Of a stretch of 64,000 bases of DNA, positions 1 through 64,000 are shown piece by piece; position 1 is the first letter of the stretch, and the number at the start of each line of letters is the position of its first letter. Under the pieces are notes generated by a model. It was not told the DNA's origin. It did no database searches and saw only the letters and a list, made by a program, of their open reading frames with translations. The DNA lies in the NCBI GenBank assembly GCA_046291695.1, contig JBKBSO010000008.1, positions 5,419 to 69,418 on the forward strand, in the 5' to 3' direction. Origin of the DNA: Bacteroidia bacterium. Its GTDB lineage: Bacteria > Bacteroidota > Bacteroidia > UBA7662. A program made the position numbers and the translations under genes.

Positions 1-405
1 AACAAATTTGAAAAACCATAGCCAAAACGGTGGAGGTCCGTAATCGGGATCATCGGCCGTGCCGGCATAGCGGTGGTGCTCGTGGTGTTTGGGCAGCATG
101 CGTTTCCAGCTGTTGAGCGCAAACAGGGCCAAACACAGTGCCCCGATAAAATTATTGAGCCGCTTGTTGTTCGATACTGTGCCATGCATGGCATCGTGCG
201 CGGTTATGAACAATCCGGTGAACAAATGGGTTTGCAGCAGCATGAGGGCCAAGAGCACGGGTTCTACCCCATTCACCTGGTAGTTTAAATTAAACGCAAG
301 CAAGGCCACCCAAAAACCAAGGATGAGCGCGGCAATGAGCACGCCCTTACCAGAGGCGATTTGGCTGCGGACTTGGGCCGAAAAGGTAGACGAAGCGGTG
401 GTCAT
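1..405 (-). CDS. crtW: Beta-carotene ketolase (CrtW, membrane fatty-acid-desaturase superfamily), 5' part; runs off the left edge
   Basis: Hand-translated from ATG at 405: MTTASSTFSAQ...QTHLFTGLFITAHDAMHG...LNNFIG...HHEHHRYAGTADDPDY...FWLWFFKF. His boxes HDAMH and HHEHH plus DDPD are CrtW-type. Absent from the ORF track because no stop lies in the window. Confidence 0.85.
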   Translation of the reverse strand, partial: MTTASSTFSAQVRSQIASGKGVLIAALILGFWVALLAFNLNYQVNGVEPVLLALMLLQTHLFTGLFITAHDAMHGTVSNNKRLNNFIGALCLALFALNSWKRMLPKHHEHHRYAGTADDPDYGPPPFWLWFFKFV

Positions 406-565
406 GAATGAATAACAAAGCTACAACAGCATGTTGGATTGAAAGTTTGAGAAATATGCGAAATATTTGAATGTTTTAGTGCTGTGGATGCGATGATTGT
501 TTCAGGGCTCACAAATAGCATTGCGCGGACAGCAAGAGCGTTTGTTTTTTCACCGCAGATCCTTA

Positions 566-590
566 GACCCCGACCGTAGCGCCGGGGGTC
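566..590. repeat. GC-rich hairpin (REP-like or orphan terminator-like)
   Basis: GACCCC-N13-GGGGTC followed by GCAGAG and a T-run, in the divergent crtW/ATPase intergenic region. Confidence 0.4.
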
Positions 591-844
591 GCAGAGTTTT
601 TTCTATTTTATGGCTTTCATTTTTTGAAAATTACTGCTTCAAGGTCTTTGAGTGGCCTTTTTTATCAGTGCTACTAGCAGCGATGGCTGGCCGCGTACCG
701 ATGATGCAATTGGCATGTCGGCATCTGAAGAAGGGCGCAGAACCAAGCCTTCGGCTTATAGGTAAATAGCAACCCGATTGATTTTGATTTCTGAGGAAAT
801 CATTTTTTATGCGTTTCTACTTTTTCTGTAAAGCATTTATGCGC

Positions 845-852
845 TATATTTG
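845..852 (+). promoter_or_regulatory. Bacteroidota -7 promoter box
   Basis: TATATTTG matches TAnnTTTG, 24 nt before the ATG at 876. Confidence 0.6.
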
Positions 853-875
853 CTTCTTAGAAACAGCATTTTAAA

Positions 876-2069
876 ATGGAACGGCAATTTGAGTATTTCA
901 GACAACGTTTGCAACGCGTGCCGCTGACCCACAGCAGGCCCCTGCTGCACGAACTGCCCCCAGCTGAGCGATTGATTGGCATCAAAGGCGCGCGCGGTGT
1001 TGGCAAAACCACCCTGCTGTTGCAATATGCCCATCATTACTTGCCTGCCGACCAAAAAACGCTCTACATCAGCCTCGATGATCCCTTTTTCCAGCAACAA
1101 ACGCTCGAAGAGTTTGCACGCAGTTTTGTGCAATTGGGAGGATCCGCCCTGCTCATCGACGAAGTACACCGCTTGCCCGATTGGGGCCGGAGCCTCAAAT
1201 TTCTGTACGACCAATATCCCGAGCTGCGCATCATTTTTACGGCTTCATCGGTACTACAGCTGAATGAAAAAGCCGCCGATTTAGGTCGCCGGGGCATTTT
1301 TAGAGAACTACCCGGCCTGTCGTTTCGCGAGTATCTCAATTGGTTTCATGCGCAAAACATCCCCGTGCTTCCCCTCAACCAATTGGGTCAACAACATGCT
1401 ACACGGGCGGCAGAACTGAGCAGCCAATTCAAACCCCTGGCGCTATTCAAACAATACCTCGAACAGGGCTACTACCCATTTCAAATCGAAAATCCCGCTA
1501 CCTACCTCGAAAAGCTGCGCGAAAACACACGCATTACCATTGAGTCGGACATCCGTACTTATATGTCGATTGAGACCGACACCATTCATTTGCTGCTAAA
1601 ACTGATGGCCATTTTAGCCGATTCGGTGCCCTTTACACCCAACATCAGCAAGCTGGCCGAACGCATGGGGAGTACGCGTAACACGGTGGTCATGCTGCTC
1701 GAATACCTCGAGAAAGGCAAACTCATTCATCGGTTGTACAAACAAAGCAGCGGCATCACGCGCATGCAAAAGCCTGATAAAATATACCTCGACAATCCCA
1801 ATTTGATGTTTGCCCTCAGTTGGAACCAAATCAATTGGGGCGCCCTGCGCGAAACCTTTGCGGTTAGTCAGTTACGACCGGTATACCCCATGCGGCTCGG
1901 TCAAACTGCCGACTTTTTGGTAGATGAAACCTATGAATTAGAAATTGGTGGCCGACAAAAAGGCGGCAGTCAACTGCAGCAGTCCGAAAACAGCTTTCTG
2001 CTTACCGATGATACTGAAATAGGTTTTGGGCGAAAAATCCCGCTGTGGATGCTGGGCTTGGTACGCTAA
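876..2069 (+). CDS. AAA_14-type ATPase with DUF4143 C-terminal region
   Basis: Walker A GARGVGKT, Walker B LLIDEVH, TASS, KIYLDNPNL, RETF, C-terminal ELEIG. Confidence 0.85.
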   Translation: MERQFEYFRQRLQRVPLTHSRPLLHELPPAERLIGIKGARGVGKTTLLLQYAHHYLPADQKTLYISLDDPFFQQQTLEEFARSFVQLGGSALLIDEVHRLPDWGRSLKFLYDQYPELRIIFTASSVLQLNEKAADLGRRGIFRELPGLSFREYLNWFHAQNIPVLPLNQLGQQHATRAAELSSQFKPLALFKQYLEQGYYPFQIENPATYLEKLRENTRITIESDIRTYMSIETDTIHLLLKLMAILADSVPFTPNISKLAERMGSTRNTVVMLLEYLEKGKLIHRLYKQSSGITRMQKPDKIYLDNPNLMFALSWNQINWGALRETFAVSQLRPVYPMRLGQTADFLVDETYELEIGGRQKGGSQLQQSENSFLLTDDTEIGFGRKIPLWMLGLVR

Positions 2070-2071
2070 GC

Positions 2072-2635
2072 TTAGTCTTTGGCAATCCGCTTCACAATTT
2101 TTGGGCTGTCGGGTTTGGTGGTGGGCAAAAAGTAATCGACCAGTTGGCCCTCTTCGTCAACCAAATATTTTTGGAAGTTCCACCAAATGCGGCTCGATTT
2201 TTTACCATTCAACTCTTTTTCCGTGAGCCACTTAAAAATCGGATGTTTATCGTTTCCCTTGGTGCTGGCTTTGTCGAGCATTAAAAAGTCTACCCCGTAG
2301 TTGGCTTGACAAAACGCCTCAATCGCTTCTCCCTTTCGAGGTTCTTGCCCGGCAAAATCATTGGTAGGAATGCCAATTACAACCAATTCTTCTTTATACT
2401 CGGCATGCAGTTTTTGCAAGGCCTCGAGCTGTGGTGTAAATCCGCATTCCGTAGCAGTATTCACGAGCAACACTTTTTTTCCCTTAAATTGGCTGAAATC
2501 AATGTCTTTTCCATCGAGGCCCTGTGCTTTTAAGTCGTAAAAATTAGTGATATTCATTGTTTTTGTTTTGGGTTCACCCGCCTCGCCACACGAAGGCATT
2601 ACAAACAAGGCGATCAGCAAAAAAGCTCGGGACAT
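2072..2635 (-). CDS. Glutathione peroxidase family protein, Cys-type, probable lipoprotein
   Basis: NTATECGFT (Cys codon TGC), PTNDFAGQEP, WNFQKYLVD; signal peptide ending PSC. Confidence 0.92.
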   Translation of the reverse strand: MSRAFLLIALFVMPSCGEAGEPKTKTMNITNFYDLKAQGLDGKDIDFSQFKGKKVLLVNTATECGFTPQLEALQKLHAEYKEELVVIGIPTNDFAGQEPRKGEAIEAFCQANYGVDFLMLDKASTKGNDKHPIFKWLTEKELNGKKSSRIWWNFQKYLVDEEGQLVDYFLPTTKPDSPKIVKRIAKD

Positions 2636-2700
2636 ATACTATGAACAGTTTAGCAATGGAAGTGTTCACAGATTTTAAAATATAGCCGGCACTTTTCAGC

Positions 2701-2708
2701 TAAATTTG
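2701..2708 (+). promoter_or_regulatory. Bacteroidota -7 promoter box
   Basis: TAAATTTG just upstream of the ATG at 2713. Confidence 0.55.
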
Positions 2709-2712
2709 CATC

Positions 2713-3189
2713 ATGAAACTAAAGTCTTGGCAAGTAAAATGGATGTTACGGATTTTTCCGCCCCTCCTTTTTAGCCGTGTGTGGCTTAAAAGCGTGGCCA
2801 AAGACTTCAAAAGTTGTGAGGTTTATGTAACGCCTTCTCTGCTTAATCGCAATTTACAGCGCACAGTTTTTGGAGGCACGCTATTCAGTGCCTTTGATCC
2901 TTTTCATGCCATTTTGTTTTGGCAATATTTTGCCCAACGCGGCCACCGGCTCGAAGCCTGGCTCAAAAGTGCCGAAGTGAGTTACAAAAAACCTGTAAAT
3001 AGCCGTGTACGCATCCACTTTGAGCTCGACGACCAAAGTCTTGCTGAAGCCGAAGCGGCCTTAGCTAGCGAAGGACGCTTTCAAAAATGGATGGTTGCTC
3101 AGGCCATCGACCGATCCGGCGACTTGTGTGTAGAGGCACGCCTACTCGTTTACCTGCGTAATTTCAAAGGGCACTCAGCTAATTTCTAA
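2713..3189 (+). CDS. Hot-dog fold thioesterase-like protein (DUF4442/YiiD_C)
   Basis: NRNLQRTVFGGTLFSAFDPF, AWLKSAEVSYKKP. Confidence 0.8.
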   Translation: MKLKSWQVKWMLRIFPPLLFSRVWLKSVAKDFKSCEVYVTPSLLNRNLQRTVFGGTLFSAFDPFHAILFWQYFAQRGHRLEAWLKSAEVSYKKPVNSRVRIHFELDDQSLAEAEAALASEGRFQKWMVAQAIDRSGDLCVEARLLVYLRNFKGHSANF

Positions 3190-3236
3190 GCACTTACAAT
3201 TTAAATTAACGTTCATGTTAAAATTTATTTAAATCA

Positions 3237-3289
3237 ATGTTTGAACTTTGATGTTTAGACATTAATTTTGCAGACATAATTTTAAACAT
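3237..3289 (+). promoter_or_regulatory. yceI-marR promoter: -7 box plus imperfect ATGTTTAAACAT-like palindromes (candidate operator)
   Basis: ATGTTTGAACTT 3237-3248, ATGTTTAGACAT 3251-3262, TAATTTTG 3263-3270, ATTTTAAACAT 3279-3289. Confidence 0.45.
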
Positions 3290-3902
3290 GAAAAAAATAT
3301 TTACCATAGGATTACTGGTAGTAGCTACCGGTCTCCTTGCATTTAAACCTGCAACCGAAAAAACCAATGTCAAAGCCGGTACCTGGGCGGTAGATGCCGT
3401 ACACTCCAATGTGAAATTTACCGTAACCCACCTGGTCATCTCGGAGGTTGACGGCGCTTTCAAAGTTTTTGATGGCCAAATGAATTCTGTAAACGAAGAC
3501 TTTACGGATGCCCAAATCAATTTCAGCATCGATGTGGCTTCCATCAATACCGACAACGAAATGCGCGATAACCACCTCCGCTCCGACGACTTTTTTAACG
3601 CGGATAAATTCAACAAAATGAGTTTCGAAAGCACCAGCTTTAAAAAGGTAAGTGGAAACAAATACGAACTTAAGGGCAACCTTACCATCCGTAATGTTAC
3701 CAAACCCATTGTGTTTGACGTAACTTATGGCGGTACTGTTAAAGACCCTTATGGAAATCTCAAAGCGGGTTTTAAGGCTAAGAGCTCTATTAACCGTTTC
3801 GATTACGGCTTAAAATGGAACAGCATGACCGAAGCCGGTGGTGCTGTAGTAGGCAAGGAAGTTCAAATTCTTTGCAACATCCAAATGGTGAAAAAAGGCT
3901 AA
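3288..3902 (+). CDS. yceI: YceI family lipid/polyisoprenoid-binding protein
   Basis: WAVDAVHSNVKF, SINTDNEMRDNHLRSDDFF, GNLTIR, INRFDYG; signal peptide. Confidence 0.93.
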   Translation: MKKIFTIGLLVVATGLLAFKPATEKTNVKAGTWAVDAVHSNVKFTVTHLVISEVDGAFKVFDGQMNSVNEDFTDAQINFSIDVASINTDNEMRDNHLRSDDFFNADKFNKMSFESTSFKKVSGNKYELKGNLTIRNVTKPIVFDVTYGGTVKDPYGNLKAGFKAKSSINRFDYGLKWNSMTEAGGAVVGKEVQILCNIQMVKKG

Positions 3903-3919
3903 ACAAAAACATTAATTTA

Positions 3920-3951
3920 GCGTCCTGTTAGGTATCTACTTAACAGGACGC
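3920..3951. other. Perfect 11-bp inverted repeat between yceI and marR
   Basis: GCGTCCTGTTA-GGTATCTACT-TAACAGGACGC; no clear U-tract on +. Confidence 0.6.
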
Positions 3952-3959
3952 ATTCGTTT

Positions 3960-4412
3960 ATGGGCATACAAGAAGACATAAAACAAAAAAAAGCATTTAG
4001 AAACCCGCACCATCAGGCTGCTGTAAACATGATGTTTACCTATAATTGGCTTAATGAAAAAGTTCGACTATTACTCGAACCTTACGAGATTACTCCTCAG
4101 CAATACAACGTTTTAAGAATTCTCAGAGGGAGTTATCCCGATCCAATTTCTACCCAGGAAATACGCAACCGGATGCTCGACAAAATGTCGGACGTAAGTC
4201 GCATTGTAGAACGTATGCGTCTCAAGCGCCTGCTTACTAAAAAGACCTGTCCAAACGATAAACGCCTGGTAGATGTACTCATCTCTGAACAAGGTCGGCA
4301 ACTTTTAGAAGACATGCACAGCCTTGAACTCGATATGGATGCTCACATGGAAAAGCTCAATACGGCAGAAGCCCAACAATTAAACATGCTGCTTGATAAA
4401 ATAAGGCAATAA
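3960..4412 (+). CDS. MarR family transcriptional regulator
   Basis: ITPQQYNVLRILRG, SDVSRIVERM, DKRLVDVLIS winged-helix pattern. Confidence 0.92.
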   Translation: MGIQEDIKQKKAFRNPHHQAAVNMMFTYNWLNEKVRLLLEPYEITPQQYNVLRILRGSYPDPISTQEIRNRMLDKMSDVSRIVERMRLKRLLTKKTCPNDKRLVDVLISEQGRQLLEDMHSLELDMDAHMEKLNTAEAQQLNMLLDKIRQ

Positions 4413-4495
4413 TTTCAAGCTAGGCTTCGGCTTTTGCCTTTAAAGCAGGGGCATTTGTTACTGAGTTGTTACACCTTAAAACCTTATCTTCGAAC

Positions 4496-5731
4496 ATGTC
4501 AACGCACCACCCTCAAACCAAACTCATCAGTGACTATTATCCGTCGGAAGACCACAATTCGGCGGTTAAAATGCCGGTATATCATAGCTCTACCTACAAT
4601 TTCGGTTCTGCAGAAGAAGCGGCACGCTTTTTCGAGATTTCGCAAGGAAAGCGGGCTGCTGAGGCCGCTGACAAAGGCTATATCTATAGTCGACTCGACC
4701 ATCCGAATTTACGATTAGCTGAACAACGCATGTGCGTGTACGATGGTGGTGAAGACGCCCTCCTCTTCGAAAGTGGCATGGCTGCTATTAGTGCCAGCTG
4801 TATGGCGCTGTTGCGGCCCGGTGATATTATCTTACACAGTGAGCCGCTTTATGGTGGTACTGATCATTTTTTCAGGGATATGCTTTCGGCCTGGGGAGTT
4901 AAACTGCAGGGATTTAGCATTGATGAAAGCGCGGAGAGCATTATCAATCGACTCGAAAACCAAAATAATCTAAGCAAAATAGCGATTATTTATGTCGAAA
5001 GTCCGGCTAACCCCACCAATACCCTTATCGATTTTAGCGTAGTGGTTGAAGTGCGGAATCACATTCACAGCTGTGGAGGTGCTGCCCATATTTTAGCTGA
5101 TAACACTTATTTGGGGCCCGTTTTTCAGCAACCACTTCAACTCGGTGCTGATTTGGTACTATATAGCGGAACCAAATACATTGGAGGGCACAGTGATTTA
5201 CTGGCCGGCATTGCTGTGGGTAGCCGAGAGCTTATCCGGTCCATCCGGAAAGTGCGCAATAGTTTGGGGAACATGGCCTCGCCACATACCTCCTGGCTAC
5301 TAACCCGCAGCCTCGAAACCCTGCATTTACGAATGCAAGCAGCCGAAGCCAATGCCCGTTCGCTCCTACCCCTACTCGAAAACAACCCTGCTGTAACCCA
5401 AATCCATTATCCTGGCTATAAGCGTCAGGAAGAACTTTATGCCCGCCAATGTAGTGGTTCCGGCGCAACCATTGGCATTGAGCTTATGGGAGGTCAAGCA
5501 GCGGCTTTTCGTTTTTTAAATGCCTTAAAACTGGTACGCTTGGCGGTAAGTTTGGGCGGGACTGAAAGTCTGGCAACGCATCCGGCTACCACCACGCACA
5601 GCAATGTGCCCGAACAAGTACGGCTTGCTTACGGCATTCATCCCGGTTTGATTCGCCTGTCGATAGGCATTGAACATGCTGTTGACATACAAGAAGACAT
5701 TGTACAGGCCATCAAAAAATCGCGACAATAG
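4496..5731 (+). CDS. Cys/Met metabolism PLP-dependent enzyme (cystathionine gamma-synthase / methionine gamma-lyase family)
   Basis: YSRLDHP, FESGMAAI, ESPANP, DNT, YSGTKYIGGHSD (PLP Lys), SLGGTESL, IRLSIGIE; ATG at 4496 preferred over 4466. Confidence 0.9.
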   Translation: MSTHHPQTKLISDYYPSEDHNSAVKMPVYHSSTYNFGSAEEAARFFEISQGKRAAEAADKGYIYSRLDHPNLRLAEQRMCVYDGGEDALLFESGMAAISASCMALLRPGDIILHSEPLYGGTDHFFRDMLSAWGVKLQGFSIDESAESIINRLENQNNLSKIAIIYVESPANPTNTLIDFSVVVEVRNHIHSCGGAAHILADNTYLGPVFQQPLQLGADLVLYSGTKYIGGHSDLLAGIAVGSRELIRSIRKVRNSLGNMASPHTSWLLTRSLETLHLRMQAAEANARSLLPLLENNPAVTQIHYPGYKRQEELYARQCSGSGATIGIELMGGQAAAFRFLNALKLVRLAVSLGGTESLATHPATTTHSNVPEQVRLAYGIHPGLIRLSIGIEHAVDIQEDIVQAIKKSRQ

Positions 5732-5738
5732 CCGTGGG

Positions 5739-6926
5739 CTATTTTTGCAAAACTGCTCCAAAAAGCACATCCCCACCTTCGGTTGAAGCCTGAAAGTATT
5801 GTTGCTGTAGTAATTTCAGGCCATATTTTGCACAAAGCCAATCTACCACCTCTTCATTTTCGAGTCGATACACGGAGCAGGTAAGGTAAATCAAGCGGCC
5901 TTTATCTTTAAGGTAAGGCAGCATATTGGCCGTCATTTGTTGCTGTCGCGCTACAAAACTTTGTATTTGCAATGACTCTTGGGTGATTAGCATTTCCGGT
6001 GTTCCCGCCCAGGTTCCTGATCCTGAACAAGGCACATCGGCTAAAATCACATCATACTGCTTGGGAAAACTGCCTGCATGCTCAAGGGCCATCGGCTGCA
6101 TCCAGTCGACCACAGCCCTGCTGTAGTTTCTTATACCTGCGCGTTTAAACCGCTCATGCAGTCGTTGCAAAATATCTTCACGAATATCGGTCACAAACAA
6201 ACTTAGCTCCGACAGCATATCCAAGAGCATGAGGCTTTTACCGCCTGATCCGGCGCATGCATCGAGCCAGCGTTCATCTTTTTGGGGTTCAAAGAGTGCT
6301 GCTGTTTGTTGAGATGCCAAGTCTTGCACTTCCAGCATTCCTTGCTGCCAGCTTTTTAGCTGATCGAGCTTGATGCCGGCAGCCAAAGCATAGGCCGTAG
6401 GCAAGTTTGCTTGTTGTTCAAATTCAATTGCTTTTTCACTCATCTCCCGCTCAAAAGCCTTTTGTGCCCGCTGTTTTACACGCACCCAGGTAATTGGATG
6501 TACCAGGTGTGCCGCGTAAAACGACTGCAATTCAATCTGGCTGCTAATTTGCTCCGACCAGGGAAAAAACCGCTGCCAATCGGCCGTATATCCTTGTTCT
6601 ACTAACCAACTCAATTTAGCCTCAAAATCAAGATCTTCGGGCAAAGCTTGCTTACAGAACCGCTCCGTCCAGTAAGCTACAAATGCACTCGATTGCAGTT
6701 CGCATAAGAAACTCCCCAACCAGATCTGCTCAGGCAGGCTTTTACCCGAAAAGAGCTTTTGCACCCGGATCGCATCATATACCAAGCCGGCTACCTCCCT
6801 CCGATCGCGACTACCCATTTTTGGAAATTGCTTAAAATGACTCTTCAAAAAGCCATTCAGCTCTTTTTCGGGATGATAGGCTTTGAGCGCATGCTCTGCC
6901 TGTTTCATGCGTACCTCTACGATCAT
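5739..6926 (-). CDS. RsmB/NOP (Fmu/Sun) family RNA m5C methyltransferase
   Basis: EVQDLASQ, DACAGSGGKS, DVPCSGSG, YLTCS, ENEEVV. Confidence 0.88.
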   Translation of the reverse strand: MIVEVRMKQAEHALKAYHPEKELNGFLKSHFKQFPKMGSRDRREVAGLVYDAIRVQKLFSGKSLPEQIWLGSFLCELQSSAFVAYWTERFCKQALPEDLDFEAKLSWLVEQGYTADWQRFFPWSEQISSQIELQSFYAAHLVHPITWVRVKQRAQKAFEREMSEKAIEFEQQANLPTAYALAAGIKLDQLKSWQQGMLEVQDLASQQTAALFEPQKDERWLDACAGSGGKSLMLLDMLSELSLFVTDIREDILQRLHERFKRAGIRNYSRAVVDWMQPMALEHAGSFPKQYDVILADVPCSGSGTWAGTPEMLITQESLQIQSFVARQQQMTANMLPYLKDKGRLIYLTCSVYRLENEEVVDWLCAKYGLKLLQQQYFQASTEGGDVLFGAVLQK

Positions 6927-8011
6927 GGCAACAAATTAAAAGTGTAATTCGAAAATTGAATCAACCGAACGGCTGTATTTTGATGTTGACCCATAACCGG
7001 GCTATTAAAGTCGAAACTCATACTCCCTAAATCCACCGCTTCTTTAGGCAGTTCAGCGGTCAGGAGTAATCTCCCAAAATAAAAACCATGATCAAAGGCT
7101 TTAATCACTGGCGTACGGGCCTCTCCCTCGTATTGGGCCGTATAGGCGGTACGCAAGTAAGTCAGTAAATCATGCGACTCATCCATAAAAACCGACTGGC
7201 TCAATATGACCCTAAACGTTTCCATCAAATTGCCATTCAGCGTTAAAAACCGCTCCCAATTGGGCAAGCCTGCCAGCAAAATATCATAATCTTCAAGAGA
7301 TGACCAAAGTTGAATCATGCGACTTACGTAGCGTTCATCCGGCGAACAGAGGTACACATAATTGGTTTGATCTCTTTTAAAATGCTGTTTCCAAAAATCA
7401 ATATCCACCCGATTGCTTTCCAGATTTCGACTCTTCGAAGGCGCATTGGCCATAAAGGATTCTGCAATCATTTTTTCAACATCGGTGCCCCTATGCACCA
7501 GCATAATTTCGGGGGCTTCCCACTGCCAATAGTTTGCCAATCGGGCAGTATGATATTCCAATCCAGGATTACAAACCCAACTGAGGGTATCGTAATAAGC
7601 CACATAATTGCCATGGTTAAAATGCACCACCAAATCATTATTTTGGCGCATCCTCGGCAGCTGGTCTAAATGGCCCAGTTTAATTTTCACTTCGGCACGT
7701 AAACCTGCTCGATGTAGGGTGTCGAAGGCAAGCATAAATCCCGAAATTGCATCTAGCACCTCCTCACTTACTTCCCATTGTCCTGTAGAATCCAATGTGC
7801 CGGGAAACAAAAGGCCGATCCGGAAAAGATCGGCCTTGTATGCGAGACTGTCGTAAGAGGGCTTGGGCTCAAGTCGCCGCGATTCCGGCCTTTCGTGCAT
7901 GGCTGGATCGAGTGCAGGAGGCTGTTGCGGCTGAGAACCACTACTTTTTGAAGCCTTGCAGCCCAAATTAAAGGCCAACAATGCCACCAAAAGCAATTTA
8001 CTCCCATTCAA
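6923..8011 (-). CDS. Hypothetical lipoprotein, periplasmic-binding-protein-like, coupled to guaA
   Basis: TTG at 8011 gives [18 protein letters not shown] (lipobox); [15 protein letters not shown] and N..VRLIQF resemble the substrate-binding-like proteins that often follow Bacteroidota guaA. Confidence 0.6.
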
Positions 8012-9527
8012 TAGTTGCCGGCGGCTTAGAACTGATATCATACACTACACGATTTATTCCTTTTACCCGATTGATAATTTCGTTCGACACCTTGGCGAGG
8101 AAGCTGTATGGCAAATGACACCAATCGGCGGTCATGCCATCTAAACTTTCTACTGCCCTGAGCGCTACCACATGTTCGTAAGTTCGCTCATCGCCCATTA
8201 CACCCACACTTTGAATGGGCAAAAAGATGGTTCCCGCTTGCCATACTTTATCGTACAAACCAGCTTCACGGAGGTTTTCGATGAAAATATCATCAGCTTC
8301 CTGCAATATACGCACTTTTTCGGGAGTTATGTCACCCAATATCCTGATCCCCAATCCAGGGCCTGGAAAAGGATGTCGACCAAGTATACCTTCAGGGATT
8401 CCCATGGCCCGACCCACTTCGCGCACTTCATCTTTAAACAACGTCCGCAAAGGCTCTACAAGCTTAAGTTTCATTTTTTCAGGTAAACCGCCCACGTTGT
8501 GGTGCGACTTGATGGTTACCGAAGGCCCGTTCACCGAAACCGACTCGATTACATCTGGATATATCGTTCCCTGTCCCAGCCAACCCACATTGCTAATGCG
8601 ATGGGCTTCGCGGTCGAACACTTCAATAAATGTGCGTCCTATTGCCTTGCGTTTGGCTTCCGGCTCCGACAACCCCTCAAGGGCAGCATAAAAATCGGCT
8701 TTGGCATCTACACCGGTTACGTTAAGCTCAAGCTGCTTGTAAATATCAATGACCTTTTCAAATTCATTTTTCCGTAATAAACCGTTATCCACAAAAATGC
8801 AATGGAGGTTTTTACCAATGGCCTTGCTGATGAGCACCGCCGCAACCGAAGAATCAACGCCTCCACTTAATCCCAATACCACCTGATCGTTACCCAACAT
8901 GGCTTTTAATTCAGCAACGGTACTCTCAATGAAGCTATCGGGCGTCCAGTTTTGACTACACCCACAAACGTCTACCAAAAAATTGCGAATTAGCTGTTTG
9001 CCATCGGTGCTGTGGGTGACTTCGGGATGAAACTGTATGCCAAAAACCGGCTTATCGGTAAAGCGGAAAGCAGCGTTGGCCACAGCCTGTGTGCTGGCCA
9101 GCAACACTGCACCTTCCGGCAGCACTTCAATGGTATCGCCATGCGACATCCAAACCTGACTTCCTACATCAATCCCTCTAAGCAACACATCACTGGCCAC
9201 ATGATTTAGATTAGCCCGGCCATATTCTCTAATTTGAGAAGGCATAACCGAACCGCCATACTGGCGTGTAAGTAATTGTGCGCCATAGCAAACACCCAAA
9301 ACAGGGAGTTGGTTGAGTAATTCCGACAAATCAGGATTGGGTGCCGTAGCATCATGGGTGCTGAACGGACTACCGGAAAGGATGATGCCTTTCACGTTAT
9401 TGTCAATCTGAGGAATTTTGCTAAAGGGATGTATTTCGCAATAAACGTGGTGTTCACGCACCCTACGGGCAATTAATTGGGTGTATTGCGAACCAAAATC
9501 GAGAATGATGATTTTTTGCATGCGCAA
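7998..9527 (-). CDS. guaA: GMP synthase (glutamine-hydrolysing)
   Basis: [52 protein letters not shown]. Confidence 0.99.
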
Positions 9528-9555
9528 AAATACGATTAGTGCCTAACATTGTGAT

Positions 9556-10032
9556 ATGAAGGCAGCCCTTTTCCTCGATCGCGATGGGGTAATTAATCAC
9601 GACCCCGGCGATTATACCTGTAGTCCTAAGGATTTCCACTTTAATCCGGGCATATTTGAATTCCTGCAAAAAGCTCAGCAAAAAGGATATTTAATCATTG
9701 TAGTCACCAACCAAGCCGGAATTAGCAAGGGACGATACAGCCTTGAAACCTTTAATGCCATCAACCAAAAAATGCTTGCTGGCATGGCCCAACACGGCAT
9801 CAGCATTACCGAAGTGTATTTTTGTCGCCACCACCCCGACTATGGCAAATGCCTTTGCCGCAAACCGGCCTCGCTTTTTTTCGAAAAGGCCATAGCAAGA
9901 TTTAAGATCGATCCCTCCCGGAGCCTCATGATTGGCGACCGTGAACGTGATATTGAAGCTGCAGCGGCCGTAGGCGTTCGTGGCTTTCTTGTGCCGGTAA
10001 ACAGCAACCTTAATCAACATATGCCTTTATGA
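9556..10032 (+). CDS. gmhB: D-glycero-D-manno-heptose 1,7-bisphosphate phosphatase (HAD IIIA)
   Basis: FLDRDGVIN, VTNQAGI, CRHHP..CLCRKP, MIGDRERD. Confidence 0.85.
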   Translation: MKAALFLDRDGVINHDPGDYTCSPKDFHFNPGIFEFLQKAQQKGYLIIVVTNQAGISKGRYSLETFNAINQKMLAGMAQHGISITEVYFCRHHPDYGKCLCRKPASLFFEKAIARFKIDPSRSLMIGDRERDIEAAAAVGVRGFLVPVNSNLNQHMPL

Positions 10033-10727
10033 CCCTTCAGCCTACTGCCATAATCACCGGTGCTTCACGAGGCATAGGCGCCGCTTGCGCTAAAGCATTG
10101 GCCCAAAATGGCTTTCGGCTCGCGTTGCTTGCCCGAAACCTACCCGAATTGGAGGAAGTAGCGCGGCACTGCCAGGCCCCAGCTCATGAAATATTATGCC
10201 TACAAACTGATTTGCGCAACGAAAGCGAAATCCTAAGCGCCGTTCAACTGGCCAAAACACAATTTGGACAAATAGACATCCTCATCAATAATGCGGGAAT
10301 TGGCAGTTTTGGGCCCATCGAAAGCCTAGCTTATAATCAATTAGAAGAAATGCTACGCATAAACCTGATGGCCCCTTACAAGCTTTGCCAACTACTCTTG
10401 CCTGAAATGAAAGCACGCAATAGCGGGCATATCGTCAACATCCTTTCCGATGCTGCGCGTCGTAGTTTCCGTGGAGGAACGGCTTATTGTGCTTCTAAAT
10501 ATGCTTTCGACGGAATGCTCGGCTGCCTGCGCGAAGAGATAGCTGCTTTCAATATCCGATTAACCAATGTCTATCCAGGATTGGTAAACACCTGGTTCAA
10601 CAACAAAACCCCACAAGCGCCAGCACCTGGGCGGCTCGAGGCTTCAGAAGTGGCTGAATATGTGCTCAAAAGCTTGTTCAATCCGGATGGCCCCGATGAG
10701 CTCTTCTTGAGTGCCCCAAAAGTCTAA
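10029..10727 (+). CDS. SDR family oxidoreductase
   Basis: TGASRGIG, INNAG, YCASK; 4-nt ATGA overlap with gmhB. Confidence 0.92.
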   Translation: MTLQPTAIITGASRGIGAACAKALAQNGFRLALLARNLPELEEVARHCQAPAHEILCLQTDLRNESEILSAVQLAKTQFGQIDILINNAGIGSFGPIESLAYNQLEEMLRINLMAPYKLCQLLLPEMKARNSGHIVNILSDAARRSFRGGTAYCASKYAFDGMLGCLREEIAAFNIRLTNVYPGLVNTWFNNKTPQAPAPGRLEASEVAEYVLKSLFNPDGPDELFLSAPKV

Positions 10728-10810
10728 TACATTAAAGTGCCATTAATTTTAATATTCCCTCAAGCTGAATAGATAAGCTTTTCACGAAAGCCCGTAACTT
10801 GGCAACTGCA

Positions 10811-11311
10811 ATGATGCGCAAATCACTTCTGCTTTTCTTCGGCCTACTGTTGTGGGAATCGGCTGCGGCACAACGTCCAACGGTCTATGTTTTTTTCGCT
10901 GAAAGTTGTCCGGTTTGCCAGTATTACACCCCAAAATTACGCGATATGCAGCTCCGATTTGGAGACGATGTACGCTGGGTAGCCGTTTTCCCCAACAAAC
11001 TCTCAAGCGATACCTCTGCCCTCAATTTCCTGCTTCGTCACGATTTGGCCATGGTTATTCGGCTCGACCCTAAGCAAGTCTTTAGCCGGGTTTATGGTAT
11101 TGAGGTTAGCCCGGAAGTAGTGGTAAAAGACGCAAAAGGCCGAATGAAATACAAAGGTCGAATCGATGACTTTTATATTGCTCCGGGTAAAAAGCGCGCT
11201 CGAGCCACCACCAATGAACTCGAAACTGTATTGGAGCGACTCCAAAAAGGGCAAGATTTTAATTACTTCGAAACCAGGGCCGTGGGCTGTTTGCTCAACA
11301 ATACCCAGTAA
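10811..11311 (+). CDS. Exported thioredoxin-fold redoxin (AhpC/TSA-like)
   Basis: Signal peptide, ESCPVC (CxxC), SPEVVV, YKGRIDD, C-terminal GC. Confidence 0.8.
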   Translation: MMRKSLLLFFGLLLWESAAAQRPTVYVFFAESCPVCQYYTPKLRDMQLRFGDDVRWVAVFPNKLSSDTSALNFLLRHDLAMVIRLDPKQVFSRVYGIEVSPEVVVKDAKGRMKYKGRIDDFYIAPGKKRARATTNELETVLERLQKGQDFNYFETRAVGCLLNNTQ

Positions 11312-11393
11312 CTAGCGAAGCTGATTCTTAATCAACCCTTAAATTTCCATTGCCAGTTAGCTTCATATCATCATTTTTGCGTAGTTTAGAAGC

Positions 11394-12956
11394 ATGAGAA
11401 CTTCTGCCATTAGGTTGAGCCTGTGCTTTTTAGGTTTGGTTTCTGTATGCCATGCCCAGCAAATTACCTGGAGCGAACACATCGCCCCCATCGTTTTTCA
11501 ACATTGCACACCTTGTCACCGACCTGGTGAAATTGGCCCCATGCCCTTTACCAATTACCTGGAAGCCTCTGCCTATGCCTCTATGATTTCATTTACGGTA
11601 CAAACCGGCTATATGCCCCCCTGGCAGCCCGACCCCAATTATAGCAGCCTCATTGGCGAACGCGTGCTTAGCCAACAGGAAGTTCAACTGATCACCAACT
11701 GGGTTCAACAAGGCGCTTTGCGAGGCGATCCGGCCCTTGAACCACCCCTGCCCCAGTTCCCAGGTGGCTCACAACTAGGCCAGCCCGATACCGTCATCAG
11801 TATGGCACAAGCCTATTTGCATGCCGGAAATAATCAGGATATGTATCGGGTATTTGTATTACCTACTAACCTCAACGAAAACAAAAAAATAAAAGCCATT
11901 GAATTCAGACCCGGAAATAAAAAGATTGTACACCACGCCATTTTGGGCATCGACCTCAGCGGACAAGGGCGCATACGCGATAGCCTGGCTCCTGGCTATG
12001 GATATACCCAGTTTTTTGGCTTCGGATTTCAACCTACCGAAGACAATTGGTATGGTTGGGCACCAGGTGCCGCAGCCAAGTATTTCCCAGCTAACATTGG
12101 TAAACAATTACCAGCTGGTGCCGACATTTTGGTGCAGATGCACTACGCACCTAGCCCCATTGCCGAATATGATTCCAGCAGCATTAACCTGTTTTACGAT
12201 CGCAGCAATGAGGTAAGCCGGCTCGAACAAATTGCCTTCATATCACCGCAAAACCTTACCAATGGTCCATTTTTCATTCCAGCAAACGCCAAACGAACCT
12301 TCAATGGACGGTTCAGAATAAATGCTGAAATTTCACTGCTGAGCGTTTTTCCGCACAGTCACCTTATCGGTACCGACTGGAAAGTGTTTGCTGTTCGTCC
12401 AGGAAATGACACCGTTAACCTCATTAGCATACCAGAATGGGACTTCAATTGGCAGGGGTTTTACTATTTTCCCCGATTAATTAGACTCCCTGCAAACAGT
12501 TGGATTTATGCAGAAGCCAGTTACGACAACACCGCTGCCAATCCAAACAACCCCAATAGTCCTCCACAAAACATTAGTTGGGGCGAAAATACCACCGACG
12601 AAATGTACCTCTGTTACTTTGGCTTTGTTCCGTATGAAGCGGGCGATGAAAATATCGTATTAAGTGATGGCGATGCACGAGACATCCTAAAACTACAAAC
12701 TAAATTGTATCCAATTTATCCCAATCCGGCTCAAGATGAAGTCACCATCGGCTTCCAACTTAATAGAGCCGATAAAATCAGCCTTAGCGTTTACGACAGT
12801 CAGGGGCGCAAGCTGAAGGAACTACGAAGTGGATTATTTCAGCCAGGCCAACATATGGTGAAGTTTAATGCACAAGAACTTTCTTCTGGCGTATATGTCA
12901 TCAGTCTAACTACGGCTTCAGGAAGTCAGCAACAACAAAAGTTGGTGGTTCGCTAA
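11394..12956 (+). CDS. Cytochrome c + copper type II (PHM/DBM-like) monooxygenase with T9SS type A sorting domain
   Basis: Signal peptide; CTPCH at 11505-11519; MPPW; VHH (H180,H181), MHY (H250), PHSH (H321,H323), DEM (M404); CTD with YPNP...GVYVI...KLVVR. Confidence 0.82.
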   Translation: MRTSAIRLSLCFLGLVSVCHAQQITWSEHIAPIVFQHCTPCHRPGEIGPMPFTNYLEASAYASMISFTVQTGYMPPWQPDPNYSSLIGERVLSQQEVQLITNWVQQGALRGDPALEPPLPQFPGGSQLGQPDTVISMAQAYLHAGNNQDMYRVFVLPTNLNENKKIKAIEFRPGNKKIVHHAILGIDLSGQGRIRDSLAPGYGYTQFFGFGFQPTEDNWYGWAPGAAAKYFPANIGKQLPAGADILVQMHYAPSPIAEYDSSSINLFYDRSNEVSRLEQIAFISPQNLTNGPFFIPANAKRTFNGRFRINAEISLLSVFPHSHLIGTDWKVFAVRPGNDTVNLISIPEWDFNWQGFYYFPRLIRLPANSWIYAEASYDNTAANPNNPNSPPQNISWGENTTDEMYLCYFGFVPYEAGDENIVLSDGDARDILKLQTKLYPIYPNPAQDEVTIGFQLNRADKISLSVYDSQGRKLKELRSGLFQPGQHMVKFNAQELSSGVYVISLTTASGSQQQQKLVVR

Positions 12957-13886
12957 TTAGCGATGATGGATAAAGTATCCAGCAAGTTCCATCATCCAAG
13001 CAAGGCCAATGTGCAGTAAAATCCCGCCCCAGATACTACGGCTGTAATAACTAAAAATACCCAAGAGCATCCCTCCAAAAAAGCTACTGATGGTTTCTCC
13101 GAGGGGTTTTCCAAAATGGATCATCACGTAAACTACGGCCATGGGTAAAATAGCCGTAGGCCCCAAAATGCGTACAAAGGCCAAAACTAAAAAACCTCTG
13201 AAGAAATACTCAGTGGCATAAAAATCGAGCGCATAACTGATTTCGAAGAGCAGCACACGTTCCGTCTGTAAGTCGCCACCTTGGGGCCACATACGCATAA
13301 AACGCGGATAAAATGCCCCAAAATCATCTTGCATAGCAGCAGGTATTACAATCAAGCTAGCGAGCATTAGTAAAAACAGATAAGGCTTCATATTCGATGG
13401 GCGCAAGCCATGGAATACTGCCAGCCGCTTTTGTCCCAGCCAACCCAAAAGTCCTAAAGGAACGATGATGCTCAATGCCTGTACCCATTGAGCGGCGGTA
13501 AACCAATAGAAGTAATAGGTGTTGGTGTCCCAGCGAGATGCGTGCTGGGTTAACCAATTATAATGACCATTAAAAGCACATCTTGTGGCATAAATGGCCA
13601 TTCCAAACAACAAAAACGGCACCCAATTTCGCCAATATACACAACTATGTACTGAGGGTTTCATCAGTGCCCAAACTGTAAACCAAGCAAGGCTGTAGTA
13701 AGTGAGGTGCGATAAAAACCCTTTCCAAAATACTTGTCCACGAGGAAATAGTGTCTTTTCGATTTGCAAACTATACTCCAAACTGGTAAGAATCACAATA
13801 AAAAATACCGGCATTAACCACCTCAACCGTGAAGGCTCAATTACCTCAACATAATACTGCTTAAGGTAGCCGCCAAGTTGCTTCAT
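12957..13886 (-). CDS. CPBP (CAAX protease / Abi) family intramembrane metalloprotease
   Basis: TEYFFRG, IHFGKP, HIGLAW; multiple TM segments. Confidence 0.85.
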   Translation of the reverse strand: MKQLGGYLKQYYVEVIEPSRLRWLMPVFFIVILTSLEYSLQIEKTLFPRGQVFWKGFLSHLTYYSLAWFTVWALMKPSVHSCVYWRNWVPFLLFGMAIYATRCAFNGHYNWLTQHASRWDTNTYYFYWFTAAQWVQALSIIVPLGLLGWLGQKRLAVFHGLRPSNMKPYLFLLMLASLIVIPAAMQDDFGAFYPRFMRMWPQGGDLQTERVLLFEISYALDFYATEYFFRGFLVLAFVRILGPTAILPMAVVYVMIHFGKPLGETISSFFGGMLLGIFSYYSRSIWGGILLHIGLAWMMELAGYFIHHR

Positions 13887-13894
13887 AGGATAAG

Positions 13895-15307
13895 TTAAAA
13901 AGAAGCCGCGTCTTGAACGCGTACACAACCATCAGCATCGATTTGAACGAGCTGCACCGGATGCAATTCATTCGTAAGTAAAGGATCGTATTGGGCTTTT
14001 ACTTTGATGTAATTATCTGTAAATCCGTACATGAACGCTTCATGTTGTTCGTGTTCAAAAAGTACGGTTCTTTGCTCGCCCATATGCTTTTGAAAAAAAG
14101 CCCTGCGCTTTTTGTCGCTCAATATACTGAGTATTTTATTTCGCTCCGAACGCTTGCCATTGGGTACTCGGCCCTCCATCCGCACGGCTTTGGTATTGTC
14201 GCGTTCTGAATAGGTGAAAACATGTAGGTAGCTAATATCAAGTCCGTTCAAAAACTCATAAGTTTCTAAAAAATCGGTATCTGTTTCTCCCGGAAAGCCT
14301 ACAATCACATCTACTCCTATGCAGCAATGTGGCATCAAAGCTTTGATTTCTGCCACACGATCGGCATACAACTCCCGTAAATATCTTCGCTGCATTTTTT
14401 TGAGGATACGATTCGAACCCGACTGAAGCGGAATGTGAAAATGGGGAACAAAACGCTTGCTGTTAGCCACAAAAGCAATAATATCGTTGCTCAACAGGTT
14501 AGGCTCAATGCTCGAAATGCGAAAGCGGGCAATGTCCTCTACCTCATCTAATTCCCTGATCAAATCAAGGAAACTGCCATACGGCCTAGTGCGTTTGTCA
14601 TCGTTTTGACCGTCGTACCCAAAATCTCCAATATTTACCCCGGTGAGCACGATTTCTTTCACACCTTGTTGGCCAATATCGCGGGCATTTTGTACAATTT
14701 CGTCTATGGCCGATGAACGGCTATGTCCTCTGGCCAATGGAATGGTACAAAAACTACAACTATAATTACAACCATCCTGCACCTTCAAAAACGACCGGGT
14801 ACGATCGCCTACCGAAAAACTGGAAACAAAACGATTCACCTTTTCAATATCACCGGCCAACACTTTTGGGGTATCGCGTTTTTTAAAATCATCGAGATGC
14901 TCCAAAAGGTTGAATTTCTCAGCAGCCCCTAAAACAGCATCTACACCCGGAATTTCAGCGATTTCTCGGGGTTTCAATTGCGCATAACAACCAATAATGG
15001 CTACATAAGCCGAAGGCGAATGCTTGAGGGCCTGCTGAACCACCTTTTTGCATTTTCGGTCGGCATGGTCGGTTACCGAACAGGTATTGATTACGTAAAC
15101 GTCGGCCCCCTCATTGAAGCCTACTTTCCGAAAACCATTTTCCGTAAAAATGCGACTGATGGCCGATGTTTCACTGAAGTTTAGTTTACACCCTAAGGTA
15201 TAAAATGCTACCGTTCGACCTGCAGAAGTCACATCCGTATGCCCTACATCATGCTCAGATGGCTGGGCCTGCGCCGATGCCGCAAAATCCTCCTGAAATG
15301 TTCCCAT
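13895..15307 (-). CDS. mtaB: tRNA t6A37 methylthiotransferase MtaB
   Basis: TLGCKLNFSET, NTCSVT, radical SAM CNYSCSFC, GVDVIVGFPGET. Confidence 0.95.
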   Translation of the reverse strand: MGTFQEDFAASAQAQPSEHDVGHTDVTSAGRTVAFYTLGCKLNFSETSAISRIFTENGFRKVGFNEGADVYVINTCSVTDHADRKCKKVVQQALKHSPSAYVAIIGCYAQLKPREIAEIPGVDAVLGAAEKFNLLEHLDDFKKRDTPKVLAGDIEKVNRFVSSFSVGDRTRSFLKVQDGCNYSCSFCTIPLARGHSRSSAIDEIVQNARDIGQQGVKEIVLTGVNIGDFGYDGQNDDKRTRPYGSFLDLIRELDEVEDIARFRISSIEPNLLSNDIIAFVANSKRFVPHFHIPLQSGSNRILKKMQRRYLRELYADRVAEIKALMPHCCIGVDVIVGFPGETDTDFLETYEFLNGLDISYLHVFTYSERDNTKAVRMEGRVPNGKRSERNKILSILSDKKRRAFFQKHMGEQRTVLFEHEQHEAFMYGFTDNYIKVKAQYDPLLTNELHPVQLVQIDADGCVRVQDAASF

Positions 15308-16080
15308 TACTTTTTATTAAACGCCCGTAAACGTATGCCCGTGATTACTTTTTTGGTGTATCCCGGAAAATCGCCATCCATCATCCATTGATAATAACCG
15401 GGTTCGCGGGCAAAAACTTCTTCAACGGGAACGCCCTTATGCTTTCCGAAATTAAAGACTTCCTGCTGCTTATCGTTCCATACAATTCTACCTGCCAAGT
15501 CAACCGACTTGTTGTTTCGAGAAGTATATCGATGCAAAAAATCCACATCGTTTTTGATGTCCTGATAGCGCTCAAGCTGGCTCAACAAAATTTCATAGGT
15601 AGCCCTAATATCGGCCTCGGCGCTGTGAGCGTTTTCTAAATCTCTGCCACAATAAAAGCGGTAGGCAGCCTTCAAATCGCGTGGTTCGTTCTTATGAAAA
15701 ATGGTTTGCACATCTACAAATTTGCGCTGTGAAATGTCAAAATCCACCTCCACCCGCATAAACTCTTCTACCAACATGGGCAGATCGAAATAATTTGAAT
15801 TATAGCCTGCAAAATCACAGTCGCGCATAAACTCATTGAGCTTTGGCGCAAATTCCTTAAAAGTGGGCATTTCCTTTACGTCCACATCAAAAATACCATG
15901 GATCTTGCTCGTTTCCGCCGGTATGGGCATTTCGGGATTGATACGTTGCTCCAACATCTGCTGGCTTCCATCGGGCATCACCTTGAGTACGGCTATCTCT
16001 ACAATACGATCGGCCGACTGACTTAACCCCGTGGTTTCCAAATCAAAAAAGGCCAACGGACGCTTTAAATTTAACTGCAT
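15307..16080 (-). CDS. DEDDh 3'-5' exonuclease (DNA polymerase III epsilon-like)
   Basis: FDLETTG, GYNSNYFD, HSAEAD, FGKHKG; ATG at 16080. Confidence 0.9.
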   Translation of the reverse strand: MQLNLKRPLAFFDLETTGLSQSADRIVEIAVLKVMPDGSQQMLEQRINPEMPIPAETSKIHGIFDVDVKEMPTFKEFAPKLNEFMRDCDFAGYNSNYFDLPMLVEEFMRVEVDFDISQRKFVDVQTIFHKNEPRDLKAAYRFYCGRDLENAHSAEADIRATYEILLSQLERYQDIKNDVDFLHRYTSRNNKSVDLAGRIVWNDKQQEVFNFGKHKGVPVEEVFAREPGYYQWMMDGDFPGYTKKVITGIRLRAFNKK

Positions 16081-16096
16081 AAGATTTATTTCGACG

Positions 16097-16104
16097 CAAA
16101 GATA
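16097..16104 (-). promoter_or_regulatory. Bacteroidota -7 promoter box for the exonuclease-mtaB-CPBP operon
   Basis: TATCTTTG on the minus strand, 17 nt before the ATG at 16080. Confidence 0.55.
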
Positions 16105-16229
16105 CAAATGTCGGTCGGTCTCCCTGTTTTAGTTTACACACCAGTTGCTCAACAAATTTCAGGAATTCGTCGATTTTGTAAAAATAAATGGCGAATGTGT
16201 ATCACCTTTGCAGCCGTTAATTCAAGCCA

Positions 16230-17153
16230 TTGGAGCTACTCGCTAAGCTGAATCTATGCATTTGGCGCAAAAACCTCAAAACACTTCAATACGAATACCT
16301 AAGTCCGGCTACCTCAGGCATATACGGTCTTTCAATTGAAAATATTCAATCTAACCCCGATTTTTGGCTGTCGCAAGTGCATCCCGACGATTTACCTATG
16401 GTGCTTAGCTATGCCACAGCACTTTCAGAAAATCCTATTGAAGTAGATATAGAGTACCGATTACTTTTTTCGGACGGAAGTATTAAATGGATTAGGGATC
16501 TCAAAAAATCATTGACGGACGAAAACATGCAGGTGGCCTATATTGAAGGCATCTCAGAAGACATTACAGAGCGTAAAGCCTTTAGCCTGAGTTTACAGGC
16601 TTCCGAAGATCGGTACCGATTTTATTTTGAGCACAACCCGATACCCATGTGGGTTTATCGCCCTTCTGATTTGGCCTTCATAAAAGTAAATGAAGCGGCT
16701 TGTATCAAATATGGCTATACCAAGAGCGAGTTTTTGACCATGAATATTGGTCAAATTCGGCCCGAAAGTGATTTGGGGCGATTACGAAACAGTATCGATC
16801 AGCTCAGTTTGGGCTATCACAATTCGGGCGTTTGGCAGCACCTAACAAAGTGTGGAAAAACGCTTTTTGTTCAAATATGTAGTTACACCTACCAGAAAAA
16901 TCACGAACGGAAAACCCTAGTGATGGCGCACGACGTTACCGAAGCTCATATTAACGCACAAAAACTAGAGGCTTATGCCTTCATTACTTCACATCAGCTA
17001 CGCAAGCCACTGGCTAACATCAAAGGCTTGATTGAGTTAATTCGTCACGAAGAAGCATGCGAACAGATAAAAAAGCTGTGCGAGCTTCTTGGGGAAACCT
17101 CCAATGAACTCGACAAAGTGATTCGCAACACCATGGAGCTCATCAGAAAATAA
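16230..17153 (+). CDS. Tandem-PAS protein with C-terminal HisKA helix pair and no ATPase domain
   Basis: VHPDD..WIRD..GISEDITERK; FEHNPIPMW..VNEAA..YGY..EF; H-box SHQLRKPLANIKGL; ORF ends ~40 aa later. Confidence 0.75.
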   Translation: MELLAKLNLCIWRKNLKTLQYEYLSPATSGIYGLSIENIQSNPDFWLSQVHPDDLPMVLSYATALSENPIEVDIEYRLLFSDGSIKWIRDLKKSLTDENMQVAYIEGISEDITERKAFSLSLQASEDRYRFYFEHNPIPMWVYRPSDLAFIKVNEAACIKYGYTKSEFLTMNIGQIRPESDLGRLRNSIDQLSLGYHNSGVWQHLTKCGKTLFVQICSYTYQKNHERKTLVMAHDVTEAHINAQKLEAYAFITSHQLRKPLANIKGLIELIRHEEACEQIKKLCELLGETSNELDKVIRNTMELIRK

Positions 17154-17154
17154 A

Positions 17155-20040
17155 TCAGGGATTCAGCAAAGCGTCGGCACGTCGGCGAGCCTCTGCTGTC
17201 AGCTGATCTGCCCTGTTGTTCGCTTCAGCTTCGGTTCGCCTGGCCTTTTCTTCTGACTCTTCACGTAATTTGCGAGCGGCTAGCTCTGCTGCTGCTTTTT
17301 TCACAGGATTGTTTCCAGCCTCCGAAATGAGCTTTTTAGCTGCATCATCACCTTCTTTTCTGATTACGTCAGCAGCACGCTTGCCTTCGCTACGCAACCG
17401 ATCGCTTTGCACCTTAGCATCCGATAAAATCTTATCGGCTTCCTGCTTCGCTCGCTGTCTTTGACGTTCCAATTCCTCCCGCGCTTTTTGCTCCGATTCG
17501 GACTTTTTCGATTCCAATTCGCGCCTTAATCGCTCCGCTTCTGCCCGCGCCTTGTCTTCAAGCTCTTTTTTACGACGCTCTAACTCTTCGCGTGCCTGAT
17601 CTTTTAAGTTTCCTGCGGCTCCCGAGGTCATGTCCGATAAATCAGCCGAAACCTTCGGGTCGCTTACCGTACCTGTCATTCGCACCTTTATGTTAATATT
17701 GGGCTGTAGCTCTAACTTAACTCCTCTGTTTGCAGCTTGCTTACTTAATTGCGACATCAATTGGTCGGCCGGGCCTAGCAATGCCCTTGGCACTTCCATA
17801 TTGATGGTATAGTCGAGCGTCTGATCGAAGCCATTCGAACCAAAAATCGTCATCTTAATATCTTGGTACACCACATCAAATGGCTGTACATACACCCGCC
17901 CATTTTCAAATTCGAAACTTAAATTCACATTGTTCAATGCCATTTTACGCAATTGATTCATCTTCAGCAAATCAGCCAACTGGTTTAATGGCTTGTAGCC
18001 CGAAATGGTAGCATTAGGGATTTTAAGCAAGCCTCCTCCTGCTAGCGAATTTAAATCAGGAGTCATGTCGTGCAACAAAATGCCATTTACTCCAAACCCG
18101 GTGCTAAACTCCCCACTGGTATATTGCCCAATGGGTGCGATACGCTGCATAGTAACAAAAGTTGTAAAGCTTTCTTGCATGCTAAAGCGCTGCATCCCCA
18201 TATTAAAGTCAAATTCCGGCTTTTTAGGATTTTTGGTCGAATAAGTACCGGCCAACTGTACTGTACCCCCTAGCAAACCCATATTTACATCGCGGAAACC
18301 TACAGACTGATCGCGTAACACCAGTGCTCCCTGCATATTGCTGATTTCCATATTGTCGTATAAGATGCGCTTAAAATCAGCATTTAAAGCAAAATCAATA
18401 TTGCCTGGTATTTCGATGATTTCAAGTGAAGTGCTGTCTGAAGCCGGAGCATCCGCCGTTCCACTTTCTCCTTCACCCATAAGTTCGTTGAGATTCAGCA
18501 AATTGGATTTTACCAAAAAGCTGCCCCGAAGTACATCCGCGTCAAAATAGTATTGTACAAGATTATCGATGCGGCCTGAAGCTCGGATGTCGCTAGTCCC
18601 CATGCGTAAATCGAAATCGCTCAGTTGAACAAACTGAGGACTAAACTGCATGGCAGCGCGCTTAATTTCTACTCCCTTTTCCAAGCCATCGTATTTGGTA
18701 TAAAAATCACTGAGCACCGCATTACCAAGCAAAGTAAAATCTTGATAACGCTCATTTTCAATGGCACTCATATTCCCTCTAGCCGTTAAATCTCCCTCAA
18801 AGTACCCCTGCAGGGCCTTAACCTCTTCTACCGGATACCAGTTTTTAACTTCTGCCAAGTTTAACTTGCCTTTGAAAGCCGCGTCAATAAAAGGGTCGCT
18901 CATGGGGGTAATGGTTTTGAGCTTCAGACTAAATGGATTACCACCTAAATCAAGTGTAAATTTCTTCAAATCAACTACAGTAGCATCCAAATCGCCAGTA
19001 GGATTGCTTAGCTGAAAGTCCATTTCAATGTTCTTGACCGCAGCAGGCAAGTCAGGATACTGAAAGTAGCCTTCGTTCACCAAAAGTTTAAAGTCAAAAG
19101 CAGGCATTTGCTCGTCGTTGTAGATGCCTTTCATTTTGCCATCGAATACAAATTTACCCGAGGTGGTGATGCCTTCAAAATATTCATTAAACACCCCCGG
19201 TACCACACTCAACAAAGCCCTGAAATCGCTTTGCGGCGTACTGAAGCTAAGGTCCATGGCAATGTCTGTCTCGGGCATGGCCACCACACCAGCGAATTTC
19301 AGGTTGAGCTCATTGAGATACAAGTCATTATCCGTAAAAGTGAAGGTGAAATTGGGCATGTTGATGGCAATGGGTACATCGAATTTGCCCTTGGCTTTGT
19401 TCAGGTATTTTACCCCTTCAAAACTGTAGTCAAGGGCAACTATTTCTGTAAAGGTTTTCAACACAAAGTCGTCTTGTGTAAAATCGCCTGTACCACGGTG
19501 ATTCAGCCCCCTGATTACGGCTTTCTGTTTGAAGAAATCATCGTCGTAAACCAAGTTTACGTTTTCTAAACTGTACTTTTTAATACCAAACTTAAATTCA
19601 GTGGCTTCAACTTCGGCTTCTTCTATGAGTTCTGTGGTATCCGGATAGGTAATGTCCCAGTTAACCCTTTCGTCGGCCAGCATACGGAGCATTAGGTCAG
19701 CATTACGCATACTAATGGAACGCACTTGTAAATCGTCGCCCCGAATCACCGACATCAAATCAATTTCAAATCGAAACTCGCCAATACGAGCCAAGGTATC
19801 CCCTTCGAATGGCGCATGGTTCACCACCTCAAGGTCTTGCAGGCTAAAACTAAAGTTCGGAAATGAACGAAATAGACTAAGTTTTACATCGCCCAAGGAT
19901 ACGGTGGCGTTCAGCTGTTCATTAATTTGCTGCAGCGCAATCTCCTTGATTTTCTCTTTATACACCATAGGTAGTACAATGGCTGCTACCAGCAACAATA
20001 CCACAAAGGCCACCAAACCGAAGATTATTTTCTTGAACAT
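17155..20040 (-). CDS. AsmA family protein (bridge-like lipid-transfer superfamily)
   Basis: N-terminal TM, LSLFRSFP, long beta-rich body, GSNGFDQTLDY, charged C-terminal coiled coil. Confidence 0.82.
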   Translation of the reverse strand: MFKKIIFGLVAFVVLLLVAAIVLPMVYKEKIKEIALQQINEQLNATVSLGDVKLSLFRSFPNFSFSLQDLEVVNHAPFEGDTLARIGEFRFEIDLMSVIRGDDLQVRSISMRNADLMLRMLADERVNWDITYPDTTELIEEAEVEATEFKFGIKKYSLENVNLVYDDDFFKQKAVIRGLNHRGTGDFTQDDFVLKTFTEIVALDYSFEGVKYLNKAKGKFDVPIAINMPNFTFTFTDNDLYLNELNLKFAGVVAMPETDIAMDLSFSTPQSDFRALLSVVPGVFNEYFEGITTSGKFVFDGKMKGIYNDEQMPAFDFKLLVNEGYFQYPDLPAAVKNIEMDFQLSNPTGDLDATVVDLKKFTLDLGGNPFSLKLKTITPMSDPFIDAAFKGKLNLAEVKNWYPVEEVKALQGYFEGDLTARGNMSAIENERYQDFTLLGNAVLSDFYTKYDGLEKGVEIKRAAMQFSPQFVQLSDFDLRMGTSDIRASGRIDNLVQYYFDADVLRGSFLVKSNLLNLNELMGEGESGTADAPASDSTSLEIIEIPGNIDFALNADFKRILYDNMEISNMQGALVLRDQSVGFRDVNMGLLGGTVQLAGTYSTKNPKKPEFDFNMGMQRFSMQESFTTFVTMQRIAPIGQYTSGEFSTGFGVNGILLHDMTPDLNSLAGGGLLKIPNATISGYKPLNQLADLLKMNQLRKMALNNVNLSFEFENGRVYVQPFDVVYQDIKMTIFGSNGFDQTLDYTINMEVPRALLGPADQLMSQLSKQAANRGVKLELQPNINIKVRMTGTVSDPKVSADLSDMTSGAAGNLKDQAREELERRKKELEDKARAEAERLRRELESKKSESEQKAREELERQRQRAKQEADKILSDAKVQSDRLRSEGKRAADVIRKEGDDAAKKLISEAGNNPVKKAAAELAARKLREESEEKARRTEAEANNRADQLTAEARRRADALLNP

Positions 20041-20131
20041 AATAGAAGCTTTCCGACAAATTTAGCCAATCGAAGGCACAAATCAGCTAGTGAATCAATT
20101 CAAGCTTTTGCATCATGAGCATATGCACTAC

Positions 20132-20848
20132 TCAAACCAATTTGGCTCCAAAAACAGAAGCAAAAGCGTCACAGAAGTGCTTTTTAACCTCCTCCATGGA
20201 TATTGGAGCGCCGATTTCGGCAGCCATGGATGCAACTGCCTTATCTTCAATGCCACAGGGCACAATATGACCGAAGTAGCTCAAATCGGTATTAACATTC
20301 AGGGCGATGCCATGCATGGTTACCCAGCGGCTGGTACGTACCCCCATGGCACATATTTTGCGCGCTTTATTTTCGTCATGAGCATCAAGCCAAACCCCGG
20401 TAAAGCCTGTATATCGACCCGCTGCAATACCCCAATGTTTCAGTGTATCGATAACAGCTTCTTCCAGCGAACGCATGTACCAGTGGATATCCGTGCGGAA
20501 TTGCTCCAAATCGAGCATGGGATACACCACCAACTGGCCGGGGCCATGGTAGGTAATGTCGCCCCCCCTGTTGATTTTATAATAGCTTGCTCCAACTGCC
20601 GAAAGCCCATGTTCGTCGAGCAGCAGGTTCTCAGGCTTTCCGCTTTTGCCTAGGGTATACACATGCGGATGTTCAACCAATAGCAACTCATTGAAAATTG
20701 GCCTTTGGGCCTCTTCAGGCAAAGTACGATTCGCTGTTTTGGAGGCAAGTTTTTGAGCAAAATGTGTTTCCTGATAGTCCCAGGCTTGCTGGTAGTCCAT
20801 ACGCCCGAGTTCGATCAACTTCACTGGAATTAAGCTGTTATTCGTCAT
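20132..20848 (-). CDS. lipB: Lipoyl(octanoyl) transferase
   Basis: [39 protein letters not shown]. Confidence 0.98.
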
Positions 20849-22500
20849 TTTGGAGCCACCATTTGCTTGTAAGCATTCATAAGGCCATTGGTAGAACTAT
20901 CGTGTCTGCTAATTGGTTCGTGATGCATCAATTCGGGTAAGATAGCGCTTGCCAGTTGCTTGCCCAGTTCCACGCCCCATTGGTCGAAACTAAAAATGTT
21001 CCAAACCACTCCTTGCACAAAAATTTTATGTTCGTACATGGCCACCAGTGCTCCTAGTGAAAAAGGATCGATTTTACGAATAAGTATAGAATTAGTAGGC
21101 TTGTTTCCTTCAAATACTTTAAAGGGCGTTAGTCGTATACATGCTTCCGTTGATTTTCCGGAGGCACGCAATTCGGCTTCCGCTTCAGCGGCTGTTTTAC
21201 CATTCATTAGGGCCTCGGTTTGGGCAAAGAAATTAGCCAGCAACTTTTGGTGGTGATCGGCGAGTGGATTATGGCTGATGGCCGGCGCAATAAAATCGCA
21301 AGGAATAAGCTGTGTACCCTGATGAATGAGTTGATAAAAGGCGTGTTGCCCATTGGTTCCCGGTTCGCCCCAAATAATAGGCCCAGTGCTGTAATCTACA
21401 CGATTTCCATCGCGATCTACCGATTTGCCATTCGATTCCATATTGCCCTGCTGCATATAGGCCGCAAAGCGATGTAAATACTGGTCATAGGGCAAAATAG
21501 CTTCCGATGCCGCACCAAAAAAATTGGTGTACCAAATGCCTATCATGGCCAGCAGTACCGGCATATTGTTTTCAAATCCTGCTGTCGCAAAATGTCGATC
21601 CATGGCATGGGCCCCATCCAGTAATTGCTCAAAATGATCGAAACCAATTGCCAAACTTATGCTGAGGCCTATTGCCGACCACAAGCTGTAACGCCCCCCT
21701 ACCCAATCCCAAAAAGCAAACATATTATTCGGGTCGATGCCGAATTTCACTACAGCCTCTCGATTGGTAGAGATGGCAACAAAATGTTGGGCAATATGCC
21801 TTTCATCGGCAGCCGACTCCAAAAACCAACTACGCGCGCTGAGCGCATTGGTCATGGTTTCTTGGGTGGTAAAGGTCTTGGAAGCCACCAGAAATAAGGT
21901 TTGTTCCGGATCAAGTCTTTTCAGGCATTCGGCCATATGAGTACCATCGACATTCGATACAAAATGCACGTTCAAATGGTTTTTATAGGCTTTAAGGGCT
22001 TCGGTAACCATCACAGGTCCTAAATCTGAGCCACCAATGCCAATGTTTACCACATCGGTGATTGGTTTGCCGCTGTACCCCTTCCACTGTTTTGAGATCA
22101 CTGCTTCAGAAAATTGCTTCATTTGCGCCAATACCGCATTTACCTCGGGCATCACGTCCTTACCATCCTGATAAATCGGCTTATTACTCCGGTTCCGAAG
22201 TGCAATATGTAAGACCGCACGGTTTTCGGTTTCATTAATGGGTGAACCACGAAACATAGCATCTATGGCTTCTGGTAAATAGCACTCGTCGGCCAACTGC
22301 ATCAACAAGTTCAGGGTGATTTCATTCAAACGATTTTTCGAATAATCGAGTAAAAAATCTTTCCAACGTACCGAAAATCGCTCAAATCGCTGCGGATCGC
22401 TAGCAAATAAATCCCGAAGGTGCAGGTCGGCAAGCTGCTGGTGATGTTTTATGAGTTGTTTCCACGCATTTGTTTGCGTAGGCTTTATTCTGGCAAGCAT
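20845..22500 (-). CDS. pgi: Glucose-6-phosphate isomerase
   Basis: [48 protein letters not shown]; ATG at 22500. Confidence 0.99.
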
Positions 22501-22549
22501 AGGTCGTATTTTGGTAGTCGTGAATTGCAAAGGCTAAAAGTACAACAAT

Positions 22550-22924
22550 ATGGAGACCAAAAATAAGGAAACCGGATTGCTTGGGGAAAGCATGGCCGCA
22601 AAGTTTCTTGAACAAAATGGCTTTCGTGTGATTTCCCAAAACTGGCAATACCGCCAGTGGGAACTCGACCTGGTAGTGCAAAAAGAAGATCTACTCGTAT
22701 TTGTGGAAGTTAAAACCATGGACCGCAGTTTTGACCTCTCTCCAGGTCAAAAAATAGGGAAAAGCAAATATGCTGCACTCGGAAAAGCCGCCGATGCCTG
22801 GCTCAGCCAGCATCCCTTCGAAGGACAAATCCGATTCGATTTGATTTATGTGCTGCTTCAGGCCTTTCCACCCGAAATACAGCATTACTGCGACATCTGG
22901 TATCCGAATAACTGGGGTCGTTGA
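22550..22924 (+). CDS. yraN: YraN (UPF0102) family protein
   Basis: GLLGE.MAA.FL, ELDLV, VFVEVKT, RFDLI. Confidence 0.9.
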   Translation: METKNKETGLLGESMAAKFLEQNGFRVISQNWQYRQWELDLVVQKEDLLVFVEVKTMDRSFDLSPGQKIGKSKYAALGKAADAWLSQHPFEGQIRFDLIYVLLQAFPPEIQHYCDIWYPNNWGR

Positions 22925-22961
22925 ATTTGTGCCGAATTCAACATAAACAGGCCATTTTTTA

Positions 22962-22969
22962 TATCTTTG
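22962..22969 (+). promoter_or_regulatory. Bacteroidota -7 promoter box for prfB
   Basis: TATCTTTG upstream of the ATG at 22977. Confidence 0.6.
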
Positions 22970-22976
22970 CGGCCTT

Positions 22977-24078
22977 ATGAGACTAGAACATTTAGAAGAC
23001 TTGAGAGCGCGACTGAAAGCGCTGAGGAGGTATCTTTGACCTCGATAGCAAACTTGCCTTTATCAAGGATATAGAAGACCGCTCAACCGCCCCGGGATTT
23101 TGGAATGATGCCGATAATGCCGAAAAACTGATGAAATCGGTTAAAATGCCCAAACAGTGGGTGAACATGTTCCAAGAAGTTGAGAGCTCCCTCAATGATT
23201 TAGAAGTGTATTACGAATTTCAGCAGGCAGGTGATCTTCCTGCTGATGAACTTGAAAGCCAATACCAAAAAACCATCAAGTATTTTGAAGAGCTGGAATT
23301 CAAAAATATGCTTCGCAGCGAAGAAGATCAAATGAGCGCCGTGCTTACCATCAATTCAGGCGCCGGAGGAACCGAAAGTCAGGATTGGGCTTCTATGCTC
23401 ATGCGCATGTATATCATGTGGGGCGAAAAAAATGGATATACGGTTAAAGAGCTCGATTTACAAGATGGCGACGAAGCAGGAATCAAGTCGGTAACCTTGC
23501 AATTCGATGGAGATTTCGCATATGGATACCTCAAAAGCGAAAATGGGGTGCACCGCCTGGTGCGCATTTCCCCTTTCGACTCCAACGCCCGCCGTCATAC
23601 TTCCTTTGCATCTGTGTACGCCTATCCACTCATCGACGACACCATTCAAATTGAAATTAACCCGGCCGACATCGAAATACAAACATCCCGATCAGGTGGT
23701 GCAGGTGGACAAAACGTAAACAAGGTGGAAACCAAAGTCCAGCTGTTTCACAAACCTACCGGCATCATGATTCAATGTCAGATCGAACGCTCACAGCAAG
23801 CCAACCGCGAACATGCCATGCAAATGCTGCGGTCGCAACTGTACGAACTTGAATTGCGCAAACGTAATGAAGCCCGCGACGCCATCGAGGCCAGCAAGAA
23901 AAAAATTGAATGGGGCTCGCAAATCCGCTCTTATGTATTGCACCCCTACAAGTTAATTAAAGATGTAAGAACAAACCACGAAACCTCTAATGTTCAGGCT
24001 GTTTTGGATGGAGAACTTGATGAATTTATCAAGGCATTTCTGATGGAACAGCAGGAAAGCACCATCGATAAGTCTTAA
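22977..24078 (+). CDS. prfB: Peptide chain release factor 2, translated through a programmed +1 frameshift
   Basis: ATG 22977 to CTT-TGA-C at 23034-23040, then the +1 frame joins the ORF containing SPF and GGQ. Confidence 0.97.
23025..23040 (+). other. prfB +1 frameshift signal
   Basis: AGGAGG-TAT-CTT-TGA-C: internal SD-like sequence, slippery CTT-T and a weak UGA-C stop. Confidence 0.95.
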
Positions 24079-24100
24079 GCTTTTCCAATGAAGTACAAGC

Positions 24101-24130
24101 GAGGGAAGCAAAAGCTTCCCTTTGTTGTTT
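24101..24130 (+). terminator. Intrinsic terminator after prfB
   Basis: AGGGAAGC-AAAA-GCTTCCCT followed by TTGTTGTTT. Confidence 0.7.
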
Positions 24131-24152
24131 ATACTTGTATAAAGAAATAAAC

Positions 24153-25577
24153 ATGACTCAGGCAACCATACAAATCGAAGATATAGCGCTTGAAGAAGTT
24201 TTTGCTGCTCAACAGAAACAGGCCTTGCAATGGCGAACAAGTACAGCGGCACAACGTATACAGCTGCTTAAAGCCCTTAAAACAGAAGTGGAACAACATG
24301 AAGACGCATTAATTCATGCCCTGTATGCTGATTTTAAAAAACCAGCTGAGGAAGTCAAACTCACGGAATTGGCACCTTTTTACATGGAAATCAACCATAC
24401 CATAAAGCATCTTCACCGCTGGATGAAACCCAAAGCGGTAGCCAACCACTTTCCTTTTTTGCTCGGTAAATCGCAAATTCAATATCAAGCCAAAGGCAAC
24501 GTGCTCGTAATCGCCCCTTGGAATTACCCCTTTCAACTGAGCATGAACCCCTTGGTAACGGCCATAGCAGCCGGTAATACGGTGATGCTTAAACCCTCCG
24601 AATTCACGCCAAATACCAGCAAATTGATCGCAGAGATCATCCACAAAGTCTTTGATCCGGCTCAAGTCCGGGTATATTTAGGCGATGCCGAAATGTCGAA
24701 ACGACTGCTCAAACTGCCCTTTAACCACATCTTTTTTACTGGTAGCCCCGCTGTAGGACGCGAGGTGATGCGGGCTGCCGCTACCCATTTGGCAGACATC
24801 ACACTCGAGTTAGGTGGCAAATCGCCCGTGTTTATCGACGAATCGGCCGATTTGCTAAGCACAGCCGAAAAACTGGTATGGGGTAAGCTGCTCAATGGCG
24901 GACAAACCTGCATCGCCCCCGATTATGTACTTGTCAACGATGCCATGATCCCAGCCCTTACCGACGCACTTAAAACAGCTATAAACACCCAGTATGGCAC
25001 TACCAACCTCAACCAGCAACAAGCCGCCGTTATCAGTCTACGTCATTACCAACGCCTAAAAAGCCTGCTACATGAAGCCCTCGAACAAGGTGCTCAACTG
25101 GTTACCGGCGGCCAATTCGACGACGAAACCCTTCGTATAGCACCAACCATCATCAGTGGCGTAAACGACCAAATGCGCATTATGCATGAGGAAATTTTTG
25201 GCCCCATCCTGCCTGTAGTAGGCGTAAAACACAGTCAGGAAGCAGTGCACTACATCAACGATCATCCCAAACCCCTCGCACTTTACATATTTAGTAGAAA
25301 CGATTATAAAAACCGCCAAATTTTAGCCCAAACCAGCTCCGGTGGAAGTTGTATAAACGACTTGGTTGTACACATTACCAATCCAGACCTGCCTTTTGGA
25401 GGAATTAATCAAAGCGGTATTGGACATTATCATGGCGAAGCGGGCTTCCGTACCTTTTCACATAGCCGCTCGGTTTTTTCACAATTTAACTGGTTCAATA
25501 TCAATCGATTCATTTATCCCCCCTACACCCCTACTAAGTCAAAACTTATCGCATGGCTGTTGAAAATCATCAAGTAA
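24153..25577 (+). CDS. Aldehyde dehydrogenase (class 3 / coniferyl-ALDH-like)
   Basis: PWNYP, KPSE, FTGS, LELGGKSP, NGGQTCIAPDY, EEIFGP, PFGG. Confidence 0.93.
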   Translation: MTQATIQIEDIALEEVFAAQQKQALQWRTSTAAQRIQLLKALKTEVEQHEDALIHALYADFKKPAEEVKLTELAPFYMEINHTIKHLHRWMKPKAVANHFPFLLGKSQIQYQAKGNVLVIAPWNYPFQLSMNPLVTAIAAGNTVMLKPSEFTPNTSKLIAEIIHKVFDPAQVRVYLGDAEMSKRLLKLPFNHIFFTGSPAVGREVMRAAATHLADITLELGGKSPVFIDESADLLSTAEKLVWGKLLNGGQTCIAPDYVLVNDAMIPALTDALKTAINTQYGTTNLNQQQAAVISLRHYQRLKSLLHEALEQGAQLVTGGQFDDETLRIAPTIISGVNDQMRIMHEEIFGPILPVVGVKHSQEAVHYINDHPKPLALYIFSRNDYKNRQILAQTSSGGSCINDLVVHITNPDLPFGGINQSGIGHYHGEAGFRTFSHSRSVFSQFNWFNINRFIYPPYTPTKSKLIAWLLKIIK

Positions 25578-25909
25578 GCCCCCTTACCTGGCATGAATTC
25601 GAGCGTGTAAAAATGTACGTAGGAACCATAGTTCTCGCACAGGAATTCCCCGCTGCACGAAAACCGGCCTATCAGCTCACCATCGACTTCGGCCCACTCG
25701 GAATACGAAAATCATCAGCGCAAATCACCCAAATGTATCAAACCCAAGAACTCATTGGCAGCAAGGTCATTGCCGTGCTTAATTTCCCGCCAAAGCAAAT
25801 TGCCAATTTTATTTCTGAATGCCTGGTGCTCGGCAGCACCAATCAACTCGGCCAAGTGCGCTTGCTCCGACCTGATGAAGGCGCTCAAAATGGCGAACGT
25901 ATTTCCTGA
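25553..25909 (+). CDS. csaA: CsaA tRNA-binding / secretion chaperone
   Basis: PAYQLTIDFG, SSAQIT, NFPPKQIA, SECLVLG. Confidence 0.92.
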   Translation: MAVENHQVSPLTWHEFERVKMYVGTIVLAQEFPAARKPAYQLTIDFGPLGIRKSSAQITQMYQTQELIGSKVIAVLNFPPKQIANFISECLVLGSTNQLGQVRLLRPDEGAQNGERIS

Positions 25910-28900
25910 CTAAAACACCAAGCGGGCTTGCACCCTTCCCGAATGTACAGTTGACGCATTGGCCGCTGCCCTGCCATCATAGGTTAAGTTTAATTGCAAA
26001 TTGCTCGATAGTTTCCTAAATAAACTTACAGACCAAAGCTGATTACTACCTGGCAATAAGCCTTGTAACATTTCAAAGCCTGCGGGACTATTGACGTCGC
26101 CTTCAAAGCGGTTATTTACATTTGATAGGGTAATGCGTACCGAGCTACTGGCTAACAAATTATAGTTCAATTCAGCGCCCAATTCATGTATGATTACCGT
26201 TTCGGGTGGACCAGGAAACACATCCGCTGCACGTTGGTTGCGCTTATCACGAAAAGCATACTTGATACCCGCTCGTAATTTTTCAGTTGCTGTCCAGTTA
26301 AGTGATGGCTCCCATTCATACTGCCGTATATGGTAATTCCTTACCACAAATAAGTCGGCACTCAATACCCGTTGTCCACTTTGCAGCAATTGCTCATAAT
26401 TCAATCGTTTTAATAAGTTCCAACGCAAACGAATATTCCGATCAATGCTTTCCCGCGTTTCAGTACCATTGGCCAATAAATTACGCTGCAAATTGCGTTG
26501 ATATCCCATATCCAAACCAAACTTAGGATTATTACGGTCGAAAAAGAGGGTATTTCTGATGTTGCCCGTAGCCGATACCAAGGAGGTATCTGCGAGCTGT
26601 AAATTAAAGGGATTCAGATAAGAAACCGGATTATCGCCCTGATTTCGGCGTTCTACTGAAAAGGCCGTAAGGTTACTCAATCGGCCAAGGAAATGTTTTG
26701 GACGTAATAAACGCCCTGGATTTAACTGTAAAGTTTGATTAAACCTGTTCGAAAATGTGGGTACAAATTGATTGCCGGGAATAAACACCTTAATGTAATT
26801 GGCTTGGTCAGAGAAAAAAGCAAGTTCAAACTCATCAATTTCTTGCACACCATTGCCATTATAATCCACCCAAATATAGTTCCCTTGACCGCGTGGCACC
26901 TCTAAAAAGGCAATTTCACGTCTCAGTTCCTGCCCTTGTGCAAATGAATAAAAGCTGCTGCTGCTGATGGCTTTCTTCAAAAAACTACCGTTATACTCCA
27001 ATTGACCAAGGTAATTTTGCTCACGTCGGGCATCTTGTTCTGGCGTATCATACAAATCAAGCAAACGATAGGTGGCCGTAAGTTTCAACAAATGATCTTC
27101 CCACCGATTTATCTCGGTGGCGAGGGTGTAATTATGTCCGGTTTGCAGCCCTTGAAGGGCGGTAACTTGACCAAATGGTAACAAATCGTCGCGGTAGGTG
27201 TAACGCAGGCTGATTTTATCGAACAAAGGCGTCTGGTAACTTACAAACAAGTTCACAATGTCGAAGCGAAAACTGTTGATTGCCAAGGTATCGGTGCTTG
27301 GTACAAATACCAGATTATCTTCAAGCTCATATCCCGCGCCCGCTTCAAATGCACCAAATTTGCGGCTCAGATCGGCCTTGACGCGGGTATAGTCGCCCTC
27401 AAAAAAATCGGACGACGTACTGAGCACATCGTAGGCAATAGCTGCCTTGGTATGTTTGTTCTGCCAATTCCCCATCAAACGCTGGCGGTTTCCGGTATAA
27501 TTTTCGGCAATGCTATAATTGGTAAACTGGTAAACAATACGTGCCGAATCCCGAAATCTTAAACCAAGACGCAGACTGCTTATTTGCTCATCATCTTCGG
27601 CATAGATGGCCGGCAAGTTCCAATCGCGGGCAAATTCCATATTCCGATACGGTTGCACGACCCTAAAATTGGCATCAAGCCGTTCAAAATCGGCACCGGC
27701 TATCAAGTAAAGCTGTTTGTTCTCTAACACGGGGCGTTCGGTTTCGTATCGGGCTTTAAGTGCATAGCCACGGTTATTGTCATTATCCAAATCACTGTAC
27801 AGGTTCCTGTCATTAACCGATTGTGCAGCTTCTACTTCCAGCCGACTATAAGTATCCGGACGATACCGGAAACTTGCAGTACTCATTTGCAGCTTGTTGG
27901 GAGCTTGCAAACGTACTACCGGGGCATGTGTGCCCTTGCGAATGGTATCACCATTAACAACATCAGGGGCCAACCATTCAAATACCCTGCCATTGGCTGT
28001 GCTTACGGCAGGCACATAATCGCCTCTACCCTGGCCTACCAAACTAAAACTCACCGCAAAATTGGCCGAATCAGGATTAATGCTGTACACATAAACCGGA
28101 AAAAAGCCCAACGAATCTACTTGCTTGTAGCGCACCTGCCGTCCATCGAATGGCGCTTGAACCGCCGCCGGAAAAAAGGCATTATTCACCGAATCGCCCA
28201 ATCCACTCAAAAAACGCTTCTGATCGTCGTTCAAATCCTGAAAAAGCGGTTGGTTCCTACTGTCTCCTTCACGATAAGTATGAAAGCGTACATCCCATTT
28301 TTCTTGCTCATAGGTGGCGTTGTAATACACAATGCTCCTCACAAAGGCTTGGTTGGCATATTCAAACTCGGCAATGATACGGCTTTGGTTTGTGATGATT
28401 CGGTTTGGCGTAAAACTTAGATCAGCCGTATTGTAATCAATTACATAATCGTATTGTTCTCCCCTTTTTAAAAGCTCTCCATCTATGTAAATGCGCTCTG
28501 ATCCTGCCAAAATCACAATAAACTCAGCCGGATTATTCCCTGTAAGACGGTAAGGCCCCTGATTGCCTTCCCGTCCCATGAACACCTTCCTCCCAAACTG
28601 ACCCCGAGCCGCTGATGCACTTAAGGTTTGTTTGAGCATTCCCTTTCCTAACCGCTCGCTTTTAGTATCTACTCTACCTCCTTTTACATTTTTAAAGAAA
28701 TTCAAAAAGTAGGCGTCCGGCCGATTCAAATCATAGTCACCCACAATCAAGCTATGGCGTCGACTCCTGAGCTGCACAAATACCCGATCAAAATCCTGAA
28801 GCTGTTGCGTAAAACCGTCGGGCTGAAAAGGCAGGTTATTGTCGGTCATGCTGGCGAGTATTTCTACCGAATCGGTGAGTTGCCCAGATAATTGCAGGTT

Positions 28901-29392
28901 AAACCCCGAGTTCAGCACCAAATCCTGGTTGTTTCCCAATCCCAATCCACGCGAAATACTTCCCTGCTTGTCGAGCTGCCGGAAATCAAAAAGATTATCA
29001 GCCGACTGTTCCACTGGCATCACATTAAATGGGTTTTCACGAGCAAAGCGTATATCTGTACTCAACCGGGGATCCTTTTGCCAACGGGGACGACTAAAAT
29101 CGTATTGCAAAACACGATACTCAAAAAGGAATTGTTTACCAGCAAAATCACCGCTTCTGATGCTATTCGGTGGCACAAAAAGACTATCGGGCCACAGTTG
29201 CCAATAGCCACTTTGATTTTTAAATCGTATGCTTCCGGGAGCAATCATCATCGAATCGAGCTGCTGAAGGCTGTCGCTCAGGCTTAGGCTAATTTGACGT
29301 AAGCTGCCCGATTGCTGTGCCAGCAACTGCCTACTGAGGCTAATCATCAGGATACTTCCAAAAATGCAGGCAAAAAGCGCTACTCTCATCAA
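25910..29392 (-). CDS. Large uncharacterised outer-membrane protein (1160 aa)
   Basis: Signal peptide, PFQPDG..QQLQDFDRVF, GPYRL, GSERIYIDG..DYVIDYN, amphipathic strands, terminal Phe. Confidence 0.65.
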   Translation of the reverse strand: MMRVALFACIFGSILMISLSRQLLAQQSGSLRQISLSLSDSLQQLDSMMIAPGSIRFKNQSGYWQLWPDSLFVPPNSIRSGDFAGKQFLFEYRVLQYDFSRPRWQKDPRLSTDIRFARENPFNVMPVEQSADNLFDFRQLDKQGSISRGLGLGNNQDLVLNSGFNLQLSGQLTDSVEILASMTDNNLPFQPDGFTQQLQDFDRVFVQLRSRRHSLIVGDYDLNRPDAYFLNFFKNVKGGRVDTKSERLGKGMLKQTLSASAARGQFGRKVFMGREGNQGPYRLTGNNPAEFIVILAGSERIYIDGELLKRGEQYDYVIDYNTADLSFTPNRIITNQSRIIAEFEYANQAFVRSIVYYNATYEQEKWDVRFHTYREGDSRNQPLFQDLNDDQKRFLSGLGDSVNNAFFPAAVQAPFDGRQVRYKQVDSLGFFPVYVYSINPDSANFAVSFSLVGQGRGDYVPAVSTANGRVFEWLAPDVVNGDTIRKGTHAPVVRLQAPNKLQMSTASFRYRPDTYSRLEVEAAQSVNDRNLYSDLDNDNNRGYALKARYETERPVLENKQLYLIAGADFERLDANFRVVQPYRNMEFARDWNLPAIYAEDDEQISSLRLGLRFRDSARIVYQFTNYSIAENYTGNRQRLMGNWQNKHTKAAIAYDVLSTSSDFFEGDYTRVKADLSRKFGAFEAGAGYELEDNLVFVPSTDTLAINSFRFDIVNLFVSYQTPLFDKISLRYTYRDDLLPFGQVTALQGLQTGHNYTLATEINRWEDHLLKLTATYRLLDLYDTPEQDARREQNYLGQLEYNGSFLKKAISSSSFYSFAQGQELRREIAFLEVPRGQGNYIWVDYNGNGVQEIDEFELAFFSDQANYIKVFIPGNQFVPTFSNRFNQTLQLNPGRLLRPKHFLGRLSNLTAFSVERRNQGDNPVSYLNPFNLQLADTSLVSATGNIRNTLFFDRNNPKFGLDMGYQRNLQRNLLANGTETRESIDRNIRLRWNLLKRLNYEQLLQSGQRVLSADLFVVRNYHIRQYEWEPSLNWTATEKLRAGIKYAFRDKRNQRAADVFPGPPETVIIHELGAELNYNLLASSSVRITLSNVNNRFEGDVNSPAGFEMLQGLLPGSNQLWSVSLFRKLSSNLQLNLTYDGRAAANASTVHSGRVQARLVF

Positions 29393-32300
29393 TCCGCTTG
29401 CTCGTGGTACACGGGGAAACGAACATAAAAACGCGTACCTACGCCTTCTGTTGTTTCAAAGCCAATGATTCCGGCATTCTGTTCCATTATTTTGCGCACA
29501 ATCGCTAAGCCTAACCCCATTCCCGAGCTCTTGGTTGTGAAGTTAGGCTGGAAAATTTTTTCGCGGTTTTCCGGCAAGATTCCACTACCATTATCTGTTA
29601 CATCGACACCATAAAACTTTTCGTAACGATAAAGTTTAATCCTTATTTCAGCTTCGCGCTCCTCCGGAACCGATTGTAAAGCATTTTTTATGAGATTTTG
29701 AAAAACCCGTTGCACTTGCAGAGCATCAGCATAAACCAAACAAGGGGTATTTCCGGGAGCTGTAGCCAACAGCTGTTTCTCAGGAGAAGCTTCGTCTAAA
29801 CAAAGCAAATCGTCAATAAACTGAATGGTTTGTTGTTGGGCAAACAAACCCATTACCGAGTGGAGGTTTTCCCGTAAATCAAACACAGTTTTTTCACCAA
29901 CCTGCACCTGAGCGAAACTACTAAACTCTCCCGCAACAGCCGCCAGTACATCTATTTGCTCGAGTACCAAGCCCGTTTCATCTTTGAATCGGGTTTCAAA
30001 TCGTTCCGGATTTTCGTTAAAATCGCGAAGCATGCGTTGCAATTTTAGCTTCATTGGTGTAAGCGGATTTCGGATTTCATGGGCAATTTGACGTGCCATT
30101 TCGCGCCATGCCGACTCCCGCTCCGAACGCGCCAATAAGCGTGCACTCTGGTCAAGCTCCTGCAACATCTCGTTGTAACTACTAATGAGCAAACCAATTT
30201 CATCTTCACGCTTCCAATTAGGCATCTGATCGCGCATTCCTCCCTTGGTACGCATAATCACCCCAGTAATGAGTTGTATGGGCGAAGTGATTCGCTCGGC
30301 AAGCCAGAAAACTAAAAATCCGGCTACCAACAACATCACCAGATAGATGCTAATCAGATTGCCGATGAAGGTATTTAATTCTGATTTTTCGGTCAGATCT
30401 TTATCAAAAGCCGGCATATTCACAATCCCCATCAAGTCCGATCGGCTGTCGCGCAAAGGAAGGTAAACCGACTGAAAATGAAAATCGCCCAAGTGTTCCG
30501 ACTGTAGAAAAACAGTACGCTGCAAGCCTGCAAGTTGGTAAAAAGCATTGGGGTGGGCATATTCCCCCAATAACTCTTGCTCATACAATTTTCCTTGTGA
30601 GCTAAATAGGAGCTTACCCTGGAGATCATATAAACTAAAATCGGCTTCAAGTCGGGTCGCAATTTGATTCAGCTCCAGCCGCTGATTCGCATCAATGCGT
30701 AAGCCGCCACTTCTCAATCGAAACATCGATTCTACCGCAGCTTGTATGTCTTGCAACCTGTTGGTGATGAGCTCTTCGGTATTCGCCTTACTCCGAATCA
30801 CGGAATAAGTAACCGTGATATAGCCAATGACCAACATGATAATAAATACCGAACCTATAAGCGCTACTTCGATTCGATTTCGATAGCTTAAATGCGTGAA
30901 CCCTTTCCAACTGCTCCCCTTGCTCACAAAACGATTCGCAATTAACAGCAAGCCTATCGAAAACAACAACAAACCAGATGCTGCAGCCAAGGTCCTTAGC
31001 CATCCACCCGACACAAAACTTACCACCACGGTACTGGCATTATCCGGCCGGTAAATCAAGTGCGAAAGACCATCGATTTGCATTTGCGCAAAATCTCCTG
31101 GAAGTTGCCGCCAAATATCATCGTTGAGCTGATACGGATAACGACCAGCCTGCTGAATTAGCCGACTATCCTCATAAAGCGCAAAAGAAAAGCTGCTGAA
31201 TGTTTCTCGCTTAACCAAATCACCCTCTAACAGTAAATTCGGTAAGGGGCTGTCGGGTTTAAGCGATTTTTGAACAATTCGCAACGTAAGTGTATCTACA
31301 CGACCCAAATCCGATAAAAAGGGCAAACGCAAACTGTAACCTTGTCGGGCATTTTGCTTAAACTGCCGCAACATACTAAATCTGTTCAACTGCTCTAACT
31401 CATCACGTATTGGCTGAAAATCGGTCGTATCGAATTGAATACCTACTTTGAGTTGCAAATCCGACAAAGCATATTTATCCAGATAACCCTTAAAATAATC
31501 ATACACCAGCCGTTTATTCAATAAACTCAGGTCTTCGTTATCTGCACCATAACTGGTGAGTGCCGGTTCTTGCTGGATTTTGGGGATTAAATCCAGCAGC
31601 AGATAAATAGCCGTCGCATCATTGGGTGAATAAATTTTTTGTGCCGTATAGCGGGCCATTTCTATTTGCTTGCGATATAAGGCTTCGCTCACCTGATAAC
31701 CCACAAACATGCTCCAGCAACTCAGCAACACTAAAAAAGTATGTTTGAATCGCAAATTTAGCAGCCTTATTGCAAGTATAATCAGCCCCAAGAATACCCA
31801 CCACAAACGATATTGACTGAGCCATACGCGTTCACCGGTAAGACTAAAAACCCAAATCACAAATAGCATGATCAACAGGTAAATTACTAACAGGTGCCAG
31901 CTTTTTATATTTCGCCAAACGTATTTGTAGAGTAGATAAAAGTGAGCTGCATTAATACTGATAAGCAATAGATAAGTGGCAAAAGCCAAATAAGTGTAGC
32001 CGTTGTAATCGAAAAGCTTTTCAAGGCCTAATGGTATGTTGCTGCTAAATACCAAATCACGGCTAATGAGCAGGGAGACCAGAAAAAACAATACACCAAG
32101 CATACTAACCAACCATACAAACAACCAGTTTTTATACCTCCAGCCTATTTTGAGTAGGGCGATATGGTAAAGATGTCTGTAGCGAAATCCAAACAACAAA
32201 ATCAATGCAATGCCCAACAAATGCATGAGTAAATCACCAAAGGAAGGCAACAGCCAGTGTGAGGCAAATATATTGGGGTCGAATCCTTCAAGCGCGCTCA

Positions 32301-33081
32301 ACCCAATTTCATTCCGGTAAACAAACAGCAGCAACCTGATAACCACAAGCGGAATGCTGAACTCCAACAAGCTCACCCAAGGTTTTCGTTTAACCTGTTC
32401 GAGCTGAATCCTGAAAAAGAAAAGCAGGATTGACGCAATGATCGCAATCAGGAAACTAATTGCCGAAAACCGCTCATAGCTCCCTCGGTTTACATACCGT
32501 TGGTTTGATCGTAGTACCAACTTAAATGCAGCTTGTCCATCTTCAAGCCTAACAACCTGCCCCCTTTCGCTAACCGGTAACAAACGTAGCTGTTCTATCC
32601 CATCGAATTTGAGCGCGTAGGCATTTTTTAAGTACCTGTTTTCAATGCTGTAATTATCCCTCAAAGGAACTAAGTATGTATGGGTAATATTTTCGATTTC
32701 TTCTTTAAAAACATAGGCAATGAGGTTCCCAAAAGTTTGAAATCCTGGCGAAAACGTCCTTAATTCTTCTACATCAATTCGATTCGAATTCCAGTATATC
32801 AAACTATCGCCTTTATGCACATAAAGGAGTTTTCGAATACCTAGGCGGTTAGCTTCTTGTTGCCATGCTTCGAAACTGCGGTGAGGAGCTGAACGGGCGA
32901 GCGCCTGCCAATTGGCAAAATGTTTTGCCTCCACATCAAGTAAACGACCAAAACGCCCGGCAGCATCCTCCAAAAAAGCAGGGCTCCGTTGTTTTACGGC
33001 TACCTGGCTGTATATACCAAACAGTAAGGCGCCCAAAAAAAGCACCCAAATCCCTGTTTCTATAACACCAAGGCGCCGCAT
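29389..33081 (-). CDS. Multi-TM sensor histidine kinase (NtrY-like C-terminus)
   Basis: DEIG HAMP, AHEIRNPL, NLIKNA, DNGSG, FTTK, GMGLGL. Confidence 0.9.
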   Translation of the reverse strand: MRRLGVIETGIWVLFLGALLFGIYSQVAVKQRSPAFLEDAAGRFGRLLDVEAKHFANWQALARSAPHRSFEAWQQEANRLGIRKLLYVHKGDSLIYWNSNRIDVEELRTFSPGFQTFGNLIAYVFKEEIENITHTYLVPLRDNYSIENRYLKNAYALKFDGIEQLRLLPVSERGQVVRLEDGQAAFKLVLRSNQRYVNRGSYERFSAISFLIAIIASILLFFFRIQLEQVKRKPWVSLLEFSIPLVVIRLLLFVYRNEIGLSALEGFDPNIFASHWLLPSFGDLLMHLLGIALILLFGFRYRHLYHIALLKIGWRYKNWLFVWLVSMLGVLFFLVSLLISRDLVFSSNIPLGLEKLFDYNGYTYLAFATYLLLISINAAHFYLLYKYVWRNIKSWHLLVIYLLIMLFVIWVFSLTGERVWLSQYRLWWVFLGLIILAIRLLNLRFKHTFLVLLSCWSMFVGYQVSEALYRKQIEMARYTAQKIYSPNDATAIYLLLDLIPKIQQEPALTSYGADNEDLSLLNKRLVYDYFKGYLDKYALSDLQLKVGIQFDTTDFQPIRDELEQLNRFSMLRQFKQNARQGYSLRLPFLSDLGRVDTLTLRIVQKSLKPDSPLPNLLLEGDLVKRETFSSFSFALYEDSRLIQQAGRYPYQLNDDIWRQLPGDFAQMQIDGLSHLIYRPDNASTVVVSFVSGGWLRTLAAASGLLLFSIGLLLIANRFVSKGSSWKGFTHLSYRNRIEVALIGSVFIIMLVIGYITVTYSVIRSKANTEELITNRLQDIQAAVESMFRLRSGGLRIDANQRLELNQIATRLEADFSLYDLQGKLLFSSQGKLYEQELLGEYAHPNAFYQLAGLQRTVFLQSEHLGDFHFQSVYLPLRDSRSDLMGIVNMPAFDKDLTEKSELNTFIGNLISIYLVMLLVAGFLVFWLAERITSPIQLITGVIMRTKGGMRDQMPNWKREDEIGLLISSYNEMLQELDQSARLLARSERESAWREMARQIAHEIRNPLTPMKLKLQRMLRDFNENPERFETRFKDETGLVLEQIDVLAAVAGEFSSFAQVQVGEKTVFDLRENLHSVMGLFAQQQTIQFIDDLLCLDEASPEKQLLATAPGNTPCLVYADALQVQRVFQNLIKNALQSVPEEREAEIRIKLYRYEKFYGVDVTDNGSGILPENREKIFQPNFTTKSSGMGLGLAIVRKIMEQNAGIIGFETTEGVGTRFYVRFPVYHEQAD

Positions 33082-34046
33082 TAATAGTAGGCCGACTTGT
33101 TTAAAAATTGTTGAACATACATTTCTACGCCGCTTTCAAGACTCATAAACGGCAGTGTATAGCCAGCCATGCGCAATTTTTCCATGCGGGCTTCAGTAAA
33201 ATACTGATATTTCTCCCGGATGTCTTCCGGCGTATCTATGAACCGAATATCTGGAGCTATACCCATGGCTTTAAAAACAGCCTTACTCAAATCAAGGAAA
33301 GTTCGAGCCTTGCCCGTTCCCAAGTTAAATAATCCGCTAACCTTACGATTTTCCATCAACCAAATACATACACCTACCACATCCATCACATAAATGAAAT
33401 CCCGTAATTGCTCCCCATCGCGATAATCAGGCCGATGCGAACGAAACAACTGCAAGTATCCGCGCTGGGCTATTTGTTGATGTGCATGAAAAATTACCGA
33501 GGCCATACGGCCTTTATGGTACTCATTAGGCCCATAAACATTAAAAAATTTAAGTCCCACCCATTGAAATGGCTTTTGCTCCTGCGCCAATGCCCACCGA
33601 TCGAAAGCTAACTTTGAATCGCCATAAGGGTTAAGTGGTACCAAATCTGCCAAAATATTGTCCTCATCTGCAAAACCCAAACTACCATCCCCATAGGTAG
33701 CCGCCGAAGAGGCATACACCAAAGGCAGTCCATAAGCCACGCATTTCTCCCAAACCTTCTTGCTGTATTCTAGGTTAAGCCGGGTGTGGATACTCTCATC
33801 AAATTCCGTGGTATCCGTACGGGCACCCAAGTGAAAGACATATTGAACCGAAGCTTGTTCCCGATCGAGCCACTCAAAAAACGCATCCCGTGATACACAT
33901 ACACAACCTGGTTTCTCATCATAATTGCGTCTTTTATCACTTCTGCTGAAGTCGTCAACCAGCACCAAGTCGCAATAGCCTTGCTCCAATAAACCGGCTG
34001 CCAAACAACTGCCAATAAAACCGGCTGCTCCTGTTATTACAATCAT
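33081..34046 (-). CDS. rfaD: ADP-L-glycero-D-manno-heptose 6-epimerase
   Basis: TGAAGFIG, YASSAATYG, LNPYGDSK, FFNVYGPNEYHKGRMAS. Confidence 0.93.
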   Translation of the reverse strand: MIVITGAAGFIGSCLAAGLLEQGYCDLVLVDDFSRSDKRRNYDEKPGCVCVSRDAFFEWLDREQASVQYVFHLGARTDTTEFDESIHTRLNLEYSKKVWEKCVAYGLPLVYASSAATYGDGSLGFADEDNILADLVPLNPYGDSKLAFDRWALAQEQKPFQWVGLKFFNVYGPNEYHKGRMASVIFHAHQQIAQRGYLQLFRSHRPDYRDGEQLRDFIYVMDVVGVCIWLMENRKVSGLFNLGTGKARTFLDLSKAVFKAMGIAPDIRFIDTPEDIREKYQYFTEARMEKLRMAGYTLPFMSLESGVEMYVQQFLNKSAYY

Positions 34047-34165
34047 GCCTCAAAAATAAGCTCAATAATACCGAAAATAGCCGTAAGCCTGGTTAATCTG
34101 TCGCACACTGCCTAGAGATTGACCATAAGCCACATTTGGTGCACTTTTTTTTGGTGCGGCCGTTG

Positions 34166-34173
34166 TATATTTG
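34166..34173 (+). promoter_or_regulatory. Bacteroidota -7 promoter box for queD
   Basis: TATATTTG upstream of the ATG at 34188. Confidence 0.55.
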
Positions 34174-34187
34174 CGCCCGCAAAGCAT

Positions 34188-34610
34188 ATGATTTACCTCA
34201 CACGCAAAGAGCATTTTAACGCCGCCCACAAATTGTGGAACCCGAATTGGTCGGACGAACAAAACGAATCTGTATTCGGCAAATGCTCGAATAAGAATTG
34301 GCATGGCCACAACTTCGACCTGTATGTAACCCTTAAGGGTACGCCTGATCCGAATACCGGCTTTTTGATAGACCTCAAACTTCTCAGCAGAATCATAAAG
34401 GAAGAGGTTATCGACATCCTCGACCACGCCAACATCAACCTTGATGTCCCATTTATGGCCGGAAAAATGGCTTCTACCGAAAACCTGGCCATGGGAATCT
34501 GGAACCAGCTGGTGCATCATCTACAAGGCGAAAACTACCGACTCTACAGCATCAAGCTTTATGAAACTGAAAGAAATTTTGTAGAGTATTTCGGCCCCGA
34601 CCACCCCTAA
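34188..34610 (+). CDS. queD: 6-carboxytetrahydropterin / 6-pyruvoyl-tetrahydropterin synthase
   Basis: FNAAH, CSNKNWHGHN, LDH, STENLA, LYETE. Confidence 0.9.
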   Translation: MIYLTRKEHFNAAHKLWNPNWSDEQNESVFGKCSNKNWHGHNFDLYVTLKGTPDPNTGFLIDLKLLSRIIKEEVIDILDHANINLDVPFMAGKMASTENLAMGIWNQLVHHLQGENYRLYSIKLYETERNFVEYFGPDHP

Positions 34611-34685
34611 CGTTTTTGGTTATTAAAGTAAAAAAAACGAAGTTACCAGCAAATTAACGGCTCAAGCCCACCTAAAAGCTATTTT

Positions 34686-35573
34686 ATGAACGCATATGTA
34701 TTTCCGGGCCAGGGTGCCCAATTTCCGGGTATGGGAAAAGATTTGTACGAACAATACGAACTAGCACGTAACCGTTTCGAAGAAGCCAACGAAATTCTTG
34801 GCTTTCGCATTACCGATATCATGTTCGAAGGTAGTGAAGAAGCCCTGCGTCAGACCAAAGTGACGCAACCTGCTATATTCCTACATTCAGTAATCATGGC
34901 CGAATTACTTGGCGACCACTTCAAACCGCAAATGGCAGCCGGACACTCTCTGGGAGAGTTTTCGGCACTGGTAGCTTGTGGAAGCCTGAACTTTGCCGAT
35001 GGCCTTCGCCTCGTAAGCCAACGCGCCCTGGCCATGCAAAAGGCCTGTGAAATGCAAGCATCTACCATGGCAGCAGTTCTTGGACTCGCTGATGAAGTGG
35101 TTGAATCAGTTTGCGCCGACATTACAGAAGAAATTGTAGTCCCTGCCAATTACAATTGCCCCGGTCAATTGGTCATTTCGGGCAGCATACCCGGGGTTGA
35201 AAAAGCCAGTGAAGCCCTCAAGGCCGCTGGCGCCATCAAAACCGTCATGCTTTCAGTTGGCGGAGCCTTCCACTCTCCCCTCATGGAACCGGCTCGTGTT
35301 GAACTTGAAGCCGCTATTAAAGCCGTAGATTTTAAAGCACCGTGTTGCCCCATCTACCAAAACGTAACGGCAGCAGCCGTTACCAATCCTTCAGAAATTC
35401 AACTAAACCTCATTCAACAACTTACCGGTGCCGTTCGCTGGACCCAAAGCATGCAACAAATGATTGCCGATGGCGCCTCATCTTTTACTGAAGTCGGACC
35501 CGGAAAAGTACTGCAAGGTCTCCTGCGCAAAGTCGACCGCCAAATGCCGGCAACTAGTGCTCAGATTGCCTGA
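34686..35573 (+). CDS. fabD: Malonyl-CoA:ACP transacylase
   Basis: FPGQGAQ, QPAI, GHSLGE, AFHS, EVGPGKVL. Confidence 0.98.
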   Translation: MNAYVFPGQGAQFPGMGKDLYEQYELARNRFEEANEILGFRITDIMFEGSEEALRQTKVTQPAIFLHSVIMAELLGDHFKPQMAAGHSLGEFSALVACGSLNFADGLRLVSQRALAMQKACEMQASTMAAVLGLADEVVESVCADITEEIVVPANYNCPGQLVISGSIPGVEKASEALKAAGAIKTVMLSVGGAFHSPLMEPARVELEAAIKAVDFKAPCCPIYQNVTAAAVTNPSEIQLNLIQQLTGAVRWTQSMQQMIADGASSFTEVGPGKVLQGLLRKVDRQMPATSAQIA

Positions 35574-36409
35574 GTAATAACCCGCATCATGCGCGATTTG
35601 CCCTGCATATCGGTGTGCAAAATTGTTTGATGCCGATGAAAAAGCCCTTGAATTTCAGGGGCTTTTTCGTGATTAAGCTCTAGATACAGGAAACGACCCG
35701 AAGGAGCTGCATCGGCCAGTTGAGCCATACGTCGATAAAAAAGTAACGCATCACTACCCGGGGCAAATAAAGCCATATGCGGCTCGTAGGATAGCACTTC
35801 TTCCCGCATTTCCGCCATTTCATCCCTGCTGATGTAGGGCGGATTGCTCACCAATATATCCCAGTCTGGCAATTCAACCTCCAACATATCACCCGATATC
35901 CAGCTTAACTTTACGCCGTGAAGCGCTGCATTTTCTACTGCTGTGGCTAAAGCTTCGGCTGATAATTCAACCGCAAACAACTCCCAATGGGGCCGCGCCA
36001 ATTTTAAACTAATGGGAATAACGCCACTCCCGCATCCTAAATCAACCACTTTGCGTGCCTCACTACCCTGTTCCTCAAGCATCCATTGTACAAGCTCCTC
36101 GGTTTCGGGCCGGGGTATCAATACATGCCCATTGAGCACAAAAGGCCTTCCCATAAACCAAGCTTCATTGAGTACGTACTGCAAAGGCTTACCTTCCACC
36201 AATGCAGTCAGGTCCAATTCAGCTTGCTCGGCCAAACCAGTCGGTAAAGTCCCTGCAGTTTGCATTAAACGCTGCACGGGCGTAAGTCCGGCACGTTTAC
36301 GTAACCAGCTAGTCCAAATGGCCTGTATTTCTGATTGATCGTATCGCCCTGCCAAGCGACTAAAAAAAGCTCGACGTAATTCAATATAGGGGTCTACTGC
36401 TAAAGGCAT
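35561..36409 (-). CDS. prmC: Release factor glutamine methyltransferase
   Basis: PLQY, LIPRPETEE, DLGCGSG, SNPPY. Confidence 0.93.
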   Translation of the reverse strand: MPLAVDPYIELRRAFFSRLAGRYDQSEIQAIWTSWLRKRAGLTPVQRLMQTAGTLPTGLAEQAELDLTALVEGKPLQYVLNEAWFMGRPFVLNGHVLIPRPETEELVQWMLEEQGSEARKVVDLGCGSGVIPISLKLARPHWELFAVELSAEALATAVENAALHGVKLSWISGDMLEVELPDWDILVSNPPYISRDEMAEMREEVLSYEPHMALFAPGSDALLFYRRMAQLADAAPSGRFLYLELNHEKAPEIQGLFHRHQTILHTDMQGKSRMMRVITQAI

Positions 36410-36453
36410 TTGCAAAGATGTACTGCTTTGCTGATATTCCTGCGCTACTTAAT

Positions 36454-36461
36454 TAACTTTG
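36454..36461 (+). promoter_or_regulatory. Bacteroidota -7 promoter box for ribD
   Basis: TAACTTTG upstream of the ATG at 36472. Confidence 0.55.
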
Positions 36462-36471
36462 TGCACCAATT

Positions 36472-37485
36472 ATGGCTAATGATACCTCATCCCATGAGCT
36501 GTTTATGCAGCGAGCCTTTGAACTGGCTGCGCTCGGCACCGGCCATGTGGCGCCAAACCCGCTAGTAGGTGCCGTAGTGGTATACCAAGGAAGTATTTTG
36601 GGCGAAGGCTGGCACCGCCAATATGGACAAGCGCATGCTGAGGTAAATGCCATCAATTCGGTTAGTCAAATGGACTTGTTGCCGGCATGCACCATGTATG
36701 TAAACCTCGAACCTTGTGCGCATTTCGGCAAAACCCCGCCCTGTAGTCTCTTACTCATTGAGAAAAAAATCAAACGGGTTTTCATCGCCAATACCGACCC
36801 ATACTCCGAAGTGGCGGGCAAAGGCATTCAGATGCTTCAAAAGGCAGGAATAGAAGTCCATACCGGCCTTTCCGAAACAAATGGTAGGTGGCTAAACCGG
36901 CGTTTTTTTACCTTTCATGAAAAAAAAAGACCCTACATCATCCTCAAATGGGCGCAATCGGCTGATGGTTTTATGGCACCAGATAAAGCCGGAAACTATT
37001 GGATCAGCAGCCCTGAAAGCAAAACCCTCCTCCATAAATGGCGTTCAGAAGAACCCGCCATCCTCGTAGGTGCCCGTACTGTGCTACTCGACAACCCGGC
37101 ATTAAATACCAGACTGATCCAAGGAAAAAGCCCTCGACCGGTAGTAATCGAAAGAAGCCCAGGTATTCATGGCCATTTTAAACTTTTCGAAAATCCACTT
37201 CTGATTCGACTCCGTTACCAAGCTAGCTTACGTGATGAATTACCCGAATTATTAGCCTTGTTACACGAACAGCAGTTACAATCGGTATTGGTAGAAGGTG
37301 GCGCCGCTGTGCTTAACTCCTTTTTGCAAAGCGGCCTTTGGGACGAAATTAGGTGCTTTGAAGCCCCCTTATTACTGCATAATGGCCTGGCCGCTCCTGC
37401 AATACCGGCAGAAGCACAATTTATTAAAAATGAACATATTGGCACTGACAATCTGAAGCTTTACACAAATATTAATAATCAATGA
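36472..37485 (+). CDS. ribD: Riboflavin biosynthesis deaminase/reductase
   Basis: PNPLVG, HAE, LEPC..PPC, VEGG. Confidence 0.97.
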   Translation: MANDTSSHELFMQRAFELAALGTGHVAPNPLVGAVVVYQGSILGEGWHRQYGQAHAEVNAINSVSQMDLLPACTMYVNLEPCAHFGKTPPCSLLLIEKKIKRVFIANTDPYSEVAGKGIQMLQKAGIEVHTGLSETNGRWLNRRFFTFHEKKRPYIILKWAQSADGFMAPDKAGNYWISSPESKTLLHKWRSEEPAILVGARTVLLDNPALNTRLIQGKSPRPVVIERSPGIHGHFKLFENPLLIRLRYQASLRDELPELLALLHEQQLQSVLVEGGAAVLNSFLQSGLWDEIRCFEAPLLLHNGLAAPAIPAEAQFIKNEHIGTDNLKLYTNINNQ

Positions 37486-38339
37486 ACTGGCTACTCCTCA
37501 GTATTGGCTTTTCAGTAGTCAATTTTCTGCTTTTTCGTCAGTTTGAGCGTTGGAAAATCAACACCTTGGTGGCCGTAGCTACCAATTACATCAGCTGCAT
37601 CTTGTTAGGTTGGTGGCTACAGGGCGATCTGCCACGGATACATCTAACTACCCCCTGGCTGCCATGGGCGGCTTTTATAGGCTTGCTCTTTGTAAGCATG
37701 TTTGTACTCATTGGCCTGAGTGCCCAAAAACTTGGCGTAAACATCACCACCGTTGCGGCCAAAATGTCGTTCGTGATCCCCATGAGCCTGGCATACGGAC
37801 TCTATCAAAGCAAATTTGAACCCTTACACGCCTTGGCATTGTTGCTGGCATTAGCCGCTATAGCGCTCAGCAGCAGTCGTAACTACAGCCAAAAAGCCGA
37901 GCCTTGGCGATGGGTTTTGCCCATGAGCATTTTTTTAGGCGGAGGCATGGCCGATGCCACACTCAATTATGTTGAAGTGAAACTGCTGGCTCCTGCAGAC
38001 CAAGGCGTATTTCTGATGGTCCTGTTCGGCACCTCAGGCGTGTTTGGCTGGTTAGGCTTAGGCATTCGTGCCTTGCAAGGAAAGCGTGAAATAGAACTGA
38101 AAAGCATGCTGGCCGGTTTAGGTCTAGGTATTTCAAACTTCCTCACGGTATTTGCCTTACTCCAAGCCTTCAGCTCCGAGTTGCCGGGAGCCTTTATCTT
38201 TCCCTTGCTTAACGTAGGCACCATAGTTTTGGCTGCCCTGGGCGCCTGGTGGCTATTTAAAGAGCAACCCAAAGGCAAGCAGTGGGCCGGACTTGCGGCG
38301 GCCCTACTGGCTATCCTTGTATACAGTTGGCAAACATGA
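37482..38339 (+). CDS. EamA/DMT family transporter
   Basis: ~10 TM helices, KMSFVIP, FKEQ; overlaps the ribD stop. Confidence 0.8.
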   Translation: MNWLLLSIGFSVVNFLLFRQFERWKINTLVAVATNYISCILLGWWLQGDLPRIHLTTPWLPWAAFIGLLFVSMFVLIGLSAQKLGVNITTVAAKMSFVIPMSLAYGLYQSKFEPLHALALLLALAAIALSSSRNYSQKAEPWRWVLPMSIFLGGGMADATLNYVEVKLLAPADQGVFLMVLFGTSGVFGWLGLGIRALQGKREIELKSMLAGLGLGISNFLTVFALLQAFSSELPGAFIFPLLNVGTIVLAALGAWWLFKEQPKGKQWAGLAAALLAILVYSWQT

Positions 38340-38929
38340 TGCGTAAAAATCAATTGCTAAGTACTGCCGAAGCCCAATACAAAGACCGGGGCAGTAAATT
38401 TTTAGCCTTCGCCTTGCCAATTGCCAGCGAAGCCGAGGTCAGTATCCATTTGCATGCATTAAAATCGGCACATCATGCCGCCCGTCACTGGTGCTACGCC
38501 TGGCGATTGGGTGAACAAGCTGAGCTGTATCGCAGCAACGACGATGGCGAACCCTCAGGAAGTGCCGGCCGACCCATACTCGCAGCCATCGACCAGCACC
38601 AACTTACTAACTGCTTGGTAGTTGTGGTTCGCTATTTTGGAGGCACCCTGCTGGGGGTCCGTGGACTTATTGATGCCTACGGCGGCGCAGCCCGGATGGC
38701 CCTTGAACTGGCCAATATTAGCTTTTTACCCATAATTCGTAGCCTAAAGTTAACCTGTGCTTATCAACAAATTGCTGAAGTCCAAAAAGTTATGAACGAG
38801 CTTAACCTCAAGCCAATAACCCAAAATTACAGCAACACAAATGTAGAATTCCGCTTCGAAGCCGATGAGGAGGTAATTTCCGAAGCATCTACCCGTTTTT
38901 TGAACATTTATGGCCTGGTGATTCAATGA
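38336..38929 (+). CDS. yigZ: YigZ/IMPACT family protein
   Basis: SKFLA, ARHWCYA, DDGEPSGSAG, VVRYFGG.LLG..GL. Confidence 0.93.
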   Translation: MMRKNQLLSTAEAQYKDRGSKFLAFALPIASEAEVSIHLHALKSAHHAARHWCYAWRLGEQAELYRSNDDGEPSGSAGRPILAAIDQHQLTNCLVVVVRYFGGTLLGVRGLIDAYGGAARMALELANISFLPIIRSLKLTCAYQQIAEVQKVMNELNLKPITQNYSNTNVEFRFEADEEVISEASTRFLNIYGLVIQ

Positions 38930-38994
38930 AAATTGTCTAAAAATTGCTCACAAGCCGATTAATCCATTATCTTCGTGCCTTTCAAACACGAATT

Positions 38995-39687
38995 ATGCAA
39001 TTAAAATCCCTCTTATTAGTAACAGGCCTGAGCATGTTTGTATTCAGCGCCTGCAATGGTCAAAAGAAAATGGACAAAAACGCAACAATGAAAACGCAAA
39101 TCGACACGGTAAGCTACAGCCTCGGTGTAAACATCGGCTCAAACCTTAAAAGTCAGGGCTTTGGCGACATTAACGTAGCCGCCATGATGAAAGCCATGGA
39201 AGATGTGCTTGGTGACAAGACCCTCAGCATCAATGAGGATGATGCCAACATGCACATACAGACCTACTTTCAATCGATGATGGACAAAAAAGCGGAAGAA
39301 GGCAAAGCCAAAGGGCGTGTATTCCTCGAAGAAAACGCGAAAAAAGAAGGTATCACCACAACTGCCAGCGGTTTGCAATACCAAGTGCTCAAAATGGGTG
39401 AAGGCGAAAAGCCGGCTGCAACCGATAAAGTAACCGTACACTACCATGGCACACTTACCGACGGAACGGTTTTCGATAGCTCTGTTGACCGTGGGCAACC
39501 GGCCACTTTCCCCTTAAATGGTGTAATTGCCGGCTGGACAGAAGCCCTTCAGTTGATGCCGGTTGGTTCTAAGTTCCGTATCTTCCTGCCAAGCGACTTG
39601 GCTTATGGCGAGCGTGGTGCAGGCCAAATGATTGGACCACACGAGACTTTAATTTTTGAAGTAGAATTACTGAGTATTGACAAATAA
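38995..39687 (+). CDS. FKBP-type peptidyl-prolyl isomerase (Mip/FklB-like lipoprotein)
   Basis: FSAC lipobox, SYSLG, SGLQY, VHYHG, VIAGW, AYG, LIFEVEL. Confidence 0.93.
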   Translation: MQLKSLLLVTGLSMFVFSACNGQKKMDKNATMKTQIDTVSYSLGVNIGSNLKSQGFGDINVAAMMKAMEDVLGDKTLSINEDDANMHIQTYFQSMMDKKAEEGKAKGRVFLEENAKKEGITTTASGLQYQVLKMGEGEKPAATDKVTVHYHGTLTDGTVFDSSVDRGQPATFPLNGVIAGWTEALQLMPVGSKFRIFLPSDLAYGERGAGQMIGPHETLIFEVELLSIDK

Positions 39688-39705
39688 CTCGTTCAAATAA
39701 AAAGC

Positions 39706-39731
39706 AAAAGCCCCCGGTGACGGGGGCTTTT
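39706..39731 (+). terminator. Intrinsic terminator after the FKBP gene
   Basis: AAAAGCCCCC-GGTGAC-GGGGGCTTTT. Confidence 0.8.
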
Positions 39732-39743
39732 GTATTTTTGGGA

Positions 39744-40220
39744 ATGCTTAAAATCAGGCTTATACAAACAGGCAAAAACCAGGAGGCTTTCATTGAGCAA
39801 GCCGTGGCCTTTTACCAGCAAAAACTAAAGCATTATTGCCAATTCGAAACACTTACTTTACCTGTACTTAAGAATGCCGGAAAGCTTACGCTGGAGGAAG
39901 TCTGTAAAAAAGAAGGTGAACAACTACTAAAACAACTAAGCCCTAAAAGCTGGTTGGTATTGCTCGATGAGCGTGGCAAATCTTTCGATTCGCCGGAGTT
40001 TGCAGCGCAAATCGAAAAATGGACGGTAGCTGGACGTTCACAAATTGACTTTGTAATAGGAGGCGCCTTTGGTTTTAGCGATGCGGTATATGCACGTGCT
40101 GATTTTCAACTAACGCTCTCTCGCATGACCTTCTCACACCAAATCATCCGCATTTTGTTTTTAGAACAACTGTACCGGGCTTTTACTATTTTGCGAAACG
40201 AACCTTATCACCACGCCTAA
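39744..40220 (+). CDS. rlmH: 23S rRNA pseudouridine-1915 N3-methyltransferase
   Basis: LDERG, FVIGG, LSRMTFSHQ, EQLYRA, PYHH; -7 box TATTTTTG at 39733-39740. Confidence 0.97.
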   Translation: MLKIRLIQTGKNQEAFIEQAVAFYQQKLKHYCQFETLTLPVLKNAGKLTLEEVCKKEGEQLLKQLSPKSWLVLLDERGKSFDSPEFAAQIEKWTVAGRSQIDFVIGGAFGFSDAVYARADFQLTLSRMTFSHQIIRILFLEQLYRAFTILRNEPYHHA

Positions 40221-40222
40221 TC

Positions 40223-40897
40223 ATGAGCATCAATGCCCCCTTTTTCGACGCCTTAATTCTGGGTTATACCGGACTCACCGGAGACTTGCTTTTGCGTGAA
40301 CTCATGAAAAGCGATAAAGTAAAACATATCATTTGCTTGGGGAGAAAGGCTCCGTCCTTCGACCACCACAAAGTACAATTCATACAAGCCGATATGAACC
40401 GGCTCACCGAGCATACCGACGCCTTCGGAAGCGTAAGTCGGGTATTCTGTTGTTTGGGGACAACTATCAAAAAAGCAGGAAGTAAAAACGCCTTTCGGAG
40501 GGTTGATTACGACATGGTCGTAAATGCTGCTCTGGTAGCAGCGCAGGCAGGAGTAAATCATTTTAGCGTGGTGAGCGCCGTAGGAGCCGAAGCAAAGTCT
40601 GGGATCTTCTATAACCAGGTGAAAGGCGAAATGGAAGCGGCCCTAATACAAACCGGCTTGCCCCGATTATCAATCTTCCGACCGGGACTATTGCTTGGAA
40701 AGCGAGAAGAATTCCGTTTTGGTGAACGCTTAGGCATTGCTCTTGTTCCGCTTTTTGAATGGATGATTCCAAAGCGCTTTCGAAGCATCAAAGCCGAAAC
40801 CGTAGCTAGGGCCATGTTGCTAAATGCCATCAAAACCGATGAAGGCATTGAAATTTTCTTTAATGGCGATATGGAAGTATTGTCAAAAAGCTTGTAA
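40223..40897 (+). CDS. NAD(P)H-binding Rossmann protein (YraR/TIP30-like)
   Basis: GYTGLTG, FCCLGTT, VDYD, YNQVKG, RPGLL. Confidence 0.85.
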   Translation: MSINAPFFDALILGYTGLTGDLLLRELMKSDKVKHIICLGRKAPSFDHHKVQFIQADMNRLTEHTDAFGSVSRVFCCLGTTIKKAGSKNAFRRVDYDMVVNAALVAAQAGVNHFSVVSAVGAEAKSGIFYNQVKGEMEAALIQTGLPRLSIFRPGLLLGKREEFRFGERLGIALVPLFEWMIPKRFRSIKAETVARAMLLNAIKTDEGIEIFFNGDMEVLSKSL

Positions 40898-40904
40898 TCT
40901 TCTA

Positions 40905-41387
40905 TCACGAACGCAAGGTCTTCCATCGCGCCAATAATTGGGCGTATTCGGGTATGCCTTCAGCAAAAGTATAGCACCCCTTCAAATGATCAACCTCGGC
41001 CATAATATGCTCAACACCATTGCTGAGTAAGATAAAAGGTACCTGTACACTGCGATTATAGCGAGCCACTTGGTCGAAAACCGCCTGATCGATGGGAACA
41101 TCCACTGCCTTACATTCAATAAGTAAAAAGGGCTTATAATTAGCATCATATACCAACGCATCATAACGCTTTTTGAGCTCATCTACCTCTAAGCCTTTCT
41201 CAACACCAATGGCTGAGACCGGAAATCCGAGGTTTTGTACTAAATGATGAAGCAAATGCTGGCGTACCCATTCCTCGGGGCTAAGCAACACATACTTCCG
41301 CCGAAACACATCAAAAATAGCGGGTTTACCTCCCAACGTTTTGAAGCGATAAGCAAACGTAGGTAGTTGTAGTGTTGATTTGTGCAT
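40905..41387 (-). CDS. Stand-alone type I restriction HsdR N-terminal-domain protein
   Basis: PEEWVRQH, RYDAL, LIECKA, QVARYN, SNG. Confidence 0.85.
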   Translation of the reverse strand: MHKSTLQLPTFAYRFKTLGGKPAIFDVFRRKYVLLSPEEWVRQHLLHHLVQNLGFPVSAIGVEKGLEVDELKKRYDALVYDANYKPFLLIECKAVDVPIDQAVFDQVARYNRSVQVPFILLSNGVEHIMAEVDHLKGCYTFAEGIPEYAQLLARWKTLRS

Positions 41388-41440
41388 AAAAAGCGTGCTC
41401 AAGTCGTGTTTTCTTAGCTAATTTAGCTGTAAACAAAAGT

Positions 41441-42211
41441 ATGAAAACCAAAGAAGAGATTGTACAAAATTGGTTGCCACGTTATACCGGCCGTCCTTTG
41501 GAGGATTTCACCCCTTACGTACTGATAACCAACTTCTCTAATTACCTGAAATTATTTTCAGAATGGTACGATGTACCGGTAATGGGGCAGGACAAGCCTA
41601 TTCAAACAGTGGTAGCCGATGGCATAACGCTTATCAATTTTGGCATGGGTAGCCCCATGGCAGCCACCATGATTGACCTACTCACCGCTATAAAGCCCAA
41701 AGCTGTTTTGTTTTTAGGCAAATGCGGTGGGCTTAAACGAAAAAATAAAATAGGAGACCTAATCCTTCCGATTGCTGCCATTCGAGGTGAAGGTACCTCT
41801 AACGACTATTTCCCCCCAGAAGTACCTGCACTTCCCTCCTTTGCATTGCAAAAAGCCATTTCAACCACGGTGCGCGATTTTAATATGGACTACTGGACTG
41901 GAACGGTTTATACTACCAATCGCCGGGTTTGGGAACACGATAAAGTATTCAAAAAATACCTACGCGACATACGGGCCATGGCCATCGATATGGAAACCGC
42001 TACCGTATTCACAACCGGATTTTACAATGGGATACCCACGGGCGCGCTCTTACTGGTAAGCGACCAACCCATGATCCCCGAAGGCGTGAAAACAGCGGAA
42101 AGTGATGCCCGTGTTACGGCTCGTTTTGTAGAAAATCACCTACGAATAGGCATTGGCTCACTGAAACAACTAATTAATAACGGACTCACGGTTAAACACC
42201 TGCGTTTCTAA
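41441..42211 (+). CDS. amn: AMP nucleosidase
   Basis: NWLPRYTG, GMGSP, FLGKCGG, IRGEGTS, RRVWE, DMETA, VSDQP. Confidence 0.92.
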   Translation: MKTKEEIVQNWLPRYTGRPLEDFTPYVLITNFSNYLKLFSEWYDVPVMGQDKPIQTVVADGITLINFGMGSPMAATMIDLLTAIKPKAVLFLGKCGGLKRKNKIGDLILPIAAIRGEGTSNDYFPPEVPALPSFALQKAISTTVRDFNMDYWTGTVYTTNRRVWEHDKVFKKYLRDIRAMAIDMETATVFTTGFYNGIPTGALLLVSDQPMIPEGVKTAESDARVTARFVENHLRIGIGSLKQLINNGLTVKHLRF

Positions 42212-42212
42212 A

Positions 42213-43232
42213 ATGGCCCAAATCAACTTTCAGGATTTAAGCAAGCAACTTAAAAGTGGCAAATATCCAGCAGTACTTTTGATGCATGGTGAAGAAGCCT
42301 TCTTCACCGATCAAATTACTCATTGGATTGAACATGAAGCCATCTCCGAAGCACAAAAGGGATTTAATCAAACGGTGATGTATGGTCGCGATGTAGATGC
42401 CGTTACCATCGTAAATGCAGCACGCCGGTTCCCCATGATGGCTGAGCACCAACTAGTACTTGTGAAAGAAGCCCAAAATCTCGGCGACAAGGAGCTTGAA
42501 AAACTCACAGCATACTTCGAGAAACCCTTGACCAGCACCTTTTTGGTAATGGCTTTTAAGGGCAAAACCCTCGATAAACGCAAAAAGAATTATAAACTCG
42601 CCGATGAAAAAGGGCTGATTTTTCTCAGTGAAAAAGTAAAAGACTATCAATTGGCCAAATGGATTGAGCAATACATCAGCCAACAAGGCTTTAAAGTATC
42701 TGTAGAAACAGCCACCATCATGAGCGAGTACCTGGGAAATAACCTCAGTCGAATCGCTTCTGAAATCGAAAAACTAGCCATTAACTTACAAGCCGGAGCT
42801 GCCATTACGGTAGAACTCATAGAAAAATACATAGGCATTAGTCGCGATTTTAACGTATTTGAATTGCAAAATGCCATAGGCCGACGCGATAGCCTGAAAG
42901 CTTTTCAAATTGTAAGTTATTTTGCCGAAAGTCCTAAAGCCAGCAATTTTAGCATGCCGGTAGCCATTGGTTCACTCTACTCCTTTTTCAGTCGTATTTA
43001 CAATTTCCATTTTCACAAAGGAATGCAACCCCAACAAATAGCAGCGGCCTTAGGTGTAAATCCCTATTTCTTGAAGGATTATGAGCTGTATGCCAAGAAC
43101 TTTAGCCTTCCGCGAACTAAAAAAAGTATAGGGCTATTACTTGAATACGACCTCAAAGCCAAAGGATTAGGCAATACCGAAACCTCGGATGGCGAATTGC
43201 TCAAAGAAATGGTGTATAAACTGATGGCTTAG
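42213..43232 (+). CDS. holA: DNA polymerase III delta subunit
   Basis: HGEEAFF, FNQTVMYG, PMMAE, EIEKL, IGISRDFNVFEL. Confidence 0.93.
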   Translation: MAQINFQDLSKQLKSGKYPAVLLMHGEEAFFTDQITHWIEHEAISEAQKGFNQTVMYGRDVDAVTIVNAARRFPMMAEHQLVLVKEAQNLGDKELEKLTAYFEKPLTSTFLVMAFKGKTLDKRKKNYKLADEKGLIFLSEKVKDYQLAKWIEQYISQQGFKVSVETATIMSEYLGNNLSRIASEIEKLAINLQAGAAITVELIEKYIGISRDFNVFELQNAIGRRDSLKAFQIVSYFAESPKASNFSMPVAIGSLYSFFSRIYNFHFHKGMQPQQIAAALGVNPYFLKDYELYAKNFSLPRTKKSIGLLLEYDLKAKGLGNTETSDGELLKEMVYKLMA

Positions 43233-44161
43233 ATCCCAAAGTATAAACGCACTTTTCGCTCATCAAGCGCTATTTGGGCCGTGAGGGCCTCGAGACTTTC
43301 AAAGCGTATATCCGGTCGTATGTGCTGTAAAAACTGCAATTCCAATTCGTAATCGTACAAATCACCTGTAAAATCAAGCAGATTGGTTTCAATATTGTGA
43401 CTTTCACCTTGTATAGTTGGGCGGTTACCAATATAAGTCATGGCCGGATACGACTTACCTCTCACCACAGCATAAGTAGCGTAGACACCTTCACCTGGTA
43501 GTTGTTTATACGGGTCGCCCACAGCTAAATTGGCCGTAGGATAACCTAATTTCCGTCCAATCTGATCGCCACGTACCACCTTGCCATGTAAACTATAGGG
43601 GTAACCCAATAACTTATTGGCCAAAGCCACATCGCCAGCTTCTAGCGATATCCTGATTTTAGTACTGCTTATCGCCAATGCATCGATGGCCTGCTGGCTG
43701 ATTTCTTCAACGCTAAAGGCAGCCGTGATGGCCGATTGCTCACGCAAAAAATGAATGTCTCCTTCCCTCCCTTTTCCAAAGCGATGATCATAGCCGATCA
43801 CCAAGTGGGTAACCCCAATACGTTGGAGCAATAAGTCATGCAAAAATGCTTGGGCCGATTGTTCTGAAAAGGCTGCGTTAAAAGGCATAAAAAACAACAC
43901 ATCCAAACCAAACCGACTACAGAGCGCTTCTTTTTCAGCATCGGTACTGAGCAAACGTAGCTTATCCTTGTCTTTATTGAGCACTATTCGCGGATGTGGT
44001 GTAAAGGTCATTACCGCCGATAAAGCGTCTAAGGCCTCTGCCTGACTTTTTAATCGCCGAATAATTTCCTGATGCCCCAAATGAAGCCCATCAAAAGACC
44101 CAATGGTGAGCACCACTGGCTTTTTGGGCTTGTATTGATCAAGTGTCCGAATTACCTGCAT
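43229..44161 (-). CDS. ribF: Riboflavin kinase / FAD synthetase
   Basis: IGSFDGLHLGH, GYDHRFG, ISSTKIR, GYPTAN, GVYA, RPT, E.N. Confidence 0.97.
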   Translation of the reverse strand: MQVIRTLDQYKPKKPVVLTIGSFDGLHLGHQEIIRRLKSQAEALDALSAVMTFTPHPRIVLNKDKDKLRLLSTDAEKEALCSRFGLDVLFFMPFNAAFSEQSAQAFLHDLLLQRIGVTHLVIGYDHRFGKGREGDIHFLREQSAITAAFSVEEISQQAIDALAISSTKIRISLEAGDVALANKLLGYPYSLHGKVVRGDQIGRKLGYPTANLAVGDPYKQLPGEGVYATYAVVRGKSYPAMTYIGNRPTIQGESHNIETNLLDFTGDLYDYELELQFLQHIRPDIRFESLEALTAQIALDERKVRLYFGI

Positions 44162-44840
44162 CCGTTTCAGCTTGTTGCTTGCGTACTGTCTGCTCAAAAT
44201 CTGTCAGTTGCCAAGCATCCGACAGTTGATAATCGCCAATCGCAGTGCGGCAAAGTTCGGTCAATACAGCTCCGTTTCCAAGAGATTTGCCCAAATCGTG
44301 CACCAGCGAACGGATGTAGGTACCTTTACTGCACTTCACATTGAAGCTTACTTCCGGCAAACTCACTCCGGTGATTTCGAATTGGTAAACATGTACCGGA
44401 CGAGGCTCTAGTTTAACCGCAATGCCCTTTCTGGCATCCTTATAAAGACGTTTTCCACCTACCTTAATGGCCGAATGAGCAGGCGGTAATTGTTGTAAAT
44501 CACCGGTTAGCTTTGAAGCTGCCAAACGTATCTCATCCTCGCGAAGTAAATCCACCGGAAAATATGCATCCGCTTCCGTCTCTAAATCATAACTGGGTGT
44601 AGTCTTTCCCAAACAAAACTTACCAGTGTAGCTTTTGTCCATTCCGGTTAACGACTCGATACTTTTGGTTTTAGCTCCAGTACATAAGATCATTAACCCA
44701 GTAGCCAGAGGATCAAGCGTCCCGGCATGTCCTACTTTTTTAAGCCTTATCAGGTTACGAACCTTTTTTACCAAATCAAAGGAAGTCCAGGTATATGGCT
44801 TATCAAACAGCAGTATCTCGCCTTGCTGAAAATCGAACAT
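44139..44840 (-). CDS. truB: tRNA pseudouridine-55 synthase
   Basis: DKP..WTS, GHAGTLDPLATG, CSKGTYIRSL. Confidence 0.98.
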   Translation of the reverse strand: MFDFQQGEILLFDKPYTWTSFDLVKKVRNLIRLKKVGHAGTLDPLATGLMILCTGAKTKSIESLTGMDKSYTGKFCLGKTTPSYDLETEADAYFPVDLLREDEIRLAASKLTGDLQQLPPAHSAIKVGGKRLYKDARKGIAVKLEPRPVHVYQFEITGVSLPEVSFNVKCSKGTYIRSLVHDLGKSLGNGAVLTELCRTAIGDYQLSDAWQLTDFEQTVRKQQAETDAGNSDT

Positions 44841-44848
44841 GCGTAAAT

Positions 44849-45634
44849 TTAAAGGGTCAGCCCTGTGAAATAAGCATACGCCAAAAACAGCAAGCCAACA
44901 ACAATACGATAATACCCAAAGTGCTTAAAACCATAACGGGTTAAAAAGCTAATGAAGGCCTTCACAGCCACTATAGCTACCACAAAGGCAACCAAGGCTC
45001 CCAATAACATCATGGCCGTGCCATCCGAAGTGAACAGCTCCCTGTTTTTTAATATGTCGTAACCAGTGGCAGCAAACATGGTAGGAATAGCCAGTAAAAA
45101 GCTGAATTCCGCCGCCTGAACCCGGTTAAATCCAGCATATACCCCACCAAAAATAGTTGCTGCCGAACGCGAAACTCCGGGAATCATGCTCAAGCACTGT
45201 ATCACACCAATCTTAAAGGCATCTAAATAACTGATGTCTTCAATCTCCTGATAACGACTTGCCTTCCGTTCAGTCCAACGATCGAGCAATATCAGTACAA
45301 TACCTCCTAGGATCAGCGACAGACTTACCGTTAATGGATTAAACAAGTAGGCTTTGATGGTTTTGTAAGCTAAAAAACCCACCGCACCCGTTGGCAAAAA
45401 TGCTACAAATAGCTTTAAGTAAATATCAATACTCACCAAAAACCTCTTGTAATACAATACCAGCACAGCCAATATGGCCCCTAGCTGGATAACCACTTCA
45501 AATGACTTTACAAAATCATCATCATGTATACCCATTAACGACGAAACAAGAATCATGTGCCCGGTAGAACTTACCGGCAAAAATTCGGTCAACCCCTCTA
45601 CAATGGCAATAATGACCGCTTCAAACCAAGTCAT
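44849..45634 (-). CDS. uppP: Undecaprenyl-diphosphatase
   Basis: EGLTEFLPVSSTGH, QLGAILA, PGVSRS, FSFLLAIP. Confidence 0.97.
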   Translation of the reverse strand: MTWFEAVIIAIVEGLTEFLPVSSTGHMILVSSLMGIHDDDFVKSFEVVIQLGAILAVLVLYYKRFLVSIDIYLKLFVAFLPTGAVGFLAYKTIKAYLFNPLTVSLSLILGGIVLILLDRWTERKASRYQEIEDISYLDAFKIGVIQCLSMIPGVSRSAATIFGGVYAGFNRVQAAEFSFLLAIPTMFAATGYDILKNRELFTSDGTAMMLLGALVAFVVAIVAVKAFISFLTRYGFKHFGYYRIVVGLLFLAYAYFTGLTL

Positions 45635-45637
45635 AGC

Positions 45638-45853
45638 TTATGCTTTTGGGCGAAACATGATGGCGTAAATTTCCACCAGAAAGCCTGCCATTATCAAAAT
45701 AGGCGCTAAAGTAATTTTGGTAAAACCGTAAATATCTTCAGTACCAATCATAAGGATATTCCCCAAAACAATCAGTCCGAGTCCGATAAGCATCAAGGTG
45801 TAATTTTTTTTGCTGAACAACAGCACACCGGTTTCTTTGATTTGATTTTTCAT
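45638..45853 (-). CDS. DUF3098 family small membrane protein
   Basis: FSKKNY.LM.IG, two TM helices; conserved position after ftsX. Confidence 0.75.
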   Translation of the reverse strand: MKNQIKETGVLLFSKKNYTLMLIGLGLIVLGNILMIGTEDIYGFTKITLAPILIMAGFLVEIYAIMFRPKA

Positions 45854-46731
45854 TAGTATAAATCGTCAATTTTTTGTCTAAGATATTTGGAAATGGCAAA
45901 CCAAGTGCTCAGTAGGCTAATCACCAAACCGAGACTCAACATACCAAGACCTATGTATAAGGTGTAAGTATCGTGCCTCAATTCGCGCAACTCAGGCAAT
46001 TGGCGGTCGCTGAACGAAAGCACCGCATACAACAGGCCTCCGGCAACCAATACACTTAACACGCCTTGCAATAAGCTTTTAAATAGATACGGCTTCTTAA
46101 TGAACCAGGAGGTTGCCCCTACCAGCTGCATGCTTTTGATGAGAAATCTTTGAGAATAAAGCGATAATCTAATTGAATTATTGATTAGCGTAATGGTAAT
46201 GAGCAGCAATAGCAAGCTAAAGGCGGCTATTACCAAGGCAACAGTACGTAAGTTTTTGTTGATTAAATCCAATACGTTTTCCTGATAATACACCTCCTTT
46301 ACCACCGGATTAGCGAGTAAAAAAGCTTTGATTTGGCCCAAACTATCCGTGTTGGCAAAGTCGGCACTTACAGTCATATTAAATGAGGCCAACAACGGAT
46401 TGTAGCCCAAAAAATCAACGAAATTTTCTCCTAAATCTTCCGTCAGCACTTGAACGGCTTCTTCTTTCGATACAAAATCGAGTTGTTTCACATAGGAATA
46501 GGCTCGCAGTTGGCGCTCCAATGTCTTAATATCTTTTAATTCAGCTTCTTCCGTAATGAATATCTGTACCTGTAGATTCTCCTTTACATGGTCGGATAGC
46601 ATTTTCGCATTCATTACCAATACGCTGAACAAGCCCAATAAAAAGAGCACTAGCGATATGCTAATTACCGCCGTTACCGTAGTACGACGTGCTTTCCGTC
46701 GAAAATATTTGAGTTGCGATTGTTCTGACAT
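45853..46731 (-). CDS. ftsX: Cell division permease FtsX
   Basis: ISLVLFLLG, SKEEA, GYNPL, NSIRL, MQLVGAT. Confidence 0.93.
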   Translation of the reverse strand: MSEQSQLKYFRRKARRTTVTAVISISLVLFLLGLFSVLVMNAKMLSDHVKENLQVQIFITEEAELKDIKTLERQLRAYSYVKQLDFVSKEEAVQVLTEDLGENFVDFLGYNPLLASFNMTVSADFANTDSLGQIKAFLLANPVVKEVYYQENVLDLINKNLRTVALVIAAFSLLLLLITITLINNSIRLSLYSQRFLIKSMQLVGATSWFIKKPYLFKSLLQGVLSVLVAGGLLYAVLSFSDRQLPELRELRHDTYTLYIGLGMLSLGLVISLLSTWFAISKYLRQKIDDLY

Positions 46732-46854
46732 ACCAAATTCAGCGCTAAAATAAGACTAATTATCGCCAATCAAAGTGCCCTTAAGGCTTTTTAGCATAAC
46801 AAAGCCAAACAAAGCCTGCTTTTGCTATTTTTGCTATTCAATTTTTTTCAACGG

Positions 46855-49803
46855 ATGTCAGAATATAAGTTTAACGAGCAAGAAGCTGAATGGCAGTTAT
46901 ATTGGCTAAAAAATGAAGTCTATAAAACGGAAATGGGCGCACAAAAACCTAAATACTTTGTGCTCGATATGTTCCCTTACCCTTCTGGCGCCGGTTTGCA
47001 TGTTGGTCATCCACTAGGGTACATTGCCAGCGATATTGTTGCCCGCTACAAACGCATGTCTGGCTTTCAAGTGCTTCATCCCATGGGATACGATGCTTTC
47101 GGGCTTCCCGCCGAACAATATGCCATCCAAACCGGTCAGCATCCGGCCATTACCACAGATGTTAACATTAAGCGATACCGTGAACAGCTCGATAAAATCG
47201 GTTTTTGTTTCGATTGGTCACGCGAAGTAAAAACCTGCGAACCCGAATATTACCGCTGGACGCAGTGGATATTTCTTCAGCTATTTGAAAGTTGGTATGA
47301 TAAACAGGCCAACAAGGCCCGCCCCATCAGCGAATTGCAAACCATTCTAAACCAGCAAGGTAATCTACAGCTTCAAGCCGTGTGCGACGAAGAAACACCG
47401 GACCTTACTGCCACCGACTGGCAAAAAATGAACGAACACGACCGCGCACAAATCCTCATGTATTACCGCTTGGCTTACCTGGCCGAAGCACGGGTAAATT
47501 GGTGTGCTGCTTTGGGTACTGTATTGGCCAACGACGAAGTGAAAGATGGCCTTTCGGAGCGCGGAGGACACCCGGTAGAAATCCGTATGATGAAGCAATG
47601 GATGATGCGCATAACCGCCTATTCACAACGGCTACTGGATGGATTGAATGAAATCGATTGGTCCGACGCCATTAAAGAGCAGCAACGAAATTGGATTGGA
47701 CGTTCCGAAGGAGCTTCCGTTTTTTTTCAACTCCAAGGTTACGATGAAAAAATTGAAGTCTTTACCACACGCCCCGATACCATTTTTGGAGTAAGCTTTA
47801 TGGTGTTGGCTCCCGAGCATGAGCTGGTAGCTAAAATCACCACCAGCACACAAAAAGCAGAAGTAGAAGCCTACATCGACAAAACTAAAAACCGGTCGGA
47901 ACGAGAGCGTATGGCCGATGTAAAGTCGGTAAGTGGTGTCAATACCGGAGCCTTTGTTGAACATCCCTTTACTGGCGTACCCATTCCTGTTTGGATTGCC
48001 GATTATGTTCTGGCCGGTTATGGTACCGGTGCGGTAATGGCGGTACCCGGTGGCGATGAGCGCGATTGGCGTTTTGCCCGGCATTTCGGCTTGCCCATCA
48101 TCGAGGTAGTAGAAGGAAGCAACATCGAAGAAGCTGCCAATCCGTCGAAAGACGCCCTCATGATCAACAGCGACTTCCTCAACGGCTTGGTAGCGCGTGA
48201 GGCCATTGGCAAGGCCATTGCAGCCCTCGAAGCCAAAGGTATGGGAAAAGGCAAAATCCAATTCCGTTTGCGCGATGCCATTTTCAGTCGTCAGCGCTAT
48301 TGGGGCGAACCCGTGCCCATTTATTTCGAAAACGGCATAGCCAAAGCCGTAGAAGAAAAGGACCTGCCCCTTAAGCTGCCTGTTGTAGACAAATACCTGC
48401 CCACCTCCGAAGGAGAACCCCCTTTGGCCCGGGCCGAAAACTGGACCTACAAAGGACACCCGCTCGAAACCACCACCATGCCCGGCTGGGCAGGATCGAG
48501 CTGGTATTTCCTGCGCTATATGGACCCGCACAATACAACCGAATTTGCATCGCGCCAAGCCACCGACTTCTGGAATCAGGTAGATTTGTACATGGGCGGC
48601 TCAGAACATGCAACAGGTCACTTATTGTATGCCCGTTTTTGGACCCATTTTTTGTGCGACCGTGGCTTCATAGGCTTCCGTGAGCCCTTTAAAAAGCTGG
48701 TGAATCAGGGGATGATTCAGGGGGTGTCTCATTTCCTATATCGATTTACTGTTCAAAATGATGATAGAATTAAAGAAAGTGCAAATTTTGCTTTAGGAAT
48801 AGATAGGAATATAGAAGAAGCTATACGCAAGCATTTTAATGATTCGGATTTTCAAGTGCTATTTTCTGCTGACCTGTATGATGAAGCTCAAATAGATCAT
48901 CCGGACTATTGGAAAGCATTTAGGATTGACACTAATTATACTGTCGCATTAGATGCAAAAAGAGGTGAACTTAAAATTGACGAATTCTGGGGTAACGGCT
49001 TAAATGTCGATGATTTCGATAAACTGGCTATTGTGACAAAAGGAGGATTTTATGCGAATGGCATCTTTCATACAGTATATGAAGGAGCTAGCAATTCTGT
49101 GTTAACGTTTTCAGAAGTCGAAAAAATGTCGAAATCCAAATGGAACGTCGTCAACCCCGACGACATCATTGCCCAATACGGAGCCGACACCTTGCGCATG
49201 TATGAAATGTTTTTGGGGCCGCTCGAAGACAGCAAGCCCTGGGACACCAAAGGCATTGAAGGCGTCTATCGCTTTTTACAGAAGTTCTGGCGACTGTTCC
49301 ACGAAAAAGCTGAACTGTCGCTCGACCCTGCTCCTGCCACCGAAGCCGAGCTTAAGCTTTTGCATCGCACCATCAAAAAAATCACAGACGACATAGAACG
49401 TTTCTCGTTCAATACCTGCGTAAGTAGTTTCATGATTTGCATCAATGAATTGCAAAGCTTGAGTTGCCGAAAATCCGAAGTACTGCATCCATTGGTGCGA
49501 TTATTGGCGCCTTTTGCCCCACACATAAGCGAAAGTATGTGGCGCCTTTTAGGCGAAGATGGCTCGGTACATCAGGCCACCTTCCCTGGCTATCAAGAAA
49601 AATACCTGATCGACGATACCTTTGATTATCCGGTGCAGGAAAATGGCAAAATGCGATTTAACCTGAGTATGCCTAAACAGGCTGAAAAGGCTGAACTGGA
49701 AAAAATGGCATTGGGTAACGAACGAGTACAGCAATTGTTATCTGGTCGAACATTGAAAAAAATCATCGTGGTGCCGGGTAGAATTGTTAATCTTGTTGTT
49801 TAA
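46855..49803 (+). CDS. leuS: Leucine--tRNA ligase with an expanded, AT-rich leucine-specific domain
   Basis: MFPYPSGAGLHVGH (HIGH), FTTRPDT, KMSKS at 49123; -7 box TATTTTTG at 46826-46833. Confidence 0.99.
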   Translation: MSEYKFNEQEAEWQLYWLKNEVYKTEMGAQKPKYFVLDMFPYPSGAGLHVGHPLGYIASDIVARYKRMSGFQVLHPMGYDAFGLPAEQYAIQTGQHPAITTDVNIKRYREQLDKIGFCFDWSREVKTCEPEYYRWTQWIFLQLFESWYDKQANKARPISELQTILNQQGNLQLQAVCDEETPDLTATDWQKMNEHDRAQILMYYRLAYLAEARVNWCAALGTVLANDEVKDGLSERGGHPVEIRMMKQWMMRITAYSQRLLDGLNEIDWSDAIKEQQRNWIGRSEGASVFFQLQGYDEKIEVFTTRPDTIFGVSFMVLAPEHELVAKITTSTQKAEVEAYIDKTKNRSERERMADVKSVSGVNTGAFVEHPFTGVPIPVWIADYVLAGYGTGAVMAVPGGDERDWRFARHFGLPIIEVVEGSNIEEAANPSKDALMINSDFLNGLVAREAIGKAIAALEAKGMGKGKIQFRLRDAIFSRQRYWGEPVPIYFENGIAKAVEEKDLPLKLPVVDKYLPTSEGEPPLARAENWTYKGHPLETTTMPGWAGSSWYFLRYMDPHNTTEFASRQATDFWNQVDLYMGGSEHATGHLLYARFWTHFLCDRGFIGFREPFKKLVNQGMIQGVSHFLYRFTVQNDDRIKESANFALGIDRNIEEAIRKHFNDSDFQVLFSADLYDEAQIDHPDYWKAFRIDTNYTVALDAKRGELKIDEFWGNGLNVDDFDKLAIVTKGGFYANGIFHTVYEGASNSVLTFSEVEKMSKSKWNVVNPDDIIAQYGADTLRMYEMFLGPLEDSKPWDTKGIEGVYRFLQKFWRLFHEKAELSLDPAPATEAELKLLHRTIKKITDDIERFSFNTCVSSFMICINELQSLSCRKSEVLHPLVRLLAPFAPHISESMWRLLGEDGSVHQATFPGYQEKYLIDDTFDYPVQENGKMRFNLSMPKQAEKAELEKMALGNERVQQLLSGRTLKKIIVVPGRIVNLVV

Positions 49804-49811
49804 CCGTCAAA

Positions 49812-52259
49812 ATGCTGCGCAGCCTATTCATATGTATCCTTAGCTTCACTGGCCTCATCGGGCATGGTTGGGCACAGGATACATCCAGCATCAACAGCCT
49901 CATCAATCGCTGTTACAGCTGGCAATATGAAGCGCCCGATAGCATTTTAATGCTGGCACCTGGGGCTTTAGTAGCTTCTAAGGCCATCCATTTTCAGCCG
50001 GGCATTGCCAAATCCAATTTTATCATGGGGCATGCCCATTACGAAATGCATCAATACGATTCGGCCATAATGTATATGCAGGAAGCCATTGGACATTTCC
50101 AGGGAAAAAGATTTTTTGCCAATATTGCAGCCGCCTATAATATTACTGGGGTTTGTTATAAAAATTTAGCTGATTATACACGTGCCCTGAATGCGCAACT
50201 TGCCGCCATCAGCTTATTTGAAGAAATAAACGACACTGCAGGTATCGTCATATCGTACAATAACTTGGGCATATTGTATAACGACCAAAAAAAGCTTCAA
50301 GAGGCAGAAACCTGGTTCTGGAAAGGGCTTAAGCTAGCTGAACAAGGACAAAATCCTTATTTATTAGTTACTAGCCAGTCTAATATGGCAATGAACCTAC
50401 ACTCCCAGGAGCGATACTCGGAATCACTTGATATATTCCGAAAAGTCTTACAATTCGATCTTTTAGATGGCAATGAATACGAAATCGGAGCCTCCTACAA
50501 CAATGTGGCCTCTAGCTTGCTTAAACTAGATCGTCTTGATAGTGCACTTTACTATATCGACAGCTCTATTTATTACAAAGAAATAAGCGGCGATCGCTTT
50601 GGAATGGTAACCTCCCTTACCAATAAAGCACAGGCCTACATGCAAAAGAATATGCCTCGATTGGCCATCAACACCCTCGATACCGCCATTCAAATCGCAG
50701 AAAGCATTCAAGCCAAAAAACTACAAAGTGAAATCTTTTTAAAGTATCACCAGAATTACGAATTGCTTGGCATTTCCGATTCTGCCTTATACTACTATAA
50801 GCGCTTCCATCAACTTAGCGATAGCTTGCTGAACCAAGAAACAGAATTAGCCTTAGCCAACGTTCGACGACAATACGATTTAGAAAAAGTAGATCAAGAG
50901 CTCAGCAAAAAGAACCTTGAAATAAAAAACATCAAGGAAATACAACGATTTTACCTTTTCGGATTTTTAACCATTATGGTCATTGCCTTTATGGCCATGC
51001 TCGGTTTTTTTCGATTTCGTAAACTGAACAAAGTGTTGCGCCAAAACGAGATCGACCTAAAAAATACCAACCTAATCCTACAACGAGTAAACGAACAATT
51101 AGAACAAGCCCGCGACGAAGCCGAGTCGGCTAACAAGGCCAAATCAGCCTTTTTGTCCAATGTAAGCCATGAAATCAGAACCCCGCTAAACGCCATACTC
51201 GGCATGCTCGACCTGATTCATGAAACCCTGAAAAAAAACAATCAGGAACGCGTGGTCGAAACCATACGACATTCAGCAAACAGCTTACTGCACATCATCA
51301 ACGACCTGCTCGATTTAAGCAAAATAGAAGCCGGCAAAATAAGCTTTGAACACAAAAGCTTTAATTTGACCTCTCTAATGCAACAACTAGAGCTCTCACT
51401 GAATAGTTTGGCAACAGACAAAGGCTTGCATATAATCACTGAAATCGACCCTGAAATCCCTGATTTCCTAACCGGAGACCAGTTTCGCCTGAACCAAATT
51501 TTGCTCAATTTAGGTGGAAATGCTGTAAAATTCACCCCAGAGGGTTCTATCAAGATCAGCGTTAACCGACTTGATTCCGAAACAGATAACGAACAGTGTC
51601 AGCTGCTTTTTGAGGTTAAAGACACAGGAATTGGCATCAGCGATGAACAAATTCAGCGTATATTCCAGCGGTTTAGTCAGGCTGATGAAAACATCTCACG
51701 TAAATACGGAGGTACAGGCCTGGGCTTGGCCATCAGTAAAAAATTGGTAGAATTACAAGGAGGCAAAATAGGCGTAAACAGCGTTACGACCCAAGGTTCT
51801 AACTTTTGGTTTGAACTCAAGTTCAAAATTTCAGAAAGTCAAGATGTTGTTACAACCGTTGTGGATTTAGCCGATGACGACCGATTAAAAGGTATGCGTG
51901 CCCTGGTTATTGATGATAATGTATTGAATGTAAAGCTCGCTGCGCAAATCTTGAATCGCTGGGAAGTTCAAGCCATAACTGCATTAAGCGGCAAAGAGGC
52001 CCTTGAATACTTGCGCAAAGGCGAGCGTTTCGATTTTGTATTGCTCGACATCCACATGCCCGAAATGAATGGCTTTGAAACCCACAATCGGATGGTACGT
52101 GATTACAAACTCAATTGCCCGGTAATTGCCCTTACAGCAGACACATACGAAGAAACCATGCAACAAATCCGAGAAGCCGGCATTGCTGCAGTAGTAATTA
52201 AGCCTTACAGGCCAGCTGAACTTAAAAAAACATTGTTTCAGTTTTTAAAGGCATATTGA
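49812..52259 (+). CDS. TPR-sensor hybrid histidine kinase / response regulator
   Basis: Periplasmic TPR repeats, one TM, SHEIRTPLN, NLGGNA, DTGIG, GGTGLGL, receiver DDN..LDIHMP. Confidence 0.92.
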   Translation: MLRSLFICILSFTGLIGHGWAQDTSSINSLINRCYSWQYEAPDSILMLAPGALVASKAIHFQPGIAKSNFIMGHAHYEMHQYDSAIMYMQEAIGHFQGKRFFANIAAAYNITGVCYKNLADYTRALNAQLAAISLFEEINDTAGIVISYNNLGILYNDQKKLQEAETWFWKGLKLAEQGQNPYLLVTSQSNMAMNLHSQERYSESLDIFRKVLQFDLLDGNEYEIGASYNNVASSLLKLDRLDSALYYIDSSIYYKEISGDRFGMVTSLTNKAQAYMQKNMPRLAINTLDTAIQIAESIQAKKLQSEIFLKYHQNYELLGISDSALYYYKRFHQLSDSLLNQETELALANVRRQYDLEKVDQELSKKNLEIKNIKEIQRFYLFGFLTIMVIAFMAMLGFFRFRKLNKVLRQNEIDLKNTNLILQRVNEQLEQARDEAESANKAKSAFLSNVSHEIRTPLNAILGMLDLIHETLKKNNQERVVETIRHSANSLLHIINDLLDLSKIEAGKISFEHKSFNLTSLMQQLELSLNSLATDKGLHIITEIDPEIPDFLTGDQFRLNQILLNLGGNAVKFTPEGSIKISVNRLDSETDNEQCQLLFEVKDTGIGISDEQIQRIFQRFSQADENISRKYGGTGLGLAISKKLVELQGGKIGVNSVTTQGSNFWFELKFKISESQDVVTTVVDLADDDRLKGMRALVIDDNVLNVKLAAQILNRWEVQAITALSGKEALEYLRKGERFDFVLLDIHMPEMNGFETHNRMVRDYKLNCPVIALTADTYEETMQQIREAGIAAVVIKPYRPAELKKTLFQFLKAY

Positions 52260-52374
52260 CTGAGCAGCAGCAGTCTAGTTCACCCTTAATCCAATGCTCA
52301 GGAGATGTCTCGCACGACACGATTTATCCATAGCATTCCACATTATCAAATTGTTAACAAAAGGGTTTTATGAC

Positions 52375-52382
52375 TACATTTG
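52375..52382 (+). promoter_or_regulatory. Bacteroidota -7 promoter box for the HlyD-VTC operon
   Basis: TACATTTG, 28 nt before the ATG at 52410. Confidence 0.55.
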
Positions 52383-52409
52383 TAAGTTAACAGGATTTTA
52401 AAACGTACA

Positions 52410-53486
52410 ATGTCATTCTTCGCCAGGAAAAAAACCAGTTTCATCCTGATCGTGGTAGCCTTGATTCTTACCTTGGCCTCTTTCGCTCCTTTAAGCGTCC
52501 CTTTTAGCAGCCGTTCAAAAATGCTTATTCGCCCTGAATTACAATGGGAATTGATTCGTAATGCGCAAGGAAATCTGATAACCAGTACCAGAAATCACAT
52601 TACTGGTGCTATTGCTGCTTATAGCATCGCTGAATTTAATCGTGGTGATGCTGTAGTCTTTCATCTAAAACCAAACTGGCAAGGTGGATCAACTGTAAGC
52701 AAGAACGATACCATTGGAATATTGTATTCCAATGAGGAACAAAGCAAAATCATTAGCCTTGAAGCTGAACTGAAGGTTCTAGAAGCCGAACTACATTTTT
52801 TCAACACAGGACAAAAACCTGAGGATGTTGCCAACGCACGCAACGAAGTGCTGTTGGCTGAACAAGAACTCGAAAACCAACGGCTGCTGAGCCAAAGGGC
52901 AGCATTGCTCTTTCGCGATTCGGTTATTGCGCAACAAGAATACGACCTTGCAATCAATGCGTTACGCGTACGTGAAATTTCTTTAGAGCTAGCTAAAACC
53001 CGATATGCATCCATCACTACAGGTGATAAACCCGAACAAATTCAACTCATCGAAACGCGCATTTATGCGATGCAGCAACAACTAAAGCAGGCAAAGGAAC
53101 GCATCAGTTATTTTACACTCCTCGCTCCCTTCGATGGCACCATCGTTATGCGTCAAGGTTTTAGTGTTGGAGATACCCTACTCGAAATTCATGGTGGCAG
53201 CTCCTTTGTAGGCGTAGCACCAATATTATTAAGCGATAGAAAATTTCTAAAAATTGGTGATGAGGTAGAAATAACCCATTATGGCGAGCATAAAGGCATA
53301 AAGGGCAGCATACAATCATTCGATCAGGTTTCTAAACTGGTTAACGGTCAAGCTGTAGTCTTTTGCACCGTCAACTTCTCGGGCGTGGCAATCCGGCCCA
53401 TGATGGGCGAATTATTGGAAATTAAAATACGGGGCGATGAAATCCCGGCAACAGTCTATTTCTCCAAACTCTTTACCACGCCCTAA
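52410..53486 (+). CDS. HlyD-like periplasmic adaptor / membrane fusion protein
   Basis: N-terminal TM, V..GDTIG half-lipoyl, long coiled coil with KPE repeats, APFDGT, GDTL. Confidence 0.72.
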   Translation: MSFFARKKTSFILIVVALILTLASFAPLSVPFSSRSKMLIRPELQWELIRNAQGNLITSTRNHITGAIAAYSIAEFNRGDAVVFHLKPNWQGGSTVSKNDTIGILYSNEEQSKIISLEAELKVLEAELHFFNTGQKPEDVANARNEVLLAEQELENQRLLSQRAALLFRDSVIAQQEYDLAINALRVREISLELAKTRYASITTGDKPEQIQLIETRIYAMQQQLKQAKERISYFTLLAPFDGTIVMRQGFSVGDTLLEIHGGSSFVGVAPILLSDRKFLKIGDEVEITHYGEHKGIKGSIQSFDQVSKLVNGQAVVFCTVNFSGVAIRPMMGELLEIKIRGDEIPATVYFSKLFTTP

Positions 53487-53491
53487 AAAGC

Positions 53492-54226
53492 ATGCTTCGA
53501 TTCGAAAGAAAATATCGTGTGCCCTACGAGCAACTCCAAGAGCTAAGAAATCAAATTTTACCTTTTGTACGTCCCGACTACTTTGCTTCCAATGTTTCTG
53601 GAATTCCGGAGTATACCGTACGGAGCATTTATTTTGATACCATAAAGCTTAATGCCATACATGAAAAAGTTGATGGACTTGAATCACGAAGAAAGCTACG
53701 AATCAGATCCTATGACAAGCCAAGCCCCTCAAGTCTGGTGTTTCTCGAAATCAAAAAAAAGATAGGGGAAAAAATCGGGAAAAATCGGTCGTCATTCTTT
53801 TGAAAAGATGTTCCCGAACTCATGCAAATGAGCGATTTCGAACCATTGATAATATCAAAAAACAAAAAATCACTGGACGACGCCAATCGATTTTTCTTTC
53901 ATCTACATCGCCACAACATGATACCTGTCGATCGTATCACCTACGAGCGCGAAGCGTACCACGGTTTGTTCGACCCCAACTTGCGCATTACTTTCGATAA
54001 AAATATCCGATCGAAAGTACACCCAAAGCTACATGATTTGTTCGGAGAAGATGATTTGGCATTTCCTTGGAAAGCTCATTTCATTCTTGAAGTGAAATAC
54101 TTCGAGGCGCCTATGCCCTCTTGGATTAAATCCATCATCGACGAATTTAAGCTCGAACAAGAAGCTTTGTCAAAATATGTTGAAGGCTTTTTTGCGCATC
54201 GAGAGTTTATTTCTTTAGCATATTAA
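53492..54226 (+). pseudogene. VTC (polyphosphate polymerase, CYTH-like) domain gene interrupted by an in-frame TGA
   Basis: RFERKY, VRSIYFDT, KLRIRSY, FLEIKKK; TGA at 53801-53803; same frame continues ITYEREAY, RITFD, ILEVKY, LSKY. Confidence 0.82.
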
Positions 54227-54228
54227 TT

Positions 54229-54876
54229 ATGGAACAAGACCTCCAATCGATATTTTTTTTTTCACTTACCATTGAAAAAGCCCTCGCCAACCTGGCTGTT
54301 GCCCTATTGAGTGGCATTCTCATCAGCCTTTTTTACCGTGCAACTTACAGTGGAAGCAGTTACTCACAATCTAACGTGCTTTCAATAATTATGCTCGCCA
54401 TGGTTACTGCCCTCGTCATTATGGTCATTGGCAATAACCTGGCACGTGCTTTTGGCCTTGTTGATGCCATGTCAATTATTCGATTTCGCACCTCAGTAAA
54501 GCACACCCAAGACATAATGTACATCTTTTTTGCCCTAGCTGCAGGGTTGTCGGCCGGTGCGGGAATGTACGCCATAACCCTGGCTGGTACAGTTTTTATC
54601 GGCATTGCCATGGTGTTGCTCAAAGAGGTCAGCGGCGAGAACCCGGCAAAGCGCGAATACCTCCTTCAACTAATTTATCTTGACGACGGGCAACAAACAG
54701 CCTCCTTCTCTCCTATTCTTGAAAAATATTGCAGCAAACACAAGCTCGTAAACGTAAAAACTGTAAGCGAAAGTGAAAACCTCCTTGAAATGTCGTTCTA
54801 CATCGTTTTCAATAAAAAAGCTTCAGGAAAAGAATTGGTCAGCTATATGAAAAACATCACGGGTATTAACGAGTAA
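54229..54876 (+). CDS. DUF4956 family membrane protein; C-terminus probably clipped by a 1-bp deletion
   Basis: NNLARAFGLV.AMSIIRFR, FFALAAGL; another frame at 54873-54899 reads VNLFFDEH*. Confidence 0.82.
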   Translation: MEQDLQSIFFFSLTIEKALANLAVALLSGILISLFYRATYSGSSYSQSNVLSIIMLAMVTALVIMVIGNNLARAFGLVDAMSIIRFRTSVKHTQDIMYIFFALAAGLSAGAGMYAITLAGTVFIGIAMVLLKEVSGENPAKREYLLQLIYLDDGQQTASFSPILEKYCSKHKLVNVKTVSESENLLEMSFYIVFNKKASGKELVSYMKNITGINE

Positions 54877-54888
54877 ATCTATTCTTCG

Positions 54889-55854
54889 ATGAGCACTAAA
54901 GCCAGGCATTACTTTGTATGCGGATTCGTACTTATCTTGTTATGCTCTTGCACCGTATTCACTGCCTGTTCACAGAGTAAACGCCAGTGTAACGATCCTT
55001 TCGCGCTTAACTTTTCTGCACAATCGGCATCAAATAGTGATTGTCGGTACTACACCATACAAAGAAATCCTGAATTACTGTATCCTATGGATATTAGGCT
55101 CCGTGAAACTTCCGGACTTGCCTTCTTCGATGGTCGGCTATTTACCCACAATGATCAGGGGAATAGCAATCAATTTTACGCACTTTCCCCTTCCAACGGA
55201 AATATTTTGGCCACTTATACTGTAAGCGGTTACGAAAACATCGATTGGGAAGATATGGCACAAAGCCCCAGCCACATTTATCTTGCAGACATTGGGAATA
55301 ACGATGGAAACCGCAGCAACTTAAGAATACTTAAAATAGCAAAGACTGCACTTGATTCCTTCGGTGGCAATGTAGCCGTTGAATCAGAAATTGAGTTCTA
55401 CTACCCAGAACAACAGTCATTTGCAGCCGGAAATAAACATAACTGGGATGCAGAAGCTCTGGTTTGGGCCGACAACTACTTATATCTATTCACCAAACAC
55501 CGCTTAGATGGAAAAACCAACCTATACCGCATACCCGATGTAACAGGTCGACATGCGGCACAGCACCTCGGAAATTTTAATGCTGGCGTTCGCATTACCG
55601 CGGCCGACCTAAATGAAAATGGTGATACACTCGTTCTTTTGGGCTACAACAAGAATAGAGATTGTGTATTGTGGGAATTTACTGGCTTCAACGATAATCA
55701 GTACTTTTCAGGCATGAAAAAACAAATTGTTTTAGGAGAATTTGGCTCGCTTGGCCAGATGGAAGGCGTTTTCTTTATCCATCGACAACTCATTTACATC
55801 AGCGCCGAATCAACCAACAACCAGCCTGCCCATTTATACAAACTTGAGTACTAA
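54889..55854 (+). CDS. Exported or lipoprotein beta-propeller (SdiA-regulated / phytase-like), function unknown
   Basis: Signal peptide with FTAC; CNDPFALNF..C; ETSGL, THNDQG, DWEDMA, ADIGNN, DAEAL, ITAAD, QMEGV. Confidence 0.65.
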   Translation: MSTKARHYFVCGFVLILLCSCTVFTACSQSKRQCNDPFALNFSAQSASNSDCRYYTIQRNPELLYPMDIRLRETSGLAFFDGRLFTHNDQGNSNQFYALSPSNGNILATYTVSGYENIDWEDMAQSPSHIYLADIGNNDGNRSNLRILKIAKTALDSFGGNVAVESEIEFYYPEQQSFAAGNKHNWDAEALVWADNYLYLFTKHRLDGKTNLYRIPDVTGRHAAQHLGNFNAGVRITAADLNENGDTLVLLGYNKNRDCVLWEFTGFNDNQYFSGMKKQIVLGEFGSLGQMEGVFFIHRQLIYISAESTNNQPAHLYKLEY

Positions 55855-55975
55855 AGGCCCATAAGCCTTAAAAATCTAAACTGACTATCCCGTTTTGTAT
55901 CAGGAATTTAGACTCAATAAATTTATCAGTAATCGAGTAGGAAGGTAGGAATTATTTCCCTACCTGTCGTCACAC

Positions 55976-56009
55976 ACCACCGTACGTACCTTTCGGTATA
56001 GGGCGGCTC
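55976..56009 (-). ncRNA. Group II intron catalytic domain V
   Basis: GAGCCGCCCTATACC-GAAA-GGTACGTACGGTGGT. Confidence 0.88.
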
Positions 56010-56010
56010 T

Positions 56011-56277
56011 TTAAGTTTTGATTCTAACCTTTAGGTATTGGTCGGAGAAAAATGTAAATCCTGCTACGCGTAGCTTCTCTGTGGTGATGGATGTTTTAAG
56101 TATATGGCTATTGGCCAAGCGCCAGTAACCCTTCCTAGAGTTCGCTCGTTCCCAAGCTTCGGATTTCTTTACCCCAAGCTTGATAAGATTCGTCAGTTTG
56201 GTCTTTATTCGTTTCCATTGTTTCCAAATAACCATGCTAAGCCTTCTTTTGTACCACTCATCTACCGTCTTCAATAA
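56011..56277 (-). pseudogene. C-terminal maturase (thumb/X) fragment of the intron reverse transcriptase
   Basis: LLKTVDEWYKRRLSMVIWKQWKR..LIKLG..ANSRKGYWR..S.IL..LR.AGF; no RT palm or YADD. Confidence 0.88.
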
Positions 56278-56428
56278 GGTTCTTGTCACTCGGGGCAACG
56301 TTTTGCCACCAGCTTTGTTCAGATCCTATCTCACGCTAGTCACCCTTGCCTTAAGCTAGTGGTTGGCGATTACCTACCCCCACAGTGGACTTGCACCACC
56401 TAGTAAATTGCCATGCACGGCACACCAT

Positions 56429-56459
56429 AAAAAAAGCGACGGTTAGGGGCCGTCGCTTT
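56429..56459 (-). terminator. Intrinsic terminator of the beta-barrel gene; intron target site
   Basis: Minus strand AAAGCGACGG-CCCCTAA-CCGTCGCTTT-TTTT, then ATG, then the intron's GTGTG. Confidence 0.88.
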
Positions 56460-56481
56460 GTGGGTTTTAATAAATGCTTTT

Positions 56482-57399
56482 CTATAATTTAAAGGAAACC
56501 CCGGCCATAACCGGAATTACACTCGGATTACCCGCTACATCTTGTCGGAACATTTCGGTAAGACCATAGCGAACAAACAAGTCAAAATCTCCATAACCTG
56601 CACGGGCTACCAAACTGGCTTTTAAAAATTGTGCATTCTGCGGCCCACGGGTACGAACCTCCTGATATACATCATTGCCCATATCGTAGCGCTGATCAAT
56701 ACGTACCCCTCCCATGCGCACACCTATTTCGGCGCCTACCGCCAGATTGAACGCCCGGCTTTGCTTATAAGGGTTGGTGGTAAAGTGCAACATCAATGGT
56801 GCATTGATATAATTTATACTCATCGCATTGCGAGTAAGCCCTGGATTGGCAGGTGCTCCAAAGCTCAGTAAATCTCCGTTCGACTGCAATATGCTATCAC
56901 CACGGAAACGGTAATTGTTGAACTCAAAACCCAAACCATACATCAATCGAACACGCTGCGCAATGAGGTTTTCGGTACGAGCAAAGGTGAATCCCCAACC
57001 TAATGAGCGGTTTAATGCGTTTTCGGTACGCATTGGCTGATTATTACCGGTTAAAGTTAATCCGTCGGATTGCCGGAAGCCATTGGCTCCAATGTCAATA
57101 AAAAAGAGGTTTTTGTCAACTTTCTTTTTCCGAGGTTTCACCTCTTTAAGTTCCTTGCGGAGCTCTTTCATTTCGGCTCGAAAATCACTCATGGCATCGG
57201 CTACCTCTTCCTCAATGTCCTCTTTGATCTCGTCTTTGGCTGATGGTTTTGAACTATCTACATAGGTCGTATCCCATTTTCCATTTTCGAATTTGATGAT
57301 CATTCGCCTTTTTTCAGTGCTGTCGGTTGAAGCCGATTGCGCCATTAAAACGTTGGTTGTAGCGAACATTACAACAAACATAATTACTAACTTTTTCAT
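56482..57399 (-). CDS. Outer-membrane beta-barrel protein (PorT/OMP_b-brl-like)
   Basis: Signal peptide, acidic/helical N-terminal region, YGLGFEFNNYRF, YINAPLML, ARAGYG, terminal GVSFKL. Confidence 0.75.
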   Translation of the reverse strand: MKKLVIMFVVMFATTNVLMAQSASTDSTEKRRMIIKFENGKWDTTYVDSSKPSAKDEIKEDIEEEVADAMSDFRAEMKELRKELKEVKPRKKKVDKNLFFIDIGANGFRQSDGLTLTGNNQPMRTENALNRSLGWGFTFARTENLIAQRVRLMYGLGFEFNNYRFRGDSILQSNGDLLSFGAPANPGLTRNAMSINYINAPLMLHFTTNPYKQSRAFNLAVGAEIGVRMGGVRIDQRYDMGNDVYQEVRTRGPQNAQFLKASLVARAGYGDFDLFVRYGLTEMFRQDVAGNPSVIPVMAGVSFKL

Positions 57400-57434
57400 G
57401 ATTGGGTTAAGTTAAATTGTTGATATATAATTGT

Positions 57435-58208
57435 TTATTCTTCTAAGCTCTCCTCGTTCGATCTTAATCGGCTCAGGGGTATGGTTTGACCTATTTCATA
57501 TCTCCCAAGGTTAAAGGATACATAATGATCCCTACTGGTAAAATCCTCGATGCGCTCTTTAGCCAACTCAAACATTTTGCCATCGCTCAACTGTGAATAG
57601 GAACGACGAAGTGCTGAAAACCTACCTTCTTGCCCCATGTTCGGAGCTTCTGCCAGCTGTAATTCAGCTTGTGGAAGGGCAGGAACCTCTTTAAAACCTT
57701 TTACCGCCTTTGAAAACTGACTTCCCCCTATATTCGACTTCTGCCTTAGTGGCATGGTCGTAATATCAATCGACTCGCGTTGAAATGTTTCCGAAGCTAA
57801 ATGAATAGTCATATCACCAAGACGTGCCGTAGGCTGCTTAGGTTGCATCTCTTCTTTAACAATCTGCAATGTCTCGTTTTCCTCATTATACATGGCTACG
57901 GCCTGCAAATCGCGCAATCGATCATCGCGTAATTGCTGCTGCAAACTATCCTGGGAATCGGCTGCAACAGCTCGCTGCAATTCATCACGGTAAACGTGAT
58001 TAAGCACTACAGTGGCCGATACACTCAACAAGCTTATTGCCGCAGCAACGCGCATCAATGCCGGCCGGCGATACCAAACAGGTTTGAGTTGTTTTGGCTG
58101 CCCGTCGAGCTGCTCCAAAACCCGGTCGAACAACTGAGGTGGCGGTGCCATCTCAACTGATTCAAGCCTGTTTTTCAATAACTTATCTAAAGTTTCCTGC
58201 GTTTTCAT
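57435..58208 (-). CDS. Hypothetical single-TM protein, putative anti-sigma factor
   Basis: DKLLKNRL..EMAPPPQLFDRV then one TM; overlaps the ECF sigma gene. Confidence 0.6.
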   Translation of the reverse strand: MKTQETLDKLLKNRLESVEMAPPPQLFDRVLEQLDGQPKQLKPVWYRRPALMRVAAAISLLSVSATVVLNHVYRDELQRAVAADSQDSLQQQLRDDRLRDLQAVAMYNEENETLQIVKEEMQPKQPTARLGDMTIHLASETFQRESIDITTMPLRQKSNIGGSQFSKAVKGFKEVPALPQAELQLAEAPNMGQEGRFSALRRSYSQLSDGKMFELAKERIEDFTSRDHYVSFNLGRYEIGQTIPLSRLRSNEESLEE

Positions 58209-58743
58209 AGGTCAGTTCACTTTTTTTTAAAAGGTTTTTAAGCATGGCTTTTGCCCGTGCCAATTGCGACTTACTGGTGCCTTCACTTATGCCAAGCATT
58301 TCGGCAATTTCTTTGTGCGAATAATCTTCGAGCACATAGAGGTTAAGCACTGTTCGATAGCCAGTAGGCAACTTCTGAATCACCGCGATGATGTCGTCAC
58401 TCGCCATCTGACTCAAAAAATTCTCCCAACTGTGATCAGCCACTTCCATTTCACTTATGTCATCTACCATATGCATTTTAGATGCCTTGCGGAAATAATC
58501 GATGGCCGTATTTACCATAATCCTCCTGATCCAGCCTTCCACCGAACCCTCAAAACCAAATCGCGATAAAGAATTAAATACCTTCACAAATCCATCCTGC
58601 AAGATGTCGCTTGCCGTATCGTAATCTGAAGCATATCGCATGCATACCGCAAACATCTTTCGGGCAAATAGCTCGTACAAATCCGACTGCGCTTTGCGGT
58701 CGTTTTGCAAACATTTGTAAACTACTGCGTAATGTTGTTCCAA
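58183..58743 (-). CDS. ECF RNA polymerase sigma-70 factor
   Basis: LYELF, DILQDGFVKVF, WIRRIMVNTAID, SHKEIAEML, GTSKSQLARA. Confidence 0.95.
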   Translation of the reverse strand: MEQHYAVVYKCLQNDRKAQSDLYELFARKMFAVCMRYASDYDTASDILQDGFVKVFNSLSRFGFEGSVEGWIRRIMVNTAIDYFRKASKMHMVDDISEMEVADHSWENFLSQMASDDIIAVIQKLPTGYRTVLNLYVLEDYSHKEIAEMLGISEGTSKSQLARAKAMLKNLLKKSELTYENAGNFR

Positions 58744-58835
58744 CGGTTTATTTTTGTCCGGTTACGATGATAAGACGCGGCCTGACCGGATCGGGTTGCA
58801 TCAACATCAAAATTATTCTAAAAAAATTCATAAAC

Positions 58836-60938
58836 ATGAACAATGCCATGAAAACCAGCCTAATGATGACGGCTCTTTTGTTGTTTAGCCTGCTGCAACC
58901 CCTGCAAGCGCAACAAATACTCACCGAAGAAATGCTGTGGGATATGCGAAGCGTAGGTGCTCCTGCCGTGCAGCCCAACGGAAATAATGCGGCTTACAGT
59001 GTTCGTACGACCAGTCTAAGCGAAAACAAAGGCCAAAACGATTTGTATGTAGTGAACCTGTCATCTGGCAAAATAAGCCAGCTTACCAATACCAGTTTCA
59101 ACGAATCGCAATACAGTTGGCATCCTGCTGGTGAGTACATCGGTTTCCTGAGCAACGAATCGGGCAGCAGCCAATTGTGGGAAATAAAAGTCGATGGCAG
59201 CAATAAACGACAAGTGAGCGATATTGCTGGCGGCATCAATGGTTACGGCTACAGCCCCGATGGCAAGCATATTTTTTACATCAAAAGGGTGAAGCTCGAC
59301 CAAAGCCTGCAAGACTTGTATCCCCAACTGAGCAAAGCTACAGGCCAGCTGTTCGATGGTTTGATGTACCGTCATTGGGACAGTTTCCATGATGGCACAT
59401 ACAGCCATATTTTTATTCAGGCTTATCAGGATGGAAAGCTAGTTGCTGATGCCAAAGACATCATGCAAGGCGAAAAATTCCATAGTCCCCTGCAGCCTTT
59501 CGGCGGCAGCGACGACATCTGTTGGGCGCCTGACGGACAAAGCCTGGTATATACCAGCAAAAAACTGCATGGAACGGCTTCAGCTACCAGCACCAATTCC
59601 GACCTCTACCACTACCAATTAACCACAGGAGAAACCATAAACTTAACTTCAGGCATGATGGGCTACGACCAACACCCCATTTTTTCGCCCGATGGTAGTA
59701 AGCTCGCCTGGTTAAGCATGGAGCGCGATGGCTATGAAGCCGATAAAAACCGGGTAATGGTTATGGACATGGCCAGCAAGCGAATCAGCGAGGTCACCAA
59801 AAACTTCGAGAACAGTGCCAATGCCCTTTTCTGGGGAAAAGACGCGAATCGCCTCTTCTTTGGTGCTTACGCCCAAGGCACCAGCCAATTGTATGAGCAC
59901 TTTTTCGATCTTGGCCAAGCCGCCAAAACCTATGGCATCAAAACCAAACTAAAAGGTTCGGCCACTTTGGTGGTTACCACTGGTCAGTTTAATCATGGTG
60001 GTTACGCCTATGTTGGCAGCGGAAAAAACGGCGAAATGCTGCTGTTACGCCAATCTATGCTACGTCCGGCAGAACTCTACAGCCTCGATTTAAACAGCAA
60101 AAAGCTGCGCAGCCTTACCGATGTTAATGGCGCCATTTATGCCAACCTCAAACCTGCCCGCATCGAATCGCGCCAAATTGGCACGAGTGATGGTAAGGAG
60201 CTGCAAAGTTGGGTAATCTACCCACCCGACTTCGATCCAAACAAAAAGTATCCTACGCTTTTATACTGTCAGGGCGGTCCGCAAAGCATGATCGGGCAGT
60301 CTTTCAGCACCCGTTGGAATTTCTACCTCATGGCCAGCAAAGGTTATATTGTCGTAGCTCCGAACCGTCGTGGTTTACCCGGCTTTGGCCAGGAGTGGAA
60401 TGAGCAAATCAGCGGCGATTGGGGCGGACAAGCCATGCAAGATTACCTATCGGCCATCGACAGCCTGGCCAAGGAGCCTTATGTAGATACCGACCGTTTG
60501 GGGGCAGTAGGTGCTTCTTTCGGTGGATATTCGGTTTATTGGCTGGCTGGCAATCATAACAAGCGATTTAAGGCCTTTATTTCACATTGCGGGGTGTATA
60601 ACCTGGAGTCGATGTACGGTCAAACCGAAGAAATATTCTTCACTGATTTTGAGATGAAAGGACAACCTTGGGAACAACCCCAACCGGCCAGCTATAGCAA
60701 ATTTTCACCACATCATTTTGCCCGAAACTGGGATACGCCCATCCTCGTCATCCACAACGAAAAAGACTACCGTGTACCGCTTGCCCAAGGCATGGAAGCT
60801 TTTACAGCGGCACAACTTCAAGGCATTCCCAGCAAATTTTTGTATTTCCCCGACGAAAACCATTGGGTATTAAAGCCGCAAAATAGTGTGCTGTGGCAAA
60901 AAGTGTTCTTCAACTGGCTCGATAGCTACCTCAAATAA
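58836..60938 (+). CDS. S9 family serine peptidase (DPP5 / acylaminoacyl-peptidase-like)
   Basis: Signal peptide, PD40-type propeller repeats, QGGPQS, GASFGG, KDYRV, DENHW; -7 box at 58749-58756. Confidence 0.92.
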   Translation: MNNAMKTSLMMTALLLFSLLQPLQAQQILTEEMLWDMRSVGAPAVQPNGNNAAYSVRTTSLSENKGQNDLYVVNLSSGKISQLTNTSFNESQYSWHPAGEYIGFLSNESGSSQLWEIKVDGSNKRQVSDIAGGINGYGYSPDGKHIFYIKRVKLDQSLQDLYPQLSKATGQLFDGLMYRHWDSFHDGTYSHIFIQAYQDGKLVADAKDIMQGEKFHSPLQPFGGSDDICWAPDGQSLVYTSKKLHGTASATSTNSDLYHYQLTTGETINLTSGMMGYDQHPIFSPDGSKLAWLSMERDGYEADKNRVMVMDMASKRISEVTKNFENSANALFWGKDANRLFFGAYAQGTSQLYEHFFDLGQAAKTYGIKTKLKGSATLVVTTGQFNHGGYAYVGSGKNGEMLLLRQSMLRPAELYSLDLNSKKLRSLTDVNGAIYANLKPARIESRQIGTSDGKELQSWVIYPPDFDPNKKYPTLLYCQGGPQSMIGQSFSTRWNFYLMASKGYIVVAPNRRGLPGFGQEWNEQISGDWGGQAMQDYLSAIDSLAKEPYVDTDRLGAVGASFGGYSVYWLAGNHNKRFKAFISHCGVYNLESMYGQTEEIFFTDFEMKGQPWEQPQPASYSKFSPHHFARNWDTPILVIHNEKDYRVPLAQGMEAFTAAQLQGIPSKFLYFPDENHWVLKPQNSVLWQKVFFNWLDSYLK

Positions 60939-60942
60939 ACCA

Positions 60943-63057
60943 ATGAATCACATCCAATTTAGTCCCCTACTCATGATGCTTGCCATCGGCTGTACCCAAA
61001 CAACAAAAATGGAAGAACCTCAAGCACCAGTTGCTCAAAAAATACCTACTGAACTCAATATGCATGGCCATACACGTGTTGACAACTATTACTGGCTCAA
61101 TGAACGTGAAAACCCGGAGGTAATCGACTACCTGAATGCCGAAAACGACTATAAGGAAAAGGTTTTGGCCCATACTAAAAAGCTTCAAGATGAACTCTTC
61201 AACGAAATGAAGGGCCGCATTAAAGAAGATGATAGCAACGTGCCTTATTTCTCAAATGGCTATTGGTATTATGTGCGCTTTGAGACAGAAAAAAACTACC
61301 CCATTTATTGCCGCAAAGCGGAAAGCATGGAAGCTGCTGAAGAAATTATGTTCGACGTGAACCAATATGCCGAAGGATACGAATATTTCAGTCTTGTCGG
61401 GGTACGCGTGAGTCCCGATAACCAAATAGCCATGTTTTTTACCGATACGGTAGGACGCCGGCAGTACAGCCTGTCGTTTAAAAACCTCATTACGGGCGAA
61501 CAGCTTCCGGTAAGCATTTACCCCACCAATGGGGCTGCAGCCTGGGCTTCTGACAACAAAACAGTCTTTTACGGCACCAACGATGCACAAACCCTGCGCT
61601 CAGATAAGATCTGGAAATACCGTCTCGGTGAAGAACCGGCTGCTGCAAAATTGGCTTTCGAAGAAAAGGACGAGACTTTCAATACATACGTATTCCTTTC
61701 TAAATCGCGGAAATACATTTACATCAGCAGTGGCAGTACACTAACCTCGGAGCAGCAGTTCATCAATGCCAATGAACCAAATACCGACTTTAAGCTAATT
61801 CAACCAAGAACCCGCGGCATTGAATACGATGCCGAAGATTATGGCAATGATTTTTATATCCGAACCAATAAAGATGCCCGGAATTTTTGCCTTATGAAGA
61901 CTCCCATTGCGCGTCCGCAAATGAGCAACTGGCAGGTGGTAATCCCACATCGCGAGGAAGTACTTCTCGAAGACACCGAATATTTCAGTGATTATATGGT
62001 GCTTCAAGAGCGCTCCGAAGGCCTCACACGCTTAAGGGTGCGCGATTGGAAAGGGCAAACCGATTACTTCATTCCGATGAACGATCCGGCTTGGTACGTT
62101 TACCCCGAAATAAACCGCGAATACAACACCAGCATTTTGCGTTACGGATACACCTCGCTTACCACGCCAAACACCATTTTTAGCTTCGATATGAAAACGC
62201 GGGAGCAAAAAATACTCAAGCAACAAGAAGTTTTGGGCGATTTCAAAGCCGAAAACTATGTATCAGAACGCTTTTTTGTAAGTGCACGCGATGGTGCTCA
62301 GATTCCAGTGTCGCTGGTCTACCGCAAATCGGCGAAAAATGAAAACGGCAACCCTACCTTGCTGTATGGCTATGGTAGTTACGGCTCAAGCATGGATGCT
62401 TATTTCAGTAGCAACCGACTGAGCTTACTCGATCGCGGATTTGTATTTGCCATCGCCCACATTCGTGGTGGCGAAGAAATGGGCCGTGAGTGGTACGAAA
62501 ACGGCAAATTGCTGAACAAGAAAAACACCTTTTACGACTTTATCGATTGTGGCGAATTTCTGCTGGCCAATAACTACACCACTCCTGGCCAGCTATATGC
62601 CATGGGTGGTAGTGCCGGTGGCTTGCTGATGGGTGCAGTGATCAATATGCGTCCTGATTTGTGGCATGGCGTGGTGGCTCAGGTTCCCTTTGTTGATGTG
62701 ATTACCACCATGCTCGACGAAAGCATTCCGCTCACCACCGGAGAATACGACGAATGGGGAAATCCGAATGATAAAACCTATTACGACTATATGCTCTCCT
62801 ACTCGCCCTACGACCAAGTCAGCAAACAAGCCTATCCGAATATACTGGTCACCACGGGCTTGCACGATTCTCAGGTGCAATATTGGGAACCAGCCAAATG
62901 GGTGGCCAAAATGCGCGAATACCAGCAAGGAAGCGGAAAAATTTTGCTCAAAACCGATATGAATGCTGGTCACGGCGGGAAGTCGGGCCGCTTTAACGCC
63001 TTGCACGATACCGCTCTGGAATACGCCTTTCTGCTCGATTTGGCCAAGGCCAATTGA
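60943..63057 (+). CDS. ptrB: Oligopeptidase B (S9A)
   Basis: RVDNYYWL, YGYGSYG, HIRGG, GGSAGG, HDSQVQYWEPAKW, AGHGG. Confidence 0.95.
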   Translation: MNHIQFSPLLMMLAIGCTQTTKMEEPQAPVAQKIPTELNMHGHTRVDNYYWLNERENPEVIDYLNAENDYKEKVLAHTKKLQDELFNEMKGRIKEDDSNVPYFSNGYWYYVRFETEKNYPIYCRKAESMEAAEEIMFDVNQYAEGYEYFSLVGVRVSPDNQIAMFFTDTVGRRQYSLSFKNLITGEQLPVSIYPTNGAAAWASDNKTVFYGTNDAQTLRSDKIWKYRLGEEPAAAKLAFEEKDETFNTYVFLSKSRKYIYISSGSTLTSEQQFINANEPNTDFKLIQPRTRGIEYDAEDYGNDFYIRTNKDARNFCLMKTPIARPQMSNWQVVIPHREEVLLEDTEYFSDYMVLQERSEGLTRLRVRDWKGQTDYFIPMNDPAWYVYPEINREYNTSILRYGYTSLTTPNTIFSFDMKTREQKILKQQEVLGDFKAENYVSERFFVSARDGAQIPVSLVYRKSAKNENGNPTLLYGYGSYGSSMDAYFSSNRLSLLDRGFVFAIAHIRGGEEMGREWYENGKLLNKKNTFYDFIDCGEFLLANNYTTPGQLYAMGGSAGGLLMGAVINMRPDLWHGVVAQVPFVDVITTMLDESIPLTTGEYDEWGNPNDKTYYDYMLSYSPYDQVSKQAYPNILVTTGLHDSQVQYWEPAKWVAKMREYQQGSGKILLKTDMNAGHGGKSGRFNALHDTALEYAFLLDLAKAN

Positions 63058-63058
63058 G

Positions 63059-63114
63059 TGCGAAGGATGAGGAACGAAGTATGAAGTATGAGGCTCGAAG
63101 CAAGAGGTTCGAAG
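63059..63114 (+). repeat. Degenerate 7-bp tandem array, 8 units (NNNGARG)
   Basis: TGCGAAG GATGAGG AACGAAG TATGAAG TATGAGG CTCGAAG CAAGAGG TTCGAAG. Confidence 0.75.
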
Positions 63115-63140
63115 ATAAAATTATGAAGTAAGGAAGTTGG

Positions 63141-63175
63141 TGGCACTAGTTGATGCTTGAATTCTGCTAGTGCCA
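63141..63175. other. 9-bp inverted repeat / hairpin
   Basis: TGGCACTAG-N17-CTAGTGCCA. Confidence 0.6.
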
Positions 63176-63227
63176 TTACCGCTCCTTTACCTCATTATGC
63201 ATAGTCAACCTATTTTAGGCAAGTACA

Positions 63228-63624
63228 GTTGTGTCGTGTACCGAATCCCGAATAGCGAGCCCTAGGCACGCGATGAATCCTGAATTTCAATGTTCGGATA
63301 CGTGTCCGTTGGGTTTTACCGCACCCCAATGTGGCGTGAACGCTTGCGCACCTACAGTGCGCTATTTTGAGAGTTCGTCTCTTTTTATGTTACCCGGCTT
63401 AGGTCCCTACAGAACTGTTATGCCTTATGATCGGAGCCGAAACCATTGGGTTGTGTCGTGAATCGAATTTTGAATGCTGAATAGCGGGCCGCAGACACGC
63501 GATGAATTTTGAATTTCAATAATCAAAGGCGTGCTCATTGGGTTAAGCCGTTCACCCACCTTGAACTTTAAACCTTGAACCTTGAACCGACACGAAGTGC
63601 GATCGAAGGCGTGTCCATTGGGTT
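63228..63624 (+). repeat. Dispersed ~90-bp repeat: two full copies and one partial
   Basis: Copies 63228-63315 and 63450-63544 share GTTGTGTCGTG, GAATAGCG, CACGCGATGAAT, TGAATTTCAAT, CGTG..C.TTGGGTT; partial copy at 63588-63624. Confidence 0.7.
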
Positions 63625-63660
63625 ATCCCGTAACCCATTTTGAATCTTGAATTTTGAATC
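63559..63660 (+). repeat. Two short 7-bp arrays (CCTTGAA-type and TTTTGAA-type)
   Basis: CCTTGAA CTTTAAA CCTTGAA CCTTGAA at 63559-63586; TTTTGAA TCTTGAA TTTTGAA at 63638-63658. Confidence 0.7.
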
Positions 63661-63663
63661 GCC

Positions 63664-64000
63664 TTATTCAATCGCCAACTCTATCCGCCTATTCCGGTTG
63701 CGGTCAGCATTGGTAAAACTACCATCTGTACCACTTGGACCAAACTTCGGGTCTTCCTCGCCACGCCCTTCGGTGATGATGCGATCGGCTGAAACACCCA
63801 TGCTCACCAAACGCGCTTTTACACTTTGCGCCCGCTGACGCGATAACTCCATATTTGATTCTGCACTGCCTACATCATCGGTATGGCCCGTAATACGCAA
63901 CTTGAACATCGTATTTGAAGATTCATTGAGGTATTTTACCAGATTACGAAGATTTTCTAAATCATCTTCCTGCCGTTGTCTACAGGCTTCTTGTTCAGAT
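63664..64000 (-). CDS. OmpA-family C-terminal peptidoglycan-binding domain, 3' part of a gene entering from the right edge
   Basis: ITGHTDDVG, N..LSRQRA..V, GRGE..P, RNRRIE; frame open to the window end. Confidence 0.9.
   Translation of the reverse strand, partial: SEQEACRQRQEDDLENLRNLVKYLNESSNTMFKLRITGHTDDVGSAESNMELSRQRAQSVKARLVSMGVSADRIITEGRGEEDPKFGPSGTDGSFTNADRNRNRRIELAIE

Follow-up and report, generated by a model that had tools for sequence, protein, structure and literature searches.

Why does a leucyl-tRNA synthetase gene carry, immediately before its KMSKS motif, a block of codons much richer in AT than the rest of the gene, and how did it come to be there? The gene, leuS, belongs to the Bacteroidia genome G000 and lies in a window (the whole stretch of DNA that was analysed) of 64,000 nucleotides. 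An earlier note, made from the sequence alone, had read the block as an enlarged leucine-specific (LS) domain, swapped in through conserved flanks from an AT-rich donor.

The leuS gene and its LS domain

The features of the gene, in window coordinates, are the following.

46855–49803, forward strand: leuS, leucyl-tRNA synthetase (LeuRS; ORF of 982 aa, Pfam matches, AF2 model)
46999–47010, forward strand: HIGH-type motif HVGH, aa 49–52 (translation; columns invariant in a 79-sequence alignment)
47686–48225, forward strand: CP1 editing domain, aa 278–457 (PF13603 match, E = 6.7e-61)
48703–48723, forward strand: left recombination anchor, NQGMIQG codons, aa 617–623 (alignment conservation; L079/L080 breakpoint)
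48724–49122, forward strand: LS domain cassette, type T2_133, AT-rich, aa 624–756 (GC3 0.23)
49123–49137, forward strand: KMSKS catalytic loop motif, aa 757–761 (translation; 79-sequence alignment)
49138–49164, forward strand: right recombination anchor, KWNVVNPDD codons (L079/L080 breakpoint; linked substitutions)
49351–49689, forward strand: anticodon-binding domain, aa 833–945 (PF08264 match)

An in-frame TTG is also present upstream, at 46822. A Pfam scan of the leuS product identified tRNA-synt_1, the LeuRS editing domain (PF13603), and Anticodon_1, and the protein combines the HIGH and KMSKS motifs with the tRNA-synt_1 core, as in class Ia bacterial-type LeuRS. Its full-length AF2 model (mean pLDDT 81.5) matches the solved LeuRS structures 2BTE, 5OMW, and 4AQ7 in Foldseek with TM 0.73–0.84 and E about 1e-69. 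The genome, 100% complete and with five tRNA-Leu genes, contains no other full-length LeuRS match. Judged from its sequence, the AT-rich block belongs to a functional LeuRS.

Exactly 133 codons separate GMIQG (start 48709) from KMSKS (start 49123), the number that the earlier note had counted. In the 79-sequence alignment, every residue of N617–G623 other than Q622 is invariant. The block lies between the last core helix, which ends in NQGMIQG, and the KMSKS loop; this position before KMSKS identifies it as the LS domain, and with 133 aa it is enlarged relative to the canonical 71–81 aa of related Bacteroidota, both as the note had held.

Aligned to each of the solved LeuRS, the G000 protein matches as far as residue 625 and picks up again past the LS domain. 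In the full-length AF2 model, the domain contains strands at 622–633, 666–670, 687–691, 696–698, 703–706, 724–728, 731–734, 737–740, and 749–757 and helices at 651–660 and 708–713, with pLDDT 75–92 across most of 651–750 and a low-confidence loop at 639–650. This model was used in place of one of the LS domain alone, built from a five-sequence alignment, which was unusable (pLDDT 37.8). By eye, T2_133 shares with canonical Bacteroidota LS domains the motifs xSxFxYR, FSADL, (V/I)D(I/V)xxV…LD, and …EVE, while BLAST ties the two weakly, by way of type T1_127 (36–38% identity over 55 aa). The shared motifs and the full-length model agree with the suggestion that remnants of the canonical skeleton persist with added loops, and the T2_133 cassette is predicted from the model to be a complete, folded, enlarged LS domain.

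No known domain was recognized in the cassettes: across seven types, Pfam searches at E up to 1 returned no family other than one chance match to DUF354, and a PDB sequence search with the LS domain alone gave no significant match. An artificial HEAT-like alphaRep in the PDB (E = 0.014) was judged a weak chance resemblance. Searched with phmmer, 1.84 billion cluster representatives yielded nothing for a 143-aa LS segment at E up to 0.001; the representatives are clustered at 50% identity, which hides the few T2_133 carriers, and the null indicates little beyond rarity.

Base composition of the LS block

The GC dip that had been counted by hand was recovered computationally. In 150-nt windows, GC is 0.34–0.38 over 48700–49149, against 0.50–0.59 at 48325–48699 and 0.46–0.53 at 49075–49374. 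GC3 is 0.23 in the LS domain, compared with 0.52 on its N-terminal side and 0.53 on its C-terminal side, and in 30-codon windows it runs at 0.13–0.37 within the domain and 0.50–0.77 immediately outside. Because the drop falls chiefly on third codon positions, amino-acid composition fails to explain it and was rejected as its cause.

The enrichment of AGA/AGG, ATA, and TTA codons was likewise found. Among Arg codons, AGA or AGG account for 4/6 in the LS domain and 1/46 in the flanks (Fisher p = 2.7e-4); the corresponding ratios are 4/9 and 6/46 for ATA among Ile codons, and 4/9 and 6/72 for TTA among Leu codons. The genome has GC 0.470 and a mean gene GC3 of 0.506 (sd 0.072); among its 1263 ORFs of at least 300 aa, 0.13% of 134-codon windows have GC3 of 0.24 or less, and the leuS dip (−0.28 relative to the remainder of the gene) is the third largest within any of these ORFs. 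An adaptation index based on genome codon usage is 0.655 for the LS domain and 0.755 for the flanks, with 3% of genome windows equally low.

Relaxed constraint or selection for translational accuracy was rejected as the sole cause of the dip. Flank codons as unconserved as those of the LS domain have GC3 0.40, against 0.22 in the LS domain (p = 0.002), and a similarly divergent variable stretch, aa 150–200, stays at 0.50–0.53 without a dip.

Assembly support

The source sample is metagenomic, and the short conserved anchors are common to leuS contigs of other organisms, circumstances under which the gene in the window could be a chimera of two organisms joined at the conserved motifs. We consider this extremely unlikely, as independent contigs agree with the window. 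A 61-kb Logan contig of depth 134 from run X1, a hot springs metagenome, spans 48400–49500, and from run X2, a separate study, contigs covering 48673–48835 and 48876–49155 span both junctions, in each case with zero differences. A JGI contig, L077, contains the same leuS at 99% identity to G000.

The relatives used below are all metagenome contigs or MAGs, of which individual cases may be chimeric joins through the conserved anchors. Against this, several combinations of flank and cassette were seen repeatedly on 4–6 independent contigs, every cassette sequence is unique, with none copied from a co-assembled neighbor, and the picture is unchanged across different assemblers.

Cassette types and their distribution

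Only five LeuRS carry T2_133, all from one uncultured hot-spring/freshwater Bacteroidota genus. The four besides G000 are 97, 73, 65, and 59% identical to it, and all are found in a syntenic ftsX / leuS / hybrid-kinase locus and share the GC3 dip (0.24–0.42, against 0.52–0.63 in the flanks). The same low range holds for all cassette types of the genus, and cassette GC3 is about 0.23–0.45 irrespective of the flank value.

The pool of diverse cassettes that the earlier note had envisaged at this site does exist. At least 10 LS forms, ranging from a canonical 80 aa to 103–138 aa and hardly alignable with one another, occur among 49 close LeuRS of the genus and family. Elsewhere in the Bacteroidota, LS type differs in 348 of 410 LeuRS pairs with flank identity of at least 85%, including pairs at 98%. 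The LS block of G000 is probably one allele, T2_133, of a multi-allelic cassette. Some related LeuRS also contain an in-frame DUF559 endonuclease-like domain, located in CP1 rather than in the LS domain.

Exchange of LS forms through conserved flanks

In a tree of the flanks of 24 sequences, carriers of LS133 fall into three clades beside carriers of LS107 and LS127, each with 100/100 support. On the flank tree of the 49 close LeuRS, 10 LS types require 20 changes where the minimum is 9, with nine changes for T1_127, eight for T0_80, and four for T2_133. Sister pairs, selected for differing at the LS domain, have flank aa identities of 99.3% (P0012/P0014), 99.1% (P0002/P0022), 98.8% (P0035/P0036), and 97.4% (P0016/P0017), and coexisting LS alleles less than 30% identical are found on flanks at least 99% identical.

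Breakpoints could be mapped in near-identical loci. Over 9 kb of DNA, L079 and L080 differ by ~0.5% outside the cassette, within which they can no longer be aligned; the identical run stops on the left within the NQGMIQG codons, and on the right the break falls ~25 nt beyond KMSKS. L031/L078 and L082/L081 likewise show sharp breakpoints within conserved flank sequence, while in L031 versus L006 and L002 versus L033 a nucleotide identity of 80–95% in the flanks falls to about 30–50% exactly across aa 629–762. In three sister pairs, which were chosen for their LS difference, the sole large import in 9 kb takes in the LS domain. A 9-kb divergence profile shows the cassette as the most divergent 450 nt (0.41–0.55), bordered by the least divergent stretches (0.14 and 0.08), the 150-nt stretch with the right anchor being the one at 0.08.

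Substitutions next to the cassette are linked to its type. KMSKSKR occurs in 12/12 T1_127 sequences and KMSKSKW in 35/35 sequences of all other types, and GMITG goes with types T15 and T16. There is also reticulation within a type, as the P0036 cassette is 85% identical to that of P0032 (flanks 86.5%) and 44% identical to that of P0034 (flanks 94.7%). For L032 versus L033, pS is 0.45 in the flanks and 0.74, that is, saturated, in the LS domain.

These comparisons show that LS forms have been transferred by ordinary homologous recombination, between lineages as well as between near-identical strains. The unit extends from NQGMIQG to ~8 codons past KMSKS, and the highly conserved nucleotide sequence at either end serves as the anchor for recombination. 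For the locus as a whole, exchange via conserved flanks is what the earlier note had suggested. A cassette with its own history has a base composition decoupled from that of its host gene.

The same sharp block boundaries and many alleles could be expected of variation generated within a genome, by silent cassettes of the pilin kind, a diversity-generating retroelement (DGR), an intein or other homing element, or a shufflon, and the DUF559 endonuclease-like domain of some related LeuRS would also fit, though it lies in CP1. This is barely credible here. Searches of the G000 genome (blastn, tblastn) for a second copy of the cassette, for other types, or for both anchors returned only the leuS locus, and the cassettes contain no Hint/intein or other Pfam domain. 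They differ by indels and all base changes, unlike the adenine-specific DGR pattern, their boundaries are coding motifs rather than repeats, and cassette-only fragments were not found on viral contigs. Carriage of cassettes by phage was considered and rejected: the two strongest of three viral-contig matches (L083 and L084) are full-length leuS and probably host DNA, and the third (L085) is weak.

Origin of the cassette in G000

If LS forms are exchanged at this locus, the cassette of G000 could be one recent domain-level transfer from an outside AT-rich donor that is not yet ameliorated. Its GC3 of 0.23, far under the genome mean of 0.506, the sharp compositional edges at conserved motifs, and the exchange among relatives through these same flanks fit such an event. 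However, T2_133 is confined to five LeuRS of one genus, without an AT-rich carrier among them that could be the donor, the phmmer search with the LS domain alone found no match among 1.8 billion representatives, and AT-richness is shared by the remaining types in the genus. Moreover, all four T2_133 lineages retain a GC3 offset of −0.20 to −0.29 although their synonymous sites are mutually saturated, which points to a long-standing, stable dip and not to a fresh import. We therefore regard a recent outside donor as improbable; of the swap proposed in the earlier note, exchange through the flanks is supported and the single AT-rich donor is not.

The only hint of import into G000 among the four lineages is that its LS domain is nearest to that of P0002 (71%), whose flanks are the farthest (79%). 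With only four T2_133 lineages, an unrooted topology cannot conflict with that of the flanks. Vertical descent of the G000 cassette is possible, and T2_133 may be an old type of the genus.

Selection and possible drivers

Within a type, the LS domain is under purifying selection or constraint, as estimated from dN/dS (0.10 for G000 versus L031 and about 0.06 for L032 versus L033). Deep alleles might persist together through diversifying or frequency-dependent selection on the exposed LS module, and the most likely source of such selection would be a LeuRS antagonist, for instance an inhibitor, a toxin, or a phage factor, although this is one candidate. We tentatively propose that the LS domain is a conflict interface, in which an antagonist recognizes the exposed module and negative frequency-dependent selection keeps at least 10 recombining alleles. 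Such an antagonist could be an agrocin-84-like tRNA-dependent Trojan-horse inhibitor, an interbacterial toxin, or a LeuRS-hijacking or LeuRS-blocking phage protein. The analysis turned up no antagonist, partner, or accessory activity.

A neutral by-product could look similar. A weakly constrained surface module would diverge and gain or lose loops fast, background recombination would carry the versions of neighbors, exchange would be visible only at the LS domain since the rest of leuS is too conserved, and AT-richness would reflect AT-biased mutation under weak codon selection, with no need for diversifying selection or an antagonist. LS domains are known to vary in length and sequence, to be missing in some active LeuRS, and to be replaceable by a tetrapeptide (PMC3643597). 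Between G000 and the near-identical L077, the LS domain has 4 nonsynonymous and 0 synonymous differences, compared with 7 and 15 for the flanks, a pattern compatible with relaxed constraint; GC3 is also lowered in unconserved flank codons (0.40 versus 0.51–0.55), and the flank tree covers long times, with synonymous sites saturated.

On the other hand, the purifying selection within a type and the predicted fold argue against a module free to drift, and neutral coalescence should not retain alleles less than 30% identical on flanks at least 99% identical. The LS domain is also lower in GC3 than the equally unconserved flank codons, aa 150–200 show no such drop, and the only large 9-kb import includes the LS domain in the three sister pairs, with the caveat that these were picked for an LS difference. 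We consider the neutral account unlikely.

Co-evolution with tRNA-Leu was also considered as a driver and is unlikely: three of the five isoacceptors were compared between genomes carrying three different cassette types, with identities of 100% for GAG and UAG and 94–100% for CAG.

Implications

Aminoacyl-tRNA synthetases (aaRS) commonly serve as housekeeping markers that are taken to evolve slowly, and LeuRS is a validated antibacterial target. If the exchange is real, a single species includes strains whose LS domains look unrelated and are exchanged as a unit, and leuS would be risky for phylogeny and strain typing in the Bacteroidota unless the LS block is masked. The domain would tolerate wholesale replacement in nature, providing a natural library for LeuRS engineering and for the tuning of aminoacylation and editing. 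The environment would probably discriminate among LS forms, and the purpose of the domain could be tested by swaps of natural alleles. The AT-richness of the cassettes would represent an unexplained long-term decoupling of composition from the host gene. If the LS domain is in fact a conflict interface, it would be an immune-like polymorphism within a core translation enzyme, both within and between species.

Comparison with known systems

The LS domains of Thermus thermophilus (1H3N/2BYT) and Escherichia coli (4AQ7/4ARC) are compact and beta-rich and position the KMSKS loop and the tRNA 3′ end (Yan et al. 2013, PMC3643597); the T. thermophilus fold has five strands and two short helices. The G000 domain occupies the same site, as an insert in the catalytic domain immediately before KMSKS, but is roughly 50–60 aa longer than the canonical 71–81 aa of related Bacteroidota. 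Published LS variability is found among distant taxa, whereas here unrelated-looking forms replace one another among strains whose flanks share at least 99% identity. No description of LS-domain or leuS cassette exchange was found in literature searches.

AgnB2 of Agrobacterium radiobacter K84 and the LeuRS of Helicobacter pylori are without an LS domain (Chopra et al. 2016, PMC5059758). Addition of an LS domain to engineered AgnB2 raised its sensitivity to TM84, the agrocin-84 warhead and a natural LeuRS inhibitor, lowering the IC50 34-fold (PMC5059758). The likeness lies in an LS module that can be replaced or lost with function kept, and this is a precedent only for antagonist susceptibility. 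AgnB2 differs in being a whole second, plasmid-borne LeuRS for self-immunity, whereas here a domain is exchanged allelically in a chromosomal housekeeping gene.

Homeoalleles of aaRS are likewise deeply divergent coexisting variants subject to biased transfer and recombination (Andam and Gogarten 2011, PMC3191353). Those are whole-gene variants, whereas the unit exchanged here is an internal domain of 240–420 nt with at least 10 forms. In contrast to homeoalleles, the rest of leuS here tracks the organismal tree.

Genes of the mosaic type include hsdS, in which target-recognition domains are exchanged. The penA/pbp mosaics share the mechanism proposed here, with divergent inner blocks imported, breakpoints in conserved sequence, and incongruent trees (PMC10926701). 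Selection in penA/pbp and hsdS comes from antibiotics and from phage/restriction specificity, whereas the gene in which LS forms are exchanged encodes a core translation enzyme.

The leuS gene and its leucine-specific domain

The leucyl-tRNA synthetase (LeuRS) encoded here, from an uncultured member of the Bacteroidota whose source habitats are hot-spring and freshwater metagenomes, is an ordinary bacterial LeuRS. It contains both the HVGH and KMSKS motifs, and its Pfam domains include the LeuRS editing domain (PF13603, E = 6.7e-61) and an anticodon-binding domain. The AlphaFold model of the full-length protein (79-sequence alignment, mean pLDDT 81.5) superposes on the LeuRS of T. thermophilus and E. 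coli with TM 0.73-0.84. The gene, its motifs and its neighbors are as follows.

45853-46731, minus strand: ftsX-like permease gene, neighbor of leuS
46855..49803, plus strand: leuS, leucyl-tRNA synthetase, 982 aa
48709, plus strand: start of GMIQG
48724..49122, plus strand: leucine-specific (LS) block, exactly 133 codons between GMIQG and KMSKS
49123, plus strand: start of KMSKS
49812-52259, plus strand: TPR-containing hybrid histidine kinase/response regulator gene, neighbor of leuS

This neighbor order, with DUF3098, bacA, truB, and ribF upstream, is kept in all genus-level relatives. Faulty assembly does not account for the leuS sequence: over 48400-49500 it matches, without a difference, a 61-kb contig (depth 134) assembled from a hot-spring metagenome run, both LS junctions are spanned without a difference by short contigs from a different study, and the gene recurs at 99% identity on a JGI contig (L077).

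The block occupies the position of the LS domain, and sequence alignments to every solved LeuRS end at residue 625. In the full-length model it is folded as an alpha/beta module (nine strands, two helices) whose pLDDT is 75-92 for most of residues 651-750, with a low-confidence loop at 639-650; modelled alone, it has a pLDDT of 38. In related Bacteroidota the canonical LS domain measures 71-81 aa, and the motifs of its skeleton (xSxFxYR, FSADL, the VD(I/V)…LD strand pair, and …EVE) are still discernible in the 133-aa form, alongside added segments. Searching with the LS block sequence matched neither a Pfam family nor a solved structure. The cassette is functional protein rather than junk: dN/dS is about 0.1 among cassettes of one type, and the domain has a predicted fold. 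Between the present gene and that of the nearly identical strain L077, nonsynonymous and synonymous changes number 4 and 0 in the LS block versus 7 and 15 in the flanks, the rest of leuS (p = 0.022), which is compatible with selection that is either relaxed or positive over short periods.

One LS segment, QNDDRIKESANFALGIDRNIEEAIRKHFNDSDFQVLFSADL (48754-48879, LS residues 11-52), bears a weak likeness to one HEAT/alphaRep-type repeat (PDB 8AW4, E = 0.014). It has no Pfam HEAT match and AF2 is unsure at 639-650; the likeness is probably due to chance.

Elsewhere in the enzyme, some Flavobacteriales LeuRS of 1136-1195 aa (P0067, P0077, P0100, and loci L058-L063) have about 145-175 aa inserted in frame in a hairpin of the CP1 editing domain, at a point corresponding to about 47740-47750 in the window (aa 293-298, between FQLQGYD and EKIEVF), where the present gene has none. 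These inserts contain DUF559 (PF04480, a Vsr-like endonuclease) and, in one case, PF18741, and the same loop holds different short inserts in other relatives.

A pool of LS cassettes incongruent with the flanks

In whole-genome searches, the leuS alignment to most of 40 relatives breaks at about residue 631-635 and resumes at about 748-753, and LS length across the order ranges from 71 to 155 aa. We collected LeuRS by a search seeded on conserved residues 300-618, which yielded about 45 proteins at 75-99% identity there (total length 930-991 aa), and grouped their LS segments into types with BLAST, requiring 35% identity or more across 70% or more of the length. All 113 usable sequences of that search, distant LeuRS included, comprise 43 types. 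The 49 closest LeuRS hold ten, which supports, for this locus, the diverse cassette pool that an earlier note suggested looking for. When a maximum-likelihood tree is built from the flanks only, these ten types require 20 changes on it (minimum 9); by type, there are 9 for T1_127, 8 for T0_80, and 4 for T2_133, the type of the present gene (the final number is the length in aa). A smaller, carefully searched flank tree shows the same mixing, with mixed clades supported 100/100.

Sister LeuRS pairs picked for differing at LS
Proteins; LS types; flank aa identity
P0012 / P0014; T0_80 / T1_127; 99.3%
P0002 / P0022; T2_133 / T1_127; 99.1%
P0035 / P0036; T3_106 / T1_127; 98.8%
P0016 / P0017; T3_106 / T1_127; 97.4%

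Two comparisons show reticulation within types as well. P0036 shares 85% cassette identity with P0032, where flank identity is 86.5%, but only 44% with P0034, where flank identity is 94.7%, and between loci L032 and L033 pS is 0.45 in the flanks and 0.74 (saturated) in the cassette. The pattern is wider than the genus: among the more distant Bacteroidota LeuRS of the set, 348 of 410 pairs with at least 85% flank identity differ in LS type, some at 98%.

The breakpoints are sharp at the DNA level. Outside the cassette, about 0.5% of positions differ between the 9-kb loci of P0012 and P0014, which come from one study, and the cassette itself is unalignable; the left breakpoint falls within the NQGMIQG codons and the right about 25 nt past KMSKS. 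Two further pairs (L031 and L006, L002 and L033) have flanks of 80-95% nucleotide identity, falling to about 30-50% exactly at aa 629-762. In a third sister pair, L082/L081, the import spans everything from the leuS start to the cassette end. Together with the type changes on the flank tree, these breakpoints uphold, for the locus, the earlier suggestion of a swap through conserved flanks. Since all of the relatives are metagenomic assemblies, their flank/cassette combinations could conceivably be chimeric joins through the conserved stretches; however, several combinations are repeated in 4-6 independent contigs, each cassette sequence is unique, and different assemblers agree.

The exchanged unit extends a little way into the "conserved" motifs. 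KMSKSKR is present in each of the 12 T1_127 genes, KMSKSKW in each of the 35 other genes (49138-49143, Trp to Arg), and both T15/T16 genes have GMITG. The Trp/Arg linkage suggests contact or co-adaptation with the LS domain. When nine syntenic 9-kb loci are compared, divergence is highest in the cassette (0.41-0.55, about 25% gaps) and lowest in the stretches that border it (0.14 left, 0.08 right). The region at 49138-49450 (aa 762-860), about 100 codons directly after the cassette, has the lowest nucleotide divergence of the 9-kb neighborhood (0.08) and the lowest synonymous diversity of leuS among genus members (0.24-0.35 versus about 0.41 elsewhere), which may reflect repeated co-transfer with cassettes or constraint at the nucleotide level.

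Base composition and age of the cassette

The earlier description of an AT-rich 133-codon LS block holds in full, by its GC3 dip, its rare codons, and the independent contigs spanning its junctions. In 150-nt windows, GC is 0.34-0.38 over 48700-49149, 0.50-0.59 just upstream, and 0.46-0.53 just downstream. Third codon positions carry most of this drop, with GC3 of 0.23 in LS versus 0.52 and 0.53 in the two flanks (in 30-codon windows, 0.13-0.37 within LS and 0.50-0.77 at both edges), in a genome of 47.0% GC and mean gene GC3 of 0.506. Among the 1263 long ORFs of the genome, only 0.13% of 134-codon windows are equally AT-rich at third positions, and the within-gene GC3 dip of leuS ranks third. 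The arginine codons AGA/AGG make up 4 of 6 in LS versus 1 of 46 in the flanks (p = 2.7e-4), ATA and TTA are likewise enriched, and the codon-usage index is 0.655 in LS versus 0.755 in the flanks.

Amino-acid composition is ruled out as the cause, as the drop lies mainly in GC3. Weak constraint accounts for it only in part: unconserved flank codons have a GC3 of 0.40 versus 0.22 in LS (p = 0.002), and aa 150-200, as divergent as LS, has a GC3 of 0.50-0.53.

All cassette types of the genus are AT-rich, including the canonical 80-aa form (GC3 0.24-0.42), and lineages g2 and g3, in which the LS type is apparently fixed, show no dip. Cassette GC3 stays near 0.23-0.49 although flank GC3 varies from 0.38 to 0.63, so cassette composition is decoupled from the host gene, compatible with a shared pool of cassettes that has its own history. 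The cassettes may have inherited their low GC from that pool, or a local equilibrium may hold it low, for instance through less GC-biased conversion where the block is too divergent to pair.

Other strong within-gene GC3 dips in the genome occur, all on the plus strand, on contig C16 from 23076 (roughly codons 410-543 in an ORF of 2037 aa), at C48:99172, and at C20:49862, and one 134-codon window has a GC3 of 0.05 in a gene of 0.45 overall. Such dips might be repeats, or additional embedded modules that are foreign or variable.

A word search limited to LS residues matched only four other T2_133 proteins (block identity 97, 73, 65, and 59%), and phmmer with the LS query found no match among 1.84 billion representatives. 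All four lie in the same ftsX/leuS/hybrid-kinase locus, and all four dip too (GC3 0.24, 0.30, 0.36, and 0.42 versus 0.52-0.63 in flanks). Because synonymous sites are saturated between the T2_133 lineages (pS 0.65-0.94), their GC3 offset of -0.20 to -0.29 is old and stable, not that of a fresh import awaiting amelioration. With all genus cassette types AT-rich and the offset this old, the AT-rich donor once proposed is unsupported. Nothing marks the present genome as a recent recipient, the four T2_133 lineages being too few for a topological test, and T2_133 may be the old type of the genus.

Mechanism and proposed selection

The LS segment is replaced whole by homologous recombination, with both conserved coding stretches serving as anchors and exchange occurring between species as well as near-identical strains. 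The coexistence of deep alleles on near-identical backgrounds suggests diversifying or frequency-dependent selection. The drivers named in the earlier note, a LeuRS-targeting toxin, antibiotic or phage factor or an added accessory function, are hypothetical candidates.

A dedicated mechanism of cassette variation is unlikely, as neither donor copies nor an intein-like domain accompany the cassette: a search of the genome with its own cassette, the other cassette types, and the anchors found no second copy, and a Pfam scan of the cassettes found no intein-like or other domain. The two strongest viral-contig matches are full-length leuS genes with shorter LS segments on IMG/VR contigs (L083, 2207-5044, 945 aa; L084, 2252-5044, 930 aa); they are most likely host sequence on contigs that include a provirus, rather than cassettes carried by phage. 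It is also unlikely that the cassettes co-evolve with the tRNA substrate, as, of the organism's five tRNA-Leu, tRNA-Leu(GAG) and tRNA-Leu(UAG) are 100% identical across genomes with three cassette types; tRNA-Leu(CAG) is 94-100% identical.

Comparison with known systems

The LS domain has a part in tRNA binding and in the aminoacylation/editing cycle (PMC3643597). Adding an LS domain to AgnB2 in an engineered construct lowered the IC50 of TM84 34-fold (PMC5059758), a precedent by analogy for an LS module that might affect susceptibility to a natural LeuRS inhibitor. In the literature searched, no paper was seen that describes LS alleles being exchanged at the domain level within a species. Already published are LS-domain variability between distant bacteria (PMC3643597), whole-gene aminoacyl-tRNA synthetase "homeoalleles" (PMC3191353), and mosaic genes in general.
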